Source: Neophaeotheca triangularis (lineage: Eukaryota). From it: a stretch of 64,000 nt of DNA. Positions 1 to 64,000 of this stretch are shown in pieces (within the stretch, counting starts at the first letter, position 1; each line of letters starts with the position of its first letter). Position numbers and translations under genes: made by a program. The notes under the pieces were generated by a model, which was not told where the DNA came from, searched no databases, and was given only the letters and a program-made list of their open reading frames with translations. The stretch spans positions 1 to 64,000 of the forward strand of contig BAAIJX010000034.1 in the NCBI GenBank assembly GCA_054600435.1, in the 5' to 3' direction.

Positions 1-168
1 AACCCTAACCCTAACCCTAACCCTAACCCTAACCCTAACCCTAACCCTAACCCTAACCCTAACCCTAACCCTAACCCTAACCCTAACCCTAACCCTAACC
101 CTAACCCTAACCCTAACCCTAGCCTAACCCTAACCCTAACCCTAACCCTAACCCTAAACCCTAAACCC
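1..168. repeat. Telomere, (CCCTAA)n = (TTAGGG)n on the minus strand
   Basis: Uninterrupted CCCTAA array from base 1, with variant units (AGCCT near 121, AAACCCT) at the proximal end. Confidence 0.99.
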
Positions 169-890
169 TCTCTAATAAACTTCTAGAGCTCTATAATTAT
201 TAAGAATATCTACTCTATTAGGGATAGTAGTATAGAGTTATCTTCCTTAAAGGAAGAAGATTTATCTCCTTCTTTACCTAAGATGTCTTCGTTATAAATG
301 CTTTAGTTCTAGGATCCTAAGAAATTTACCTCCTACTATAATTTAGTAAGACTATCTTCGTTTAGACTCGCTACCTCTTCTATTTACTATTTGTTTAGAC
401 TAGCTACTACTTCTATTTACTATTTGTTTAATAGCTCCTCTAGTATGTCGAGACAAAAGTTAGAGTAGTCGAAGAGGTCTATTACTTCGCTAATATCGAA
501 GTCTAAGAGATAGTTAGATAATAAGGCTATAGTAGTAAGATAGATTCATTTAGAAAGGGCTAGTAGTATTAATAGGAGTAGTAGTATACGTTAAGGACAA
601 ATAGTAAGAGAGGTGAAGATTACGCCTAGTAGTAGCGATAGTAGTAATAATAACATAGTATAAATGTATTAATAGTATGTTGAAAACGGTTTGTTCGCTA
701 ATAGTAACCACTAAACACTAGTAACACTACTAGTGTTAACTAGCTACTCTCCCTAAGATTTTAGCTACTCTCCCTATTAGGTCCGTATACACTACACTAC
801 TACTACGCACTCTACCTATTTCCTAAGATGTTTTAGTGTTCACCTTTATTAGTGTGAGTGACCTAAGCGACCCGCCTAATAAATATGACG
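169..890. mobile_element. RIP-degraded subtelomeric repeat/transposon relic
   Basis: AT-rich, TpA-rich and CpA/TpG-depleted. Contains a 33-bp tandem duplication (360-425) and a stop-riddled coding-like frame on the minus strand. Family not identifiable. Confidence 0.65.
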
Positions 891-2660
891 CCAGATTGTC
901 TTTCCCTTCGTCAACAACAAACTCGCCACATCCCTCCTCAGCGCCTCATGTTCCTTGACACCATTAACAGTAGCTTTCGCATCCAATGCCTCACACAAGT
1001 CTAGCACCTCACCACCTTCCGGTGAACAATACACGAGATACCCAAGCGCCGTGAGCTCTGTCTTGCTCGCATCAGCACTCTCTTCACCGGACAGCGTCTC
1101 AAGCAGACTGGCAGCCAGCTCGACTTGCCCGCCTTCTGTGATGCCTTCTCTGCTTTCCTCTCGTCTGACGCGGTAGTTCGACGAAGCGAGGTTGAAAGCC
1201 AGACTCGCCGCAGCTACTCTTGTTGTCGGATGTGAATGATCGAGCAGCGAGGTCGTAATCAGCTGTACTAAGAGATTGGTGAGTATGTTGCCTTGCTTCA
1301 ATAGCTCTGTGGTATAGAGCTGTGACAGGAAGAGATTGCACGCTAGGTGTAAAGTCACCAGTCGTAGATTGTGGGGGCATTCTTCCAGGCTGTTCACGTG
1401 CTCGATCAGTTTTGGAATGACCTGTTCGCCTTGTTGCTCCGCGAAGAAGCCGCTTGCCCTCGGATCTACTAGTGCGCACCGCAGCAAATCGACAGCCGCG
1501 AAACGCACTTCCAAGTTGAGTACGAGGACTTGGGTTGTATAGACATTGCTGACAGCTTGGAGGTCTGGCAGAGGCGCTTCTCTTGGGTCTTCGGCTCGTT
1601 TGGCAATGAATGTACGCAAGGCGACAATCTCAGGTTTGCTGCCTGCTTCGCCCAGTCTAGCTGTGAGTTTGTCCAGCGGTGGTACCTTGGTGTACGAGAT
1701 TGGTCGGAGTGATCCGAACTGGAGTGTCGCCACTTTTGAGCGGGTGTGCGGATGTGGGGGAAATGTCGTCTGCATGAGCTGTTCCACGTTTGTTCTAAGG
1801 AGCCTCGGGTCAGCTCCTTGCCATTCGTCCTGTTTACTGCCTCGCGCAAACGTCATGAATGTGGGCGTTGCCCGAATTTGATAAAATGCGGCGATGTCCC
1901 GCGCACTGTTGATATCAACTTTGACAAAAAGCGCGTTTGGATATTGTTCTGCGAGCTGGTCAAACGTCGGATACGCCATTTTGCAAGGCGCGCACGTCGA
2001 AGACGTGAAGAAGATCGTAGCCGCGGTGGTTGATGCGGTAGCCAATTTGTCTCGAAGAGTGTTCACGTCGTGTACATCAAGTACCCGTCCGTACTCCCCT
2101 AATGGTGCCGTGGCAGTTGGCTGAGCTTCCTTTACAACCTGGCTGGGCCTGGGTCCTCCGTTCGCGATAGAACTTGATGGCTTCGAGGGGACGTTTTGTG
2201 GGGGAACGGGGGACTGCGTGACACCTCTCATACCGGCTTCGATCTGAGGTTTCAGCATCTGACCAAAAGGCGTCTCCAACACCCTCTTAGGCAAACTTGT
2301 GATGTGGGCTGGGATGCCTTTGCCAACGAGGAACATGCCGAAATCGTTTGTGAAATTGTTGCAGTTGTGGGCGAATAAGTCGTAGCTTTCCGGCGTGTAG
2401 ACGGTTTTCAGGCTTTCCAGATACTCAAAGATTGTCTCAAGTGGTAGGTCTGTGGTTCCCATGGACACAATTTCCATCGGTCGGCCATGATGGGTGCTTC
2501 CTGCATAGCAAGTCTGTACTCCAGCGCCAAAAAAGTACTCGATACCCTCAAAGACTAGTGAGGTGTGGTAAACGGCGTCGATGTGAATTCCCAGCAGCTG
2601 TTGCGACATAGATCTGGCCATGCCGTGGGTAAGATCGTAGACATAGAGTTGAACCTCCAT
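876..2660 (-). CDS. PPPDE (DeSI-type) peptidase + thioredoxin-like + PUL domain protein
   Basis: N-terminal VQLYVYDL..YHTSLVF..EYFFG and YDLFAHNCNNF (His/Cys dyad); central CAPC thioredoxin-like domain; helical PUL-like C-terminus. Confidence 0.93.
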   Translation of the reverse strand: MEVQLYVYDLTHGMARSMSQQLLGIHIDAVYHTSLVFEGIEYFFGAGVQTCYAGSTHHGRPMEIVSMGTTDLPLETIFEYLESLKTVYTPESYDLFAHNCNNFTNDFGMFLVGKGIPAHITSLPKRVLETPFGQMLKPQIEAGMRGVTQSPVPPQNVPSKPSSSIANGGPRPSQVVKEAQPTATAPLGEYGRVLDVHDVNTLRDKLATASTTAATIFFTSSTCAPCKMAYPTFDQLAEQYPNALFVKVDINSARDIAAFYQIRATPTFMTFARGSKQDEWQGADPRLLRTNVEQLMQTTFPPHPHTRSKVATLQFGSLRPISYTKVPPLDKLTARLGEAGSKPEIVALRTFIAKRAEDPREAPLPDLQAVSNVYTTQVLVLNLEVRFAAVDLLRCALVDPRASGFFAEQQGEQVIPKLIEHVNSLEECPHNLRLVTLHLACNLFLSQLYTTELLKQGNILTNLLVQLITTSLLDHSHPTTRVAAASLAFNLASSNYRVRREESREGITEGGQVELAASLLETLSGEESADASKTELTALGYLVYCSPEGGEVLDLCEALDAKATVNGVKEHEALRRDVASLLLTKGKTIWRHIY

Positions 2661-3083
2661 CTTGTCGTGCTCGAGTACGTGGCGAAACCAAGGGAGTCAG
2701 AAACCTGATGGAATTGTTTGCCTTGTTAGCCTCGGGGATAGATGTGATGAGATTCGGAGCAGTAATTTTGAGTGTCAAACGATGCATACGCTGATCTATC
2801 TATAATAAGTAGAGTCGGCGAAGTAACTGGGGGTAGTATCTTCTGGAATAACAAGGTAAGGTGCTAGGCAGCGAAGAGTGACGACTTGTGTTTGGCGACA
2901 AGTCACCGTCGCTGTCGGCGCCACCACCAGATCGATATCTCCGAGCTCCGCAGAGCCTCATACAAAGCAAGCACGCTGACATAAGCTTTACAGCAACAAC
3001 CTCGACATCCATACATCGCTCACTATGGCGCCTTGTACGCTCTAATAAAACCATCAAGGTCGTCACGAAGTAAGAGGCGCTCA

Positions 3084-3776
3084 ATGATACGCATGAGCCG
3101 GGTACGGCTTCAGGGTCTCGCACGAGCTTTCCGTGCGCCAGGCAGGTACTCGTCTCGCCGTGCCTCCACCAGACCAACCCCAGAGCCGCCGGCAACACCA
3201 CCCCCTCATCAGACGCGCTTCCACCGCCTCCGCCGCTTCTGGGACCACCCTGACATCCGCTACATTCGCTTAATCTTCTTTCGCTTCAGCGGTCTCTATT
3301 TCTTCGCCCACGTCTTCATCACCCACTTCTTCTCTCTCCAAGGCACCGAGGGCGTGTCTATGCTGCCCACTCTCAACAGCTTTGGCGACTGGTTACTGAT
3401 CTCCAAATACTACCGACACGGCCGCGAAGTTCGTATCGGAGATGTCGTGTCCTTCCGGAGCCCTGTCAACGTTGGTATCGATAGTTGTAAGAGGGTAGTT
3501 GGCCTGCCAGGGGATTTCGTGGTCAGGGATACGCCTGGCAATGGCGTGGGGTGGATGTATCAGGTCCCTGATGGGCATTGTGTTGTTGTCGGGGATAATT
3601 TGACGTTTTCGAGGGACTCGAGGATGTGGGGTCCGTTGCCTATGGCGTTGATAAAGGGCAAGGCTATCGCTAAGGTGGTGGCTTATGATGAAGACGGCTT
3701 CATAGGGCGGTGGGTGCCTTGGTTCCGTCCGCTGGACGGTGGCTTGCAGGATGCGCCGGACGACGAGCTTGATTGA
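3084..3776 (+). CDS. IMP1: Mitochondrial inner membrane protease subunit 1 (S26 peptidase)
   Basis: G.SMLPTL (Ser), KRVVGLPGD (Lys) and GDN..SRDSR.WGPLP motifs; Arg-rich N-terminus. ATG at 3084 or 3093. Confidence 0.88.
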   Translation: MIRMSRVRLQGLARAFRAPGRYSSRRASTRPTPEPPATPPPHQTRFHRLRRFWDHPDIRYIRLIFFRFSGLYFFAHVFITHFFSLQGTEGVSMLPTLNSFGDWLLISKYYRHGREVRIGDVVSFRSPVNVGIDSCKRVVGLPGDFVVRDTPGNGVGWMYQVPDGHCVVVGDNLTFSRDSRMWGPLPMALIKGKAIAKVVAYDEDGFIGRWVPWFRPLDGGLQDAPDDELD

Positions 3777-4120
3777 ACAGGTATGGACACGATACAAAAG
3801 AAGAGAGGCGAGGCTCCCAAAGGCTTGCAAAGACCTTCGCTACGGGATACATCCCAAACCAACGGTGATACGTAGGGGCGTCACAGGCATGAGGCCAGTT
3901 TGTGGGTGAGTCTGGTACTCATGCCTTCGCAGTAATACGAATCATCGAGTATTACGCTCACGTGAGTATAGAATATGTATTGTCTTGATACCAGCGTCGT
4001 GATGCTAACAAAATACAGATCAGCGCCTTCCAATCTTAGCGCTCAGTATCTGTCGCACTCTCTTTGCTCGCAAGACTTCAACAAACTATCGGTTCACGGC
4101 TGAGTGCTTGAGTTCGAGGA

Positions 4121-4840
4121 CAGACTTGTCACCAATCAATCCATTTCAATTCAATTTCAATTCACGAGGTGAATTGACTTGATCTTGGCATCAATTCAAT
4201 GTCAATTCGACCATACCATAAGACCCACCAATTTCAATTCAAGGTCTGGATTGACTTGCAAGGCTTGCAAGGCTTGATAGATATTATCTGTTAACCAAAC
4301 TCTGACCCTAGAGCTTATCTAAGCTTATCCTAAGCTTCCTATCGGTTATAAGATAAGCCGGGGATCTACCGCACTAACCTCCTACGGCTTTCGTTTCACC
4401 TCCGCGTCGGTACTATATATATGCATATTACTACCTTATTACCTCCGCGACCTCCGAGCTACTATACGCACCTCCGAGCTACTATGCGTACCTGTTAGCA
4501 CCTCCGCAACCTACTACTACCTCTACTAAATAGGTGCCCCTCCTATAGAGACTACCTCCTATGCTTAGATCTATAATTAAGTAGGTAGTTATGATGGTAT
4601 AGGGGGTAGAAGGTAGCTGAAGTTAGTAAGCTTATGGTATAAGAATCTAAGAGTAGTATGCTTGGCAAAACCTCCTTCCTAATGCGGTAAGTATAGTACT
4701 ATCAAGCCTTGCAAGTCAATTTCAATTCACCTACTGCCTTGGTGGGTCAAGTCAATTTCAATTCACCCCCCTCCGTCTTGGCACCAATTCAATGTCAATT
4801 CACCTACCAAATTGACTTGAATTGATTGGTGACAAGTCTG
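4121..4840. mobile_element. Non-autonomous hAT-type DNA transposon (MITE-like), 720 bp
   Basis: Perfect 20-bp TIRs CAGACTTGTCACCAATCAAT (4121-4140 / 4821-4840); 8-bp TSD TTCGAGGA (4113-4120, 4841-4848); subterminal TCAATTCA repeats; no transposase ORF. Confidence 0.93.
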
Positions 4841-5713
4841 TTCGAGGATCGCTCCCGGGAGCAGGGAATGGGCTGCAAAGTTAGCTGTAGACCCCTTCGC
4901 AGTGCTCCTTGTCAATTCCTACCTGCTGCTACAATCATGATCGCAGAGTGCCAACCGGCTTTCGTATTGCGCATGAGTTCTGCGGCCGAATGAACCGCCG
5001 TTCGATTAAAGTTCGGTTTCGTAGAAGAAAGCGCTGCCATGATATCCTTGGAGTGACTGGGTAGTAATCGCTCTTCCAATGCAGACTTATAATTCTCACG
5101 ACTTCCGCTAAGTGTCGAGCTCCATTGCAGAATTGAGAGTGTAGTGAAGGTCGGTTATGTGCCATTGACACTCTCAACGTCGTCTCATCTTTGGCATAAT
5201 CTCGACTCACAAACACCTCTTCTCGAATAACACACAATATACCCCTGCCTTTTGCATCCGAAATCGTACACTGTTGCAAGAACGGTACAAGAACGACAAT
5301 GTCTCCAGCCCAAAGCCTGACTTCAGCCGAAGGTGAGTACTAGTTACCAACACCTCTACCTCACCTCCAACTCCATACTGACTCGACACAAAGTCTCTGA
5401 ATCCAGGCACGACACCCCAGCCACTTCCAACCAGTCCAAGTTTGGGCGACCCGACAGCACTAGCCCTCGGTGACGGTGAGCTCTTGACCTCAGTACCCAA
5501 CTACTCCTCCAGCACCGATTCATGTTCGGAGCGGACCCCTTTAGGCAATCTAACGACAATTCAATCGCCATACTTTCGAGAAAGAGCTTTACGCGCTTGT
5601 TTGAAGTCGAGGCGTCGCTTTAAAAACGTCCAAGACTACGAGCGCATGCGCTCTTGAGCGATTTCTCGTTCAAAGGATGTGAAGTGTTCACACGGCCTAC
5701 GAAGTCTCACACT

Positions 5714-6060
5714 ATGGACGAGTCGCCTTTGGGGAAGCTGCCGCTGGAGATTCGGAACTGGATTCACGAGCTAGCTCTGCACTGTAACAGTAGAATCACT
5801 ATTCATCAGGAAGGCTAGCCCTTCAAGCCCACTCAAAGTACCGAACGGGGTCTTTCCTGTGCATGGCCATACGGCGGAACAAAGGGTCTCGCATTGTCGC
5901 AGACTTGCCGAAAGATGCGCACGCTTACGTTGAGCTATTCATTGAACGTGCGGTCAAGAGGTCCCTCGAGGCCTTGGCCACTAATTTGGGAAGACCTGCC
6001 GGGGGTACAGAATTGATACGCAACTCAATCTTGCGGGCCTCGTGCGCGCCTTATACATGA
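5714..6060 (+). pseudogene. Degenerate F-box-like fungal hypothetical protein
   Basis: MDESPLGKLPLEIRNWIHELAL, then in-frame TAG at 5816-5818, after which the same frame continues ...GLALSQTCRKMR. 3' limit uncertain. Confidence 0.55.
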
Positions 6061-6450
6061 TTTTCGATCTCGATTGCAAGGATCTGATGGCTTGACGAGC
6101 ATTTCGACGACGCTCGCGACCAGGAACTCACACATGATGAAGGGTACCGTTGAGAAGCACGTGGGCGCCGCGGCAACAAGCAGCCGATGATCCAGAGATT
6201 GGCACCTTTTCGGCAAGTTCGAGGCTGTACGGGATGTATAGGCTCTGGCGCGATTGATATTCGCACCAGTGATCCCTGAGGCAGAGAAACAGCAAAGGAT
6301 GGATCACGGTCGTCTTTGCTGGAAGGGGTGTTTGCCATGCAGAGCTTTCCTGCAGCCGATCGCCATGTAGCCAACACGTTGATGCCGAGACTGCACCTAG
6401 TCGATACATTCTATCTTGTAATCTAGCTGTATACGCTACTTAATCACCTC

Positions 6451-8112
6451 TCAAGCATCTCCACTTCCATTGACCCGTCCCCGCCGCTCCGCCAAAACCT
6501 CCTCCGCCGTCTCGACCAACACCTCAAACACCCGTCTAATATACTTCTCCTCAGCCAGCGGATTTGCCGAAACAACCCTGATCCCGTAAACCCCTCCAAT
6601 AACACTCGAAGTCAAGAAAAATTCCTTCCGCTCGTCAATCAACTCATAAACCCTCTTAGTAACCTCATTCGCAGTCGCCAACTCCTGATCCCCCAGCCCC
6701 GGCTCCGTCTCAACAGCAACTTGCCCATCCCAATCCGGTCTCGGATCCTTCCCACCGACCTCAGCACTCTCATCTTTCCACTCAAAACCGCTCGCACTCC
6801 CCGCGCCACCAGGTCGTACAAAAACCACACCAAGCGCAAACCCAGGCTTCGCCAAAAACCCAAACAAGTCACTCCGACCCCTCACCAAATCGACAAAAAC
6901 GTCGCCCAACCGCAAATGCCTCTGCACATGCTCCCGCATCCCCTTTGTCCCATACGTCCGCATCACAAACCAGATCTTCAAACTCCGAAACCTCCTGCCC
7001 AGCGGAATCTGCCAGTCGCGATAATCCGTCACTAAACCCGAGTCCGTGTACGCGTTCTGCAAGTAGGAGGGTGAGATTGACAGGGCCGAAGTGAGGTCCC
7101 TTCGGTTCTGGATGTACAGGCAGCTGGCGTCGAAGTTCACGAGCAGCCACTTGTGCAGGTTGAGGTTGAAGCTGTCGAAGGCGCGCATTTGGGCGCTGAG
7201 GTGGTGGTTTTCTGGCAGGATTAGCGCGGCCCCTGCGTATGCGGCGTCCACGTGGATCCAGATGTCGGGGAATTCTTGCGAGATGGCTGTGATGGAGGGC
7301 AAGTCGTCGATGGCGCAGGTCGCGGTTGTGCCCAGGGAGATGGTTAGGTAGTAGGGGTGGAGACCGCGGGAGCGAAGCTCGAGGATTTTGGCGCGCAGGG
7401 CGGGGCCGGTTAGGGAGAAGTTTGTGCGCTGCGTGCAGGGGATGCTGCGGTGGCGGGTGCCGGCTATGATGGCGGCTTTGGCGGTGCTGGAGTGGGTTTG
7501 GTCGGAGCTGAGGGCGACGAGTTTGGAGCGCAGCTCGCAGGCGGCGTCTTCGCGGTCTTCGTCGGTGGCAAAGGTTTGCGAGGAGAGGTGGCGCCGGATA
7601 TAGCGTTCGCGGGCGGCGACCATGCAAGTTACGATTGCTTCGCTCGCGGAGCCTTGGATGACCCCGCCGCCGGTGGTTCGGGAGGTGAAGGTTTCCGGCA
7701 GCGCAAGGGTCTGGGCTAGCCAATCGAGGACAATGGTTTCGAGTTCTGTGACGGCTGGGGAGCAGATCCAATTGAAGGCTGGGGCGGTCAAGGCGGCGGA
7801 CCAGATCTCGCCGAGAATTCCTGGGTAGGTGGAGGAGGCTGGGTAGAAGGCCATGAAGTTGGGAGATTGCCAATGGGTGATACCGGGCATGATCTTGGCC
7901 TCCATGTCGGCTTCGATGGCGTCCCAGGATTCGCCTGCTTCGGGGGGTGAGGCGGGAAGGAGTTTCTGTAGGTAGCCGGGGGCAATCGATGGGACGACTT
8001 GACGGGACGATAGGTTCGCATAGTAGTTTTCCACGTCTGAAATTACTCCGTTGGCGGCTTCTTTGAATTGCTCGCCCGTCATGCCGAGAGGCGGTATTGA
8101 TTGGCCGTCCAT
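6451..8112 (-). CDS. Aromatic-L-amino-acid decarboxylase (group II PLP decarboxylase)
   Basis: IMPGITHWQSPNFMAFYP, HVDAAYAG, SFNLNLHKWLLVNFD (PLP Lys), DYRDWQIPLGRRFRSLKIWFV. ATG at 8112 or 8082. Confidence 0.95.
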   Translation of the reverse strand: MDGQSIPPLGMTGEQFKEAANGVISDVENYYANLSSRQVVPSIAPGYLQKLLPASPPEAGESWDAIEADMEAKIMPGITHWQSPNFMAFYPASSTYPGILGEIWSAALTAPAFNWICSPAVTELETIVLDWLAQTLALPETFTSRTTGGGVIQGSASEAIVTCMVAARERYIRRHLSSQTFATDEDREDAACELRSKLVALSSDQTHSSTAKAAIIAGTRHRSIPCTQRTNFSLTGPALRAKILELRSRGLHPYYLTISLGTTATCAIDDLPSITAISQEFPDIWIHVDAAYAGAALILPENHHLSAQMRAFDSFNLNLHKWLLVNFDASCLYIQNRRDLTSALSISPSYLQNAYTDSGLVTDYRDWQIPLGRRFRSLKIWFVMRTYGTKGMREHVQRHLRLGDVFVDLVRGRSDLFGFLAKPGFALGVVFVRPGGAGSASGFEWKDESAEVGGKDPRPDWDGQVAVETEPGLGDQELATANEVTKRVYELIDERKEFFLTSSVIGGVYGIRVVSANPLAEEKYIRRVFEVLVETAEEVLAERRGRVNGSGDA

Positions 8113-8817
8113 GTCGTGAATGATGTGCTCTTTGACCAACTTTAGATGATTAAAAAAGTTGTACTTGGAGATGAAGGTGAAGAGACCGAGGGAAGAAGAA
8201 GGGAGAAAGGCCTACCTGATGTACAAAAGGCAACGCTGGTTCTTTGTACTGCACGGCCAACGCCTTGATCGCTCTCGCAACCCAAAAGGGCGCATGTAGT
8301 CGATGAGAAGTGGGTCTTGCTTTCCAAAAGAGGAAGGCAGCGGAGCCTTTTCCGCCATCACCATGCTTTGGCAGCTGCCTCGGTCTGCGGACGACATGGC
8401 CCGATTCCGCCTCCGGAACAGACTCCAAGTCTGAATATAATACAACCAGAACCACATGAGGGAGTTAGATAATACCTTGGTACCACCTTACTCAACTAAG
8501 GTTGTCTAGCCCGGAGACCGCTCGTTGCACCTTCGTCAACTTCATATCGCAGCGATATAGAACAGCTCGCTCTTGAGGCATCCGCATGGATTCGCCGCCG
8601 ATAATGAGGCCAACAGCCACCTCATTGTGGCTATACATGCCCCGGGTCAGCTGCAGCCTTACAGGTACCATTTGGTTTGCAGCCTCATAGCAGACGAGCT
8701 CAATCTGATGCACGTCTTCAAACGCTCTAGCACTACTGATTGATCTCATAGCCGTGCAACGACACGCTGTACGCCTCACGCCATCCCAGCAACCCATCTC
8801 AGAAACCAGCGAGCATT

Positions 8818-10601
8818 ATGGTCCTTCACAGTACCATGGAAAACCTCGTTGAGAGCCGAGTGCCTGCAATAGCAGAAAGACCACGATTTCTTCGTTCGAA
8901 ACGCGATCAGATACTCTCAAACCCTATAGAGTTCCGAAACACGGGTACCATCGGAGGGAAGTACGCCTTTGAGCTTCCCGTTTCCTCGCCACGACAGATA
9001 AGTCCAGATGAAGACCTTTGCACGGGGTGAGAACACGCCTTTTGCGGGATGATATGGCCTAGAGAGATCAGCAGGTATGGGCAAGGCTACCAAATTGGGG
9101 GATTGGATCGAATGGTCGCCGCCAAGACCTGCACCTTTTGCCGCTTTCTCGTTGACTTGATCCGAAGCAGTGTACCCGAGGCGATTGAAAAATCCAAGAC
9201 AATCGAGGACGGTGCTCGAGAGCGGCTGTACTGCTCTATTGTCAAGCGGAGGGGAGACAGTGCGACGCATTAATCGTGGTCCTGCAGCGTGAATGTTCAT
9301 ACGTCGAATGTGCTCACGGGCACGTCCGAGAGAGTCAACACTAACATGGGTTTCAAGCTGAATGTGGCAGCTTTCAGAGCTGCCACGGTCTTGCGTGACG
9401 CCGACAGTCGATACGTCGCCTTACTTGACCTCGCATGTGACATTCCAAGCATATGGCGCGCTGAGCTTCTTCAGCTCGCTCTTGACCGATGCTTGGACCA
9501 CCATGGAGTTGAGTGCAACGCACCAGCATCAGAACCATTGACCCACCACTTAGTCACCAATATGCGTTGCCACCCGCAGCGACGTTCCGCGTTATCGATG
9601 CGTTACGTATGTACATCACAACACTGCCGGCCAACGAGTCATACTTCGCACTGAGCTACCGCTGGCCTAGCGAGATGTACGACACCTTGACTCTGGCTTT
9701 GAAGAGGGACTCCGAGATTCCAGGAGGCCTCAAGCGAGCAAGATTGGCACCGACTGCCGCCGACGCCATTACTGCTACCACGGGCATTGGCTGGCGATAC
9801 ATCTGGGTTGACAGCGAGGAGTATCAAACGTGCTGAGCGTGGAGCTTAACGCCAATTTTCTCCGCGGCCTCCCCGTGTCGCACCTCGTGGGTCGTTCCCT
9901 CGCTTGGATTCCCATGGGTACAAGTCAGCGACGCTCGGCGCTGCGAGGCGGCTGTCCTGTGCCCTTGTGGTCGTGAGCCGCATGGCACGGCAAGGTGGGG
10001 CATATCATCGACAAGCCTGGCTACTCGGAAGACACCACATTGCTGTTCGCCGAGGTGGTGGAGTGGCAGGTCTTGCTACCAGGGAAGCAGTGGCAAGGCC
10101 TTCAACCCGCAGAACCGGGGCTAGACATCATGGACGTAGAAGTCTGTCACTTGTCATTTCGCACCGAGGTATCTGCGGACGTTGCGCCATCTAGTGTCGA
10201 ATACTGGGGGAACAGCGTGTACGCTCTCTAGACGATACGGGGCTGGAACTTGCTTTCCACCGGCCAGCAGGTCGGCTTAGTGGTTACCCACTACACGCGG
10301 GGAAGTCAAACAGAGCCCACGGACCTAAGAATTCATATCCCTTTCCCGCATCGAAGAATGCCGGCTCTTCAGCTCCGATGTCGAAGCATTTGCCGTTCAC
10401 GAAGACGCCGTGCCCAGTGATTGGCCGGCAGGTAAGATGATCCCCGACTGCAACTTCTTCGCCGCAACAAAGGGAGTCTTCGTCAACGTGTTGGCGGTGT
10501 ACTGGAAAGACGGCATAGCGTACCGCGCTGGCGTTGGACAAGTGCGTGCCGATGCCTGCGACGCTTCGGGGCCCCTTAATAAGCAGATTGTTTTGGGATG
10601 A
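8818..10601 (+). pseudogene. Fragmented HET-domain (heterokaryon incompatibility) gene
   Basis: FRVIDA...YFALSYRWP...PTAADAI...GWRYIWVDS in ORF 9513-9836; family-typical C-terminus NVLAVYWKDGIAYRAGVGQV...IVLG* at 10410-10601; spread over several frames with stops. Confidence 0.72.
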
Positions 10602-11091
10602 AAGTGCCAGCGTCTGGGCGAGACTTGGTGTCGTTGGTCTGGTCGGTTATAAGCATCTGGGGATGGAGATTGGCTACTCGGTGCGAGAAACCTGGACTGG
10701 TAAATGTTGTGTTGTCGGAACGTGCTGTTCCGAGAGAACGTGGTAGAAGTAGGTCGCCTAAGTTAGAGTTTGTAGACCTACTTCTTGCCTGCCAACAGCG
10801 GCATCGCGGCTTTTTGATCATGTAAGGCGGAGTATGATGAGAATGGGGTTGGGTTTTTGAGGTTGCAGTATGCAGCGATTATTAGCAAGCGGTTGCTAGG
10901 GCTACGAAGCTGCTCTGAAAAACAGGCTGCGTACTCGATGAGGGCTTTTTCCCCTCTTTTTGACACATCACTCGTTACATATGTAAACGGAACCTGAACT
11001 GTAGCAGGGACACCGTCAGCGTCTCGACGAGTTGAGCACTTCGACTCAAAACCCACCATTCTCACACCACAGTATAGTCCATAAACCCCCT

Positions 11092-12596
11092 TCACCCGCG
11101 CCCAGAGTTTCTTCCAACCGGATCCCTAACCCCCCTCTTCCTCCCAGCACCACCACTGCCCTCACCACCACTGACAACCCCTCTCCCCCCATCACCACCC
11201 CTACTCTCCCTCCGCTCCCTCTCCTTCTCAAACCTTCCCTTAGTCATAAAACTAACCACAACAACGTCCCCCTTATTCTTCCTCTTCAACCCCTTGCGAC
11301 ACATGGGACAAAATCCCTGGCCCCTAGCACTATTGCCATTGCCCTCATTCGCAGCCTTCTCGCCCGCCATCAAAGCTCGCGTCAAGCATTCGTGGCAGTA
11401 AATGTGCCCGCACGCCGTCGCCGTGGCGTTGGTGAAGGGTTCCATGCAGATGATGCAACTGCGTTTGCCGATTGGGATCTGGCCTTTGGCTTCGCGGGCT
11501 TGTTGTAGGGCAAGGGTTTCGGCGCGTTGGGCGGCGAGGAGCTCGGCTTCCGCGCTGGGGTTTTCGTCCTCGGCTTCGGGCTCCGAGGAGTGGGGTTCGG
11601 AGGGGCGGGAGCGGTTTCGGGAATTGGGGTCGGTAGTGGAGATGGAGGATTGGTTGGCGTTGTGGTTGCGTTTGCGGGGACGGGGGTTTGCGTCGTCGAA
11701 GTTGCGGGGCTGTTGGCCGGAGGTTGGGGGCGTCTCCGAGGCGGAGTCGCGACGGCGTTTGCGGGTGTTGTTGTTGCCTTGGTTCCGAGGGAGGTTGCGG
11801 CGGTCCATTTCTGGTGAGGAGGTTGTGAGGTCGATTATTGAGCGGGAGTAGTCGTGAGCTCGGTTGGATGAGCGGCGGGTCGTTGGCGGCATTCTGTCGG
11901 CAGGGATATCGCCGAAGAGGGCGTCGATATCTCTGTCGTCGTCGTCGTATGTAGAGCGAGGTGCTTCGTCTGAGTCGTCTGAGTCGAGAATGTTCACTGG
12001 CTCTCGTGAATGCTGTGTTGTGCTTTGCTGAGGTCTTTGCTGTGGTCTTTGCTGTTGCTGCGTTTCAACTTCGGATTCTGATGTTGTGTAGTCTCCTTCA
12101 CTTGAACTTGAACTGTCTACAGAGCCTGATGCATGTGGATTCGGGTTGGAATAGGCGTTGTGTTGTAGAGGGTCCGGGTTATTGCGAGGCTGTGAAGTTG
12201 GCTGCTGCCTGTCTCGCCTGTCCTGATATCGCCGATCAACCGCCCGCCCTCCGTACTGACTGTGAATGTGACCGTGGGCGTCGGAGCGTGTAGAAGCTGA
12301 TGGAAGGTAATTGATGGTGTCGTTGGCGTCGATGTATCCAGACGTGTTGGCGGAGGCGGAGGCAGAGGTGGAGGTGGAGGTGGGGGTGGAGGTGTTGTTG
12401 TTATTGGTGGAGTCGTTCTGACCGGGTGCGTGTCTTGCGTTGTGTTATGTTAGCTTTACTGCGCCATGCCCTGCCTCTTTGCTTGCTCTGGATAGCCAAG
12501 GTAGGTAGGGAGATATCTTTCATACAGTGACTCAAATCCCCATTGGCCAAAAGCAAAGCCTGGCTGACCTTGATCGGTCCTTCTGTGTGAAGACAT
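11092..12596 (-). CDS. RING (C3HC4) E3 ligase with SUMO-interacting motif, Slx8/RNF4-like
   Basis: CIICM..CGHIYCHEC..CPMCR RING and IIDLT SIM. Proposed ATG 12596 with frame-consistent intron 12525-12434 (GTATGA..GCTAAC..AAG). Confidence 0.8.
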
Positions 12597-13170
12597 GGCA
12601 CCTTCCTGGAGCTGAATCTTCAAGAGCAGCTTCCTAAGCAGCTGCCCTTCTTCACTCGCGACTGCTGAGCTGGGTCGTGGGGTACAGGTGGTGTTGGTCT
12701 CGGTGTAGAGATGGTAGTACCTATATATGGCACCTTGAAAGATCAACTCAGAAGACGTTTGAGGGGAATAACATGGATATCAAGTGCGACAGCCTAGGTA
12801 CATACAGTACCTTGGGGTAGGTAGGCAGTCAGATGTTGACAGGACGTGGACGATAACACCACGGCTACATCATTATCGCTACAGTGTAGATAACTTAAGC
12901 TCGATAAGGTAAGGTTAAGGGCTAGTTCCGGGAGCGGCCGAACAATAGCTTCCACGCTAATGCATCGAAGGTCGGCAGAAAGAGCTTGGTTCCGACCACT
13001 TGGTCAAACTCTAAATGATGATGACATGAGAGCGATGCCACCTGCAGCCTGCCCTGGGGCGAGGTGCACTTCCAACCGTCCTCCCCATTGTCGTCCCTCC
13101 CTTGAAGATGGATTCAACCAAGAATCGACCTCGCAGCGACAATCGATAACGGCAAGTTCCAACACGCGCG

Positions 13171-16100
13171 ATGCGATCGAGATGTAGCCAACAGCTCGGT
13201 GCGGCCTATCAGCGCACACAGCAAAGCTCGCTTCTCCGTTTGCGCCCTGGACCCCCTAATCGATCATCACATGCTCACCAGCAACAACGACACTATGCCA
13301 CGCCGGCCGAGACGCAATCGCCCAACTTGTCCAGGAAAGCAGAAGCGCGTTATAACGAAATCGGCGTCCAACAGCTCAGCTCCTATATCCACCCACAGCT
13401 CTTCCACAAGCCCCAGGCGTCGTCGCAGCCCGATCAGAAGCTCATCGACTTATCTAAAGATCACTTGAAACAGCACGATCTCCTCGGCAAGACGAGCGAC
13501 AATGCGCAGCCCATTGCTTTCGACCTGCCGGACCTCCAGGGTGCCTCGCTGGACGAGCACTTCCACCGGCTTGGCATGGACAGCGCAGAGCCATACCTCT
13601 CCATGTCGAAAAGGTACGCGCGAGCCTCGCCACCTCCAAAGCCGAGGAGATGGGCGCGCCAAAGTGGCTGGACCAAATACTATGCGGATGGCACGTGGGA
13701 GGCGATAGCGGCGCCAGATGCAGAGGTGCTTACTTTCGATACGGAGGTCATGTGGCATGAGACCTCTTTCGCGGCAATGGCTTGCGCGGCATCTGCCACA
13801 CACTGGTATGCGTGGCTGAGTCCGTGGTTATTGGGGGAGAGCGAGAACGACAGACATTTGATTCCGCTGGGCGACAGGACAAAACCCCGTATTGTAGTCG
13901 GGCACAACATCGGATACGATAGGGCGCGCATTGCTGAAGAGTACGACCTGACGCAGTCGCGAAATTTCTTCATGGATACGATGAGTTTGCACGTTGCAGT
14001 CAATGGCATGTGCAGTCGACAGAGACCTACTTGGACCAAAGCGCGGAAGCAGAGGGATCTGGAGGACGAGATTGCTAATGCGGATAGTAATGAAGATCTG
14101 GCTTCCCTCCTTCAGGCTAAAGGGAGTGGAAATGGGAGTCAGGAAGAGGAGCTTTGGGTAGGCAGAAGCTCGGCCAACAGCCTTCGCGATGTCGCACATT
14201 TTCACTGCGGTGTCGTTATTGACAAGGCGCGGAGAGAGTACTTTGGCGAGCTGGACCGAGACGGCGTGAACGAGAAATTGGATGAGTTGCTCGATTACTG
14301 TGCAGCAGATGTCGACATTACACACAAGGTTTACAAGAAGGTGTTTCCGCTATTTCTAGAGACCTGCCCGCATCCCGTCTCGTTTGCGGCACTTCGACAT
14401 CTATCGTCGGAGATCTTGCCCGTGAATCAGAAGTGGCAGGAATACATCCAAAGCGCCGAAGAGACTTATCAGCGGCTCTCGTCAGCCGTGACTGCACGCC
14501 TTGTCGACCTCGCCGAAAGGGCGCTCGAACACAAAGACGAGCCTCAGATTTACTTGAACGATCCTTGGCTAAGTCAGCTTGACTGGTCTGGCCAGGAGGT
14601 GCGCATGATTAAAGCAAAAAAGAAGAGTGACCCACCCCGACCAGCTGCCCGGCAGAAGAAACCAGGCATGCCAAACTGGTACAAAGGTCTCTTCGCGACC
14701 AACGATTCGGATATGGCTTTGACAGTTCGCACGCGTATTGCCCCTTTATTGTTGAGACTAGCCTGGAATGGTCATCCCCTTGTCTGGACAGACACCTACG
14801 GTTTTGCGTTCCGCGTCCCGGCCGCCGAGAAGGCAAAGTACATGAAGATGTCAATGACAATCTGCGACATGTCAAAGGAAGAGAAGAACCCGAGGATGCA
14901 GTTCGACTATCAGCACGTCTTTGTAAAGCTGCCACACGCAAATGGTCCAACAGCGAGGTGCACGAACCCCCTTGCGAAAGGCTACTTGCAGTTCTTCGAA
15001 TCCGGAGCCTTGGGTAGCGAATACGCCTATGCCAAAGAGGCTCTCGAAATGAACGCAAGCTGCAGTTACTGGATATCCGCTCGCGATCGCATTATGAGCC
15101 AAATGGTGGTTCTCGAGAACGAAAAAGCCACTGCAGACCCAAACTCCAACATCGGCTATATCCTTCCTCAAATCATCCCCATGGGAACCATTACCCGCCG
15201 CGCAGTCGAAAACACCTGGTTAACCGCCTCCAATGCAAAGAAGAACCGCGTTGGCTCTGAGCTTAAAAGCATGATCACCGCGCCTCCTGGCCATGTCTTC
15301 GTAGGCGCCGATGTCGACAGCCAAGAATTGTGGATCGCCTCACTTGTCGGCGACGCGGCGTTCAAGCTCCACGGCGGCAACGCGCTCGGCTTTATGACCC
15401 TCGAAGGTAGCAAAGCACTGGGAACCGACCTTCACTCCCGCACTGCAAGCATCCTTGGGATCGGTCGCGGCGACGCCAAAATCTTCAACTACGGTCGTAT
15501 CTACGGCGCCGGTCTCGCCTTTGCGAAATCACTGCTCCAACGTTTTAATCCCACCCTTTCGGAAAACGCCGCGCAACAAACAGCGAACGAACTCTACCTC
15601 AGCACCAAGGGTAAAAAGCAAAGATCCAAATACCTCCGCGACCGTCCCTTCTGGCGCGGCGGTACGGAATCCCTCGTCTTTAACGCCCTCGAAGACTTTG
15701 CCGAACAAGAAAAGCCTCACACGCCCGTCCTCGGCGCCGGCATCACCGAAGCTCTGATGCGCCGCTACATCTCCAAAGGCGGCTTCATGCCCAGCCGTAT
15801 CAACTGGGCCATCCAATCCAGTGGTGTCGACTACCTACACCTCCTAATCGTGAGCATGGACTACTTAAGCCGCCGCTACAACATCGCTGCCCGCCTATCC
15901 CTAACCGTGCACGACGAAATCCGCTACCTCAGCACCGAGCACGATCGACATCGCACAGCCATGGCGCTGCAAATCGCCAACCTCTGGACACGCGCCATGT
16001 TTGCCGAGCAAATGGGCATTCCCGATCTCCCCCAATCCTGCGCTTTTTTCTCCGCAGTCGACATCGACCACGTGCTCCGCAAAGAAGTCGACATGGACTG

Positions 16101-16935
16101 CGTCACGCCTTCCCACCCGCACTCCATTCCCCCGGGTACTTCCCTAGATATCGAACAACTCTTATCCAAAGGTTTGGCAAGCGCCCTTGACCCGGCCATC
16201 CAGCCCATCGACCCCCCGAAACCCGAGCGCTTCGATTACCAACCCCGCAAACCAGTCATGGAGAGCTTACGCAACAGCAACCCGGACGTTCCCGATGTCA
16301 CCTACCTCCGCGCGCAAATAGCTCGCAGCCAGCAAGATTTCAACGCCGTGGCCAAACTCGTCAAACCGACGCCGCCGCCCGATCCTTCTGCGGGGACCAA
16401 AAGATTGCCGAGATGGAACGCGGCGCCGCCAGGGGGTCCCGATTTCAGCCAGTTCAACGACTACGTGAGCCCAAGTCTGACTATGGATGATCTCATCGAG
16501 TCGTCGGGGCACGATCTTGGTCGCGACAGTGTTTCCGAAGACACCGGGCGAAATCTTGACCAGTCTGATGTCCCACAGCCACCTGCCGCGCCGCGGCAAC
16601 TTGGCTCCTCCCACAAGACTAGCGCGAAACCGCAACTGCGCGACCGTGCCGCGAATGCTTCGTTCTCGACTTCTTCGTCGGCTTCGCGCCACCATCATCA
16701 TCATCCTCATCATCCTCCTCATCGGCGTAGTGTGAAACCTGTTTACGCGGATGAAGAAGTTTTCTTTGGCGAAGGGTTGGGCGGCAGAAAGGAGACGGCG
16801 CGTTTCGGGCAGTCTCATAGTCGTGACGGGTCGAGCGGTTGGGGCAATACGGTGGATATGGGGATCACGCCCGGGGAGACGGATGAGGGGTGGAGGAGGG
16901 TTGGAAGAGGGGGTTGGGGGAGGGTTGTTGCTTGA
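13171..16935 (+). CDS. MIP1: Mitochondrial DNA polymerase gamma
   Basis: Exonuclease motifs FDTE, VGHNIGYDRAR, YCAADV; polymerase motifs VGADVDSQE, AKIFNYGRIYGAG, TVHDEIRY; Arg-rich presequence. Confidence 0.98.
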   Translation: MRSRCSQQLGAAYQRTQQSSLLRLRPGPPNRSSHAHQQQRHYATPAETQSPNLSRKAEARYNEIGVQQLSSYIHPQLFHKPQASSQPDQKLIDLSKDHLKQHDLLGKTSDNAQPIAFDLPDLQGASLDEHFHRLGMDSAEPYLSMSKRYARASPPPKPRRWARQSGWTKYYADGTWEAIAAPDAEVLTFDTEVMWHETSFAAMACAASATHWYAWLSPWLLGESENDRHLIPLGDRTKPRIVVGHNIGYDRARIAEEYDLTQSRNFFMDTMSLHVAVNGMCSRQRPTWTKARKQRDLEDEIANADSNEDLASLLQAKGSGNGSQEEELWVGRSSANSLRDVAHFHCGVVIDKARREYFGELDRDGVNEKLDELLDYCAADVDITHKVYKKVFPLFLETCPHPVSFAALRHLSSEILPVNQKWQEYIQSAEETYQRLSSAVTARLVDLAERALEHKDEPQIYLNDPWLSQLDWSGQEVRMIKAKKKSDPPRPAARQKKPGMPNWYKGLFATNDSDMALTVRTRIAPLLLRLAWNGHPLVWTDTYGFAFRVPAAEKAKYMKMSMTICDMSKEEKNPRMQFDYQHVFVKLPHANGPTARCTNPLAKGYLQFFESGALGSEYAYAKEALEMNASCSYWISARDRIMSQMVVLENEKATADPNSNIGYILPQIIPMGTITRRAVENTWLTASNAKKNRVGSELKSMITAPPGHVFVGADVDSQELWIASLVGDAAFKLHGGNALGFMTLEGSKALGTDLHSRTASILGIGRGDAKIFNYGRIYGAGLAFAKSLLQRFNPTLSENAAQQTANELYLSTKGKKQRSKYLRDRPFWRGGTESLVFNALEDFAEQEKPHTPVLGAGITEALMRRYISKGGFMPSRINWAIQSSGVDYLHLLIVSMDYLSRRYNIAARLSLTVHDEIRYLSTEHDRHRTAMALQIANLWTRAMFAEQMGIPDLPQSCAFFSAVDIDHVLRKEVDMDCVTPSHPHSIPPGTSLDIEQLLSKGLASALDPAIQPIDPPKPERFDYQPRKPVMESLRNSNPDVPDVTYLRAQIARSQQDFNAVAKLVKPTPPPDPSAGTKRLPRWNAAPPGGPDFSQFNDYVSPSLTMDDLIESSGHDLGRDSVSEDTGRNLDQSDVPQPPAAPRQLGSSHKTSAKPQLRDRAANASFSTSSSASRHHHHHPHHPPHRRSVKPVYADEEVFFGEGLGGRKETARFGQSHSRDGSSGWGNTVDMGITPGETDEGWRRVGRGGWGRVVA

Positions 16936-18434
16936 TTTGTCGATGACTAGGGAAGGGGTGGGGGTTTTCGCGCTTGGGAGATGGTGGTTCTTTGCGTGAA
17001 TTGGGTTTGGGGATGTACAGTCTTTTGGTTTCTTGTGTGTTCGGTTGGTTTGTTAGATGGTGGAGCATTTATGTATGAGTGCGTGTAGAGAGCTAGTTGC
17101 CTTATCATCTGTAAAAATCTACAATACGTTACAATTGATCGCACGCTTCGATCATCCTCGATTTTTTCTTCCAAGCTTCATCACTTCTGTCGGAGAGCGA
17201 AAACTGGAATGCTAGCACATGGTCCAAATACATAGAGTACTCGATGCCGCCTGCCATGGGTAGTAGAACAGCGGACTGCCAATTGTGGATCCCATTCTGC
17301 TCCGCCATTGGATCGGCTTTTATCGGCAAACGCCCTTCCCAACTTCATCTCGTCTTTCGCCAGACTAAGTAAGGTACCTTATCGTACCTCACCTTTTGTA
17401 AGCGGCGCCTTCTACAGCAAACATATCAAACATTCGAAGCCAAGTCGACATTGGCATGTTATCTTGCCATGATATTGGAGTGTTCGGCTATCGCTTTTCA
17501 ATGGCTTTCGCCCATGAACGCGGCACCGTGATCAGCACTTTCGTGGCCGTGGACCGATCGCTGGACGATGACAAAGACTTGGACCTTTGACGCGAGCGCT
17601 CGGTATGTACGCTCGAGTACACCAGGCCTCTAACATAGGGAGTAGAAGTCTCGATTGTGTCGAGGTTCGTATCGCCCCAAAGTGCCCGTGGTCACGCGAG
17701 GAGCCTGGGGCATCGGGACGTGTGAGCGGTGTTCTGACCGTACTGCCTTCGACACGAGCCCGCTTTGATAGGAGATCCGTCGTTTTGACTCTCCCGGAAC
17801 GATAGGCTTGGTAGAAAGCATTACCATGGAGATCTTGGGAAGATGCTTCGTCGGAGCTGGAGAAGCTCTGGTGACGGCGAGAGAGCTCTGAAAGTCTGCA
17901 CGGCGTTTGTAATCCGGGCTACGTTGTTTCGGAGCCGCGATGGAGGCTCGTTTCGCCGGCAGCCTGGTTGATGCTCTTTACTCCGCTTTGTCGTGTGCGA
18001 GGGCTTTGGTGTTTCTTTGGCCCGAGGAACCTCAAAGATCTGGAAGTCCAGTCCTTCTCTGCCGCTTGGGATGGCTAATCGATAATACCACTGAAAAGTG
18101 TGAGGCCCTCGTATCACATGGACGGTACCTGCCGATACGGTCAGTATGAGAGAGAGTCTTGCACGAGACTGACCTCCCCGGACAGCGCAGTCAGTAAACG
18201 AAAACGGCGGGTTATGTGCAAAAGAGATGGGTCATCGAAGATAAAGAAGATCTGAAGGTTACGCTAGAGAAACCATGGTACTGCAGTAAAGGCATGGCAA
18301 CATCTGCACAAGGTAAGTGATATGAAGGGTGTAGTCAAAGCAAAACCCTCCGCCCCAACGCCAAAGGTAAGCACGCCCCCTCCTCTCACTCACTCCCTTT
18401 CCTTCATATTTCCCACACTGCATACATATAAGAC

Positions 18435-18735
18435 ATCGCAGTTGGCTTAATCATCAAAGCCAGCAAAAAAATGCGATCATGTCAATTCGGGGGGAAGACC
18501 CGAAACGCAGCTGCCTAGGTTAATGGCAAGGTCTCTGACGTGGGATTAGTTTCCCTGCGGATCGATCAAGGGCCACTAGTAGCGAGCCTTCAGTTCAAGA
18601 AAGTCGCTAGTTCGAATCCCCACCCAACTAAGGGTGGGAGTGATTCGAACAAAAAGTAAACCAGCCACAAGGTGCCAAAATGAGTCAAATGGTTTCTTTC
18701 ATCCCTGAACGGGGAAGTTTCTTTTGCCCTTTTGC
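18435..18735 (+). ncRNA. Candidate structured non-coding RNA of unknown class
   Basis: Six consecutive hairpins in ~300 nt, B-box-like GTTCGAATC, downstream T runs, no ORF. Strand inferred from G-U pairs and T runs. Confidence 0.45.
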
Positions 18736-19278
18736 TGGTCGAGGCTGTCTATTATTATTTTCTCTTTCCTGAAGGGATGGTTAGGGAAGAATGAATCCAT
18801 CTTTGGTAACATGAGGTTATTGTGAGTATTTCAGTAATTTCGATGCGAGTAGGTAGAGAGCTCGTCTGATCTGTCAAGGTCGGTCTCTTTGGTTTCACTT
18901 CTCCTTAATGTTCACGTACATCTGACTTCCCCTAGCTCCAACATCCCTTCACCACGAAGCAGTAGACTCAATACATCATAAGCTAAATTGGCTACTTCGA
19001 CTGCTATTCACTTCAATGCTTGCATTATAATACTCACTTGAGCACTCCAATATTCACCTTGATTTTCCTAGCATAGGGCTAGTCATCCTAGCTCTTCGAT
19101 TCAAGGAGTGGGACTAATACTAAGACCTCACCTGGCAACCTCACCTGGCGACCTCACTTGAAACCAACGCTTCACTTGCTTCACTTTGCTCTCTTACTGT
19201 ATAGACTCAGAAAATCTGATTTCACCTCCACCTCCACCGTCACCACCAACACTACAACACCACTCAAACACCGCAAGC

Positions 19279-20584
19279 ATGTGCAATCTCGAGACCACCA
19301 CGTACGCCTGCCAACATTCGAGCGTCCAAAAACTCCCCTGCGGCACCGTAATCCGCTCCAACCTCCCGCCTGGAGTCTTCATAGGCTGCACCGGCCGCGC
19401 GTTGCAAGCCACCTCCAAGGACTTGCCCAACAAGAATTGCGACTCCTGCTGGGCTCAAGGTATTTTGCCTCACCAACGCTCGAATGAAGTGGGAACCGGG
19501 TCTTGGTACGGCATGGACTACGACTATGGCGTTGCTGCTGCTGCTGGAGGTGCTGGCATAGGTGACGGGAAGGAGACTGGCAATCTCGGATATACTCCTG
19601 CCAACACGGAGACCGCTTTCGGTTCTCACTTCAAGGGTACAACAAGCGCGCTGGACGCCACTAACGGCTCGGATGGCGTGTCTGAAGACGGCTTCAGTGA
19701 AGAAGATACTGACATGAGACAAGACACTCCCGCCCAATCCGCCCTCAGCACTACGGGCCCTAAGTGCCCCAACAATGGAGGTATGGACGTAGTTTCCAGC
19801 AGCACTACTCAAAACGCAATGGGTCCCACGAACGCTGCGAGCTACACAAGCAACAAGCCCACCATCAATGGCGAAGAGCGAGAAATCTACTACGGAATGG
19901 CAGAGGCTTCCGACGCCCTCGATGCCTGGGAGGAAGCCACAGGTTTCTCGCCGCACGATGCGCCTTGGCCAGATCTTGATGGACTTCTCAATGTGAGCAG
20001 TGGCGGGGAATCTTCAAGCTGCTCAGAGTACTGACCCGCAAAAGCAAGCTACGTTTCCCAGTGTCAATAAAGCGACGACAGCGGGAGAGACCCAGGAGAA
20101 ACCAGCAGATTACGACAGCGAAACCACGCTCAGTGACGGCGATGCAGCCAAATACGAGACCAAAGAGATGGAACCAGTAGCCGAGCAGATCCTCTCAGCC
20201 TCCGCGTTCCCAACCACAAACCCCCTTCCCACCCTTCGAACCACTCGTACTCCCGCCACCAAGGCCTTCAACCGCGCAAACCGCAAAGCTCCCCTGGTAA
20301 CCAACGAGACCAAACCCCACCCAACCACCAAGCCCACCACCAGCACGAAACCCACGAAACCCATCACCCACGTCGCCAAACGCAAAGAATTCCACCTCAA
20401 CCCCGCCCCAGCACCGCAACCCCTCGACAGCAACGGCAACGACAGCGAAACAACCCTCAGCGACAACGACCCAGAAAAGTACAGCATCGTCGAAACGACC
20501 GAAACCAGCACAACCAATTCCCCAAAGCAAGAGGAAGACTCCCTCAACCCGATTGTGGTGAAAGAGGAGCCTGGCGAGGATTAA
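19279..20584 (+). CDS. Hypothetical protein with N-terminal Cys/His motif and low-complexity tail
   Basis: MCNLETTTYACQH..C..C..CDSC N-terminus. ORFs 19186-20034 and 20000-20584 join in frame through intron 19993-20044 (GTGAGC..ACTGAC..AAG). Confidence 0.7.
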
Positions 20585-21389
20585 GGTTGCGCGAAATCCG
20601 CACTGAACGACCCGATCCGGGAACTCAAGGCTGAAAGGCGGTTTGGACCATGGGACGGGCTTCTCTGAGAAAATTGAGAGGTGTCATGGTCGGGTTTTGT
20701 TTCATTCATTCGTTCAAGGGAGTGCGCGGGGTATGAGTTGTTCGACGAGGACGTGGTGGAAGGGCTCTTTGGAGCGCGGGCTTCATCCTGGTACATGCTT
20801 TACGCCTATCGATGTTCTAGTTCGCTGGTAGATGGGACTTTGTAGTGGCAGACGGCACGCTCACAACCACGAGGATTTTAGGAGGGAGCGATCCGTTGGC
20901 AAAGCGGAAAGGATACTCGTGCTGCCAGATTTAGTCAATGCAATTCAGCCGATCAGGAAGAGAACAATTAGCAGGGACTTTTCCAGAACTATTCGAAGCA
21001 GCGTGCAACGTGGCTTTGGCCGTGGGCATTAGATATCGCGCGCATGCAGTTCGTGGGTAAGTATTCTCATGGACAAGGGAGTGGAAGTGGAAGTGGGAAG
21101 TGGTAAAGTGTAGTTCATCTGTAGAGTGATATCTTCAGAGACGCCATGTAGTCGTGAGACATCACGGAACCCCCTGCTCGACCTATGAGCCCGCCGCAAA
21201 ACGTTCCGTCTCACCAAAGAGCGCGACTTCCGTCTAGTCATGCCTTCTTAAAAGACATAAGCATATTGTACCGAAGTGCCGTAACAGTGAACCGTAGCCG
21301 GCGCCCAAACGCCCACAACAAGACTCCAGCGACACCTCCAGCAAGAAAGCGCATTCGATACGCCATTATCAACTCCCGCGCGCAACACC

Positions 21390-23390
21390 TCAAGCCACGG
21401 CAGCAGCGGGAGCAGCACTACTCTCCCCTCTCTCGATCCGCTCCCTCTCCTTAACAGCCTCGGGATTCAGCGGCTTGGCAGGATCATAGCCGATCTGGGT
21501 CAAAATTCCCAACCCTTTGGTGCGACCCTCACGAAACAAGATCCGGTCCCCCACGGCCAAAAATTCAGGCCGCTGCACAAAGCGAAAAGCGACTTTGGCG
21601 CGATCGCCGGTGCGAATGTACGCACGGTCGATGTCTATGATGGCGCAAGTCTGAGACACAGGGCCGACGTGGAGCATGGCCTGGTATTTTGTGCGGATGG
21701 TAGTGGCGTGGGAGAGAATGAGGACTTCGGCGACGAACTCGCGGAAGACTTTTGGTTGGACAATGGGGGCGTTGGGATTGGAGTCGGACTTGGCGGGGAG
21801 CACTACCATGCCTTTGCGGACGTCTTTTCTGCGGACGCGGCGCAGGGCGAAGGAGGCGCTTTGGCCAGCGGAGCAGGCGGGGACGGGGATGCGTTTGCGC
21901 TCGATGCTGCGGATGGTGGTGGTGGCGAATTGCCCCAGGGAGTCCGGGCCGATGAGGACCGTGTCGCCGGCGTGTACGATGCCCGATTTGACAACGCCGC
22001 TGACAACGGTGCCTACGAAGGGGACGGAGAAGTGGTCGTTGACATGGAACTCGAAGGGGGCTGTTGTGTCGTATTTACCGTGGTGGGGAAGGATGTTGAG
22101 GAATTCGCGGACGAGCGGGAGGCTGTCGCCCGTGACGTTGGACACTTGAAAGATGGGGCAGATGCGCTGAGAGACGAATTGCGCCGCTGTGTTGACGCAA
22201 TCTTCGCGTGATTTGATGAAGATGGGGATTTTGCGCGCGCCAGGGGATTTGAGGATTTTGGTGAGCTGAGTGAGGGTTTGTTGGAGGATGTGTGGTGGGC
22301 AAATGTCGATTTTGGTGACGACGACCATGACAGGGACGTTGAGTGCTAGAGCGATCCCGAGGTGCTCTTTCGACATCCCGATGAGACCATTATTCGCGGC
22401 GACCATGAGTAGGCAGTAGTTGGGTTCCGAGGATAGTAGGCCGAAGACGGTCGTTCGTAGATATCTCTCGTGGCCAGCCAGATCGGTGAAAGAGATGACT
22501 TTGGCAGACCGCTTGCCAATCTCCTCCCAGCTGAGTTTCCGACCAGGCACACCAGAAACCACCACATCACCTTTTGTATCGAAGCCCATAATCTCCATTC
22601 CCACCGACGAAGTCCTCCCCGACTCCATCTCATGCTTATGCCTGAACAGATTGACTCTTGCCTTCCCCCTCCCATCATCCAGCCCGCCCTTAACAAGCAC
22701 CCCCAACAATGTCGATTTACCCGCGTCAACATTCCCGACAACCGCAATCCTCGTCTCAATCACCTCACCGACATCCTCCGGCCGCCGCCTGATCATGACC
22801 TTCCCCACACACCCCGACTCCTTCTTGGCCTCATTCCCCACGTCTACCTCACTCCCGGGCACATTCTTAGTCATAAGAACCTTCCAATCCGCTTTCAAAC
22901 CCTCCAAAAGCGTCCCCAACCTCTTCAACGCAGTCTCCCACTCCCGCTCGGTCAGCAGCATGGAATCGCCATTGTCCTCGAGCCCAACGTCGAACAGACA
23001 CTCGCCATGGCCCTCATCCAGCCTCCCAGCCACAATCCCTCGCAATTGCTCCGCCGTCTCCTCGGAGTCCTCAAGAAGCAATTGTTTTATCTTGACCTTG
23101 GGCTTCTCGTCAGCGAGGTCCAGGGTGTCGAGGATGTCGAGCTCGGCGTGCTCCTGGCCGGAAGTCGCAGCGGCGCCATTGGCAGCGTTGCCGTTGTTGG
23201 GGTTTTTGCTGCGCAGCGCTTGCTGCTTGTTCACGTAGTCGGCGAAGTCGCTGAGAGCCTGTTTGTGGGGAGCGCGCCGTGTTAGCTAGGGTTGGCGAGG
23301 GAGGGCGGGTGGCGAGGTGCGTACAGACTCGCCGGCTCGCCGCTCTTGCGCCGATTGCGGCTGTTCGTATCGATTGGATTTTGATGTCAT
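21390..23390 (-). CDS. GTPBP1: GTP-binding protein 1/2 family translational GTPase
   Basis: GNVDAGKST, HEMESGRTSS, DLAGHERYLRTT, TKID and EF-Tu-like domains II/III. ATG 23390, phase-0 intron 23324-23259. Confidence 0.93.
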
Positions 23391-23749
23391 TGTTGCTGTT
23401 GTTGTGCGTGATGAGATGAGTGGTTGGTAGGATGAGTACTAGGTTCGTATTCTGAGTATCATTTTCAGGTGGATGAAGTAGATGTTGTTGTGCTGGCAGT
23501 AATGGACTGAGAGGGCGGTTTGTTAAATATGTCTACATCATCGCGAACTCCATGGTGGGGGTGGAGTCATTCAGCGGGGAGCTACGACAATGACTCGACA
23601 GCATCGAACAATAACAATCACCGGCTCCTTCGAGACACCGAGCGGTGAAAAGTGTACTTATGAGTTACCATTAGACAAGAACTCAATCCATTCATACCAA
23701 CCCCTCGTATCCCTTCCTCATCCGCAGTTAATTGCCAGCCCTCGCCACC

Positions 23750-24439
23750 ATGCCACTAACCCACCTCCCCGTGACAGAATCCGACATACCAGCCTGGAAC
23801 AGCGCCAAAGAGACCGCCTTCGCGACGAGCCTGCACAATGTAATGTGGCCGCAAGGAATCTCCCCGACCACTCGCGGCCACCTCAACAACAAAATGCGCG
23901 AGCAGCTCCAAGACCCAGAAATCAAGTTCTTCAAAGTCATCGACACGGAACTCACCGCCACAACGCCTTCAGACTCGGAAAGCCACGGTAACATCGTTGG
24001 CATAGCCAAATGGGCCCTTCACCCCTACGAACGCAGTGAGAGCGAGCTCGATGCCGCGGACGCTGAGGCGGAGACCGCCGGCTACCCTCCTGGCATGGGA
24101 GAGGCGTTCGCGAGGGCGTTTTTCGGGGGTATGCGCGTAATGAAACGTGAAAATCTGGGTGGCAGGCCGTATGTGAATTTACATATTCTGGCCGTGTTGC
24201 CGGAGCACAGGGGCAGGGGGATTGCCCAGATGCTGTTGCAGCGGGGGCTTGAGGAGGCCGAGGGCTTGGGCTTGCCGGTGTATTTGGAAAGCACGCCCAT
24301 GGGCAAGGGGTTGTATGAGAAGTGGGGGTTTGAGGTGCTGAATTGGCTACCTTTTGATGCGAGGGAATTTGGGGGCGAGGAGCCGCTTTTTCATGCTTGT
24401 ATGTTGCGGCCGGTTGGGGCTGAGGAGAGAGCAAGGTAA
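23750..24439 (+). CDS. GNAT-family N-acetyltransferase
   Basis: LAVLPEHRGRGIA acetyl-CoA-binding motif and YLESTPMGKGLYEKWGF. Confidence 0.9.
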   Translation: MPLTHLPVTESDIPAWNSAKETAFATSLHNVMWPQGISPTTRGHLNNKMREQLQDPEIKFFKVIDTELTATTPSDSESHGNIVGIAKWALHPYERSESELDAADAEAETAGYPPGMGEAFARAFFGGMRVMKRENLGGRPYVNLHILAVLPEHRGRGIAQMLLQRGLEEAEGLGLPVYLESTPMGKGLYEKWGFEVLNWLPFDAREFGGEEPLFHACMLRPVGAEERAR

Positions 24440-24486
24440 TGGGAGGGAAGTTGAGTGAAACGGTGGAACGCTTCTGAACTGTTGAT

Positions 24487-25643
24487 CTACATAGAGTTCT
24501 TTGCTTCACGGAGAGCTCCCATGACGTCTACGGGTTTGGTTCTGCCTGTGAACTTTTGCACCGTTGGGTCGTCTAGCATCATGAAGACGTTGTGCTTCTG
24601 CTGCGCGGTTAGTGGGTGGAGGTTACGATAAAAGTCTCGGGGGTAAGTTGTCTGACCTTCTCATCGCCAATAGTGAACTTTCCTTGAGTCTGCTTGTTCG
24701 AGTTGGCGAAGGACTCGAGGTTCTTGACGGCGTCTGTTTGCATAACCTTGATGCCGAACTTCACGTTGCCTTTGGTGTACTCGTGGCCGGGCTTAAAAGT
24801 GTCAGCATTGCGTCTAGCTTGTGTGAGTATGCAGAATACTTACGTAGACCTTGGTGTCATCTGGTAGTTGCGCCAGAGTCTCGTTCAGAGCCTTGTGCAT
24901 CTGTTCGGGGGTCCCTTCGAAGAACCTCCCGCAACCTGGGCGTATGTTTAGCTGCCGTTCTGCAGTCTGATACAACGGAAGAACGCTTACCACCAATAAA
25001 AAGAGTATCACCAGTAAAGACCGCTCGGTCATTGCCATCCTCGAACAAGTAGCAAATGCTGTCCTGAGTGTGGCAGGGTGTGTGCAGCGCCTTCACAGTG
25101 ATGCCTTCGCCGACCTTGAAAGAGGAGCCGTGAGAAGGAACCGTGTTGACCTTGGAGCAGTCTTTACCGCCGATGATAGGGACGTTGTAGGATTTGAGCT
25201 AGATGGTAACTGTCAGCATGGTCGTCGCAAGCCTCGCAGTGTCAAACGTTCGCCTACCATCTCGACGTTGCCACCGGCGTGATCATGGTGGCTGCGCTTT
25301 GGTTAGCTCCCACCTGACATGTAGAAGCTCGAGGTGGTCTTACTGGTGAGTGTTGATGATGTTCTGCACCTTGATGCCACCATCGGTCGCCTTCTTCAGT
25401 TCGGGAAGAACTCTACCCATGATTCAGCTTTTTCCAACGAGAAACACATTCCGCACAGCACCTACTCGGACGGATTCGCAGGATCGATGATGACCGCGTC
25501 CTTGGTCTTGTCGTCGGTAACAAGGTACGCGTAGTTGTTTCCGCTCCCCTCCCCTGGTCAAAGGTTAGTACTGCTGTTTGCGACCTTGATGGCTGATAAA
25601 TTAGCCTGGGGTGCTTACACATCGGAATCGATTGGATGTGCAT
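24487..25643 (-). CDS. GLO2: Hydroxyacylglutathione hydrolase (glyoxalase II), multi-exon
   Basis: [25 protein letters not shown] split by an intron, [34 protein letters not shown], end [11 protein letters not shown] at 24487. Possible N-terminal extension from ATG 25781. Confidence 0.92.
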
Positions 25644-27312
25644 GTTTCTTCGCCGTGAGGCAGTCTTGGGGTCGGAGCAATTAGCTACGAGCAATGTTAT
25701 GAATATGGCGAAGAAGCATACAGTCAGAGAGGTTATGATGTTTCGTCTGGACAATCCTCTTGACGCTGTGTAGAGACTCATTACCCAGGCAAGGTATTAT
25801 TGACTGAAGACTGGATGTGGTGCTGTCGGGTCTTGTTAGAGTCCACGGGTGGGTGCAGGTGGTGGCACAGTGGGGTGCTGATGATGCAGACAGCGGGGAA
25901 ATCTTCCAAGGTTCTCAGGCTGCAATCTCACCTCAGGCATCAATCAGCTTATCGGCGGAACCGGTCGCACCTTCCTCCCAAGCCTTGCAGAACTTCAGCC
26001 TCATTTAGAGTCCGGGTGTTGTTGACAAATCTTGGCCACTTCTCGCCTCCCGTCTGAAGTCCTCCGGAACGCCGTCGCAATTTCGTACTCGACTTGCTTC
26101 CCTGCCAGCCCCTTTCCTACCTCTTCCACCATCAACAACATGCTTGCAATTATGCGTAAATCACCTCGAGACCTCTGAATCCGCTACCATATCTCATCGA
26201 AACACACTGCTGCAGTTGTCCCTAGTCGCAAAAAGAGCGGCCACGCGGTTGTGCAGTTGTGCGGTCGGTGAAGAGTTGGCTTCTGTCACGGATTTGGACA
26301 TTATCGATCTGGACATTGGGGGTAACGATGATGCCGTCGCAACAATTACAAGCCGCCATCGACCAAGGTCATTTGCTGTCGTTCTACAACGCAGACGTGT
26401 CGATTGTCGTTGTTGAAGGATGCTCAAGGCCAGCAAACCCGGCTTGGACCATCACCACCATCATCGAACTCGACAAAGGTTTACTCTGTTTCCATCCAGC
26501 ACGCTACGACTATGTTCGTATCAAGACCTCCACCAGCGGCTCACGATACAATAGTGTTATTCGATGCCTACGATGGAACGGCCACCACATGCTGCCGGCG
26601 TCTTCACGTGGCTTTGGGCCAGAACGTCCGCCGAGACGACGCTAAAGCACCTTGGATTGGGCGCAGACATGTGCCTCATCGCCTCATCACATTTCAGATG
26701 CCTTCCGAGGCTTTCTGGAACGTCAAGCAATTCAAGAGAACAGTGCTGGTTTTGTATGAAGAGTTGCGGTTCCCGGGCTCGGGTGGTGCCCAAGTTGCAG
26801 CAGCTGGCTGGCGGGGTGGCGGTCCACCGCCCGTCAAATACAACGTTCCGGCTGGGCTTCACAGCACACCAGGCGCTCACGATGATGCTAGAGACTCGGC
26901 GAGAGACCCGACACGAGAAACCTTGGAACACACACCTTTTACGACAGCCATCCTCCTCACAGCGCCTGATTTCTAAATTCTTCACAAAAATGCTGCCCTC
27001 TGTCTGCGCTGGAACAATTTATAAATCGAGTTACGTTGAAGAGAGAAAACAAAAGCTAATGTGCTGAGCAGAGCACGCACTACCACGCTCGCGCGCCACT
27101 CGCTGGTGTAGTCGCTGGCGACATCGCTCGCCGCCTCGCCTCGCCTCGCCTTGTCAAGAGCGCCAAAGCCACGATGCTGTGTGTTCATGAATCGTTGCAG
27201 AAACAGAGAAGCCATCTTACGCCAAACACCTTGCATGTTTGCGAGCCGCATTCACGTCGCCGCAGCCGCAGTATCATCGCATTCACGCCCTGAATGCATC
27301 TTCGCATGGTTG

Positions 27313-28564
27313 TCATTGCCAACTTCCCGTGTTACCCATTCCACCTTGAGGATCAAATTGGAACCCGCCAAAACCCTGCTGCCCACCGGACATAGTCGAG
27401 CCCATGCCTGGCGCTGAATCAGGCGTCGTCACGTTCGAAAAGGCGAACCTTGAATCTGCAAACTCCTGGCCTATGTGGTCTCCCATATCCTGTGATGGCA
27501 CACCATTCATGGACCCGCTCATCAAATCTTCGTACATACCAGCATCCACGGTCTCAAAATCGACACTGCCACCACCGTCACAGCCAAAGGATGGCATTGC
27601 TTCTCCGTACAAGGGCGAAAAAGAGACGTTCCTGAACGGATGGTCCGTTGCCATGGCTTGAGCCCGGTTGTGGTTGTACTGGTGTATCTTACTGCACTTG
27701 CAGTCTCCACCCGGCTGATGAGCAAGACAAAACGTCCGCAAGGTAGTAAGCTCCTGCCTGATGGCTTGCACCTCTTGCTTCAACGCAGTGTTGATTTTCG
27801 ACATTTCACGAGCAGAGCCTTCCAGATCATCATTATTCTCCTTTTTCTTGGCCCGACACTTGGCCGCCGCCAGACGGTTCTTCTCGCGATACTTTTGCTT
27901 TGAGACGTCGACCTCGCCTCCTTCACTAGGATTGACTACCTGGTCAGGATTGTCTAGAAGGACCTTGTTCTTCTTCCGCGAAGCCTCGTGGCGTTTGTTC
28001 GCTGCATTGCGCGCCCTCTCCGACTTTGCCGGATCCGTTCCCGCCGATGCCACCTTTGGCTTCTTCTTCGCCGGCGCGTCATTGCTCGGCTCGTCAGGCG
28101 GGGTGATCTGTCCAAACTTCTCCTGCACATTCCCTTCGCGACCGCTCACGATCGAGCTCTGCATTGAACTCAGTGGTGGGCGCTTTGTCGCGTTGTGGTT
28201 TGGTGCAGTATGATTGTTGTTGAAGTCTGCACCGGACTGGTGCACACCGGACGAATCTACATCATCTCTGAACATGACGGTCTCGCCGGTGAAAGCGCTC
28301 GTGCCCATGGGAAAGCCATTGGAGGTTTCTTGAGCGTTGCTGCGCACCTCGAGTCAGCGGAGTCCCGCAATCGTGGCTACTACAAAACGAGATGATGTCG
28401 ACTTACTTTGCCTGCTCAAACATGGAGAAGTCCATGCTGTGGTCCCCTTCCGACCCTCCCAAATCATGGAACGATGCCATGCCGTGCTCGCCGCCTGCCA
28501 TTGCACCGGGCGTGCTGCGGTACGGGTCGGGATTGCTGAAAGTCTCGAGTTCCAGGCTGCTCAT
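27313..28564 (-). CDS. bZIP transcription factor (ATF/CREB-like)
   Basis: REKNRLAAAKCRAKKK basic region plus leucine zipper. Exon 1 from ATG 28564; frame-consistent intron 28406-28340 (GTAAGT..GCTGAC..CAG). Confidence 0.88.
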
Positions 28565-30960
28565 TGTGCAGCTGCGTGCCCGCGATCGGGCTACGCGAAG
28601 CACTCAGGACGTAACTAACACTCAGCTCGTGTGAAAATGTGCAGGCTTTGCGATGGAAAGTGCGCGTGATCGAGGTAGGTTGAAGGGATTTCGAGGAGAT
28701 TTCTCGCTCTGACGGAGGTCAATAGCAGACTCTGTATGGCTCGAAGGGTGTCTAGCTGCTTCAGGAGGCGATGGTGAGCTTTCTCTCGGCCTCGCAGCGT
28801 AATTGTAGGCGATTCGAATGGGTTGAGGTGGTTTTAGAGATGAGTTTGGCGGGTTTTGATGTTGGTGGCAAATACGGATTGCTGGGTTTTCAGGCGCGCG
28901 GTGCTAGGTAAGTCGAGAGCAAAGGCGGTGGAAAGGTGTGTTTGGTGTAATTGAGAGATTGCTACGATTTCCTGGGCATTGGATGTAGCTCGTTCGTGAC
29001 CTCTTATCAGGCAGAAACGCCGTGTGTCTTTAGGTGCTGATGCTCGCCTGGCCGACCAGGCTTGGGTTTCTAGCAGCATCCAGTCCGATCGCGGGCGCAC
29101 GTCGATTCCCATCCTGCCCACTGTCCAAGCGGGCAGGCAGCCCGAACTTTCTGCCAAGCAGTGGGGCGAATTCGAGTACCCCTCATTACCAATAGGAGTC
29201 GGCAGCGAGTCCCCGCCGTGTGGGCTCAACTCAATAATAATTTCAAAGCCCCACCGTCCCTTTGGCCGTCGATGTAGTACAGGTGGCCAACGACAGGAAT
29301 GTCGTCGAAACCCCATAGACCTTACCTAGGTACTGCTGGATGGATATCGACACTTCCACCTCAGGCGCCGGTGCTGAAGCCGGGCTGCGGACTTTCTTCC
29401 GCTGGCAGCCTCTCGGCTGAGCTTCTAAGGTTGTTAGAGATCGGGCGATCGATGGCTTTGCCGTTTCCAACGTTCTTTGTTATCGTGTGATTATTCTTTT
29501 TATCATTATTGTCATTGTCACTGCACTGTCTTCTACTTTGTTCTCGCCACTATACCTACCTAGCGCTATCGTCTGCCAAGGTTAATGCTAATTGCATAAC
29601 ACTTGGTGCATAATGCATACTTTAACCTCCTATCCCCTCTGTAGGTGGCTTCGGCCGGCTGAGTGGCTCATCATGCCCTTGGTAACGCGCCCACTGCACG
29701 CCAGTGACGGTGGAGGCGTGAGTAAACTTTCGTGGAAATATCGAAAAAGTTTAGGTTGCCCTGCTGCTAACAGAAGTCCTAGTGGGTCACATCCACTAGG
29801 GCTGCTATCGACTATCGACCTCTCGCGCTGTACGAAGGTGGTGAAAATCGAGAGCTGCCTCCCTATAAGTAGTACATCGATCGGTTTCGCCACTTTGCTT
29901 CATCTCTGATCAACGATCAGTAGGGAGGTGGTTTTTCATGGTTTGACTAGGGTGGTTTCGTTTTCATATCATGTCATCACTCATGCTCCTCGAGCTGTAG
30001 GCTTTGCTTGCTGCCGAAGTGATATATTGGCTGGCACAGACTGATATGTATCGATGCAGGCTCTCTCTCTCTCTTCCCCCATGACGGCTTCGGTCTCGCA
30101 CGAGGCGCGTATCGATTTTGAGATTTCACAGAGGAAGGGTTTTCACAAATCAGCCTCGCCTGTAGTGTAATTCGCCACCGTGATGGTCGTTGTGATCATA
30201 AAACTCATGTCGTATGCCCCGTTCTATGCAAGGGTATCCGCAGTCTAGTGGCGTGTCTCAACATGCTGCGAGGTGGGAGCCTCATCTGGACTGTCTCCTT
30301 GTCCGCTTGTGCTTCGATGTATGCCTTACTCTTTAGAAATATGTCGGGTTTCATAGGAGACAATCTGGGCGAGGCATCGTTGGCGTCATCTGAGCCTGGA
30401 ATCGCTAGGGCGACTTTGAGTGAAGGATGCTGTCTTGGCATGTTCGCGCACCTTCTTCGGATAGGACGATGAAGAAAGGTTTCCTAGAAGAGCCGATGTA
30501 CAATTGCGGTGCGCCGTCATATCGTTCTAAGGTGAGGTATTATTTGCTTTCATCCGGGTACCTAAAAGGTGCGAGGTAGGCACCGCGACTACCTACATTA
30601 CCTACCTAAGGTATCGTCTTCAATATGTCTGGGATTCCCCAGCGAGCGCCACTTTCACTCCCCCGCATTTCTAGAAAGTCAAAAGCGACGCCTATCTCGG
30701 CAGCAAGCGAGCAGGAGAGAAGCCCGTCTCCGGCAGCGGAAGCAAGGGGCAGACAACGGTCAGCCCTGGAGGGTCTCGGCCACGTTCAACAGCACGAACG
30801 CATTGAGTTTGCGACGTCACAAAACTTCCGCGCTCGTCAGTGGACATCAGACCCTCGTTTCAATCATATTCGCCAGACAAACTCATGTCCGTCGCTAACG
30901 ACCGACGACACACCTCTCCGCCTCCCCGATTCCGAGTAGGTACCTAGGTAGGTCCTCTTG

Positions 30961-31634
30961 ATGGAGTCGAGTGGCCAGCACCAGCAGCATGCGCCGCACG
31001 ACTCGGGCCATAGCGTCGACTCCAAGGACCTGCAACACGAAGTGCAAGCATTGAGAGAAAAAGACGTCGATGCGGGTGAGTTCCACCCAAGCACGCTACG
31101 AGACCTCTCCCTTCCCGCCAGTCTAATCCCCCGAATCCCATCCCAGCCGTCAGACTCGCCGACTACGAAGACGAGGTGCGCCGCCTCAAACGCCAACTGC
31201 GCAAACAAGCCTCCCTCGACACCACCAACCAAAGCCTCGCCGCCGAAACCCCTCAACAAGCCCCCGCCCTCTCCCGCTGGGGCTCCGTCCTCAACTCCCG
31301 CCGCCCCACACCCCCAACCCACGCTCCCCAATCCCAAGCCCACCCGACCGCTCGCGAAAAAGAGCTAGAAGCCCAACTCACGACCGAGCGCTCCCTGCGC
31401 CAGGCCGCGGAAAGCAAAGTCCAAGAGGTGCAGAACGAGATTGAGGACTTGAGCGCTAGTCTCTTCACGGAGGCGAACGAGATGGTTGCTGAGGAGCGCA
31501 GGACGAATGCCAAGTTGGCTGAGAGGGTCAGGGTTTTGGAGGCGAGGGAGCGGGAGAGGAAGGCGAGGTTGGAGAGGCTGGAGGAGGCGGTCGGCAGGAT
31601 TGAGAGGGTCAGGGGGGTTTTGAGGAAGAGGTGA
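30961..31634 (+). CDS. Sec2-like (GDP/GTP exchange factor N-terminal) coiled-coil protein
   Basis: EIEDLSASLFTEANEMVAEER motif. Intron 31076-31146 joins ...DA/VRLADYEDEV in frame. Start uncertain. Confidence 0.82.
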
Positions 31635-32797
31635 GGGTTGCTTATGGGTCATGGTGGACTCGAGTTCGTTCGCGATAGGTTCTGGATGGAGTGACTGGGG
31701 TCACTTGGGTTGTGAAGGAAAGGAGGCCGCCGTGTCTGGACTACGCTCTCGATCCGATGATGAATGGGCGACCCGGGCGAGCTGCATGCTGAATATCACC
31801 AATCTCGTCGGTTTTTCAACTGCGCGGTGGAGTCACGGCCTTGGGTTCGTGTTCGGACACGTGAGCTGGACCCGCTTCATTCGTCATTGGCATGGCATAT
31901 GCGCCTCTCTCTCGGAACGAATCATGGAGCTTTCATGAGATGGAATTCACGAAATCGAGTCGTTCTATGTGTGGTCGGAAAGGAAGCCCAAGAGCTCGCT
32001 GCCGGTCTATAACCTCCATTTTCTCAACACGGGGCAACAGCACTCGTGCATATGGGCCGGCAGTGCGCGTTTGGAAAGGCCTTTCGGACAGATATTGGGC
32101 CATCAAACAGCGTCGCGAATGGAAAATCTCCCAGCGACTTGCGTTCCAAAATGGGCCGGGCACGAAGTTGGTGCAGGGATCGGTCTGTACACTTGTGTTG
32201 GCACAAGCGTAAACGGGAGACTTGCTGTGACGCTTTACTGACACGCGGGTTTTAGGCAAGGGCCTGGTAAAAATTCCCACGACTGAGTAAAAGCCACGGA
32301 GAGTCTTGGAAAAGGGCTATTGAGAGGTTCATCGGTACAGGAAATATCAGCGTCATTCGAGAGACGACTACAGCTGCCGAAGCCGCGCAAAGGTACCGAT
32401 ATGAAAGGCAGACAGGGTGCAGGCAGCGGCGAAAAGGCTAGTCACCAGGAAATACGACTGAAATTACCTACCCGACGTCTGTCTTTACTTTTGCCAAGCC
32501 AGGCACGGAGACATGTCCTGTAGATAAGAGGCAAGGTCCGCAGTGAGCTCGTGGTTGTTTTGCCCAAATACGTATATTCGTTAGCGCGAAGCTACAAGCG
32601 ACGAATCAGAGTGAAGGCAGCTTATCGATAGGTATACCTACTTCCGAGGTACATGGTGTTACCACTCTATGCATCATCACTGCTGGCAGCCACCTATACA
32701 CCCATACACATATACACCATAGCACCTGAGCATCGCTTTATTGGGTGGTCCATGAGGATGCTACCGCCTTACTGCCCATCATCGATGAGTCGACGCC

Positions 32798-33625
32798 ATG
32801 GCTCTTCAAGACGCCCGGGATGACGAATGCCCAATCTGCAGCCTGCTAATATACAATCCCGTTCGAACGGGCTGCGGCCATGTCCTCTGTCAATCATGCT
32901 TCACAACTTTAGCCAACATGGCAATCCCCAGGACGATGACCATTATTAGTGTCGATGAGGAACCGCCAGCTCCTAGCACATCGACTGGCCTCGAAACCAA
33001 ATGCCCCATGTGTCGAACGCAGACATCCGCCATACCAGACGGCGCCCTAGCATCGCAACTGCGTCAAACCTACCCCAAACTCTACACCGAACGAGAAGCG
33101 GAAGAAACCAGAAACCCCCCGGTTTCCCTTGTCGAAAACATCCAGCCCCTCACCCTTGCAATCGGCAACCGCCACAGCAAAGTCTCCACCCCAAACAACG
33201 TTTTCCACTACTGGACCTTCTTCGTGACCCCCAACCGCACCGACATCATCGAAGAAGTGCAAATCCTCCTACACCCGACATTCCGACCCAGCAAAATCAT
33301 CCGCCAACGCCCTCCCTACAAAATCAGCCGCCGCGGCTGGGGAACTTTCGTCATTGTCGCGGCTGTTATCTTGAAGGCGGGGTTTTCGTGGGTTTCCGAT
33401 GAAGCGGAGGATTCTCCCGATGGGGCGGCCAAGGGCATGCTGAGGTTGGAGTGGGAATTGGACTTTAGGCGTTTTGGGGGTAAGGGGTCGATGGGGGTGT
33501 GTGAGTTGAGAGTTCGAAGTGATGGGGGGTGGGAGGGTGGGAGGGAGGGGTTTGAGGATGAGGTTGAGTTGGGGAGGATGCGGAGGCAGTATGAGATGGA
33601 TGGGAGGTATGAGCCTGAGGAGTGA
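32798..33625 (+). CDS. RING finger + YEATS domain protein
   Basis: CPIC..CGHVLCQSC..CPMCR; then HYWTFFV..IEEVQILLHPTF..PPYKISRRGWGTF (YEATS). Confidence 0.88.
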   Translation: MALQDARDDECPICSLLIYNPVRTGCGHVLCQSCFTTLANMAIPRTMTIISVDEEPPAPSTSTGLETKCPMCRTQTSAIPDGALASQLRQTYPKLYTEREAEETRNPPVSLVENIQPLTLAIGNRHSKVSTPNNVFHYWTFFVTPNRTDIIEEVQILLHPTFRPSKIIRQRPPYKISRRGWGTFVIVAAVILKAGFSWVSDEAEDSPDGAAKGMLRLEWELDFRRFGGKGSMGVCELRVRSDGGWEGGREGFEDEVELGRMRRQYEMDGRYEPEE

Positions 33626-33979
33626 AGGGAGGGGATGCAATGGTGCTTTTGATGGCTTTGGCAAGTGGGAGAAGGGGATGCGAGTGTTGACTAACTCGAC
33701 TGCTAACGGATAAGAGGAGTTCCAATTTGGCTCGAAATTACTCGCTCTTGAGTCGACTATCTACCTAGGACTTTATCACCACACACAATTGAGGCCGTTG
33801 CAAATTCCAAGCCGACTTATTAATGACCCGCATTAGTGGCCAATTCGAGGGGATCAAGTAGTAGTTTTGGCACGGTAGCGAAATCTCATCAAGTCGGTCC
33901 CGAATGTCCGTGATCTTAAGTGGCTATGGCTTTCAGACTGCTTGCTTGCGGCTCGGCTGCCTAGCTAAGACTGCCGCCC

Positions 33980-35276
33980 CATTAACACGAAGGGTAATCG
34001 CAGGTTCCTAGCTGGACCATAGGGACGCATGGTACAGTCCCGCACAAAACAATGGTCATGTTTCGGCTTCTACAAATAGCAGACTCGCATCGCCCGCAAC
34101 GCAGAATTAGGAGGTCCCGCAACAGCGACAGCGACAGCAAACAAAACCGCTGGACCTCTCCCGGCGCCACTGGAATATTAGCCTTCACGTAGGAACGTCT
34201 GATCTGGCAACCGATCCCCGGTCGGGCCACGCGTTTTCAAGCACAAGAGCTGAACGCCTGGGACCAAATCCCATTTACCATCATAAACGACAGTGACGAT
34301 GGGAGTTATACCATTGCCACCGCCCGACCGCCTCGTCACTGTGTGGTCATCCCGGCCAGAGTACAAAGGCTTCGCACTTTAAACTCTACGGCAGCACAAA
34401 GCGGCCGTCTTCGCTTCAACTCCCGGTCAGCTCTCTCGGACCAACAGCCCGGGAAACGGCGGCGCCGATTATACCAACAGCACCTGACCGCTAGCTCTCC
34501 AGCCGCAGCTCACAGTTCTACTCAAGTCGCAGAGTCGCACCCCGAGATACTCGGCCAACGCCCGGCAGTCCGGCAGCGCCTCCTCGGCTCCTCCACGCGC
34601 AAATTCGACAACGCGCTCCGTGGCGCCTAGATCCAAAGATAAACAAAATAATCCCCCATTGCACGGGTCCCGGCCCCCCACAAAGTCTCAATCAGTCTCA
34701 CCCGCGTGCCCTCGTCGGGCAACAATGGCATCACGTTCCAAAAGGGGAAGGAAGGGGTGGGGGTGCCGCGTCCGCCGCGTCCAGGACGACGAGAGCGCAA
34801 ACCGCTATCCGCCAGTGGCACCAAATTGCCCTCCGTCTCCGTCCGTCGGGCGCAATCTACGTAAAGTGTGTGGCCCAGCCCAGACCGCTCGGCTCTCGGG
34901 GGAAACGCAAAGATGAGTCTGGCCATCCCTCTCTCTCTCTCTCTGCCTACCTGCCTACCTCCCAAGCTCGCCGCCGATGTCCTCGGATAGTCCCCAGTAT
35001 ACACTCCCTTTAGTCCGCTGCCGCCTCGCCCAACCAATTCGCAAGAGTGGAAAGGGTTTTGGAAAGGGTCCTGTCGACAGCTGCAGAAGCTACTTGTGTC
35101 CGGCTGGACTGTGCCAGTGTTCAGTACATTGGGATGGGATCTATTACCTGCGAGCCGATGGGTTGGGTTTGTTTGCGAGGCGCTTTGGCGTGTGCTGAGG
35201 GGGTTTTTGAGGGTTTGGGCTGGGTGACTGGTGATAAAACGCTAGGAGTACACGGTAGACGCGCCACCATGTATGT
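33980..35276 (+). ncRNA. Candidate long structured non-coding transcript
   Basis: 1.9-kb gap between convergent genes with no credible ORF; many stems; three-way junction at 35003-35204; C-rich to G-rich 3' signature like neighbouring plus-strand genes. Boundaries approximate. Confidence 0.35.
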
Positions 35277-35557
35277 CTAGTGACATGTTGGAAAGGGCAG
35301 AGGGAGTAGCGTAGTGGGCCGTCCAAATCCCCACATGACTGGGAGAATTGGTTGTCAAAAGGCTATGGAGCCAGTATGCTCGTACGTAGTCGTGTTTGCT
35401 AAGAACGGACAGTCATCTATCTATCCTGTCTTAGGCAAGGGGGCTCGTGAAAAGTCATCTCCCACGCTTCGTGGGGGAAAGTAAGGGTATACCAAGCAGT
35501 CTCAAACGCCATCGCTAAAGCTCACACGAATTCCCAAGCGGCGGAACCGACTCACTA

Positions 35558-36961
35558 TTACCTCGCCCCGGTTCCATCTTCGACCCGCAATCCCCCTTCT
35601 TCCTCAACACCCACGTCCCCGACCTCCAAAACCTGCTCCCCTTCCTCTTGCTCTTGCTCTTCCTCCTCCTCCTCCCTCTTCTCCTCCTGATTTACAAAAA
35701 GAAAACTCACCAAAACAACCACCGCGCCAACCCAATAAACCCACCCACTAGTCTGCCCATTAATGACAACCTGCCCGATCAAGCTGAGTGGTATAGTCAT
35801 ACTCAACCCGACCGTGACAACAATCGGACTCGTCAAGAGGACGGCATACGCCCAAGCCAAATCGCTCACCAAACTGGCAGCGGAATTGCACAGCACAATA
35901 GCCGTAACGCGGCCCGTGGGCGGTAGTTCGAAAGGCTCGATGCCTGTGTAATGGAGGACGACGAGCCCGGGCCAGAGGAGGAGGACGTTTATGAGACCGA
36001 CGAGGCCGAAGAAGAGGGGCATGTCCACGCGGGATTCGTCGCCGATGCGTTTCTTCATGAAGACGGCGTAGAGGCCGTACATGACGGCGGAGAGGAAGGC
36101 GAGGGCGTCGCCGACGGCGATTTCGCGGTGGGTTTTGGAGGGGAAGTCGCCGCGGTGGGAGCGGTCGTTGTTGCTGCCGCTGAGGTCGATGGTGGAGATT
36201 AGAATGATGCCCGTGAGCGAGGCCAGCACGCCGAGGAGTTTGCGGAGTGTGAAGCGCTCGACGCGGAAGAGGGCGCCGAAGAGGAGGGTGAAGACCGACG
36301 AGGTAGAGGTTAGGATTGTGCTTGAGGCCACTGTCGTGTATTCGAGGCACGCGGCGACGAAGTAGTTGGCGATGAACCACAGGGCGCTGAACTCGAGGGA
36401 GACGCGAGCGGTCGCTGCTAGAGAGAGTTTCCCTGATGCCGTGAGTGGGGGAAAGGCAGTGTTGGGTGTGCGTGCCCCCAGCAGCAGTTCCTGCGAACTC
36501 CCCACGTCTCTTGCGCGATCCTTAACCGCAACATCCCCCTCCTCCTCCCCTTCCTCCTCCTGCCTCAAGACCCCATACCCCTCTTCCCTCCCCTTCCGCC
36601 TAAAGATGCCCCCGTCAAACAATCTCCGCAACTCCTCCCTCAGTTCCCCCGGCCTCCGCAAAGCTTTCCCAACAAGTATAGGCCCGAGCGGCACAACAAA
36701 GAATGCCGTGTTGATGTACGTGACAAAGTACGGTTTGCTATAAGTGTTGTCGGCGAAGATCGTGGACGCCAGGAAGTTGGAAGCCGTCCAGAGGAAGACT
36801 GTGGCGGCTAGCAGGCCCAGACCAACGGCGCGGCGCCATTTCCCTAGGTGCGAGAGGATGCCGTTGGCGGTGCTTTGGGCGCTTTGGCGGCGGGGCAGGT
36901 GGGGGCGGTTGGGGTGAGAGGGACGGGCGGGTTGAGCGGTTTGGGAGGTAAAGTCGGCCAT
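35558..36961 (-). CDS. EamA/DMT-family transporter (SLC35F5 / Thi74-like)
   Basis: About ten hydrophobic helices; KPYFVTYINT, LWFIANY, TTVASSTILTSTSSVFTL, TVGLSMTIPL. Confidence 0.9.
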   Translation of the reverse strand: MADFTSQTAQPARPSHPNRPHLPRRQSAQSTANGILSHLGKWRRAVGLGLLAATVFLWTASNFLASTIFADNTYSKPYFVTYINTAFFVVPLGPILVGKALRRPGELREELRRLFDGGIFRRKGREEGYGVLRQEEEGEEEGDVAVKDRARDVGSSQELLLGARTPNTAFPPLTASGKLSLAATARVSLEFSALWFIANYFVAACLEYTTVASSTILTSTSSVFTLLFGALFRVERFTLRKLLGVLASLTGIILISTIDLSGSNNDRSHRGDFPSKTHREIAVGDALAFLSAVMYGLYAVFMKKRIGDESRVDMPLFFGLVGLINVLLLWPGLVVLHYTGIEPFELPPTGRVTAIVLCNSAASLVSDLAWAYAVLLTSPIVVTVGLSMTIPLSLIGQVVINGQTSGWVYWVGAVVVLVSFLFVNQEEKREEEEEEQEQEEGEQVLEVGDVGVEEEGGLRVEDGTGAR

Positions 36962-37810
36962 TTTTGGCGACAAGAGGCTGAAGTGGTTGTTTAACAGGCG
37001 AATGTAGCGGATGAGAGGGGTGGGTGGAGAAGATGATAGGACGGCCTGCGTCGGTGTCTTTGTCGCTGTCTTTAACGCTCAGTCGGAGTCTCCAGTCAAT
37101 AAGCAGTAAACCAAACCAGCCGTGTGAGTAGGTCCATATGCAATTGCTAGCAACAGTACAGGTAGGCAAGGTACATAGCTAGTAGGTAAAGAAGAAGGAC
37201 AAGAAGAGTAGGATGTTATGTTGGAGAAGGAAACAAGGCAGATAAGAGTAAGTACCCAACTTACTACTGTACTTAGTACCTTAGTACCTTAGGGCGGTCG
37301 TTGCGATAAGATGGATGGGATGGGCGCGGGCTGTGGCTCGCGCGTGCCACTTCCCGCTGCCTACTAAGCCTAGGACTGGATCCTGCCGCTGCCGCTGCCC
37401 CTGTCACAACTGCGGCGAGTGCCCAGTCCTCAGAGTCCCGGGTGGGCGTCGGGTGTGTGAGACTGTGAGCATGACAGGTTGATTCGCCTGAGACTCCGTC
37501 CATCGTGACCTACTACAACATGCACAAAATCGTGAAACCTGCTCTATAGCGATCAAGCAAGGCGGGCAGGATGTTGGCGTGCCCAGTGTACAAGACAGAA
37601 CAGACTTCCAACAGCGAGAGCAGAGCAGAGCAAAGCAAATACCGAATTACTAACGACGGGGTATCAACAATAAAAGCGAACCTTCGCAACCCTCTCAACC
37701 CACTCAGCCAATCGCTTCCAGCAGACTGCGCCCCCCCAAAAAAAACGCCTCCGAGAGTAGACGCAACTCGACCATGACTTCGTGACCCCCTCCCCCAACT
37801 CAAAAATGGC

Positions 37811-39727
37811 TCACCACCCAGCATCCACCTCACCCTCACTATCAGACTCCAAACCCTCAAACCACGCACTCCCCAAAACCTCCCCAATCGTCAATCTCAA
37901 ATCCACATCCGTCTCAAAACAGCCCCTCACCAATTCTATAATCAGCTCGCTATTCCCGGCACCTACTGTCGCAGTGTGCCGCAGAGCTTCGACATCCCAA
38001 TCGGCCTGCATGATCGACTCGACAGTCTTGGCCGGCATGGGGTGGCGGAAGGGTAACTCTCCCGTGCAAAGGGCGTAAACGACTACACCAAATGCCCAGA
38101 CGTCGCCGGCGGTCTCGAAGAGTTTTCGGGAGACTGACAATCCTTTGGGGGAGGCATACTCCAGCGTGCCTATGACGGAACTCATAGTAGGGCGGTGATG
38201 GATACGGGAGTCGGCCATGACGAGGGAGTCGAGCTGGTTGTGCTCAGCTGAAGCGCCGTCGTCGAGCGTCATGCTTTCCGACTGTAGGAAGTCGGCGAGT
38301 CCGAAATCGCAAAGGCGCAAATTGCCGCCTTCGGACTGAGCGTCGGCGGCCGACATGTCGATGAGACAGTTTTCGAGCTTGACGTCACGGTGGCAGACGC
38401 GGATGTCTTCGTGCAAGTAGCGAAGCGCGCCGGCGAGCTGGTGGGCGTAGCGTTTGGCTAGCTGCGGGGCCAAACCTTTGCGACCGTTGTTTTCACCTGC
38501 CGCCGCGCGAGCGGAGAGGAGAACGTCGTAGAGGCTGCCGCCGTGATTGAGGTCCATGACGCAAAAGGTGGCAAAGTCGGTGTCGTAGACGACGTGCAGG
38601 CCTAGGATGTGGCGGTGTCGGAGGTACTTCCATACGCCTACTTCGTGGAGTAATTCTTCCTGGCATTGTTCGTTTTCTCGCTCGCCTTTGCCTTCAATGG
38701 CTTTGCGAACGATTTTGACTGCGCGGAGGATGCGCGAACCGTTTTTCTCGTCGATGCTATGGATCTCTTTGATGGTCCCGAAACCGCCCGAGTCGATGGT
38801 ACGGCCTATTATGTATTCATTTTCAAGCCCTATCGACTGTCCCTCGTCGTCTGGGTTTGGTTCGGGGGGTGGCTCGCTCGTGTTCTTGTTGCTCCAGGTT
38901 GAAAGGAAGGCTTGTGCAGGAGAGGCGGAGTTATTTGTTGACGCTGGCTTTCGAGCCGAGTTTCGGCGCGGACCCATGCCCGGGATGCGAGTTGCACGTG
39001 CTCCGCCCCGACGCGCCGAGACTGAGGTCAAACTTCCATTTCGTGACAAAGGATTCTGGTATTCGAGGTTGGGGGAAAGCAGAGGCGAATCGCCCGTGCC
39101 TGCTTCGACGCCTTCGGTGATTGTTGCTTGTGGCGATATTGTAAGTCTAGCATTCAGGCTCTCGATCGACGAGGTCATGTGGTGGTCAGGAGCATCTCTC
39201 GACGGCGTCTCGCCATCATGGCGTGGCGACATGATCGATGAAGATGTCTGGAATGCCATTTGCGATCGGATTTGGTCGCTTAGTGTCTGATCCGCCGACT
39301 GTCCGTTCGATCGGTTGTCCTGCATAAAACGGGTTGGTACAGAGTCACACTGATCGTTTTCAAGTTGCGCGGCGAGGCCGTTGGACAGGCTCACCGGTGA
39401 AGGGGTTCGTCTTGAACTCTGTGGGGTTGTAGACGAGTCCTCCCCCGTCGTTCGCCTCATTCGATTCATCTTCTGTTGGTTTGGTATCGCCATCTCTTCT
39501 TGGTGGACTTCTCCCTCTTCCTTTTTGGGACCTTCCTGTTGCTCCGAAGATCTGTTGCGGAGTAGGCGTGATAGGTACCCGCTTTCCGTCGTCGGTGAGC
39601 GCATGGGTCCCAAAGGAGATGCTTTTACCTCTAGATTTGAAATTGGCTTGCAGAGCTTCGAGCTCGGCGGACTTTTGCTCGTTTCGGCCGGCGGAGAAGG
39701 CCCGCCATGACATGCCTGACCCTTCAT
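37811..39727 (-). CDS. Ser/Thr protein kinase, Nnk1-like
   Basis: IDSGGFG, AVKIV, HRDVKLENCL, LCDFGLA, GTLEYASP, DVWAFG. Start uncertain (39727 or a later ATG), or spliced to the upstream ORF. Confidence 0.9.
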   Translation of the reverse strand: MKGQACHGGPSPPAETSKSPPSSKLCKPISNLEVKASPLGPMRSPTTESGYLSRLLRNRSSEQQEGPKKEEGEVHQEEMAIPNQQKMNRMRRTTGEDSSTTPQSSRRTPSPVSLSNGLAAQLENDQCDSVPTRFMQDNRSNGQSADQTLSDQIRSQMAFQTSSSIMSPRHDGETPSRDAPDHHMTSSIESLNARLTISPQATITEGVEAGTGDSPLLSPNLEYQNPLSRNGSLTSVSARRGGARATRIPGMGPRRNSARKPASTNNSASPAQAFLSTWSNKNTSEPPPEPNPDDEGQSIGLENEYIIGRTIDSGGFGTIKEIHSIDEKNGSRILRAVKIVRKAIEGKGERENEQCQEELLHEVGVWKYLRHRHILGLHVVYDTDFATFCVMDLNHGGSLYDVLLSARAAAGENNGRKGLAPQLAKRYAHQLAGALRYLHEDIRVCHRDVKLENCLIDMSAADAQSEGGNLRLCDFGLADFLQSESMTLDDGASAEHNQLDSLVMADSRIHHRPTMSSVIGTLEYASPKGLSVSRKLFETAGDVWAFGVVVYALCTGELPFRHPMPAKTVESIMQADWDVEALRHTATVGAGNSELIIELVRGCFETDVDLRLTIGEVLGSAWFEGLESDSEGEVDAGW

Positions 39728-40550
39728 TCTTCTTGGGCTTCTCCACTCGCTCTACCTGATATTTCTGATCTCGAGATTGGTCGGGTGATAGGCTCTTAGC
39801 CGAGTCTGGGGGTGTTGAGCTGCTGCGGGAGCTTCCGTCGTCGACACTGTTTGTGCGGGAGTCTACAATAGCCTCTTCGTCACTGTCGCTGTCTTCGAGG
39901 TACTGTGTCCGTGCGAAGGGCGAGGAGATGCTGCTCTTGGAAGGCCTATGCTGCGCCCCTGAGGATGATCGTGTATTCTTCTCAGCCCTGAATGGTGAGC
40001 TCTGTCTCCTACTAGCGGCGTCCCTCTGGCTGCCCTTTCTTGGTGGAGCTGGACTAGGCCGGCGATCACCTCTCGAGTTCGATGCAGCCAAATTATCCCC
40101 TTCCTCGTCCTCACTGTCGTTGAGGTACTTTGTGCCTGCAAAGGGCGAAGCAACGCTACTGGCCGAAGGTCTCGTCTGACTCGCGACCACTTCTCGGTCC
40201 AATGAAGAATGCTTGGCAGCTCCCTCAGTGATTGGGGAGGTGGGAAGTGTATCCGGCGCAGGACTAGGTCGACGCTGGTCAGCACGTTTTGCGCCTGCCA
40301 CTAATGCGTCATGCTTGTGCTTGTCGAGTTTCGGCGAAGATGTTGGTGCTGGTGTCGATGTCGAGGTCGTTGCAGCGGGAACGTTGCTGTCCGCGTCCGA
40401 CGACGTGTTCTTGCTTGATCTACTTTTTCTCGGTTCGTCTTCGCTATCATCTTCGAAACCGGTTGCAAAAGGGGTTGATCGGCCACGACGTCTGCCCGTC
40501 TCGGCACGGAGAGCTTTGAAATGCTTCTGAATGCTGGCTTGGTCTGCCAT
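39360..40550 (-). CDS. Ser/Arg-rich low-complexity ORF overlapping the kinase frame
   Basis: About 396 codons open from ATG 40550 (MADQASIQ), with repeated S.PFA..DS.DE and RRPSP motifs. Either a separate protein or the first exon of the kinase gene. Confidence 0.65.
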   Translation of the reverse strand: MADQASIQKHFKALRAETGRRRGRSTPFATGFEDDSEDEPRKSRSSKNTSSDADSNVPAATTSTSTPAPTSSPKLDKHKHDALVAGAKRADQRRPSPAPDTLPTSPITEGAAKHSSLDREVVASQTRPSASSVASPFAGTKYLNDSEDEEGDNLAASNSRGDRRPSPAPPRKGSQRDAASRRQSSPFRAEKNTRSSSGAQHRPSKSSISSPFARTQYLEDSDSDEEAIVDSRTNSVDDGSSRSSSTPPDSAKSLSPDQSRDQKYQVERVEKPKKNEGSGMSWRAFSAGRNEQKSAELEALQANFKSRGKSISFGTHALTDDGKRVPITPTPQQIFGATGRSQKGRGRSPPRRDGDTKPTEDESNEANDGGGLVYNPTEFKTNPFTGEPVQRPRRAT

Positions 40551-41269
40551 ATACGTACAAAGCGGGGGTGCGACGGTGAGCTTCTTTGGATGACTCTGAG
40601 CGCTTGGGATGTGTGGGTCTGGCTGACAGGTTTGATCGACGAGTGCGGCTTCAAGACGGTTCACGGCAAGGGACGCTGGTGGTGGTGGTGGTGGTGGTAG
40701 GATCGAGGGGATGAGGAGGCGGGGGCTGAATGGAGGGGCAGGGCTGGCGGTGGGTTTTGTAGCAGGGGATGACAGGTAGTAGTAGTATTCGACAGCAAGC
40801 AGCGCGTCGCCAAGCAGGATGATGGTCACATGTCGAAGCGTCCACAGTAGTGAGGCAGTGAAGCAGGCGTTGACGGTACAGTAGTAGTGAGATAAGGTAG
40901 GTAGACGGGTGGATTATCCATGGATGATGGCTTTGTCCAATACCCTACCCTGTAGGTTGTATGTAGGAGGTGTGCGGCCAGAAAAATAATGCTGTACCCA
41001 CAAAGTCTAGCCCCCCTCATCAGCCACTGAATCCTCCCCGCACCACATATATCATGCATGCACTACGTATATCAGATCAGGTATCTCTACAGGTGAGTAA
41101 TAGTGTCTACTACTCTAATTATGTCTGTAACGTTAATATACATGGATGATTTAGTAAGACCCGACGGCTCCATCAGATAAGGTACACCTACTGTAACTTA
41201 CCTAGTGTTCTTACAAGTCGCCGTGGGGGAGTGCACGTGACAGATGCCAAGGCAACAAGAATTGTCCCA

Positions 41270-42173
41270 TGAATGCCGACGTTATCCCGCTGAGGCGGAA
41301 CTGGGAGTCATCAAGTGCTCGTAAGTACATAGCACCTTACGTTCATCGGCTCTTTCGCATCGTATGGATGGAACCTCATTAGAGGTGGAGAGGTGCCTTC
41401 TGCTCGCCGACGGCCACTGCGTCGATGCCGGAACACTGGTCGGATAAGGTATGGGTCTGATGGCCTCATCATCCGCGTGGGAAGCCTGAGTGTGATGAAG
41501 ATTCCTAACCTCCCGATTTGGAGCCATGCCTATAGATGGAAGTATCAAGGCCGATGACGACAACGAAATGTACCGCAAACCCCACGAAGGCGAGAAACAA
41601 GTCTACAAACGGCTTCACGACGTTCCCGGCGTGGCCGAGTGCATGGAGTTACAAGTAACGGCATACTGCTCACACGCTATGCTAAAATTTCGGTGAGTGA
41701 ACGACTTGCCAACTACGTCCTAGGAGCAGGCGCCTTCGCCGCCCCAAAATTGGACCTAGGTTATGCAAGCCACAGACATAGTCGCACGCTGCCACGAGCG
41801 GGGCGTCTTGATCTTCGACATTGCTCTGCGCAACTTCCTACTTGCCGACGAGCTCTCGCTGCGCATCATCGATTTTGCCAACAGCTCGCTGATGCCACTA
41901 GACTTGGACATTACCAAAGCCGACGTCGAGGGCTGCACTTTTCACCTGCACCTACTGCATCTTTCTAGCGTCATATACTCTATCAGGGCGTTGCGCGCCT
42001 TTTCCGTGGCCTGTAACATGCACTCCTAGTGGCCGGCTAAAGACCAGATGCCGGACTTGAAGGGGCTCTACGTCGCCCCGATGGTGTAGAAATGCTGGGA
42101 AAGAAAGTATACCAGTGTTCTAGAGCTATTACAGGACCTACGCAATCACTGTGTTTGTAGCGCTTTTCCTTAA
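41270..42173 (+). pseudogene. Protein-kinase-like pseudogene
   Basis: EKQVYKRLHDVPGVAEC, CHERGVLIFDIALRNFLL..IIDFANS, KCWERKY; in-frame TAG at 41757, 42027 and 42087, plus frameshifts. Confidence 0.75.
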
Positions 42174-42199
42174 CGGCCAGTACCACCTTTCGACACGAC

Positions 42200-42810
42200 C
42201 TTGCCATCCGTCGTAGACAAGACTCGGCGTCTCGTTCGCATTACCTGTTTTTCTATCCTATCTCTAATAGCGGTAACTATACTCGTTAACTAAGGTATAG
42301 CTAAGGTCGTGTAAAGGCGAATTGCGTCGTCGAATAGCTTGATCTCGTTAAACGTAAGATTAATCTATAACAAAACCGAAGGCCGTTAAGAGCCTATTGG
42401 ATTTAGATCTAATCCGTACCATGTCGTTACTATATTATAAGTTTAACGCTCTAGTCGAAAGCACGATACTTGTAGAACTATAGGAGATATCCTACCTACC
42501 CTCGCCTGTAGGTACTCGACGACCGCGAGTCTCGAGAACAGTACTACCTAACCCAACCTTAGCTTTTATTAGCACTAAGCGAGTTCCGAGGCATAGATCT
42601 ATAATGGCTAGGATCTACACGCCTACTACTTTAAATAGGGATTATAGATCTAATAACGTTTATCGTTAGGACTTAGTAGCTACGATGTGTTTTGTATAGA
42701 CCGACGAGGTATGGGTAGGATAGTTAGGCAGCGTACCGAGGTGTTAAAGGCCTGGATGCTATGTATTTTCTTGCTATAACCTTGAGTACAAGCGCCTAGG
42801 TAAGAGGCTC
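42200..42810. mobile_element. RIP-degraded repeat relic
   Basis: Abrupt TpA-rich, CpA/TpG-poor segment without ORFs; family not identifiable. Confidence 0.55.
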
Positions 42811-42857
42811 TGACATTTTTTGAGTTGGCGGTTGATCCCGGTTGCGGTGATTTTGTT

Positions 42858-42928
42858 TTGACTTTATTGCTTCTGTTGTTTTGACTTTGTTGCTTCTGTC
42901 TTGACTTCATTGCTTCTGTTCGACTTCA
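42858..42928. repeat. Short tandem repeat, about 3 copies of TTGACTTYRTTGCTTCTGT
   Basis: Read directly from the sequence. Confidence 0.8.
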
Positions 42929-43116
42929 GATGCTTTCTGGAAACACTACTGAGCTGTTAATGCCGACACTGCGACTGTTCCTGGAGAGAACAGTTGATGA
43001 GAGTTGAAGATGAATGTTCCAAGGTTACTTGTAGAAAGACGTGTCGGCTTTTAATCGTACTCGGAGTGCTAAGGCTGTGCTATGGTTGAATTCGAACAAG
43101 GCCGGCCACTTGAAAC

Positions 43117-44856
43117 ATGACCATGGCAGATTCAAATCCTCAAAGCGACCTCTCCAGCTATCCTAACCCCTACGCTCTACCTCAAATCCCTCGCTTCGTA
43201 CTGGATACTTCTGGCGTTTCTAATGTCCCCGACCGCGAACCAATAAAGACCAAGGGCTCAACGACGCTACCTCTGAACCTCGTGGCCTTGATCGTGTCCC
43301 ATCTCGACGACATAGCAGACATAGCCCGTGTGACGAGGACTTCCAGATTATTGTACTACATGACGCTACCACAGCTGTATCAAAAAGTCTCCCTACGTTC
43401 CTACTCGGAAATACGTTACGTCAACGGCAGACCTGAGGGGTTCGGCAGCGGAAGCCCCTTCATGATGGCACTCAACGGCCTAGTCACCAAGAACCACGCG
43501 GCTCTAGTTGAAGAGCTGCGGCTTTGGGGCGGTTGGAAGGAGTTGGGCCAAGAAGACTTCGCCAAAGGCCGTGTGCCCGAAAACTCCATGATGCTCAACA
43601 TACTCCTCCGCAGCGCCACAGACAAAATGTCCAAACTCCGCACTTTCAGCTGGGAACTTTCTACCAAACCGCTCGAAACCCTCTACCAAGGCCTAGCAAC
43701 GCACACGACCCTCGCCCACCTCACCATCCGCTTCCCCAGCTCCCGCGTGCCCCGCCCCGCCGTCGTCATCCCCCCAATCCCCTCCCTCCACACTTTCCGC
43801 GCCCTCGACATCGACCCCCTCTGCTATCCGGACGACATCTCCCTCTTGCCCCACGCCAGCCCCCGCCTCCGCGACCTCCGCCTCCACTTTTCCCCCCGGA
43901 TGCGCCGCGAAGCCGAACCCTCCCTTTCCCTCGAAACCTACTTCGGCCGGTGCAGCGCCGCAAACTACAAACTCCCCATCCGCCACTTCGCCATGCAAAA
44001 TTTCTACGGCAGCAACAGCACCACGTCCACCAGCGTCTGGGACAACGACACCATCGCCTCCGTCTCCTTCATCGACGTCTTCGGCGGCCTCTTCGGCAGC
44101 GCCTCGACCATCTTCTACGACGCCCAATGGCGCAACGTCGACGCCCGCTCCCACGCCAACTGGAAAGCCTGCCGGAGCAACGAGCTCGCGCCGCAGCACA
44201 TCGAGCTGATAGCCCAAAACCCCGGTCTCGAGCGCGTCTTCTTCATCTCCACCCGGCGACCACGCGCACCAGCATCCTCCCCCTCCTCCACGAGCCCCGT
44301 CGCCCTCACCCCCTCCACCTCCTCCCCTTCCCCTCCCACCCCCGACCCGGCTTCAACCTCCCTCTGCCAAGCCTACCTCTCCGCCCTCCAAACCTCCCCC
44401 AGCACCAACCTCACCCACCTCCTCTTCCCCGACCTCTGGCCGCTCAATCGCCCCCAAATTTCAGCTCTGCTCACCGCGTGTCCGAACTTGCAACAATTGG
44501 GTTTCCCCACTCGGCTCCCCTTGCAAGAAACCCTTCCCTTGGTCCTACGCGCTCTACTCAGCTTGAGAGCCCTGCGCTTCCTAGAGCCCGCGGGTGACGA
44601 GGTTGGTTCGCTGGACGAGAGCGTGGGCGTGCGCGGTCTTGAGGCGGTTTTGGCATCGGTAGGGAAAGGCGCTGTGGGCTTTGCTCTGCGGTGGTTGGGA
44701 GTCGGGGGTGCGGTTTTCAAAGTCCGCGCGCTGGGGACTCGGGGCTGGAGCGTCGAGGCTGTTGAGCGGGATGAGGTTGCCACCGTGGAGGTTTGGGGTC
44801 TGGACTGTATGGATATCATGGAGGAGGCTGGAGCTGGGGTTTGGGAGGCCGGGTGA
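43117..44856 (+). CDS. F-box-like protein with LRR-like C-terminal region
   Basis: LPLNLVALIVSHL..DIARVTRTSRLLYYMTLPQLY F-box-like segment; 579-codon ORF. Confidence 0.8.
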   Translation: MTMADSNPQSDLSSYPNPYALPQIPRFVLDTSGVSNVPDREPIKTKGSTTLPLNLVALIVSHLDDIADIARVTRTSRLLYYMTLPQLYQKVSLRSYSEIRYVNGRPEGFGSGSPFMMALNGLVTKNHAALVEELRLWGGWKELGQEDFAKGRVPENSMMLNILLRSATDKMSKLRTFSWELSTKPLETLYQGLATHTTLAHLTIRFPSSRVPRPAVVIPPIPSLHTFRALDIDPLCYPDDISLLPHASPRLRDLRLHFSPRMRREAEPSLSLETYFGRCSAANYKLPIRHFAMQNFYGSNSTTSTSVWDNDTIASVSFIDVFGGLFGSASTIFYDAQWRNVDARSHANWKACRSNELAPQHIELIAQNPGLERVFFISTRRPRAPASSPSSTSPVALTPSTSSPSPPTPDPASTSLCQAYLSALQTSPSTNLTHLLFPDLWPLNRPQISALLTACPNLQQLGFPTRLPLQETLPLVLRALLSLRALRFLEPAGDEVGSLDESVGVRGLEAVLASVGKGAVGFALRWLGVGGAVFKVRALGTRGWSVEAVERDEVATVEVWGLDCMDIMEEAGAGVWEAG

Positions 44857-46483
44857 GTGGTTCGTCGTGGTTATGGGGTACCCGGTTTAGACTGATGGGA
44901 CAGGTTGGCCGGTGGCTCGCCGGAAGACTGTTCGATGTCACTTTCGCCCAAGGTTCTGCGGGCTCTTCGAGAGACGGTGGCGTGAATTTTCTCTTCAGGC
45001 TCGCCGAGTGATTTCTTTCCTGCTTGCTCAAACCCGGGAGATCGGCCTGACTTGACACCACTTGAGACTCTGTGGCTGGCAGAGCGAGGGATCGGCCGAG
45101 CTCTCAGCCTGACCTGAGCTTCTGGAAGCTGCTCTGCAGGAACCGTGATATACCCATCCACAGCGGCCGCTCGCTGAACTTGGATGGTTATTTCGGATCC
45201 AGGACCGAGGCTACACTGGACAGCTCTTTGACCATTCACGGAAGAGCGATGGATCGGCTCTGGCCCTGAAGCGAGGGCTTCGAAGGTTGCTTCATGGGTA
45301 GTGTCATCTGCCTGCCTACAGATGCTAAGCTGGCTTCTCCGAGCCTTGAACCAATACTACACTGGACAGTCTCATACATTCTTGTTCGTCGCCCCGGCCT
45401 GCGACGCTGCTGAGGCTCGAAAGACGAGGCTTGCATTCTGACTTTTGACGGGACAGCGCACTGCCGTGTAGGCCCTCCGTCGGCCCTACAGCGTGGAGTT
45501 GGCTTCTTTGTTTTCGGTGGTGCTATAAGATGGCCTCCATCGTATTGTTACTCGTCCATGCGTGCGCTGTCGATTGAAACTCCTTCGAGGCTGCAGATAC
45601 ACTTTGATTGCAGTGGGCTTTGAGTCTCGCGAGATTTGGGAAAGTTTAGAGGAAATGGGATGCTCTCTCCGTGCCCTTTTTTATCAAAAATGGCAAGGAT
45701 TCGATCGTTCATATCGCTCCTCGCGCCGTTGGCTAAGCTCCTGGATGTTGCAATCCCTCGAGTGCGGTTGATGAGGGAGAATTCAGCGAGGCGGAAGAGC
45801 TGGATATTGGATAAATGGGAGATTTCAGCCGGGCTGCGAACATGATACTCGACCACATGGCGTTCATGCTAATCCCCGAGGGCAGCCACTGGATAAAGAA
45901 ATGTCGCAAGGCTGTGTGGGCAGATTGCAGGACGCCTGGCCTGGACAAGGCGATTCAAAGCTGCTGCTGCAGCATCACTCTGGACTGAAAAATCATTGGG
46001 CTGGAGTGTTGTCACTACCTATACTTTCAGACATCAAAGCGTGATGCGCCGTGTTACTCGGCTTTTCACATGTGAGCCGGTGGTGATGCCTCTATGCGCT
46101 GTGGCTGCGGACCAAGCCTTGGTAACAAGCAGAGCTTCGCAAGCGAAATGCAGGACGGATCCTTCGAACCTTCACCGGTCGCTCTGAAGTTTGCTTATTG
46201 GACGCCCACTCTACCAGTGCACGAGCTGTCTTCCATCAACATCCATGGCACCGCCTACGCGCTGAGTATCTCGACCGAGCTGGGTGCCTCGGGGTTGGGG
46301 TAGGCACATAAGGTGCACCTCTCCCCAGTCCAGACAAAGTCCGCTTCCCAACATACCTTGAGAATATTCTCTTCCACCTATTCACCCGTATCTCTACTCA
46401 GTGCAGGCAAAATCTACTTCCCTGTCTACCTCTTCTTCACATTCACCCCAGCCTTCCACGAGTCGAGCTTACGAGCGGCAGAA

Positions 46484-48212
46484 ATGGCGCAAAGACTAGC
46501 CATGTTGATTGCCTTTTGCTTCATCACTACCTGTCTAGCGGCGACTTGGCTTTCTCGGTGCCGATTACGGACGTCGAGCTTGCCAGTGGTCATTCTGTGC
46601 GAGGAATGCCTTTCATGGTTGGAACACCACGGCAAAAATTCGCGGCCAGTGTGAGGTACGTACGACAAACGCACACATGTAACCATGGCCATGCCGTGCT
46701 CTCCTAATTTGGCGTTGATAGCACCTGGCCTAATCTCGAACTTGCTTCCTCTGCAGAAGACTTTGAGGCATGTCCATTATCGCTTACGATCGCGCGATGC
46801 GATACTTACTATGGCGGCCTCTTCAACACAACCAGCTCTTTGACCTTTGAGGCTCGCGACAATGTTACTGATGCAGGCTACGACGAAGACACCTTCCGCG
46901 GACGCGGTGATTTACCCTATCTCTCCGTCGGTGTTGATCGCTGTGTTCTTGGAAATGCCTCCCTTGCAGACTTTCCGTTCGCAATGTCGCGCGATAAGGG
47001 ACTGCCACTGGCGAAGATGGGAATTGGGAGAGACTCGCCGCTTTTGACCCGGTTGAAAGAATCAGGTCATATAGGCTCCCGCTCTTACGGCTACTGGCAT
47101 GGACTAGATGCCTACAATACGCAGATGGATGGCGCCGTCGTCTTTGGTGGATATGATGCGGCCAAAACCTCCGGTGACAACCTGACTTTTCAACTGACCG
47201 AAGTCACTCTAAGGTGCCCATCTGGTATGCGCGTCAAGCTCACGGACATTTGTATGTTTCGTGAAGACCGTGCGGATATCGAATTCCATCCTTTCAGAGA
47301 GCCGGAGATTGAAGCTTGTCTAGACATCGGTACACGGGCTTTTATCATATTGCCAAAGGAACCGTACTTTCAGATGTTTGAGGTCGCAGTAAATGGCACT
47401 CAATTCTACAATGGGCCACTCAGCGACGATGAGTATGCTATCTATCGCCTGAATAGATTGCCGCTAGTAGAAGCTGGTCGCGCGTGAGTTAGCAAAAGCC
47501 TTTCCATGACCTTAATGAAATCTGACAAGGTATCCCTAGCTCCGAGCTTTCCATGTCTATTCATTCGGGCGGATTGATCTTCAACGCCTCGAACGATGTT
47601 CTAGTAAGGCCGGCCAAGTATCTCGAACCGGACGGCACGTTAGCATCGGTCAACTCTACGAGTCAGGTATCGATTGGCTTGTTTATGGGCGAGACCATAT
47701 ACAATACGAGCTTCATCCTGGGAGACGCCTTCCTGTCTGCTGCATACGTATTCGTGAATTACGACGCCAACACTTTTACTCTGTGGAGAGCGAATGCCAC
47801 TGAAGCTCAGGAACTTGTTGCCGTGGGAGGCGACTCAGCCGACTGTGAGGATGAGGACCAGGATAGCGCCTCCTCGGTTTCCACAGGCGCGATCGCTGGT
47901 GCTACCGTGGGTGGCGCAGTAGGCGCATCACTAATTGCGGCGGCGATTTACTTCTTCAGACGACACAAGAGGGGTAGAGCGTCCAAGCAAAGTAGCACCA
48001 ACAACACCAGTGCGAGCGCAGGGAGTAGCGAGGGCGTGCGAACACATGGCAAGGATGGCGTCAAGGGCGTAAATGTGGTGGAAGTGGGCGATAGTGGGAT
48101 TGCAGAAGCGCCAGCGATGGAGGCTCCGCAAGAAGCAGATTCGAGACCTCTGCCGGCAGAGATGGGAGAAGGCAGGCGTGAAACTTATGAGCTACCGGGA
48201 CATAATACGTAG
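46484..48212 (+). pseudogene. Pepsin-like (A1) aspartic-protease-fold type I membrane protein; frameshifted or assembly error
   Basis: VGTPRQ, GAVVFGGYDAAK, LDIG, ILGDAFLSAAYVFVNYD, TM helix GAIAGATVGGAVG. Introns 46656-46721 and 47484-47539 are frame-consistent, but the signal peptide is out of frame with the mature domain near 46540. Confidence 0.7.
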
Positions 48213-48834
48213 AGAGGTAAACGAACGTAACGATGACAAGCGAGGTTCGTCCTCTTCCATTCCCTCTCCATCTCCGTTAGGCTCGGCGTCTCCAACGTCG
48301 TCTTCGATGATGTCCGACGCCATCGGCATTGTCGTTGCCCTACTGTGTCTCAAAGGTACTTGACACACATTGACTTACATCCGCCGGCGCACTGAGAGAG
48401 AAGTTCAGACCTCGCCAATGGGAACACCCTTCGATCTCTCACCGAACATGTAGCCAGCTTCCGACCGCAGGCATATCGAGGACTTGAGTTCCTCGTATGT
48501 ATGACCCAGGAACGGAAGACGCTTTGCTCTCAAGCTCCGATTTTCCCCGTTTTGAGACCGTTATTCGTTGACACTGACCACATTCACGGTGTCACCACAG
48601 CCAGCACGCCCACACGGTCGATCGGCTATAGAGCTACAAGGTCGCCATCCTTCCCGGTTGGATGAAGCGCCATGAAGTTGAATACTGTGCAAAGACAACA
48701 CGTGCGAGATCAGGTTCTCTCTCGCAAGCAAGTATCTAGAACACCAGGGAATTAAGCGGTTGTGCTATTCCGTTTCAACTGTGATTCGTGCGAATCTTTG
48801 TAAAGTCGAACTAGTGTGCAATCCGCTCAAGCTG

Positions 48835-50603
48835 TCAAACCTCAACCACCCTATTGACCGGAGCATCCTCATCCTTCGCAGCCTTGAGGTGCATGCCGGC
48901 CACAGATCCTTCCGGTGATTGCTCGCTCACGTCTCCCACGCCCTCAAAAGTCTCAAGCTCATGGAAAGTACCAAAGTAATCGGCAGCGTCGGTCTCGCGA
49001 GTATATAACATCGGCCAGAAATGATGCAGGCCAAAGTAAATCAAACCAGAGACGGCCGCACCCAGAAACCAGGAAAGGTTGTAGAGTCTGGTCCAGCCTG
49101 GCCATACAGCGTCGGGATCAACTGCTCGTTGTGCAAGACCTGGCAGCAGGAACCAGAAACCTAGCGGCCAGGCCACGGCAGCCCGCCAATTCCAGCCTTT
49201 GCTGTACCAGTAGATGCTCTTCGGCGACTCCTCGTAGAGATCTGTGAGTTTGACCAAACGCTTGCGGATGAGAAAGTAGTCGACGAACATGATGCCCATG
49301 AACGGTCCGAGGAAGACGTTGAAGCTACCGACGACGGTCAAGAAGCTGGTCGCGCCGTTGAGCAAGTACCACGGCTGCATGATGAATGCCGACACGATGG
49401 TGAGATAACCGCCACGTCGAAGCGTAAACCAGCGAGGCAGCAGCGCAGCCAGGTCGATGCCTGCTACTACTGCGTTCGAAGCAACTACCATGCCGTACTG
49501 TGATATGACGAAGGCGATCGATGCGAAGGCTACTCCGGCTCTGGCTCCTTGGTTGTCCTCATACATGCGAACCGCATCAAGGAAGCTGTATGGGTTCCAG
49601 GGCAGAGAGTCCAGCTGTGGGTACATGGTGTAAGCGCACGAGGTGCACACGATTCCGATGCAACCGACAACAATCGTCCCCAGCGGAACCATGACAAGCT
49701 GTGCTAGGATTTGGTCTCCCGGCTTGATGGCGTAACGGGCGTAGTCGGCTTGCGAGAAGGCGTGCGTCGCGACGGAGCCGATGTTGGCTGTGACGGCCGA
49801 GACGAAAGCCCATCCCAGACCGCTCCCAGTGGCAGGCTCTACGCCAGCTGCACGACTGGTGTTTTCGAGGAGCGCTCCGCCACCTTTGGCTTTGACCACG
49901 GACCAAATCAGCAAGACGAAGACGGTCGTGGCAACGGTGAGTGCACTAGCCATGAAAGGCTTGCGGTATCGTTCAGGGCTGAACCACATCAAAGGCAAGC
50001 AGGATGCCACGAATATGATGTAGGCCGTGAAATCACCGGTGTTCATTGTTCCGTCGGCCAGTGGAGTATCCAAATTGGCAAACGAGGGCCAAATGCATGT
50101 CAAGAGGACCTTGAGGCATTGAGCTCCATACCATGTGTTGGTACTCATCCAGACAAAGGAAAGGAATACCCGGACCGTCATAGGGCACAGATAGCCCCAG
50201 ATTCCCCAGACTTGCCGCATCCAGTGCGGGAAAGCGATATGCCTGTTGAGTCAGCTTTAGATGGGAAGCCATGATGGTGAAATGGAATATCGTACCATTC
50301 GGCCCCGGGCATACCACCCATGACACATATCAGCCCAACGAATGTATGAGCGATGATGAGAACAAGCATCGATTGCCAAACATTGAGGCCGAGGGAAATA
50401 AGCGAAGATCCAGTAGTCCATCCGCCGACGTTAAAGCTTCCCGTGACGAACCAGAGACCAACGAAACTCCAGGGACCGTAAGTTCGCCGTGAGGGTGGCA
50501 ATGGGCGTGTGTCTTTGTTCACGTAAGATCCAACGTGGGTGTCCCCATCGCGCTTGACCTCTAATGCTCGGAGGAGGCGTTGTGACAAAGGTGATGTGCT
50601 CAT
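48835..50603 (-). CDS. NCS1-family nucleobase/allantoin permease
   Basis: NKDTRPLPPSRRTYGPWSF, WHIAFP..MRQVWG across intron 50295-50243, QADYARYA, QPWYLL, FLGPFMGIMFVDYF, WNWRA. Confidence 0.93.
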
Positions 50604-51309
50604 GGCTTGCGTTGATTGTGGTCTGGCTTGATCAGGTCCAGCAGGCGGACTGAGAGCAAGATATATGGCATTTCGAAGACCATTATCTATGGACTGCGAA
50701 GATGCTAAGAGATAGTCAAGGCCACCCTTGTGTCTGGGGTATCTGTGGGTACGGCGAAAAGATTGGGAGCCCTTCTGTGCGGAGTGCACGTTGTTCTGCA
50801 CGCATCCCGACGCCAGACGAAAGGTTCAGATGCTATCTCGACGTTGTCTCGGGCTCGATTGGCGGCGTAATAGGTTGTGTAGATGGTGTGTAAAGCTTTC
50901 CAGGTTCCTATCCAGCTTATCTCTCTGCCCTAATCTGTTGGTTCAGCAGTTTAACAGTTTAGCAGCTCGCTGTGGGAGTTCTGCAGTTTAGCAGTTCAGC
51001 AATTCCACCGTTGAACATACCTTCTTGCCACACCTGCGATAAGCCCATTGTGAATCGGACGAATCATCAGACTCTTACCTCTGATGATCTAGATCCAAGT
51101 GGCTCGCATGAGTTGCTGCCATTCTTCCGTTTTGCAGCTCGAAATGAATAAGGCTCCACGAGCTAATTACCTACGCCCGATTCTATCATGTAATGGGCGT
51201 TGCCAGGTGTGAGAGTGTCCCATTCAAATAGAGGAGAATTCCTCGATTCCTGTGTGTGGTACCCAAATCAATTCAAGACCAGAACGTCCTGCTCTCATTT
51301 GTCGCAGAT

Positions 51310-52485
51310 ATGTCTCAGACCGCAACAGCCCAACTGTCCAACACCACAATCCGCTTGCAGAACGGTCAAGTCTATGAGTCGAACTCCAACGATGCGAGTG
51401 AACTTGAACAGATACCTGTAATTGATGCAGCACGGATACACAGCGATAAGTTGGCAGACCGGCAAGAAGTAGCAGAGGAGATCAGAGAAGCAGCGCACAG
51501 CATCGGGTTTTTCTATCTCGTCAACCATGGCGTGGATATGAAACTAGCCGAAGACACCTTTGCGGCGGCCAAGAGATTTTTTGCGCAGCCCGAGGAGCGC
51601 AAGATGAAAGTCTTCACTGGCAAAGTGGAAGGGGAATACGTCGGATTCCATCCCATGGAGTACTACAATCGCAATGCGTGGAAGCACAAAGGTTACATAG
51701 AGCCTCAACATAGTCTTGGGGTGTGACAGCGAACTTACAGCATGTCCAGACATGAGTGAAGCCTTCAATTTCGCTTATGATGCTTCATGCGATCCCGAAG
51801 CAACCGACCCCGATGAGCCTACCGTCAGTATCTGGCCAGAAGATCTTCCAGAGTTCCGCCAGGCATTGCACGCATACCACACTGAGCTACTGCAGCTCTC
51901 GCGGCGTTTGTCGCGGATATTTGCGCTGGCTTTGCGCTTGCCCGAAGATTCCTTCGATCAGTACATCAAACGCCCAGAAGCCGGAATGCGTGTTCTGCAT
52001 TATCCAGCGCAACAGCGATCGCGGGACGACCAGCAAGGGATTGGTGAGTGGTACCTCCAATTTGGATCACGGGATCCGCTGACACCATCTTACTAGGCGC
52101 CCATACCGATGTCGAATGCTTCACAATAGTTACTCAGGATGAAGTTGGAGGGCTCGAAGTGCTGAACAAGCAAGGCAGTTGGATCCGAGCGAATCCCATA
52201 CCGGGATCTTTTGTGGTGAACATCGCAGACTGTTTCCAGCGCCAGACTAACGACTACTTTGTCTCCACAGTCCACCGGGTCATCAACGAGAGTGGCCGGG
52301 AGCGGTACTCGGCGCCCTTTTTTTGGGGCTTCGACCGAACCAAAGTGCTCGATCCAGTGCCAACATGTGTGAGCGAAGACAATCCCATGAAGTACCCAGT
52401 CATGACTGCCGGTGAATACTATGCTTGGAGAACGAACAAGCAGAAGAAGTCTGGGTCGATAGCGAGCTCAGCCGACAATAAGTAG
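51310..52485 (+). CDS. 2-oxoglutarate/Fe(II) dioxygenase (IPNS/DIOX_N family)
   Basis: IPVID, GFFYLVNHGV, HTD..H..RYS motifs; frame-consistent introns 51692-51749 and 52044-52096. Confidence 0.93.
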
Positions 52486-52537
52486 AAACGGAAGCTGTTC
52501 ATCATGACTGCATTCAAGAGAGGCTATCAATCTTAGG

Positions 52538-54282
52538 TTACGCACCATGCCATGTGAATATGTCATCCGGTAAAGTTTCGCAGATGTCCGAAACCATGTT
52601 CGGTAGCGTTTCCAGTGAGTATCCGTCAAAGTGTGCCGCTAAACCGGGAGGCATGCTAGGAGCATGCAATGTGCTGGATCCTATGAATTCACCTGTAGCA
52701 CCTATCTCGCGGTTTAAGCAAGTCATATATCGTGCGTCGTTCCTTACCTGGGCCAAGAATGTGGTCAGCTTGGCTACTGAAGGATGCGCAGCGTCAGTGT
52801 CACCGTGACCTATGCGTAAAAGATCAATAGTCCCGAGCAGAATGGGCTGCAGAGCACTCATCTCCTCGGCCGAGAGATTGCGTTGCTTTGCAAGGTTACA
52901 AAGCAGAAGAACGACTCCCGCGAGCTTTTGAAGCAGCGGTGAACCGATAGCACGATAATACTCCTGTGGTATGGATTGAGTACCTTCCAGCATATTTTGC
53001 GCTGCAAGAAGCACATTTCGGAAGCTAGAGTCTTGCAGGACAGAAGCAATGGTCTTGACCAAGTGGAGCGTGCCAAAGATGTTGACCGTCTGGAAACCGC
53101 ATCGATTCCTGCCACTATCTTGCGATCGACGGAAGGCTTGCGAGAATTGAGGCTGTAGTCCGACTTGTACCTCCGACAGCCTCTCGAGACACCAGCGTAG
53201 CTTGTATTCGTACTCGGATTCAGAGATGCGACTGTGCTTCGCATGGCGCATGCGGAGGAGGACCAGGACATGCTCAAGAATACGATAGAGATCTGTCGTA
53301 TGATTCCAGCCACAGAACCAGTCTTCAAACGGACCGTCTCTTCCAGAAACAAAAGCAGGATGATGCGTTCCTTTGGGGTAGCCCACGTTTGCTTGCGACT
53401 CGGGTGCTCGAATCATCTGTCCAGTAACGCAAGCCATATGAATCTCGAGTCTGTAAAACGACCAATAGAGACGTCGTCGCATTTCTTGGTCGCACTCGGA
53501 GATATCCGATGGCCATCTTGACTCGTCGTGCATGCTATGCCTGCTGCTCGCCCCGTGCCACAGGTCGAGAAACTGGCGCGCCAGCTCATAGTCGTTGGAT
53601 TGGATACCAAGAAGAGCCAAGAGACCGGCAGAACGTAAGGTTTCGACGTCGAGTACTGGAAACGCATTGACTGTGCTTGCGGCCACAGCGTCGTCACAGA
53701 GCTTGCGGACGACAGACTGCCTCTGCAGTGGCGTGCCTACATCGTCGAAAAGTGCCCCATGCCGTGAATGGTGAGCACTGAGTGCGCACATGCTCAGCAA
53801 ACTCGTACGCTCGCCATTGTTCTCTGGAAAGGTACCGTCTCTCCAACGCGTCCAGATATCACGTTCGCAGAACCATGGAAAGCTACAGAGCGGTCAGTGG
53901 GCATCGGCTTCGAGGTTTCATAGCACACATTCGGGACGCACGCTGGGTGAATTGTGTCGAGATATACATCGAGTAGTGCGTCAACGAGCATTCTGCTCAG
54001 ACCGAAGTCGCCCTCTCGAGCGGTTGAAGCAGCGTCTCCGTGCAAGGTTAGATTGGCAATCTCGACGCTTGGTGGGTTGGAGGGTGATTTGCGCGATTTT
54101 GTTCCACGCTTCTTTGCCTGCCTTGTCTGAGCGCACTGTTGGCCATACTCAACGCAAGTCATGCATGCCGCCTCGCTGGTGTCGTCTTCGGGGCGCTTAC
54201 ACTTTAAGCCCCTTCGATGGCAGAAATCACACGCTCGAGTGACTCTCCGCCGCTTCCTACTGGCGTATTCCGGATGATTCAT
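52538..54282 (-). CDS. Zn(II)2Cys6 transcription factor with fungal-specific TF domain
   Basis: RACDFCHRRGLKC..CMTCVEYGQQC binuclear cluster; EMRRRLYWSFYRLE middle homology region; intron(s) near 53.8-53.95 kb. Confidence 0.9.
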
Positions 54283-54664
54283 CTCGACTGATAAGTTAAG
54301 GGTATCCCAGTCGCGATAGGAGGCCGGAAGGAAGTTACCTGTTGAGGACGACGGGATCCATAGATCTTAAGAGGACCAGGGATGTCGTCCATGTCAATGA
54401 CTAAGCGGAGACCCACTCTACCTAGTCTCGGTCGCTAAGACATCAAAGCATCATTCGACGTTACTTAGTTTTATTTACTGTTCTTAGGCATACATGTATA
54501 CACTGGACTTATAAAGATAAAGGCGGAATTCATAACGCAGTATGTTTATAGCCAAAGCGTGAAATTTATGCTGCTAATACGTCTGTAGCTTCACCCTCTC
54601 TCCATCGAGTCTTGGGAATACCGTTTCGCTGCCTTCAGGACATCAGACACTAGCAGTAGACATC

Positions 54665-55592
54665 ATGGCAGAAGAACCTCCACCGACGATCCAAACAAGA
54701 CAATTGACCTTCGCCTTTCCCGATGGAAGCACCGGGCTCCAAAACGTCTCCCTCGATCTCCCAGCAGGATCCCGCACCTTGCTCATAGGAGGTGAGACCT
54801 GATCCCCCAGCAACCCCTCCTTTCTCATCAAGAAAGCAAACCCAGTCGACTTAAACTAATACCTCTCCCCTGCCATCAGCAAACGGCGCAGGCAAAACAA
54901 CCCTCCTCCGCCTGCTCTCCGGAAAACGCCTTGCCCCGACCAACACCATCACAGTCGGTGGCCGCGACCCCTTCACCACCGGCCTAGAGGGCGTGACCTA
55001 CTTGGGCCTAGAATGGGTGCTCAACCCCATCGTACGCACCGACATCGCCGTACCAGAATTGCTCAAATCCGTGGGCGGCGACCACTACCCCGCGCGCCGG
55101 GACGAACTCGTCCGCATCCTCGACGTCGACTTGGGCTGGCACTTGCACGCCGTGTCGGACGGTGAGCGCAGGCGAGTGCAGTTGTGTATGGGCTTGTTGC
55201 GGCCCTGGTCCGTGTTGCTGCTCGATGAGATCACCGTCGACTTGGATCTCCTGTCCCGACATAATTTCCTGCAGTTTTTGAAACGCGAAACCGAAACCCG
55301 CAGTTGTTCGATTGTGTACGCGACGCACATTCTGGATAATTTGGCCATGTGGCCGACGCATTTGGTGCACATGGCGCTTGGCAAGGTGAAGAAGTGGGGG
55401 CCGATGGGGGATTTTGAGTTGAAGGTTGATGATGGGGGCGTGGAGGGAAACTCGAGATTGGGACAGTTGGTTTTGGGGTGGCTGAGGGAGGATTTGGAGG
55501 AGAGGGGGCCGAGGAACAGCGGGAAAGGGGAGGGAGCGACTTATCCGAGCTTGGAGGGGAAGGGTGGGTATGGGGCTTTGAAGAAGAAGTAA
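54665..55592 (+). CDS. CAF16: Soluble ABC ATPase, CCR4-associated factor 16-like
   Basis: GANGAGKT formed across intron 54792-54879; VSDGERRRVQL, LLLDEITVDLD, YATHILD. Confidence 0.88.
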
Positions 55593-56114
55593 AGGGGTGT
55601 TATCTGAGTGTGGGTTTGGCTGGCTGTGATGATACGACGATGAAAAGCTGCCACGGCGGGATGGGAGGCTAACGGCGGCGCGGTCACTCAACGACAATAC
55701 ATTAGCGCAGGCGTTGGAGCCAAGGAAGGGTTGCATGTTTTGAGTTTCGCCTATCTGTCGTCTCTATAAGGAAGCATCAACTGCTAGCTACAAGATAGAC
55801 CATCGACCCGCAAAAGGGTATTGACTAGCGAACCTCACTCGCCTCCTATCAACCGCTTGTAGTATGACCAAATGCCGGTGCTCAGTATGGCCGATTCTCT
55901 CAAGTTCCGACTGTTGCAGCAATGTGCACAAGGAAGCCCAAGTATGGCCAGCCCGTTCAGCCGACTGCACTTTCTAGCACCTTAGTGCCGCCAACCTATT
56001 CGACGCCAAAAACTCCTCGCTCAAATGTCCACCACGAAAGGATAACGCCGGTCAGCTTTCTAATCACCCGCAAAGAGCGATTGTACGTCGGCCAAGCCTG
56101 AGAGCGTGCTGTGT

Positions 56115-58499
56115 CTAGGACACATATCCCGAATCAGGCGGCGCAGCTTTTAGCTTGGCATGAAGCCAGGTGTTTGCGCCCTCGAAAAGCTCGCCAACAT
56201 CCTTCTTGACCAAGCCGGCCTTGGCCGCAGCCTGGAGACCGAAATTGACGGCATCGAAGAGCTTCCATGCCTTTTGCAGGTCCCCGGAGAAGTCGATCGA
56301 GTGCGGGAACCACTGGGAGACGTTGGCTGGGCGGTTGGTCTGGGTGGAAAGCTCGTCGAGGTAGCTCTTAACCGCCAAGCCGAGGCCGAGGTCGGGCTCC
56401 TTGCCCAGCGGGAGGATGTAAGCGAGAGCCGGGTAGGTTTTGATGCCGAGATGGCGCTTGACGCCGCCAGAGAGGAACATGCGGCAGGCATGCATGTCGA
56501 GGATGTCACGGAGGGCGTTGCGGACCGCGCAAGTCATCTGGTGATAGGCCAAGAGATGGCGGGAGAGGGGTCCCGTGTAGCCTATAGCATGGTGTTGAAG
56601 TGAGGCCAAGCTGGCGACACGACTGACCAGGAGCGTGTACTGTTTGTCGATATCGGTTCCGCGCAAGGGAGCGCCGGAGTACTCAGGGAAGAGGTTGTCA
56701 GCTTTGAGGATGTCGAGGCGGGCAAGCTCGAAGGCGACGAAGATGGCTTCCTGAAGCTCCTTGCTACCAATTAGGTCCGCAATGCTGGTGGCCTCTTTCG
56801 AGTTGTTGCGGTCAAAGGCGGCTTTGAGAGCCCTACCCCAGGCAGAGAGTGTGTGGTCAGCCTTCATGTAACCGCGGTCGTGGAGAAAGCGCCAGATCGT
56901 GTTCATGGACAGCTCGTTGAGAGTGGTAAGCACAGGCTCGCCCGGCTGCCTAGGAGTAACAGTCTTCTTCGCAGTCTCGTCGTCGATGGCGAGAAGCGAC
57001 AATGCGACCGCCATCGAGTCTGGCTCGCCCAGGATCTGGAGATAATAGTCAACATCGTTGTGCTCAACCATCCACGCTTTGCTACCAACCTTGTCGTGAT
57101 CAGCCTTGGTGAAGGTCTTGCTGGTGTTGACGTGCCAAGAGTCGGAAGCCTTGGTTGGCTCAGAGATGCCTGGGATGTCAAGCGACTTCTTGGTGTCCTC
57201 GTCGAACCACATGACGGCGTTGATGTCTGTCTTTTGGAAGTAGAAGTGAAGAGATGATGTGCCGAGAGCGAGTGCCTGAGCTCTCATCGGTAGGAGCTTT
57301 TGTTGGACGAGGTTCTTGTAAGCCTGCGAGATACCGCCGTCGAGAGGGGGAACCTCAAAGACTTCTTGCTTGGTCCTCCAGTTGATGATGCGAGGCCCGG
57401 CAATGCCGCGGGTGAGGTAAAAGAGAAACTCTTCTGGAATGCGCTGGCCGATGCACTCGTGGATATCGTGGGGTGCGTTCGCTTCATCAAACATGCGGAA
57501 GTGGCCGTCGGGGTAGAGGACGATGTGGTGCTTGATGGCGAAGCGAGCCTTCTTGAAGAGTCCCGTGTAGTGGTCATCATTGACGGCGAGGCAGGCGAAG
57601 AAACCATCGAACTCGGTTCTGTTGGGATTGCTGCGACGCATGAGCTCCATGGCAGCGTCAAGTTTGAACTCCTCGTGTTCGATAGCGGGGAGGATGGGAA
57701 GGAGACAGAAACCAGCCAAGAGGCAGGCGTCGGTGAACTGGATCTTGGAAGTACAGCCAAGCTTCTCCATGCAGTTGGCCGTCTCAATCCAACTGAAGCT
57801 CTTGTTCTCAAAGTCCATGTCAACGATGACCTTGTCTTGACCGAAGACAAGGGCGGAGGCGGAGCCCCAGACTCCGGTGATGAAGTCCTCAACCTCACGC
57901 TGATGAAGCTGTGCAGCCGCAGAGTAGGGAGCAACCATTATCTTGACACCTGCACGGTAAAGATAACCCTGCATCCAGCGGAGAATGTTGTAGGTCTGGT
58001 ACGTGCCTATGGCGTCACGGTTAGTGCTGTAATGAGCGAAACAAGCCAGCTTCAACTCTTTGAGCGTGAGGCTGCCCTGGTTGTTGCGGAGTCTGGTGGT
58101 GTACTCACAAGACTTGCCGAACTCAGCAACCGCATCGTCGGCCTTGGTAGCATCGTACTGCTTCCAGGCTTCGTCGAGGCTGCGCGCCGCTTGCTTGCAC
58201 TCCTTGGATACGGTGGCGCGGTCGCGGACAGCCGTGTCGATGCCGTTGAAGATGAAGAAGGGTTTGATCCCCGCGTCGCGACAGTTGTGGACGAAGATTT
58301 CAAGGTGGCTTTCGAGAGCGAACGGGAGGCCGCCGAGGGCTGGCAGAAGCGGCTCACGGGTGAGAGAGGTTGTGAGGAGAGAGTTGAGAAATTCTTCGGC
58401 GTCGATGCCCAGAATGGATCCACGCATCTCCTCGAGTGCTCCGGTGATTTCGATGCCATGGTGCTGCGCCCAAGCGCGGAATTCCTGAAGACCCGTCAT
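56115..58499 (-). CDS. MKT1: Mkt1-like PIN/XPG-fold post-transcriptional regulator
   Basis: LGIDAE, EPLLPALGGLPF, VAPYSAAAQL, GYTGPLSRHLLAY; two probable in-frame introns (58108-58007, 57089-57036). Confidence 0.88.
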   Translation of the reverse strand: MTGLQEFRAWAQHHGIEITGALEEMRGSILGIDAEEFLNSLLTTSLTREPLLPALGGLPFALESHLEIFVHNCRDAGIKPFFIFNGIDTAVRDRATVSKECKQAARSLDEAWKQYDATKADDAVAEFGKSCEYTTRLRNNQGSLTLKELKLACFAHYSTNRDAIGTYQTYNILRWMQGYLYRAGVKIMVAPYSAAAQLHQREVEDFITGVWGSASALVFGQDKVIVDMDFENKSFSWIETANCMEKLGCTSKIQFTDACLLAGFCLLPILPAIEHEEFKLDAAMELMRRSNPNRTEFDGFFACLAVNDDHYTGLFKKARFAIKHHIVLYPDGHFRMFDEANAPHDIHECIGQRIPEEFLFYLTRGIAGPRIINWRTKQEVFEVPPLDGGISQAYKNLVQQKLLPMRAQALALGTSSLHFYFQKTDINAVMWFDEDTKKSLDIPGISEPTKASDSWHVNTSKTFTKADHDKVGSKAWMVEHNDVDYYLQILGEPDSMAVALSLLAIDDETAKKTVTPRQPGEPVLTTLNELSMNTIWRFLHDRGYMKADHTLSAWGRALKAAFDRNNSKEATSIADLIGSKELQEAIFVAFELARLDILKADNLFPEYSGAPLRGTDIDKQYTLLVSRVASLASLQHHAIGYTGPLSRHLLAYHQMTCAVRNALRDILDMHACRMFLSGGVKRHLGIKTYPALAYILPLGKEPDLGLGLAVKSYLDELSTQTNRPANVSQWFPHSIDFSGDLQKAWKLFDAVNFGLQAAAKAGLVKKDVGELFEGANTWLHAKLKAAPPDSGYVS

Positions 58500-59070
58500 G
58501 GCTGGTACCTGAGGGCGGACTGCCCTCTGTGAATGGAGATGTGGAGATATTCGTCCTCTGGAGTTGCGTCCAGGGAGCGCAATTGAGTGCAGATACGCTT
58601 GCTGAAGCGTTGATGGTGCGAAGGCGGTACTTCGGTACCGGAGACACGGTATATGTGTGTATGGAGAGGTGAGGTTGTGGTTGTGGTTCAGGTGAGGAAT
58701 TATTATTTGGAAGGTGAAAGGTGAGGTTAGGTTAGGTTAGGTAGGTACAAGCAGGCAGCTCGGGAAAGTCGACGGTCGCCAGGCAGTACAACTTCGGATT
58801 CGGAAAGCTTGGATCACTTCCGACCTCACCTGCCAAGCCCAGCCAATTGAAGACATGACCTCTCATTTTCGGCCATGACGGGAGGCATATAGGAGAGGTT
58901 TATGGAGGACGGTAATTTTTTATTGAGCTAATATGAACATGCAAACAAAGCGAACAAAGCGTTGATTCGACGAGCGAAAAGCTCAGCATTAGCCTAAAAA
59001 GTGCAAGTTCCAGCTGACAACACCCTCCAGCGCCTATTCTAGACCAGAACATCATTAACCAACTCCATAC

Positions 59071-60783
59071 CTAAGAGACACTTCTAATCTTACAACTCCA
59101 TCCGCTCTCCTGGCTCAGCAGGGGCAAACTCGCACCCAAGCACCACCCCAACTCATTCCCCTTGATCTTCTTCGCGATCCTCACCTCGCGGTCAATCGGC
59201 ATCTCATAACCCGTATGCAGCAGCGCCAACATGAAGTTCAGATCCAAACATGTCTCAGGCCGATCTTCCAACTCTTCCATGGCACCGGGTACGGATTCGA
59301 AAACTTTCCAAGCGTCCCCACCCTTGCAGACGCGGGCTGTGAGGTCTTTGAGCTCGCTGAGGGTGAAAGACTCAGGCATGCCCAAGGGGCTCGTGCGGTC
59401 GTAGAAGTAGGAGAATAGGTAGATATCCTCACGGGCAAAGGTCTTTTCCAGGCTGGGTTGGTGGACACCGTTGAAAGCACAGGGCGCCAGGGCGCAAGAG
59501 GCGTCCTTCTTCAGAGTCTTCTCGGCCAAGGCGCGGCATTGTGCTGGGCTTGCTTGTGTAGGACCCGTAAATTTCACCGTCACTGTCTCGCCGAGTGCAT
59601 GTCCTTCTCCCATCGCTACTTCGACCTCCTTGCTAGAGCCCGGAGCAAGGCAGGGATGCATGACGGGTTTCTCCAGCCAAGCGGTGCTGGAAGAGTGACC
59701 CTCATGCATGCCCTCGAGCAATGCGCGATGCAGATTGTTGCGCGCTTCCATTAGGCCGTAACCAAGATAAGAGTGTTGATAAAGAGAAAAGTCGCGACCT
59801 CCAAAAGACAGCTGGTACTTGTGGTCGCCCTCGGCAAGCGTCTCAGGCATGCCGCCTTCAGTCGCTGCCTTGAAAGTCGGCTCAAAGACAATCTGCGTGC
59901 TTCCTCCGCCAAGATCAAAGACGGCCGCAGTCGGGTCCTTGGAGGGACCTCCAATCTTGCCGAGAAGGTAGTTGGTGGTAATCCAGGCGTAGACACCCTC
60001 GTCGGTGCCATCCATGACCTCAACACCGCCCTTCTCCTCGCTCACTACTGGAAAAGGGTAGTCGTTCTCCAAATGCGTACGCACGGCTTTCAAGATGGCC
60101 GCACTCCCTTCCTCGCCCAGTTTGCGCAATCCAGCAGTAGCCTTGACAGCAACAGGGGTGCACCCCTTGACTTTGTCCGGCACATGCTCCATCGCAACCG
60201 CCATCAAGGGATCCAAACTCCTCGCCGCCCCTTCTGGATCGTTCGGGTAGCTGCTCAATCCACTCCCACCCTCCTTCTTCGCCGTCATCTCAAACTTCTC
60301 ATCCTCCAACTCAGGCGTCGGCCCACAGTTGTTGAAGCGATAGACATGGATCCTGCTACCCGTGCTTCCAGCATCAATCATAAGCGCATACTGTATCAAC
60401 GGTTTATCTTTGGAATAGCTCCTGGTGCACTGCTTCGTAGCGACAGAGGGATCGGAAGCTACATCACCGCCAGGAAACTTGCCCACACCCGGAACGGAAG
60501 AGGAAGTCGGAACGATGTAGTAGAGCACCAAGAGAACGAGTGTGATTAGGCAGCCGGTCTTGATGTGCCGGGCCCTTTGGCCTTGATTCATCCAAGCGGA
60601 TTTTATCTTTTCGTTCATGGATTCGGCACGTTTGTGGTTGGAGTGACGATCGGCCTTTTCGTGAGGGTCGTCGTCGCGCAAAATCTCGCGCTTGGGCAGG
60701 GTAACGGAGGAAGAGCGACGGCGCGGCGATGAGAGACCGACGTAAGACCAAACCGAGGAATGAGTGTGGTTGGTGCTGGACAT
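59071..60783 (-). CDS. GDA1: Golgi guanosine diphosphatase (GDA1/CD39 apyrase)
   Basis: ACR motifs IDAGSTGSR, KATAGLR, DEGVYAW, DLGGGSTQ, GWCLGA; N-terminal TM anchor. Start uncertain. Confidence 0.93.
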   Translation of the reverse strand: MSSTNHTHSSVWSYVGLSSPRRRSSSVTLPKREILRDDDPHEKADRHSNHKRAESMNEKIKSAWMNQGQRARHIKTGCLITLVLLVLYYIVPTSSSVPGVGKFPGGDVASDPSVATKQCTRSYSKDKPLIQYALMIDAGSTGSRIHVYRFNNCGPTPELEDEKFEMTAKKEGGSGLSSYPNDPEGAARSLDPLMAVAMEHVPDKVKGCTPVAVKATAGLRKLGEEGSAAILKAVRTHLENDYPFPVVSEEKGGVEVMDGTDEGVYAWITTNYLLGKIGGPSKDPTAAVFDLGGGSTQIVFEPTFKAATEGGMPETLAEGDHKYQLSFGGRDFSLYQHSYLGYGLMEARNNLHRALLEGMHEGHSSSTAWLEKPVMHPCLAPGSSKEVEVAMGEGHALGETVTVKFTGPTQASPAQCRALAEKTLKKDASCALAPCAFNGVHQPSLEKTFAREDIYLFSYFYDRTSPLGMPESFTLSELKDLTARVCKGGDAWKVFESVPGAMEELEDRPETCLDLNFMLALLHTGYEMPIDREVRIAKKIKGNELGWCLGASLPLLSQESGWSCKIRSVS

Positions 60784-61269
60784 CAAGCGGGGTAGGAGGA
60801 TGGAGTGGTTCAGCACAGCGGTGATACTGTTCTTCCCATTGACCGTTGGAGAGTGGATAGCGACGACGAGGCCAAGGCGAGGACTTGATCGATGTCGTTG
60901 AGAAGGAAAGAAAGGAGGAAATTGTTGACGCCGGATCTGCCCTCTGCTCGAGTTGTCCTTTCCCAATCGCACCTCAAGCCTTTGAACCCTGACGTGCGCC
61001 ACTCCCGCTCTCCCGTTACCGACCACATGGCACACGCGAGGTTACCGAAATAGAAGCGACGCACAAGCCACACTTGATCTCACTCGACCTGCAAGAGATC
61101 CATGGACGCGAGCCACCTAAACTTCACTTTGGATGCTCGACTTGTTTTAATAAATTTTGTTAAGAAATCTCAACAAGGTACCCAAGAGTACACTTGCAGG
61201 CAACACTACATTTGATATCTCCAACCGCTCATCCATAACCATAACTACACACTAAAATAATTTATTACA

Positions 61270-61812
61270 ATGCCAGCAACATCACCATCAGCCGGCGCAA
61301 CAAGCGAAGCCAGCACCGCATCTTCCGCAGCCGCCATGTCCAATGCCTCCCACGCCAACACCGATAAATCCAGTAGCGCAACATCCGTAGGGTCCTCTGA
61401 CGCATCCGAATCCTCCGACGAAGACAGCTCATTGAGTGACGACGATGACGACGACACGTCCGAAGACGACGCAACTTCAACACCAGAACCACCGCAGGAC
61501 ATCCGAGCCCGATTGGCAGCCTTCTTGCCACGTATGGCGGCAGCAAACGAGGAATTGAAAAAGAAGGGAGAAGCTGGCAATCGGGATATTGAGGCCGTGG
61601 GAGAGGACGAGCCACATATCGAGATGTCGCTTGGCTTGGGCGTGCTGGAGGAGAAGAACGGGGATGCGAGTAGTTCTGGGAGTAGCTCACACGGGGAGAG
61701 CGACGATGGTGAAGAGAACGCCGAAAGGGCTGAGAAGGAAGATGATGTTTTGCGCAAGCTTATGGGGCAGGGTGGTGACGGGAAGAAAGCTGGGATTGAG
61801 GATCTGGGCTGA
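61270..61812 (+). CDS. DUF4598/NOPCHAP1-like small acidic protein
   Basis: RLAAFLPRMAAANEEL and HIEMSLGLGVLEEK motifs, flanked by acidic tracts. Confidence 0.75.
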   Translation: MPATSPSAGATSEASTASSAAAMSNASHANTDKSSSATSVGSSDASESSDEDSSLSDDDDDDTSEDDATSTPEPPQDIRARLAAFLPRMAAANEELKKKGEAGNRDIEAVGEDEPHIEMSLGLGVLEEKNGDASSSGSSSHGESDDGEENAERAEKEDDVLRKLMGQGGDGKKAGIEDLG

Positions 61813-62905
61813 GGAGGGAGGGCTGTCGCGCCTGATTCTTGTCCCATGCCTCATGTTGGCTGGCATGTTGGGTCGACAGTAAATGGACGCCTCGTGGCCG
61901 AAAGTGCTGTCCGATACCTGCCCGCTAGCCACGTTGATGGGAGAGAGATCGTCCGTCTTGAGCCTATCCCCATCGGAGCCAGTCACCGCCCCCCGAGAGC
62001 CGCCGGCTCGTCCGTGGTCTGCTGCTATCCCCAGGCACTCCATTGAATCGTGTTATCGAATTCGGCGAACTACTTTCCTCGGCGCAGCTTGGCTGCGCAC
62101 CGGACGTTTCATCCGCTGGCTCTCATGTCTCGGTCTCGACTCGCTGTTCTTGACCATCGACCACGGGCTCTTGAAGGGCCGGTGGTCCATTCGCCCCGAG
62201 ATTTTGCGGCAGACGGTCGGACAGACTGGAAAAGCGCAACCGTGACTGGAGGAACCGTGGGGGTTGGCGAACAGCCATGCAAGTGGTTCTGTATACAATG
62301 CAATATCACATCAGAACTGGGCCAATAGCAGGACGAACTAGAGTATGTGCAGATGCCAGACGGGCGGTATAGGTCATCACTTCCCAGTCAAAGGCGCACA
62401 TTTGCACTACAAAAAGCAAGCTACGTCTAATATGGACACGTGCTATTGTCATCGTCTGACTTCACTTGCCGAATTTTTCCACGACGTTTCCCGAACCTCC
62501 CTGCCCGCGTCCTGTTCTCAAGACTGGCCCTTGTCTCGCACGATGAGAAAAAATTCTCTCAATCGCGCAAATGATACCTTAAACCCAGGCGCCTCGAGAC
62601 GGCTACGTCGGAAGAGAAGAACTTGCTTATCCCCGGATCTTGGCTCAAGGCGTACGCCACAAACCTGGACAATCTACATCCTCCGTACCCCAACGCCGGG
62701 AACTGCTTTTGCAAGCTTCCACACACTCATTTCAAGACGGCTACGAGCGTGGGAAACCTCCTCACAAATGCACTTTGAAGATGGCCAGAGGTAGAGCAGA
62801 ACTCACGACGCTCGTCACGTTCTCTTCAATGAGGAAGGACTAGTGAAGTGCCTCAACATTGTCCTGCAATTAGCATATCCTCTCTAGCTTGCCCGTCTTA
62901 GACAT

Positions 62906-64000
62906 CTAATACGTGTACCGGAAAAACGATGCATTGTCCCCCATCAACCTCTCCGCCGCCCTCTCGTCCGCAGTATACTCGCTAGGCGGCTTGTGCTCGC
63001 GATCGCGCCGAGCGTTCTCCCGACGGTAGTAAATCGTCATGATGGCCGAGAGCACCGTGCTCATCCCGATGCAGCCTACGATTATGGAATACCCTTGAAT
63101 ATACCTCGGAGCCGTATCGGGGAGGTAGATAAAGGAGGCGAGGATGCCGCCCAGGTTGCCGAACCCCACATGCATGGCTTGTAGAGGTTAACGAACGTTC
63201 CAGGGGTTGAGGTAGATGTATCAGGACTTACCGATGCCAACTCCGCGTTTTGTCGAGCCGCCGTTGTTGTTCCCTTGCCAAGCGACTCCCTGGGGTACTG
63301 TGAACTCATCAGCAAGAGCACTCTCTGATGTGTGTAAAGAATAGGATACGAACCGTTGGGGAAGATGCCGCTAGCGTACAGAAATGCGCCAGCGTACTTG
63401 ATGTTGTTGTTTGTTGAAGCTAGGAGCATAACGACGCCGGTGAGAGCGAGCAGGTTCGAGCCGATCATGAAAACGCCGCGTTGCTTCATGCGGTCCGCTA
63501 CCCAACAAAAGCTGATGCAGCAGGCGCAGGCTACGACGTAGGGTGGGACGGACATTAATTGCGCTTGCTCGTTGGTGTAGCCTGAGTTCTGTTAGGGGCA
63601 ATCCTTCCATGAGATGCCTAGTGTAGTTGCTTGGATGTTGGCCTACCTAGGCTTGCCACTACCGAGGGTAAGAACATGGATAGGGAGTACAGCGGGGCGT
63701 AGACTCTGTCGTGGCTGTCAGCAGAAACTCTATTCAGGAGTGCACAACGATCAGTGGACTTACCCGATAGTGATGAACATATGGACCTTGAAGGGTGTTA
63801 GCTGAAATGCGGCAGACTTGTGAGTGGTCTTGGAGTCTTACCCAAATTTTCCAGTCTTTGACCGCGTCCCAGAAAAATTGCATGTCGAAATGGTCGGCAA
63901 GCGACGCTCGGTCTTCTTCGAGGCGGCGAACCACCTCATCACGCTCGTCCTGTGTAAGAAACTTTGCTGTGCTCGGGTAGTCGCTAAGGTAGAAGAAAGC
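62906..64000 (-). CDS. MFS transporter, allantoate/nicotinate permease family (3' part; runs off window)
   Basis: DWKIW, LMSVPPYVVA..DRMKQRG, WQGNNNGGSTKR, GNLGG, ENARRD..GD...FRYTY*; several introns. Confidence 0.9.

Follow-up and report, generated by a model that had tools for sequence, protein, structure and literature searches.

The window, a 64,000-nt stretch of Neophaeotheca triangularis DNA, carries on its minus strand two long open reading frames that overlap in the same direction: ORF1, read in frame A, and a protein kinase ORF read in frame B, which is A+1 relative to ORF1. The following features are given in transcript order, with window coordinates.

40548..40556, minus strand: ORF1 start codon in weak context, ACGTAT ATG G (T at -3, G at +4)
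39395..40550, minus strand: ORF1 exon 1 (frame A), 385 codons + 1 nt, ending ..FKTNPFT-G
40301..40450, minus strand: short frame-B ORF of 49 codons, with another ATG of its frame at 40312, 3 codons ahead of the stop
39728..40309, minus strand: 582-nt run free of ATG in all frames; the first 823 nt hold a single short frame-B ORF
39752..39754, minus strand: last frame-B stop, TAG, inside the conserved codons CAG GTA GAG (-359/-353 from the donor in most relatives)
39395..39727, minus strand: exon-1 part of the frame-B ORF, overprinting conserved ORF1 codons
39320..39394, minus strand: spliceosomal intron, 75 nt (3n), phase 1, ACC G/GTGAGC ... TGAC (branch-like) ... TTTTATGCAG/GA
39219..39319, minus strand: exon-2 overlap zone; frame A (G)QPIERTVGGSDTKRPNPIANGIPDIFIDHVATP, frame B DNRSNGQSADQTLSDQIRSQMAFQTSSSIMSPRH
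39231..39254, minus strand: C-terminal motif of ORF1, IPDIFIDH (family consensus [LIV]PDI[RKF]I[DE][DNH]), found in the window and 24 loci
39216..39218, minus strand: ORF1 stop TGA, context CCA TGA T; frame B continues GAT GGC GAG (DGE...)
37811..39217, minus strand: remainder of the kinase ORF after the ORF1 stop, in frame B: 468 codons and a stop at 37813-37811
37859..38809, minus strand: protein kinase catalytic domain (Pfam PF00069, E=1.2e-38), residues 315-631 of the ORF 37814-39751

The coordinates of an earlier note on this locus were all correct on the minus strand, and frames A and B indeed both lack a stop over 39751-39363 (389 nt). ORF1 opens at ATG 40550; its frame-A stop is TGA 39362-39360 when unspliced, while removal of the 75-nt intron gives a product of 419 aa and leaves an overlap of ~437 nt with the kinase ORF in the spliced mRNA. 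Exon 1 is acidic and Ser-Pro-rich and contains internal repeats (..SPFAGTKYL.DS.DEE twice, DRRPSPAP twice); no Pfam family matched ORF1. Its frame A is aligned by all 11 long orthologues, up to ~39396, with frame-A third positions varying among relatives throughout, and the best-conserved part is FSAGR...KSISFGTHALTDDGKRVPI...FKTNPFTG. The kinase assignment is secure (133.4 bits against a curated cut-off of 31.7; catalytic motifs HRDVKLEN and DFG present), and its Atlas matches bear generic kinase names only. Conserved blocks of this ORF are MTSSIESLNARLTISPQ (ATG 39178) and SPAQAFLSTW, and translation from ATG 39727 would yield 613 aa after splicing. One relative, L010, has an additional TAG within the reading frame of its kinase ORF. 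Over 37700-40668, a second DNA sample of this organism differs from the window by 35 substitutions and 0 indels. RNA-library contigs of the organism cover only 38524-38968, 39475-39722, 40079-40230 and 40351-40559, so that junction and intron lie outside their coverage.

The segment 39394-39320 is a spliceosomal intron that keeps frame A. Its GTGAGC donor and the acceptor TTTTATGCAG ending at 39320 had been proposed in the earlier note, together with a kinase-less product ending GIPDIFIDHVATP before TGA 39218-39216; the intron is real and conserved in relatives, and so is the product. Intron position and the phase-1 Gly codon are shared in 11 loci (lengths 60, 73, 75 and 76 nt), and the second DNA sample matches the window exactly across the intron, which contains two frame-A stops, zero frame-B stops and a frame-B ATG at 39325. 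In two related contigs, L008 and L021, intron length is 0. L021 is 99.6-99.7% identical to L044 and differs from it only by the intron, absent from L021 and present in L044; ORF1 stop and +1 kinase are both retained in L021 nonetheless. L008 likewise keeps the frame break; here the closest relative with the intron, L013, shares only 92-94% identity, and genomic loss of the intron is possible. Because an intron-less, RNA-like contig retains the frame break, no splice appears to repair the frame.

The passage from frame A to frame B does not lie within 39360-39751, where it was earlier sought, but 100-140 nt downstream, in exon 2 (39319-39216). Frame A terminates there at TGA 39218-39216 after a conserved tail, IPDIFIDHVATP, and the kinase goes on in +1. 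Among 14 distinct 24-nt versions of the tail motif, variation by frame-A codon position is 6, 3, 14, and frame A is therefore under purifying selection. The motif also ends five database proteins, namely three annotated ORF1-only models (Cercospora, Rachicladosporium and relatives) and two unnamed ORF calls. In every locus the stop follows 3-5 codons past the motif, in 12 contexts with 9 last sense codons and all three stop codons (TGA, TAG, TAA). Frame-B coding constraint in relatives begins directly at this stop (22, 3, 1 over +0..+62) and precedes the first downstream Met; other differences after the stop, by B position, are 1, 3, 11, with 7 synonymous versus 4 non-synonymous.

This arrangement is conserved. 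In 24 related metagenome loci as in the window, the tail motif is followed by a stop, the kinase is in +1 relative to ORF1 in 23/23 testable loci, and the distance from tail motif to kinase anchor takes 9 values, every one 3n+1. At least a dozen lineages are split, and the relatives include Cercospora, Zasmidium, Friedmanniomyces and Rachicladosporium. The distant relatives L024, L025 and P0033, as well as Hortaea models, hold ..NPFTGEPVRR.. and the kinase in a single frame, and a quick tree nests the fused Hortaea model within the split clade (97% SH-aLRT). A fusion protein produced as a matter of course would explain this nested orthologue no less well than the reading favoured below. Public annotations treat the locus in at least five incompatible ways: some introduce introns that do not exist, some leave out conserved blocks and others call two separate genes. 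Orthologue tables and kinome lists therefore probably misrepresent this gene in these fungi. Literature searches found no report of this split kinase arrangement.

Upstream of the ORF1 stop, frame B stays open, but in relatives 39751-39363 evolves as frame A only. The claim that both frames read like protein thus does not hold for frame B, which shows no protein-level constraint in exon 1, where relatives vary at frame-A third positions. Exon 1 has frame-B ATGs at 39727 (the first to open the long +1 frame, with A at -3), 39604, 39493, 39469 and 39460. When exon-1 codons were shuffled, the +1 frame stayed open for at least 359 nt at the exon end in 15% of cases for the window (P=0.15), so that its openness is unremarkable; the same permutation gave 7-15% for ten relatives and 0.4% for one, these loci being non-independent because in most of them the last +1 stop occupies one shared, conserved codon pair (-359/-353). 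Under a second null, in which the peptide was kept and synonymous codons were resampled, no frame-B stop fell in the last 80 codons of exon 1, where 10.4 were expected in total across 9 non-independent loci; other exon-1 bins scattered widely (16 against 5.1, 0 against 4.2 expected). The overlap in exon 1 is real and its statistical weight borderline. In the exon-2 zone, frame B is stop-free in 12/12 lineages, where ~11 stops would be expected over all of them; for single lineages P(no stop) ranges over 0.05-0.78, with a product of 8e-7 that is an upper bound on significance since the lineages are related. In clade G1/G2, changes at -84..-31 concentrate on frame-B third positions (13, 3, 3). 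The zone upstream of the stop in the pair L010/L015 is without this pattern (8, 5, 6).

A pyrimidine stands at -3 of the ORF1 ATG in 16/16 loci (T 13, C 3) while neighbouring bases vary, compared with ~4/14 in a crude baseline of other long ORFs of the window; the retained G at +4 tempers the weakness. In the window, the short frame-B ORF supplies every ATG that lies between the ORF1 start and 39727. Relatives have a matching frame-B ORF ~94 nt past the start, 15-50 codons long in most lineages and absent in clade G1, L012 and L014; the window's ATG for it has A at -3. A 3-codon frame-B ORF follows ~215-245 nt past the start in 16/16 loci, and 1-4 short frame-B ORFs remain per locus. With expectations derived from peptide and codon usage in 8 loci, the ~820-970 nt that separate the ORF1 start from the first open ATG of frame B contain 13 out-of-frame ATGs against 41.7 expected, and the remaining 3' part of exon 1 contains 33 against 18.8. 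All window ATGs from 39604 to 39232 lie in frame B. Of 12 loci, 10 have no internal in-frame Met codon in exon 1 and 2 have one; over the whole of ORF1 in further loci there are 0 (L016, L018), 1 (L017) or 2 (L011). The fused outgroup L024 has 11 further ATGs in 504 nt (n=1). The N-terminal region is Met-free also in the fused Hortaea, Peltaster and P0033 models, so the protein itself, and not the split, accounts for the in-frame part of the AUG desert.

We tentatively favour, at somewhat less than even confidence, a reading in which the kinase would be started at a frame-B AUG inside ORF1 through leaky scanning or reinitiation. An ancestral single gene, N-terminal region plus kinase, may have undergone a frame change in the linker that left two overlapping ORFs in one transcription unit. 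ORF1 would then run from its weak AUG at 40550 to TGA 39218-39216, gaining a new selected C-terminal tail (IPDIFIDHVATP), and the kinase would be translated separately, from 39727 or possibly from later AUGs. Ribosomes would scan past the weak ORF1 AUG and through the AUG-poor ORF1, or reinitiate after the tiny frame-B ORFs, so that ORF1 would act as a giant overlapping upstream ORF setting kinase output. Translation of frame B upstream of the ORF1 stop is suggested by the stop-free exon-2 zone, the empty last 80 codons and the G1/G2 third-position pattern, and the lack of frameshift signals at the junction also speaks for the favoured reading. That the frame-B starts are reached by leaky scanning we infer from the pyrimidine at -3, the few internal Mets, the depletion of out-of-frame ATGs, the 582-nt ATG-free run and the contrast with the ATG-richer fused locus L024. 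Against leaky scanning, the frame-B ORF that opens ~94 nt past the start in most lineages would intercept leaked ribosomes; reinitiation after ORFs of 15-50 codons is usually poor, and ~820 nt of scanning is long for a cellular mRNA. Against the reading as a whole stand the relatedness of the loci in the statistics, the wide scatter of the exon-1 bins around expectation, the L010/L015 zone, the Met-free N-terminal region of fused models and the nested Hortaea orthologue.

Among the mechanisms listed in the earlier note, the overlapping upstream ORF is thus the preferred one, an internal promoter and a +1 frameshift stay in play, and only the alternative donors are unsupported. A GTAGAG donor at 39755 spliced to 39320 does give, on paper, a 436-nt (3n+1) intron and an in-frame fusion of ORF1 to the kinase, and an AG at +13, +16, +19 or +25 from the normal acceptor would shift exon 1 into frame B in relatives (G1 except L005, G2, L002, L010, L015 and L019). 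The Elasticomyces and Zasmidium models, which enter frame B just after NPF[ST], are consistent with such an acceptor 3n+1 nt downstream. Frame switching by alternative splicing is nevertheless very improbable. The GTAGAG intron would cut out the 120 most conserved residues, in the best-conserved part of ORF1 that 11/11 long orthologues align, and an RNA-library contig runs continuously over 39475-39722 inside it, which is weak evidence. The window's only +1-shifting AG in exon 2, GAGAG at 39196, lies past the stop without a pyrimidine tract; in L001 such sites are confined to +79 and +88, L005 has none nearby, the intron-less L008 and L021 use the normal acceptor, and we estimate that such an AG is expected by chance in ~40% of lineages. 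No further GT-AG intron of 3n+1 length has usable signals. An assembly error of one base, which the earlier note had named as a possible refutation, or a young pseudogene is hardly credible: a lone frame break between gene halves resembles an indel error, and L010 has its additional TAG, yet the independent DNA sample has 0 indels, the identical break recurs in 24 other loci of many lineages, and both ORFs are under purifying selection.

Two explanations deserve more weight. It is conceivable, though rather unlikely, that these are two genes on separate mRNAs, with a promoter in ORF1 or its intron driving a shorter kinase transcript and ORF1 being independent. The first AUGs of such a transcript would be in frame B, as are all window ATGs from 39604 to 39232, and both the openness and the constraint of frame B upstream of the stop would be explained. 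In line with this, several public annotations already have two adjacent genes; Rachicladosporium, for instance, has B0A51_17604 (ORF1, ending SIPDIKIGHVTAT) and B0A51_17603 (kinase, starting MTASIDSL), and Cercospora has ORF1-only models of 407 aa. However, a weak ORF1 AUG and upstream ATG depletion are not predicted, and the intron-less RNA-like contigs L008 and L021 span exon 1 into the kinase, a weak objection as an assembler would merge overlapping transcripts.

A programmed +1 frameshift at or just before the ORF1 stop (CCA UGA U; 39221-39215) is doubtful but the more serious competitor: some ribosomes would skip U and read GAU GGC GAG, giving a fusion of ~887 aa with the ancestral architecture, with the PDI.ID... 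peptide as stimulator. In its specific form, slightly more doubtful still, a conserved shift would be driven by the nascent peptide [LIV]PDI[RK]I[DE][DN]xx(x) in the exit tunnel, without slippery site or RNA structure. The +1 relation in all 23 testable loci, the stop always 3-5 codons past a strongly conserved peptide, and frame-B constraint that starts exactly at the stop, before the first downstream Met (22, 3, 1; 1, 3, 11), all speak for it, as do L024, L025, P0033 and the nested Hortaea model with both parts in one frame, and the precedents of antizyme and PaYIP3. L016 is without a frame-B ATG for 90 codons upstream of the stop, and L019 and the Elasticomyces model lack one in exon 2; most lineages do carry frame-B ATGs upstream of the stop, where frame B is open. 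On the other side, the loci share no conserved P-site codon and stop: within a single order-level clade there are 12 contexts, 9 different codons precede the stop, and TGA, TAG and TAA all occur. Nor is a stimulatory RNA structure or nucleotide conservation evident 3' of the stop; the window fold gives z = -0.66, Rfam yielded no match, and third positions of frame B change freely as soon as the stop is passed (22, 3, 1). Neither the upstream openness of frame B and the G1/G2 pattern at -84..-31 nor the weak ORF1 AUG and the ATG distribution are predicted by a shift.

In at least a dozen lineages, a signalling kinase thus appears not to be makeable by ordinary translation from the first AUG of its spliced mRNA. 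Nuclear cellular genes that depend on non-standard decoding are, to our knowledge, very rare, and those that retain it over a large clade rarer still. If leaky scanning or reinitiation operates, kinase dosage would be tied to initiation at the upstream overlapping ORF, a very long-range switch. If the frame is shifted, the site would be a new one with an unusual stimulator, and a nascent-peptide mechanism would let one mRNA yield both a regulator lacking the kinase and a full-length fusion kinase throughout an order-level group of Dothideomycetes. The locus would also record a gene fission, after which the out-of-frame extension came under selection as a C-terminal motif overprinting the ancestral frame.

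Among known systems, antizyme (OAZ1/SPA) is similar in that ORF2 lies in +1, overlaps ORF1 and has the stop at the junction; the G1/G2 clade even has the classic UCC before the stop. In antizyme, the +1 shift occurs at the stop, with nascent-peptide stimulators in some fungi (PMC1874602; PMC4505036), and 7 P-site codons are described across eukaryotes, with UGA in ~97% (PMC1874602). ORF1 here has ~420 codons against 17-86 in antizyme, the last sense codon and stop are variable (9 codons, 3 stops), 3' structure is not evident, frame B is open for hundreds of nt upstream, and the non-shifted product is itself conserved. PaYIP3, a Rab-GDI displacement factor, is likewise a cellular fungal gene with two frames, a short and a long form and conservation over a large clade. 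Its frameshifting is conserved in Pezizomycotina, with a U-rich slippery site and pseudoknot in most species, an inferred +1 shift with poor signals in Capnodiales, and products shown by tagging (PMC3777964). At the present locus no slippery site or structure was seen. Leaky scanning over AUG-poor upstream ORFs serves ORFs I-III of rice tungro bacilliform virus, and GCN4 and cpc-1 rely on reinitiation after very short uORFs. With these the locus shares a weak first start, a long near-AUG-free stretch before the downstream ORF and a 3-codon mini-ORF ahead of an AUG-free spacer; it differs in being a cellular fungal gene with a ~437-nt ORF overlap and, in most lineages, a 15-50-codon frame-B ORF in the way. 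Finally, the putatively Nnk1-like protein, so named in the earlier note, shares with Saccharomyces cerevisiae Nnk1 a C-terminal Ser/Thr kinase domain after a long disordered N-terminal region. In contrast to the single-frame fungal orthologues (L024, L025, P0033, Hortaea), the split clade adds the PDIRIDD tail and the frame break.

What makes this locus interesting is its conserved +1 frame break (39218-39216), combined with a zone that keeps both frames open. Rechecking on the minus strand verified the coordinates of ORF1 and of the kinase frame proposed in the earlier note, and its two donors with their shared acceptor, one fusing ORF1 to the kinase and the other leaving a product without it, hold as given. 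The observation therefore stood, while its interpretation survived only in part.

Features of the locus
ATG 40550 to TGA 39362-39360, minus strand: ORF1 (frame A)
39751 to kinase stop 37813-37811, minus strand: frame B, open, one base on from frame A, first ATG 39727
Within frame B, minus strand: protein kinase domain (Pkinase, PF00069, E=1.2e-38)

No Pfam family match was found for ORF1, and the Atlas names for the kinase are generic only. Protein searches retrieved orthologues from Dothideomycetes, including Saxophila, Hortaea, Friedmanniomyces, Vermiconidia, Elasticomyces, Zasmidium and Pseudocercospora. All 11 long orthologues match the window in two pieces, frame A first and frame B second. 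The frame-A piece begins at about 40532. For nine orthologues its end lies close to the donor (39366-39396), and the other two alignments extended past stops as far as 39225 and 39027. The frame-B piece begins between 39118 and 39451. The earlier note had read a 390-nt stretch here as protein in both frames. Since the long orthologues align there in frame A, this stretch is ORF1 coding sequence, and changes among 13 close loci fall on frame-A third positions (e.g. 0, 0, 9 and 2, 0, 12 per 30-nt window; triplets give changes by position within the codon). The +1 frame was open equally long in 15% of codon shuffles. Frame-B openness in exon 1 was not counted as independent evidence for each locus, because the last frame-B stop sits at a shared conserved codon.

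The intron at 39394-39320 is real. In 11 relatives its length is 60, 73, 75 or 76 nt, and orthologous metagenome locus L021 lacks exactly the intron, being 99.6-99.7% identical to the intron-bearing L044 (5 mismatches in 1438 nt). L008, another locus without the intron, matches its closest intron-bearing relative (L013) at only 92-94% identity and may therefore have lost the intron from its genome. A single-base assembly error, which was to have refuted the overlap, is rejected: over 37700-40668, another DNA sample from this organism differed by 35 substitutions and no indel. The pattern TNPF..G.P..R occurs twice in frame A, 75 nt apart (39320-39412, minus strand), once as TNPFTGEPVQR spanning the donor and once as TNPFYAGQPIER spanning the acceptor. 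With this spacing, the intron would equal a single repeat unit if an ancient tandem duplication had occurred; that origin was rejected, the nucleotide self-match at offset 75 being reached by 36 of 100 shuffles and thus not significant. Read in frame B, the intron is identical at 16 of 25 positions (by eye, equal length) to P0002, a protein of a relative. For an intron this is an unusually high level, equal to that of the adjoining exon read in that off-frame.

Metagenome contigs were scanned and yielded 74 loci, about 25 of them orthologues with usable upstream DNA. Inspected by eye, exon 1 ends as ..FKTNPFT-G in 14 of 14 loci, followed by a phase-1 intron in 12; L008 and L021 are contiguous there. 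Past the junction, frame A of the 14 loci reads G[EDQ]PV[RK]R ... [LI]PDIRI[DE][DN]xx(x) and then stops, with the kinase in +1. The window conforms: after the intron, frame A continues as GQPIERTVGGSDTKRPNPIANGIPDIFIDHVATP to TGA 39218-39216, and frame B runs on past this stop as DGETPSRDAPDHHMTSSIESLNARLTISPQ. In a formal count, motif and stop were present in the window and 24 loci, and the kinase was found in +1 in all 23 loci that could be tested, with L044 (ends too early) and L010 (an extra TAG) flagged. The distance from motif to kinase anchor takes nine values, 106 to 136 nt, all of them 3n+1. The in-frame TAG of L010 (4093-4300; EGMAV*H) lies in the kinase ORF and is GAG in its relative L015, so either this copy is decaying or the contig is in error. 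L016 (contig of 2549 nt) is an orthologue without the ..Y.P..FKTNPFTG segment and without the intron; its ORF1 of 1188 nt contains only three ATGs besides the start.

Across 14 distinct versions the motif varies as 6, 3, 14, mostly at frame-A third positions, and is therefore a selected frame-A peptide. In frame B this stretch reads SLTS.STMSPTSD-like. Such sequence belongs to P0033, a single-frame protein of a relative, indicating that frame B is ancestral there and that the tail was overprinted on it. The AFQTS.S likeness of frame B to orthologues just past the intron was considered as frame-B coding and dismissed as a by-product of the frame-A motif PDIRIDD. Past the ORF1 stop, changes in clade G1/G2 fall at once on frame-B third positions (22, 3, 1 over +0..+62), and pairs such as L015/L016 give 1, 3, 11, where 7 codons differ synonymously and 4 non-synonymously. 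This constraint is located upstream of the Met of the conserved MT.S. Ahead of the stop (-84..-31), clade G1/G2 displays a frame-B pattern as well (13, 3, 3), which was not seen in the pair L010/L015 (8, 5, 6).

Both intron-less contigs retain the stop and the +1 kinase, and the frame break is not repaired by splicing. As the earlier note had found, no good short intron joins the frames: a search of every GT..AG pair spanning 40-520 nt and of length 3n+1 gave none with usable signals. A 70-nt GTCGCC..CGAG intron over the stop (39230-39161) was rejected, since it would remove the conserved MTSSIE block from a region kept in L008 and L021. Frame-shifting acceptors are present in several relatives, and alternative splicing through these or the upstream GTAGAG donor could move translation to frame B. 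However, that donor, proposed earlier to fuse ORF1 to the kinase, would cost the most conserved part of ORF1, and frame-shifting acceptors are absent from L005, from the window ahead of the stop, and from L001 except at +79 and +88; we regard this route as very improbable. RNA-library contigs from the marine metatranscriptome runs X3 and X4 match 38524-38968, 39475-39722, 40079-40230 and 40351-40559, with 0-1 mismatches in four of five contigs and 2 in 152 nt in the fifth. Those libraries therefore contain this organism or one of its very close relatives. The contigs leave 39013-39474 uncovered, coverage too thin for any statement on splicing, and the match of run X17 spans only 47 nt.

The best reading, a tentative one, is that two ORFs overlap and that the kinase has an initiation of its own. 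Ribosomes would pass the weak first AUG of ORF1 and then start in frame B within ORF1, so that the kinase would be made independently. Such scanning fits the absence of stops, the -3 context and the ATG distribution taken together, although the loci behind these start-site statistics are not independent. In the exon-2 zone, frame B is stop-free in 12 of 12 lineages where about 11 stops were expected in sum, with the peptide of each lineage fixed and codons sampled according to the usage of its locus; the probability of none is 0.05-0.78 per lineage, that of L010 estimated from only 42 codons. Exon 1 contains 0 frame-B stops in its last 80 codons versus 10.4 expected (nine related loci), with other bins scattering widely. 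All 16 loci have a pyrimidine at -3 of the ORF1 ATG (T in 13, C in 3), with -4, -2 and -1 variable, against a crude baseline of roughly 4 of 14 pyrimidines in the window's other long ORFs. In the window only two ATGs lie between 40550 and 39727. Both belong to a single 49-codon frame-B ORF, and the 582 nt after them contain none; ATGs from 39727 on are mostly in frame B. Over eight loci, out-of-frame ATGs number 13 versus 41.7 expected before the first open frame-B ATG, and 33 versus 18.8 after it. In the fused outgroup L024, 504 nt contain 11 further ATGs. Against an independent start, most lineages carry a 15-50-codon frame-B ORF about 94 nt past the ORF1 start, and fused relatives, too, have no Met in the N-terminal region. 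The next gene downstream (35558-36961, minus strand; MADFTSQTAQP..., about 467 aa), by appearance a multi-pass membrane protein, has A at -3 (CCAAAA ATG G), unlike ORF1. A (CCA)7-like run, ccaccaccaccaccaccacc, at 40690-40720 (minus strand), some 150 nt ahead of the ATG of ORF1, likely belongs to its 5' leader or promoter.

Ranked below these overlapping ORFs, as a possible but less probable explanation, is a programmed +1 frameshift of the antizyme kind at the ORF1 stop. The stop lies close behind the conserved peptide, coding constraint begins at it, L016 and L019 are without frame-B ATGs nearby, and a fused Hortaea model is nested among split loci (quick tree, SH-aLRT only), all in keeping with such a shift. 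Nevertheless, the last sense codon takes nine different forms, each of the three stop codons is used, wobble positions past the stop vary freely, no structure is evident and no RNA family matched. Nor does a frameshift predict the upstream frame-B openness, -3 context or ATG distribution. An internal promoter driving the kinase ranks third and is unlikely.

Public annotations have patched the locus inconsistently. Friedmanniomyces models stay in frame A as far as LPDIRIDD and leave out the next 85 nt, which contain the conserved frame-B block; a third model from Friedmanniomyces omits more. Those of Elasticomyces and Zasmidium switch to frame B directly after NPF[ST], and that of Saxophila keeps frame A through IPDIRINNIA. 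ORF1-only proteins ending in the tail are annotated in Cercospora (3 species), Rachicladosporium, Cryoendolithus and Oleoguttula, the kinase of Rachicladosporium being the neighbouring locus tag. Searches of the literature on fungal or Pezizomycotina frameshifting and on Nnk1 turned up no frameshift or split described for this kinase, and passages of the 2016 recoding review likewise mention none. Among published fungal cases, PaYIP3 is the nearest.
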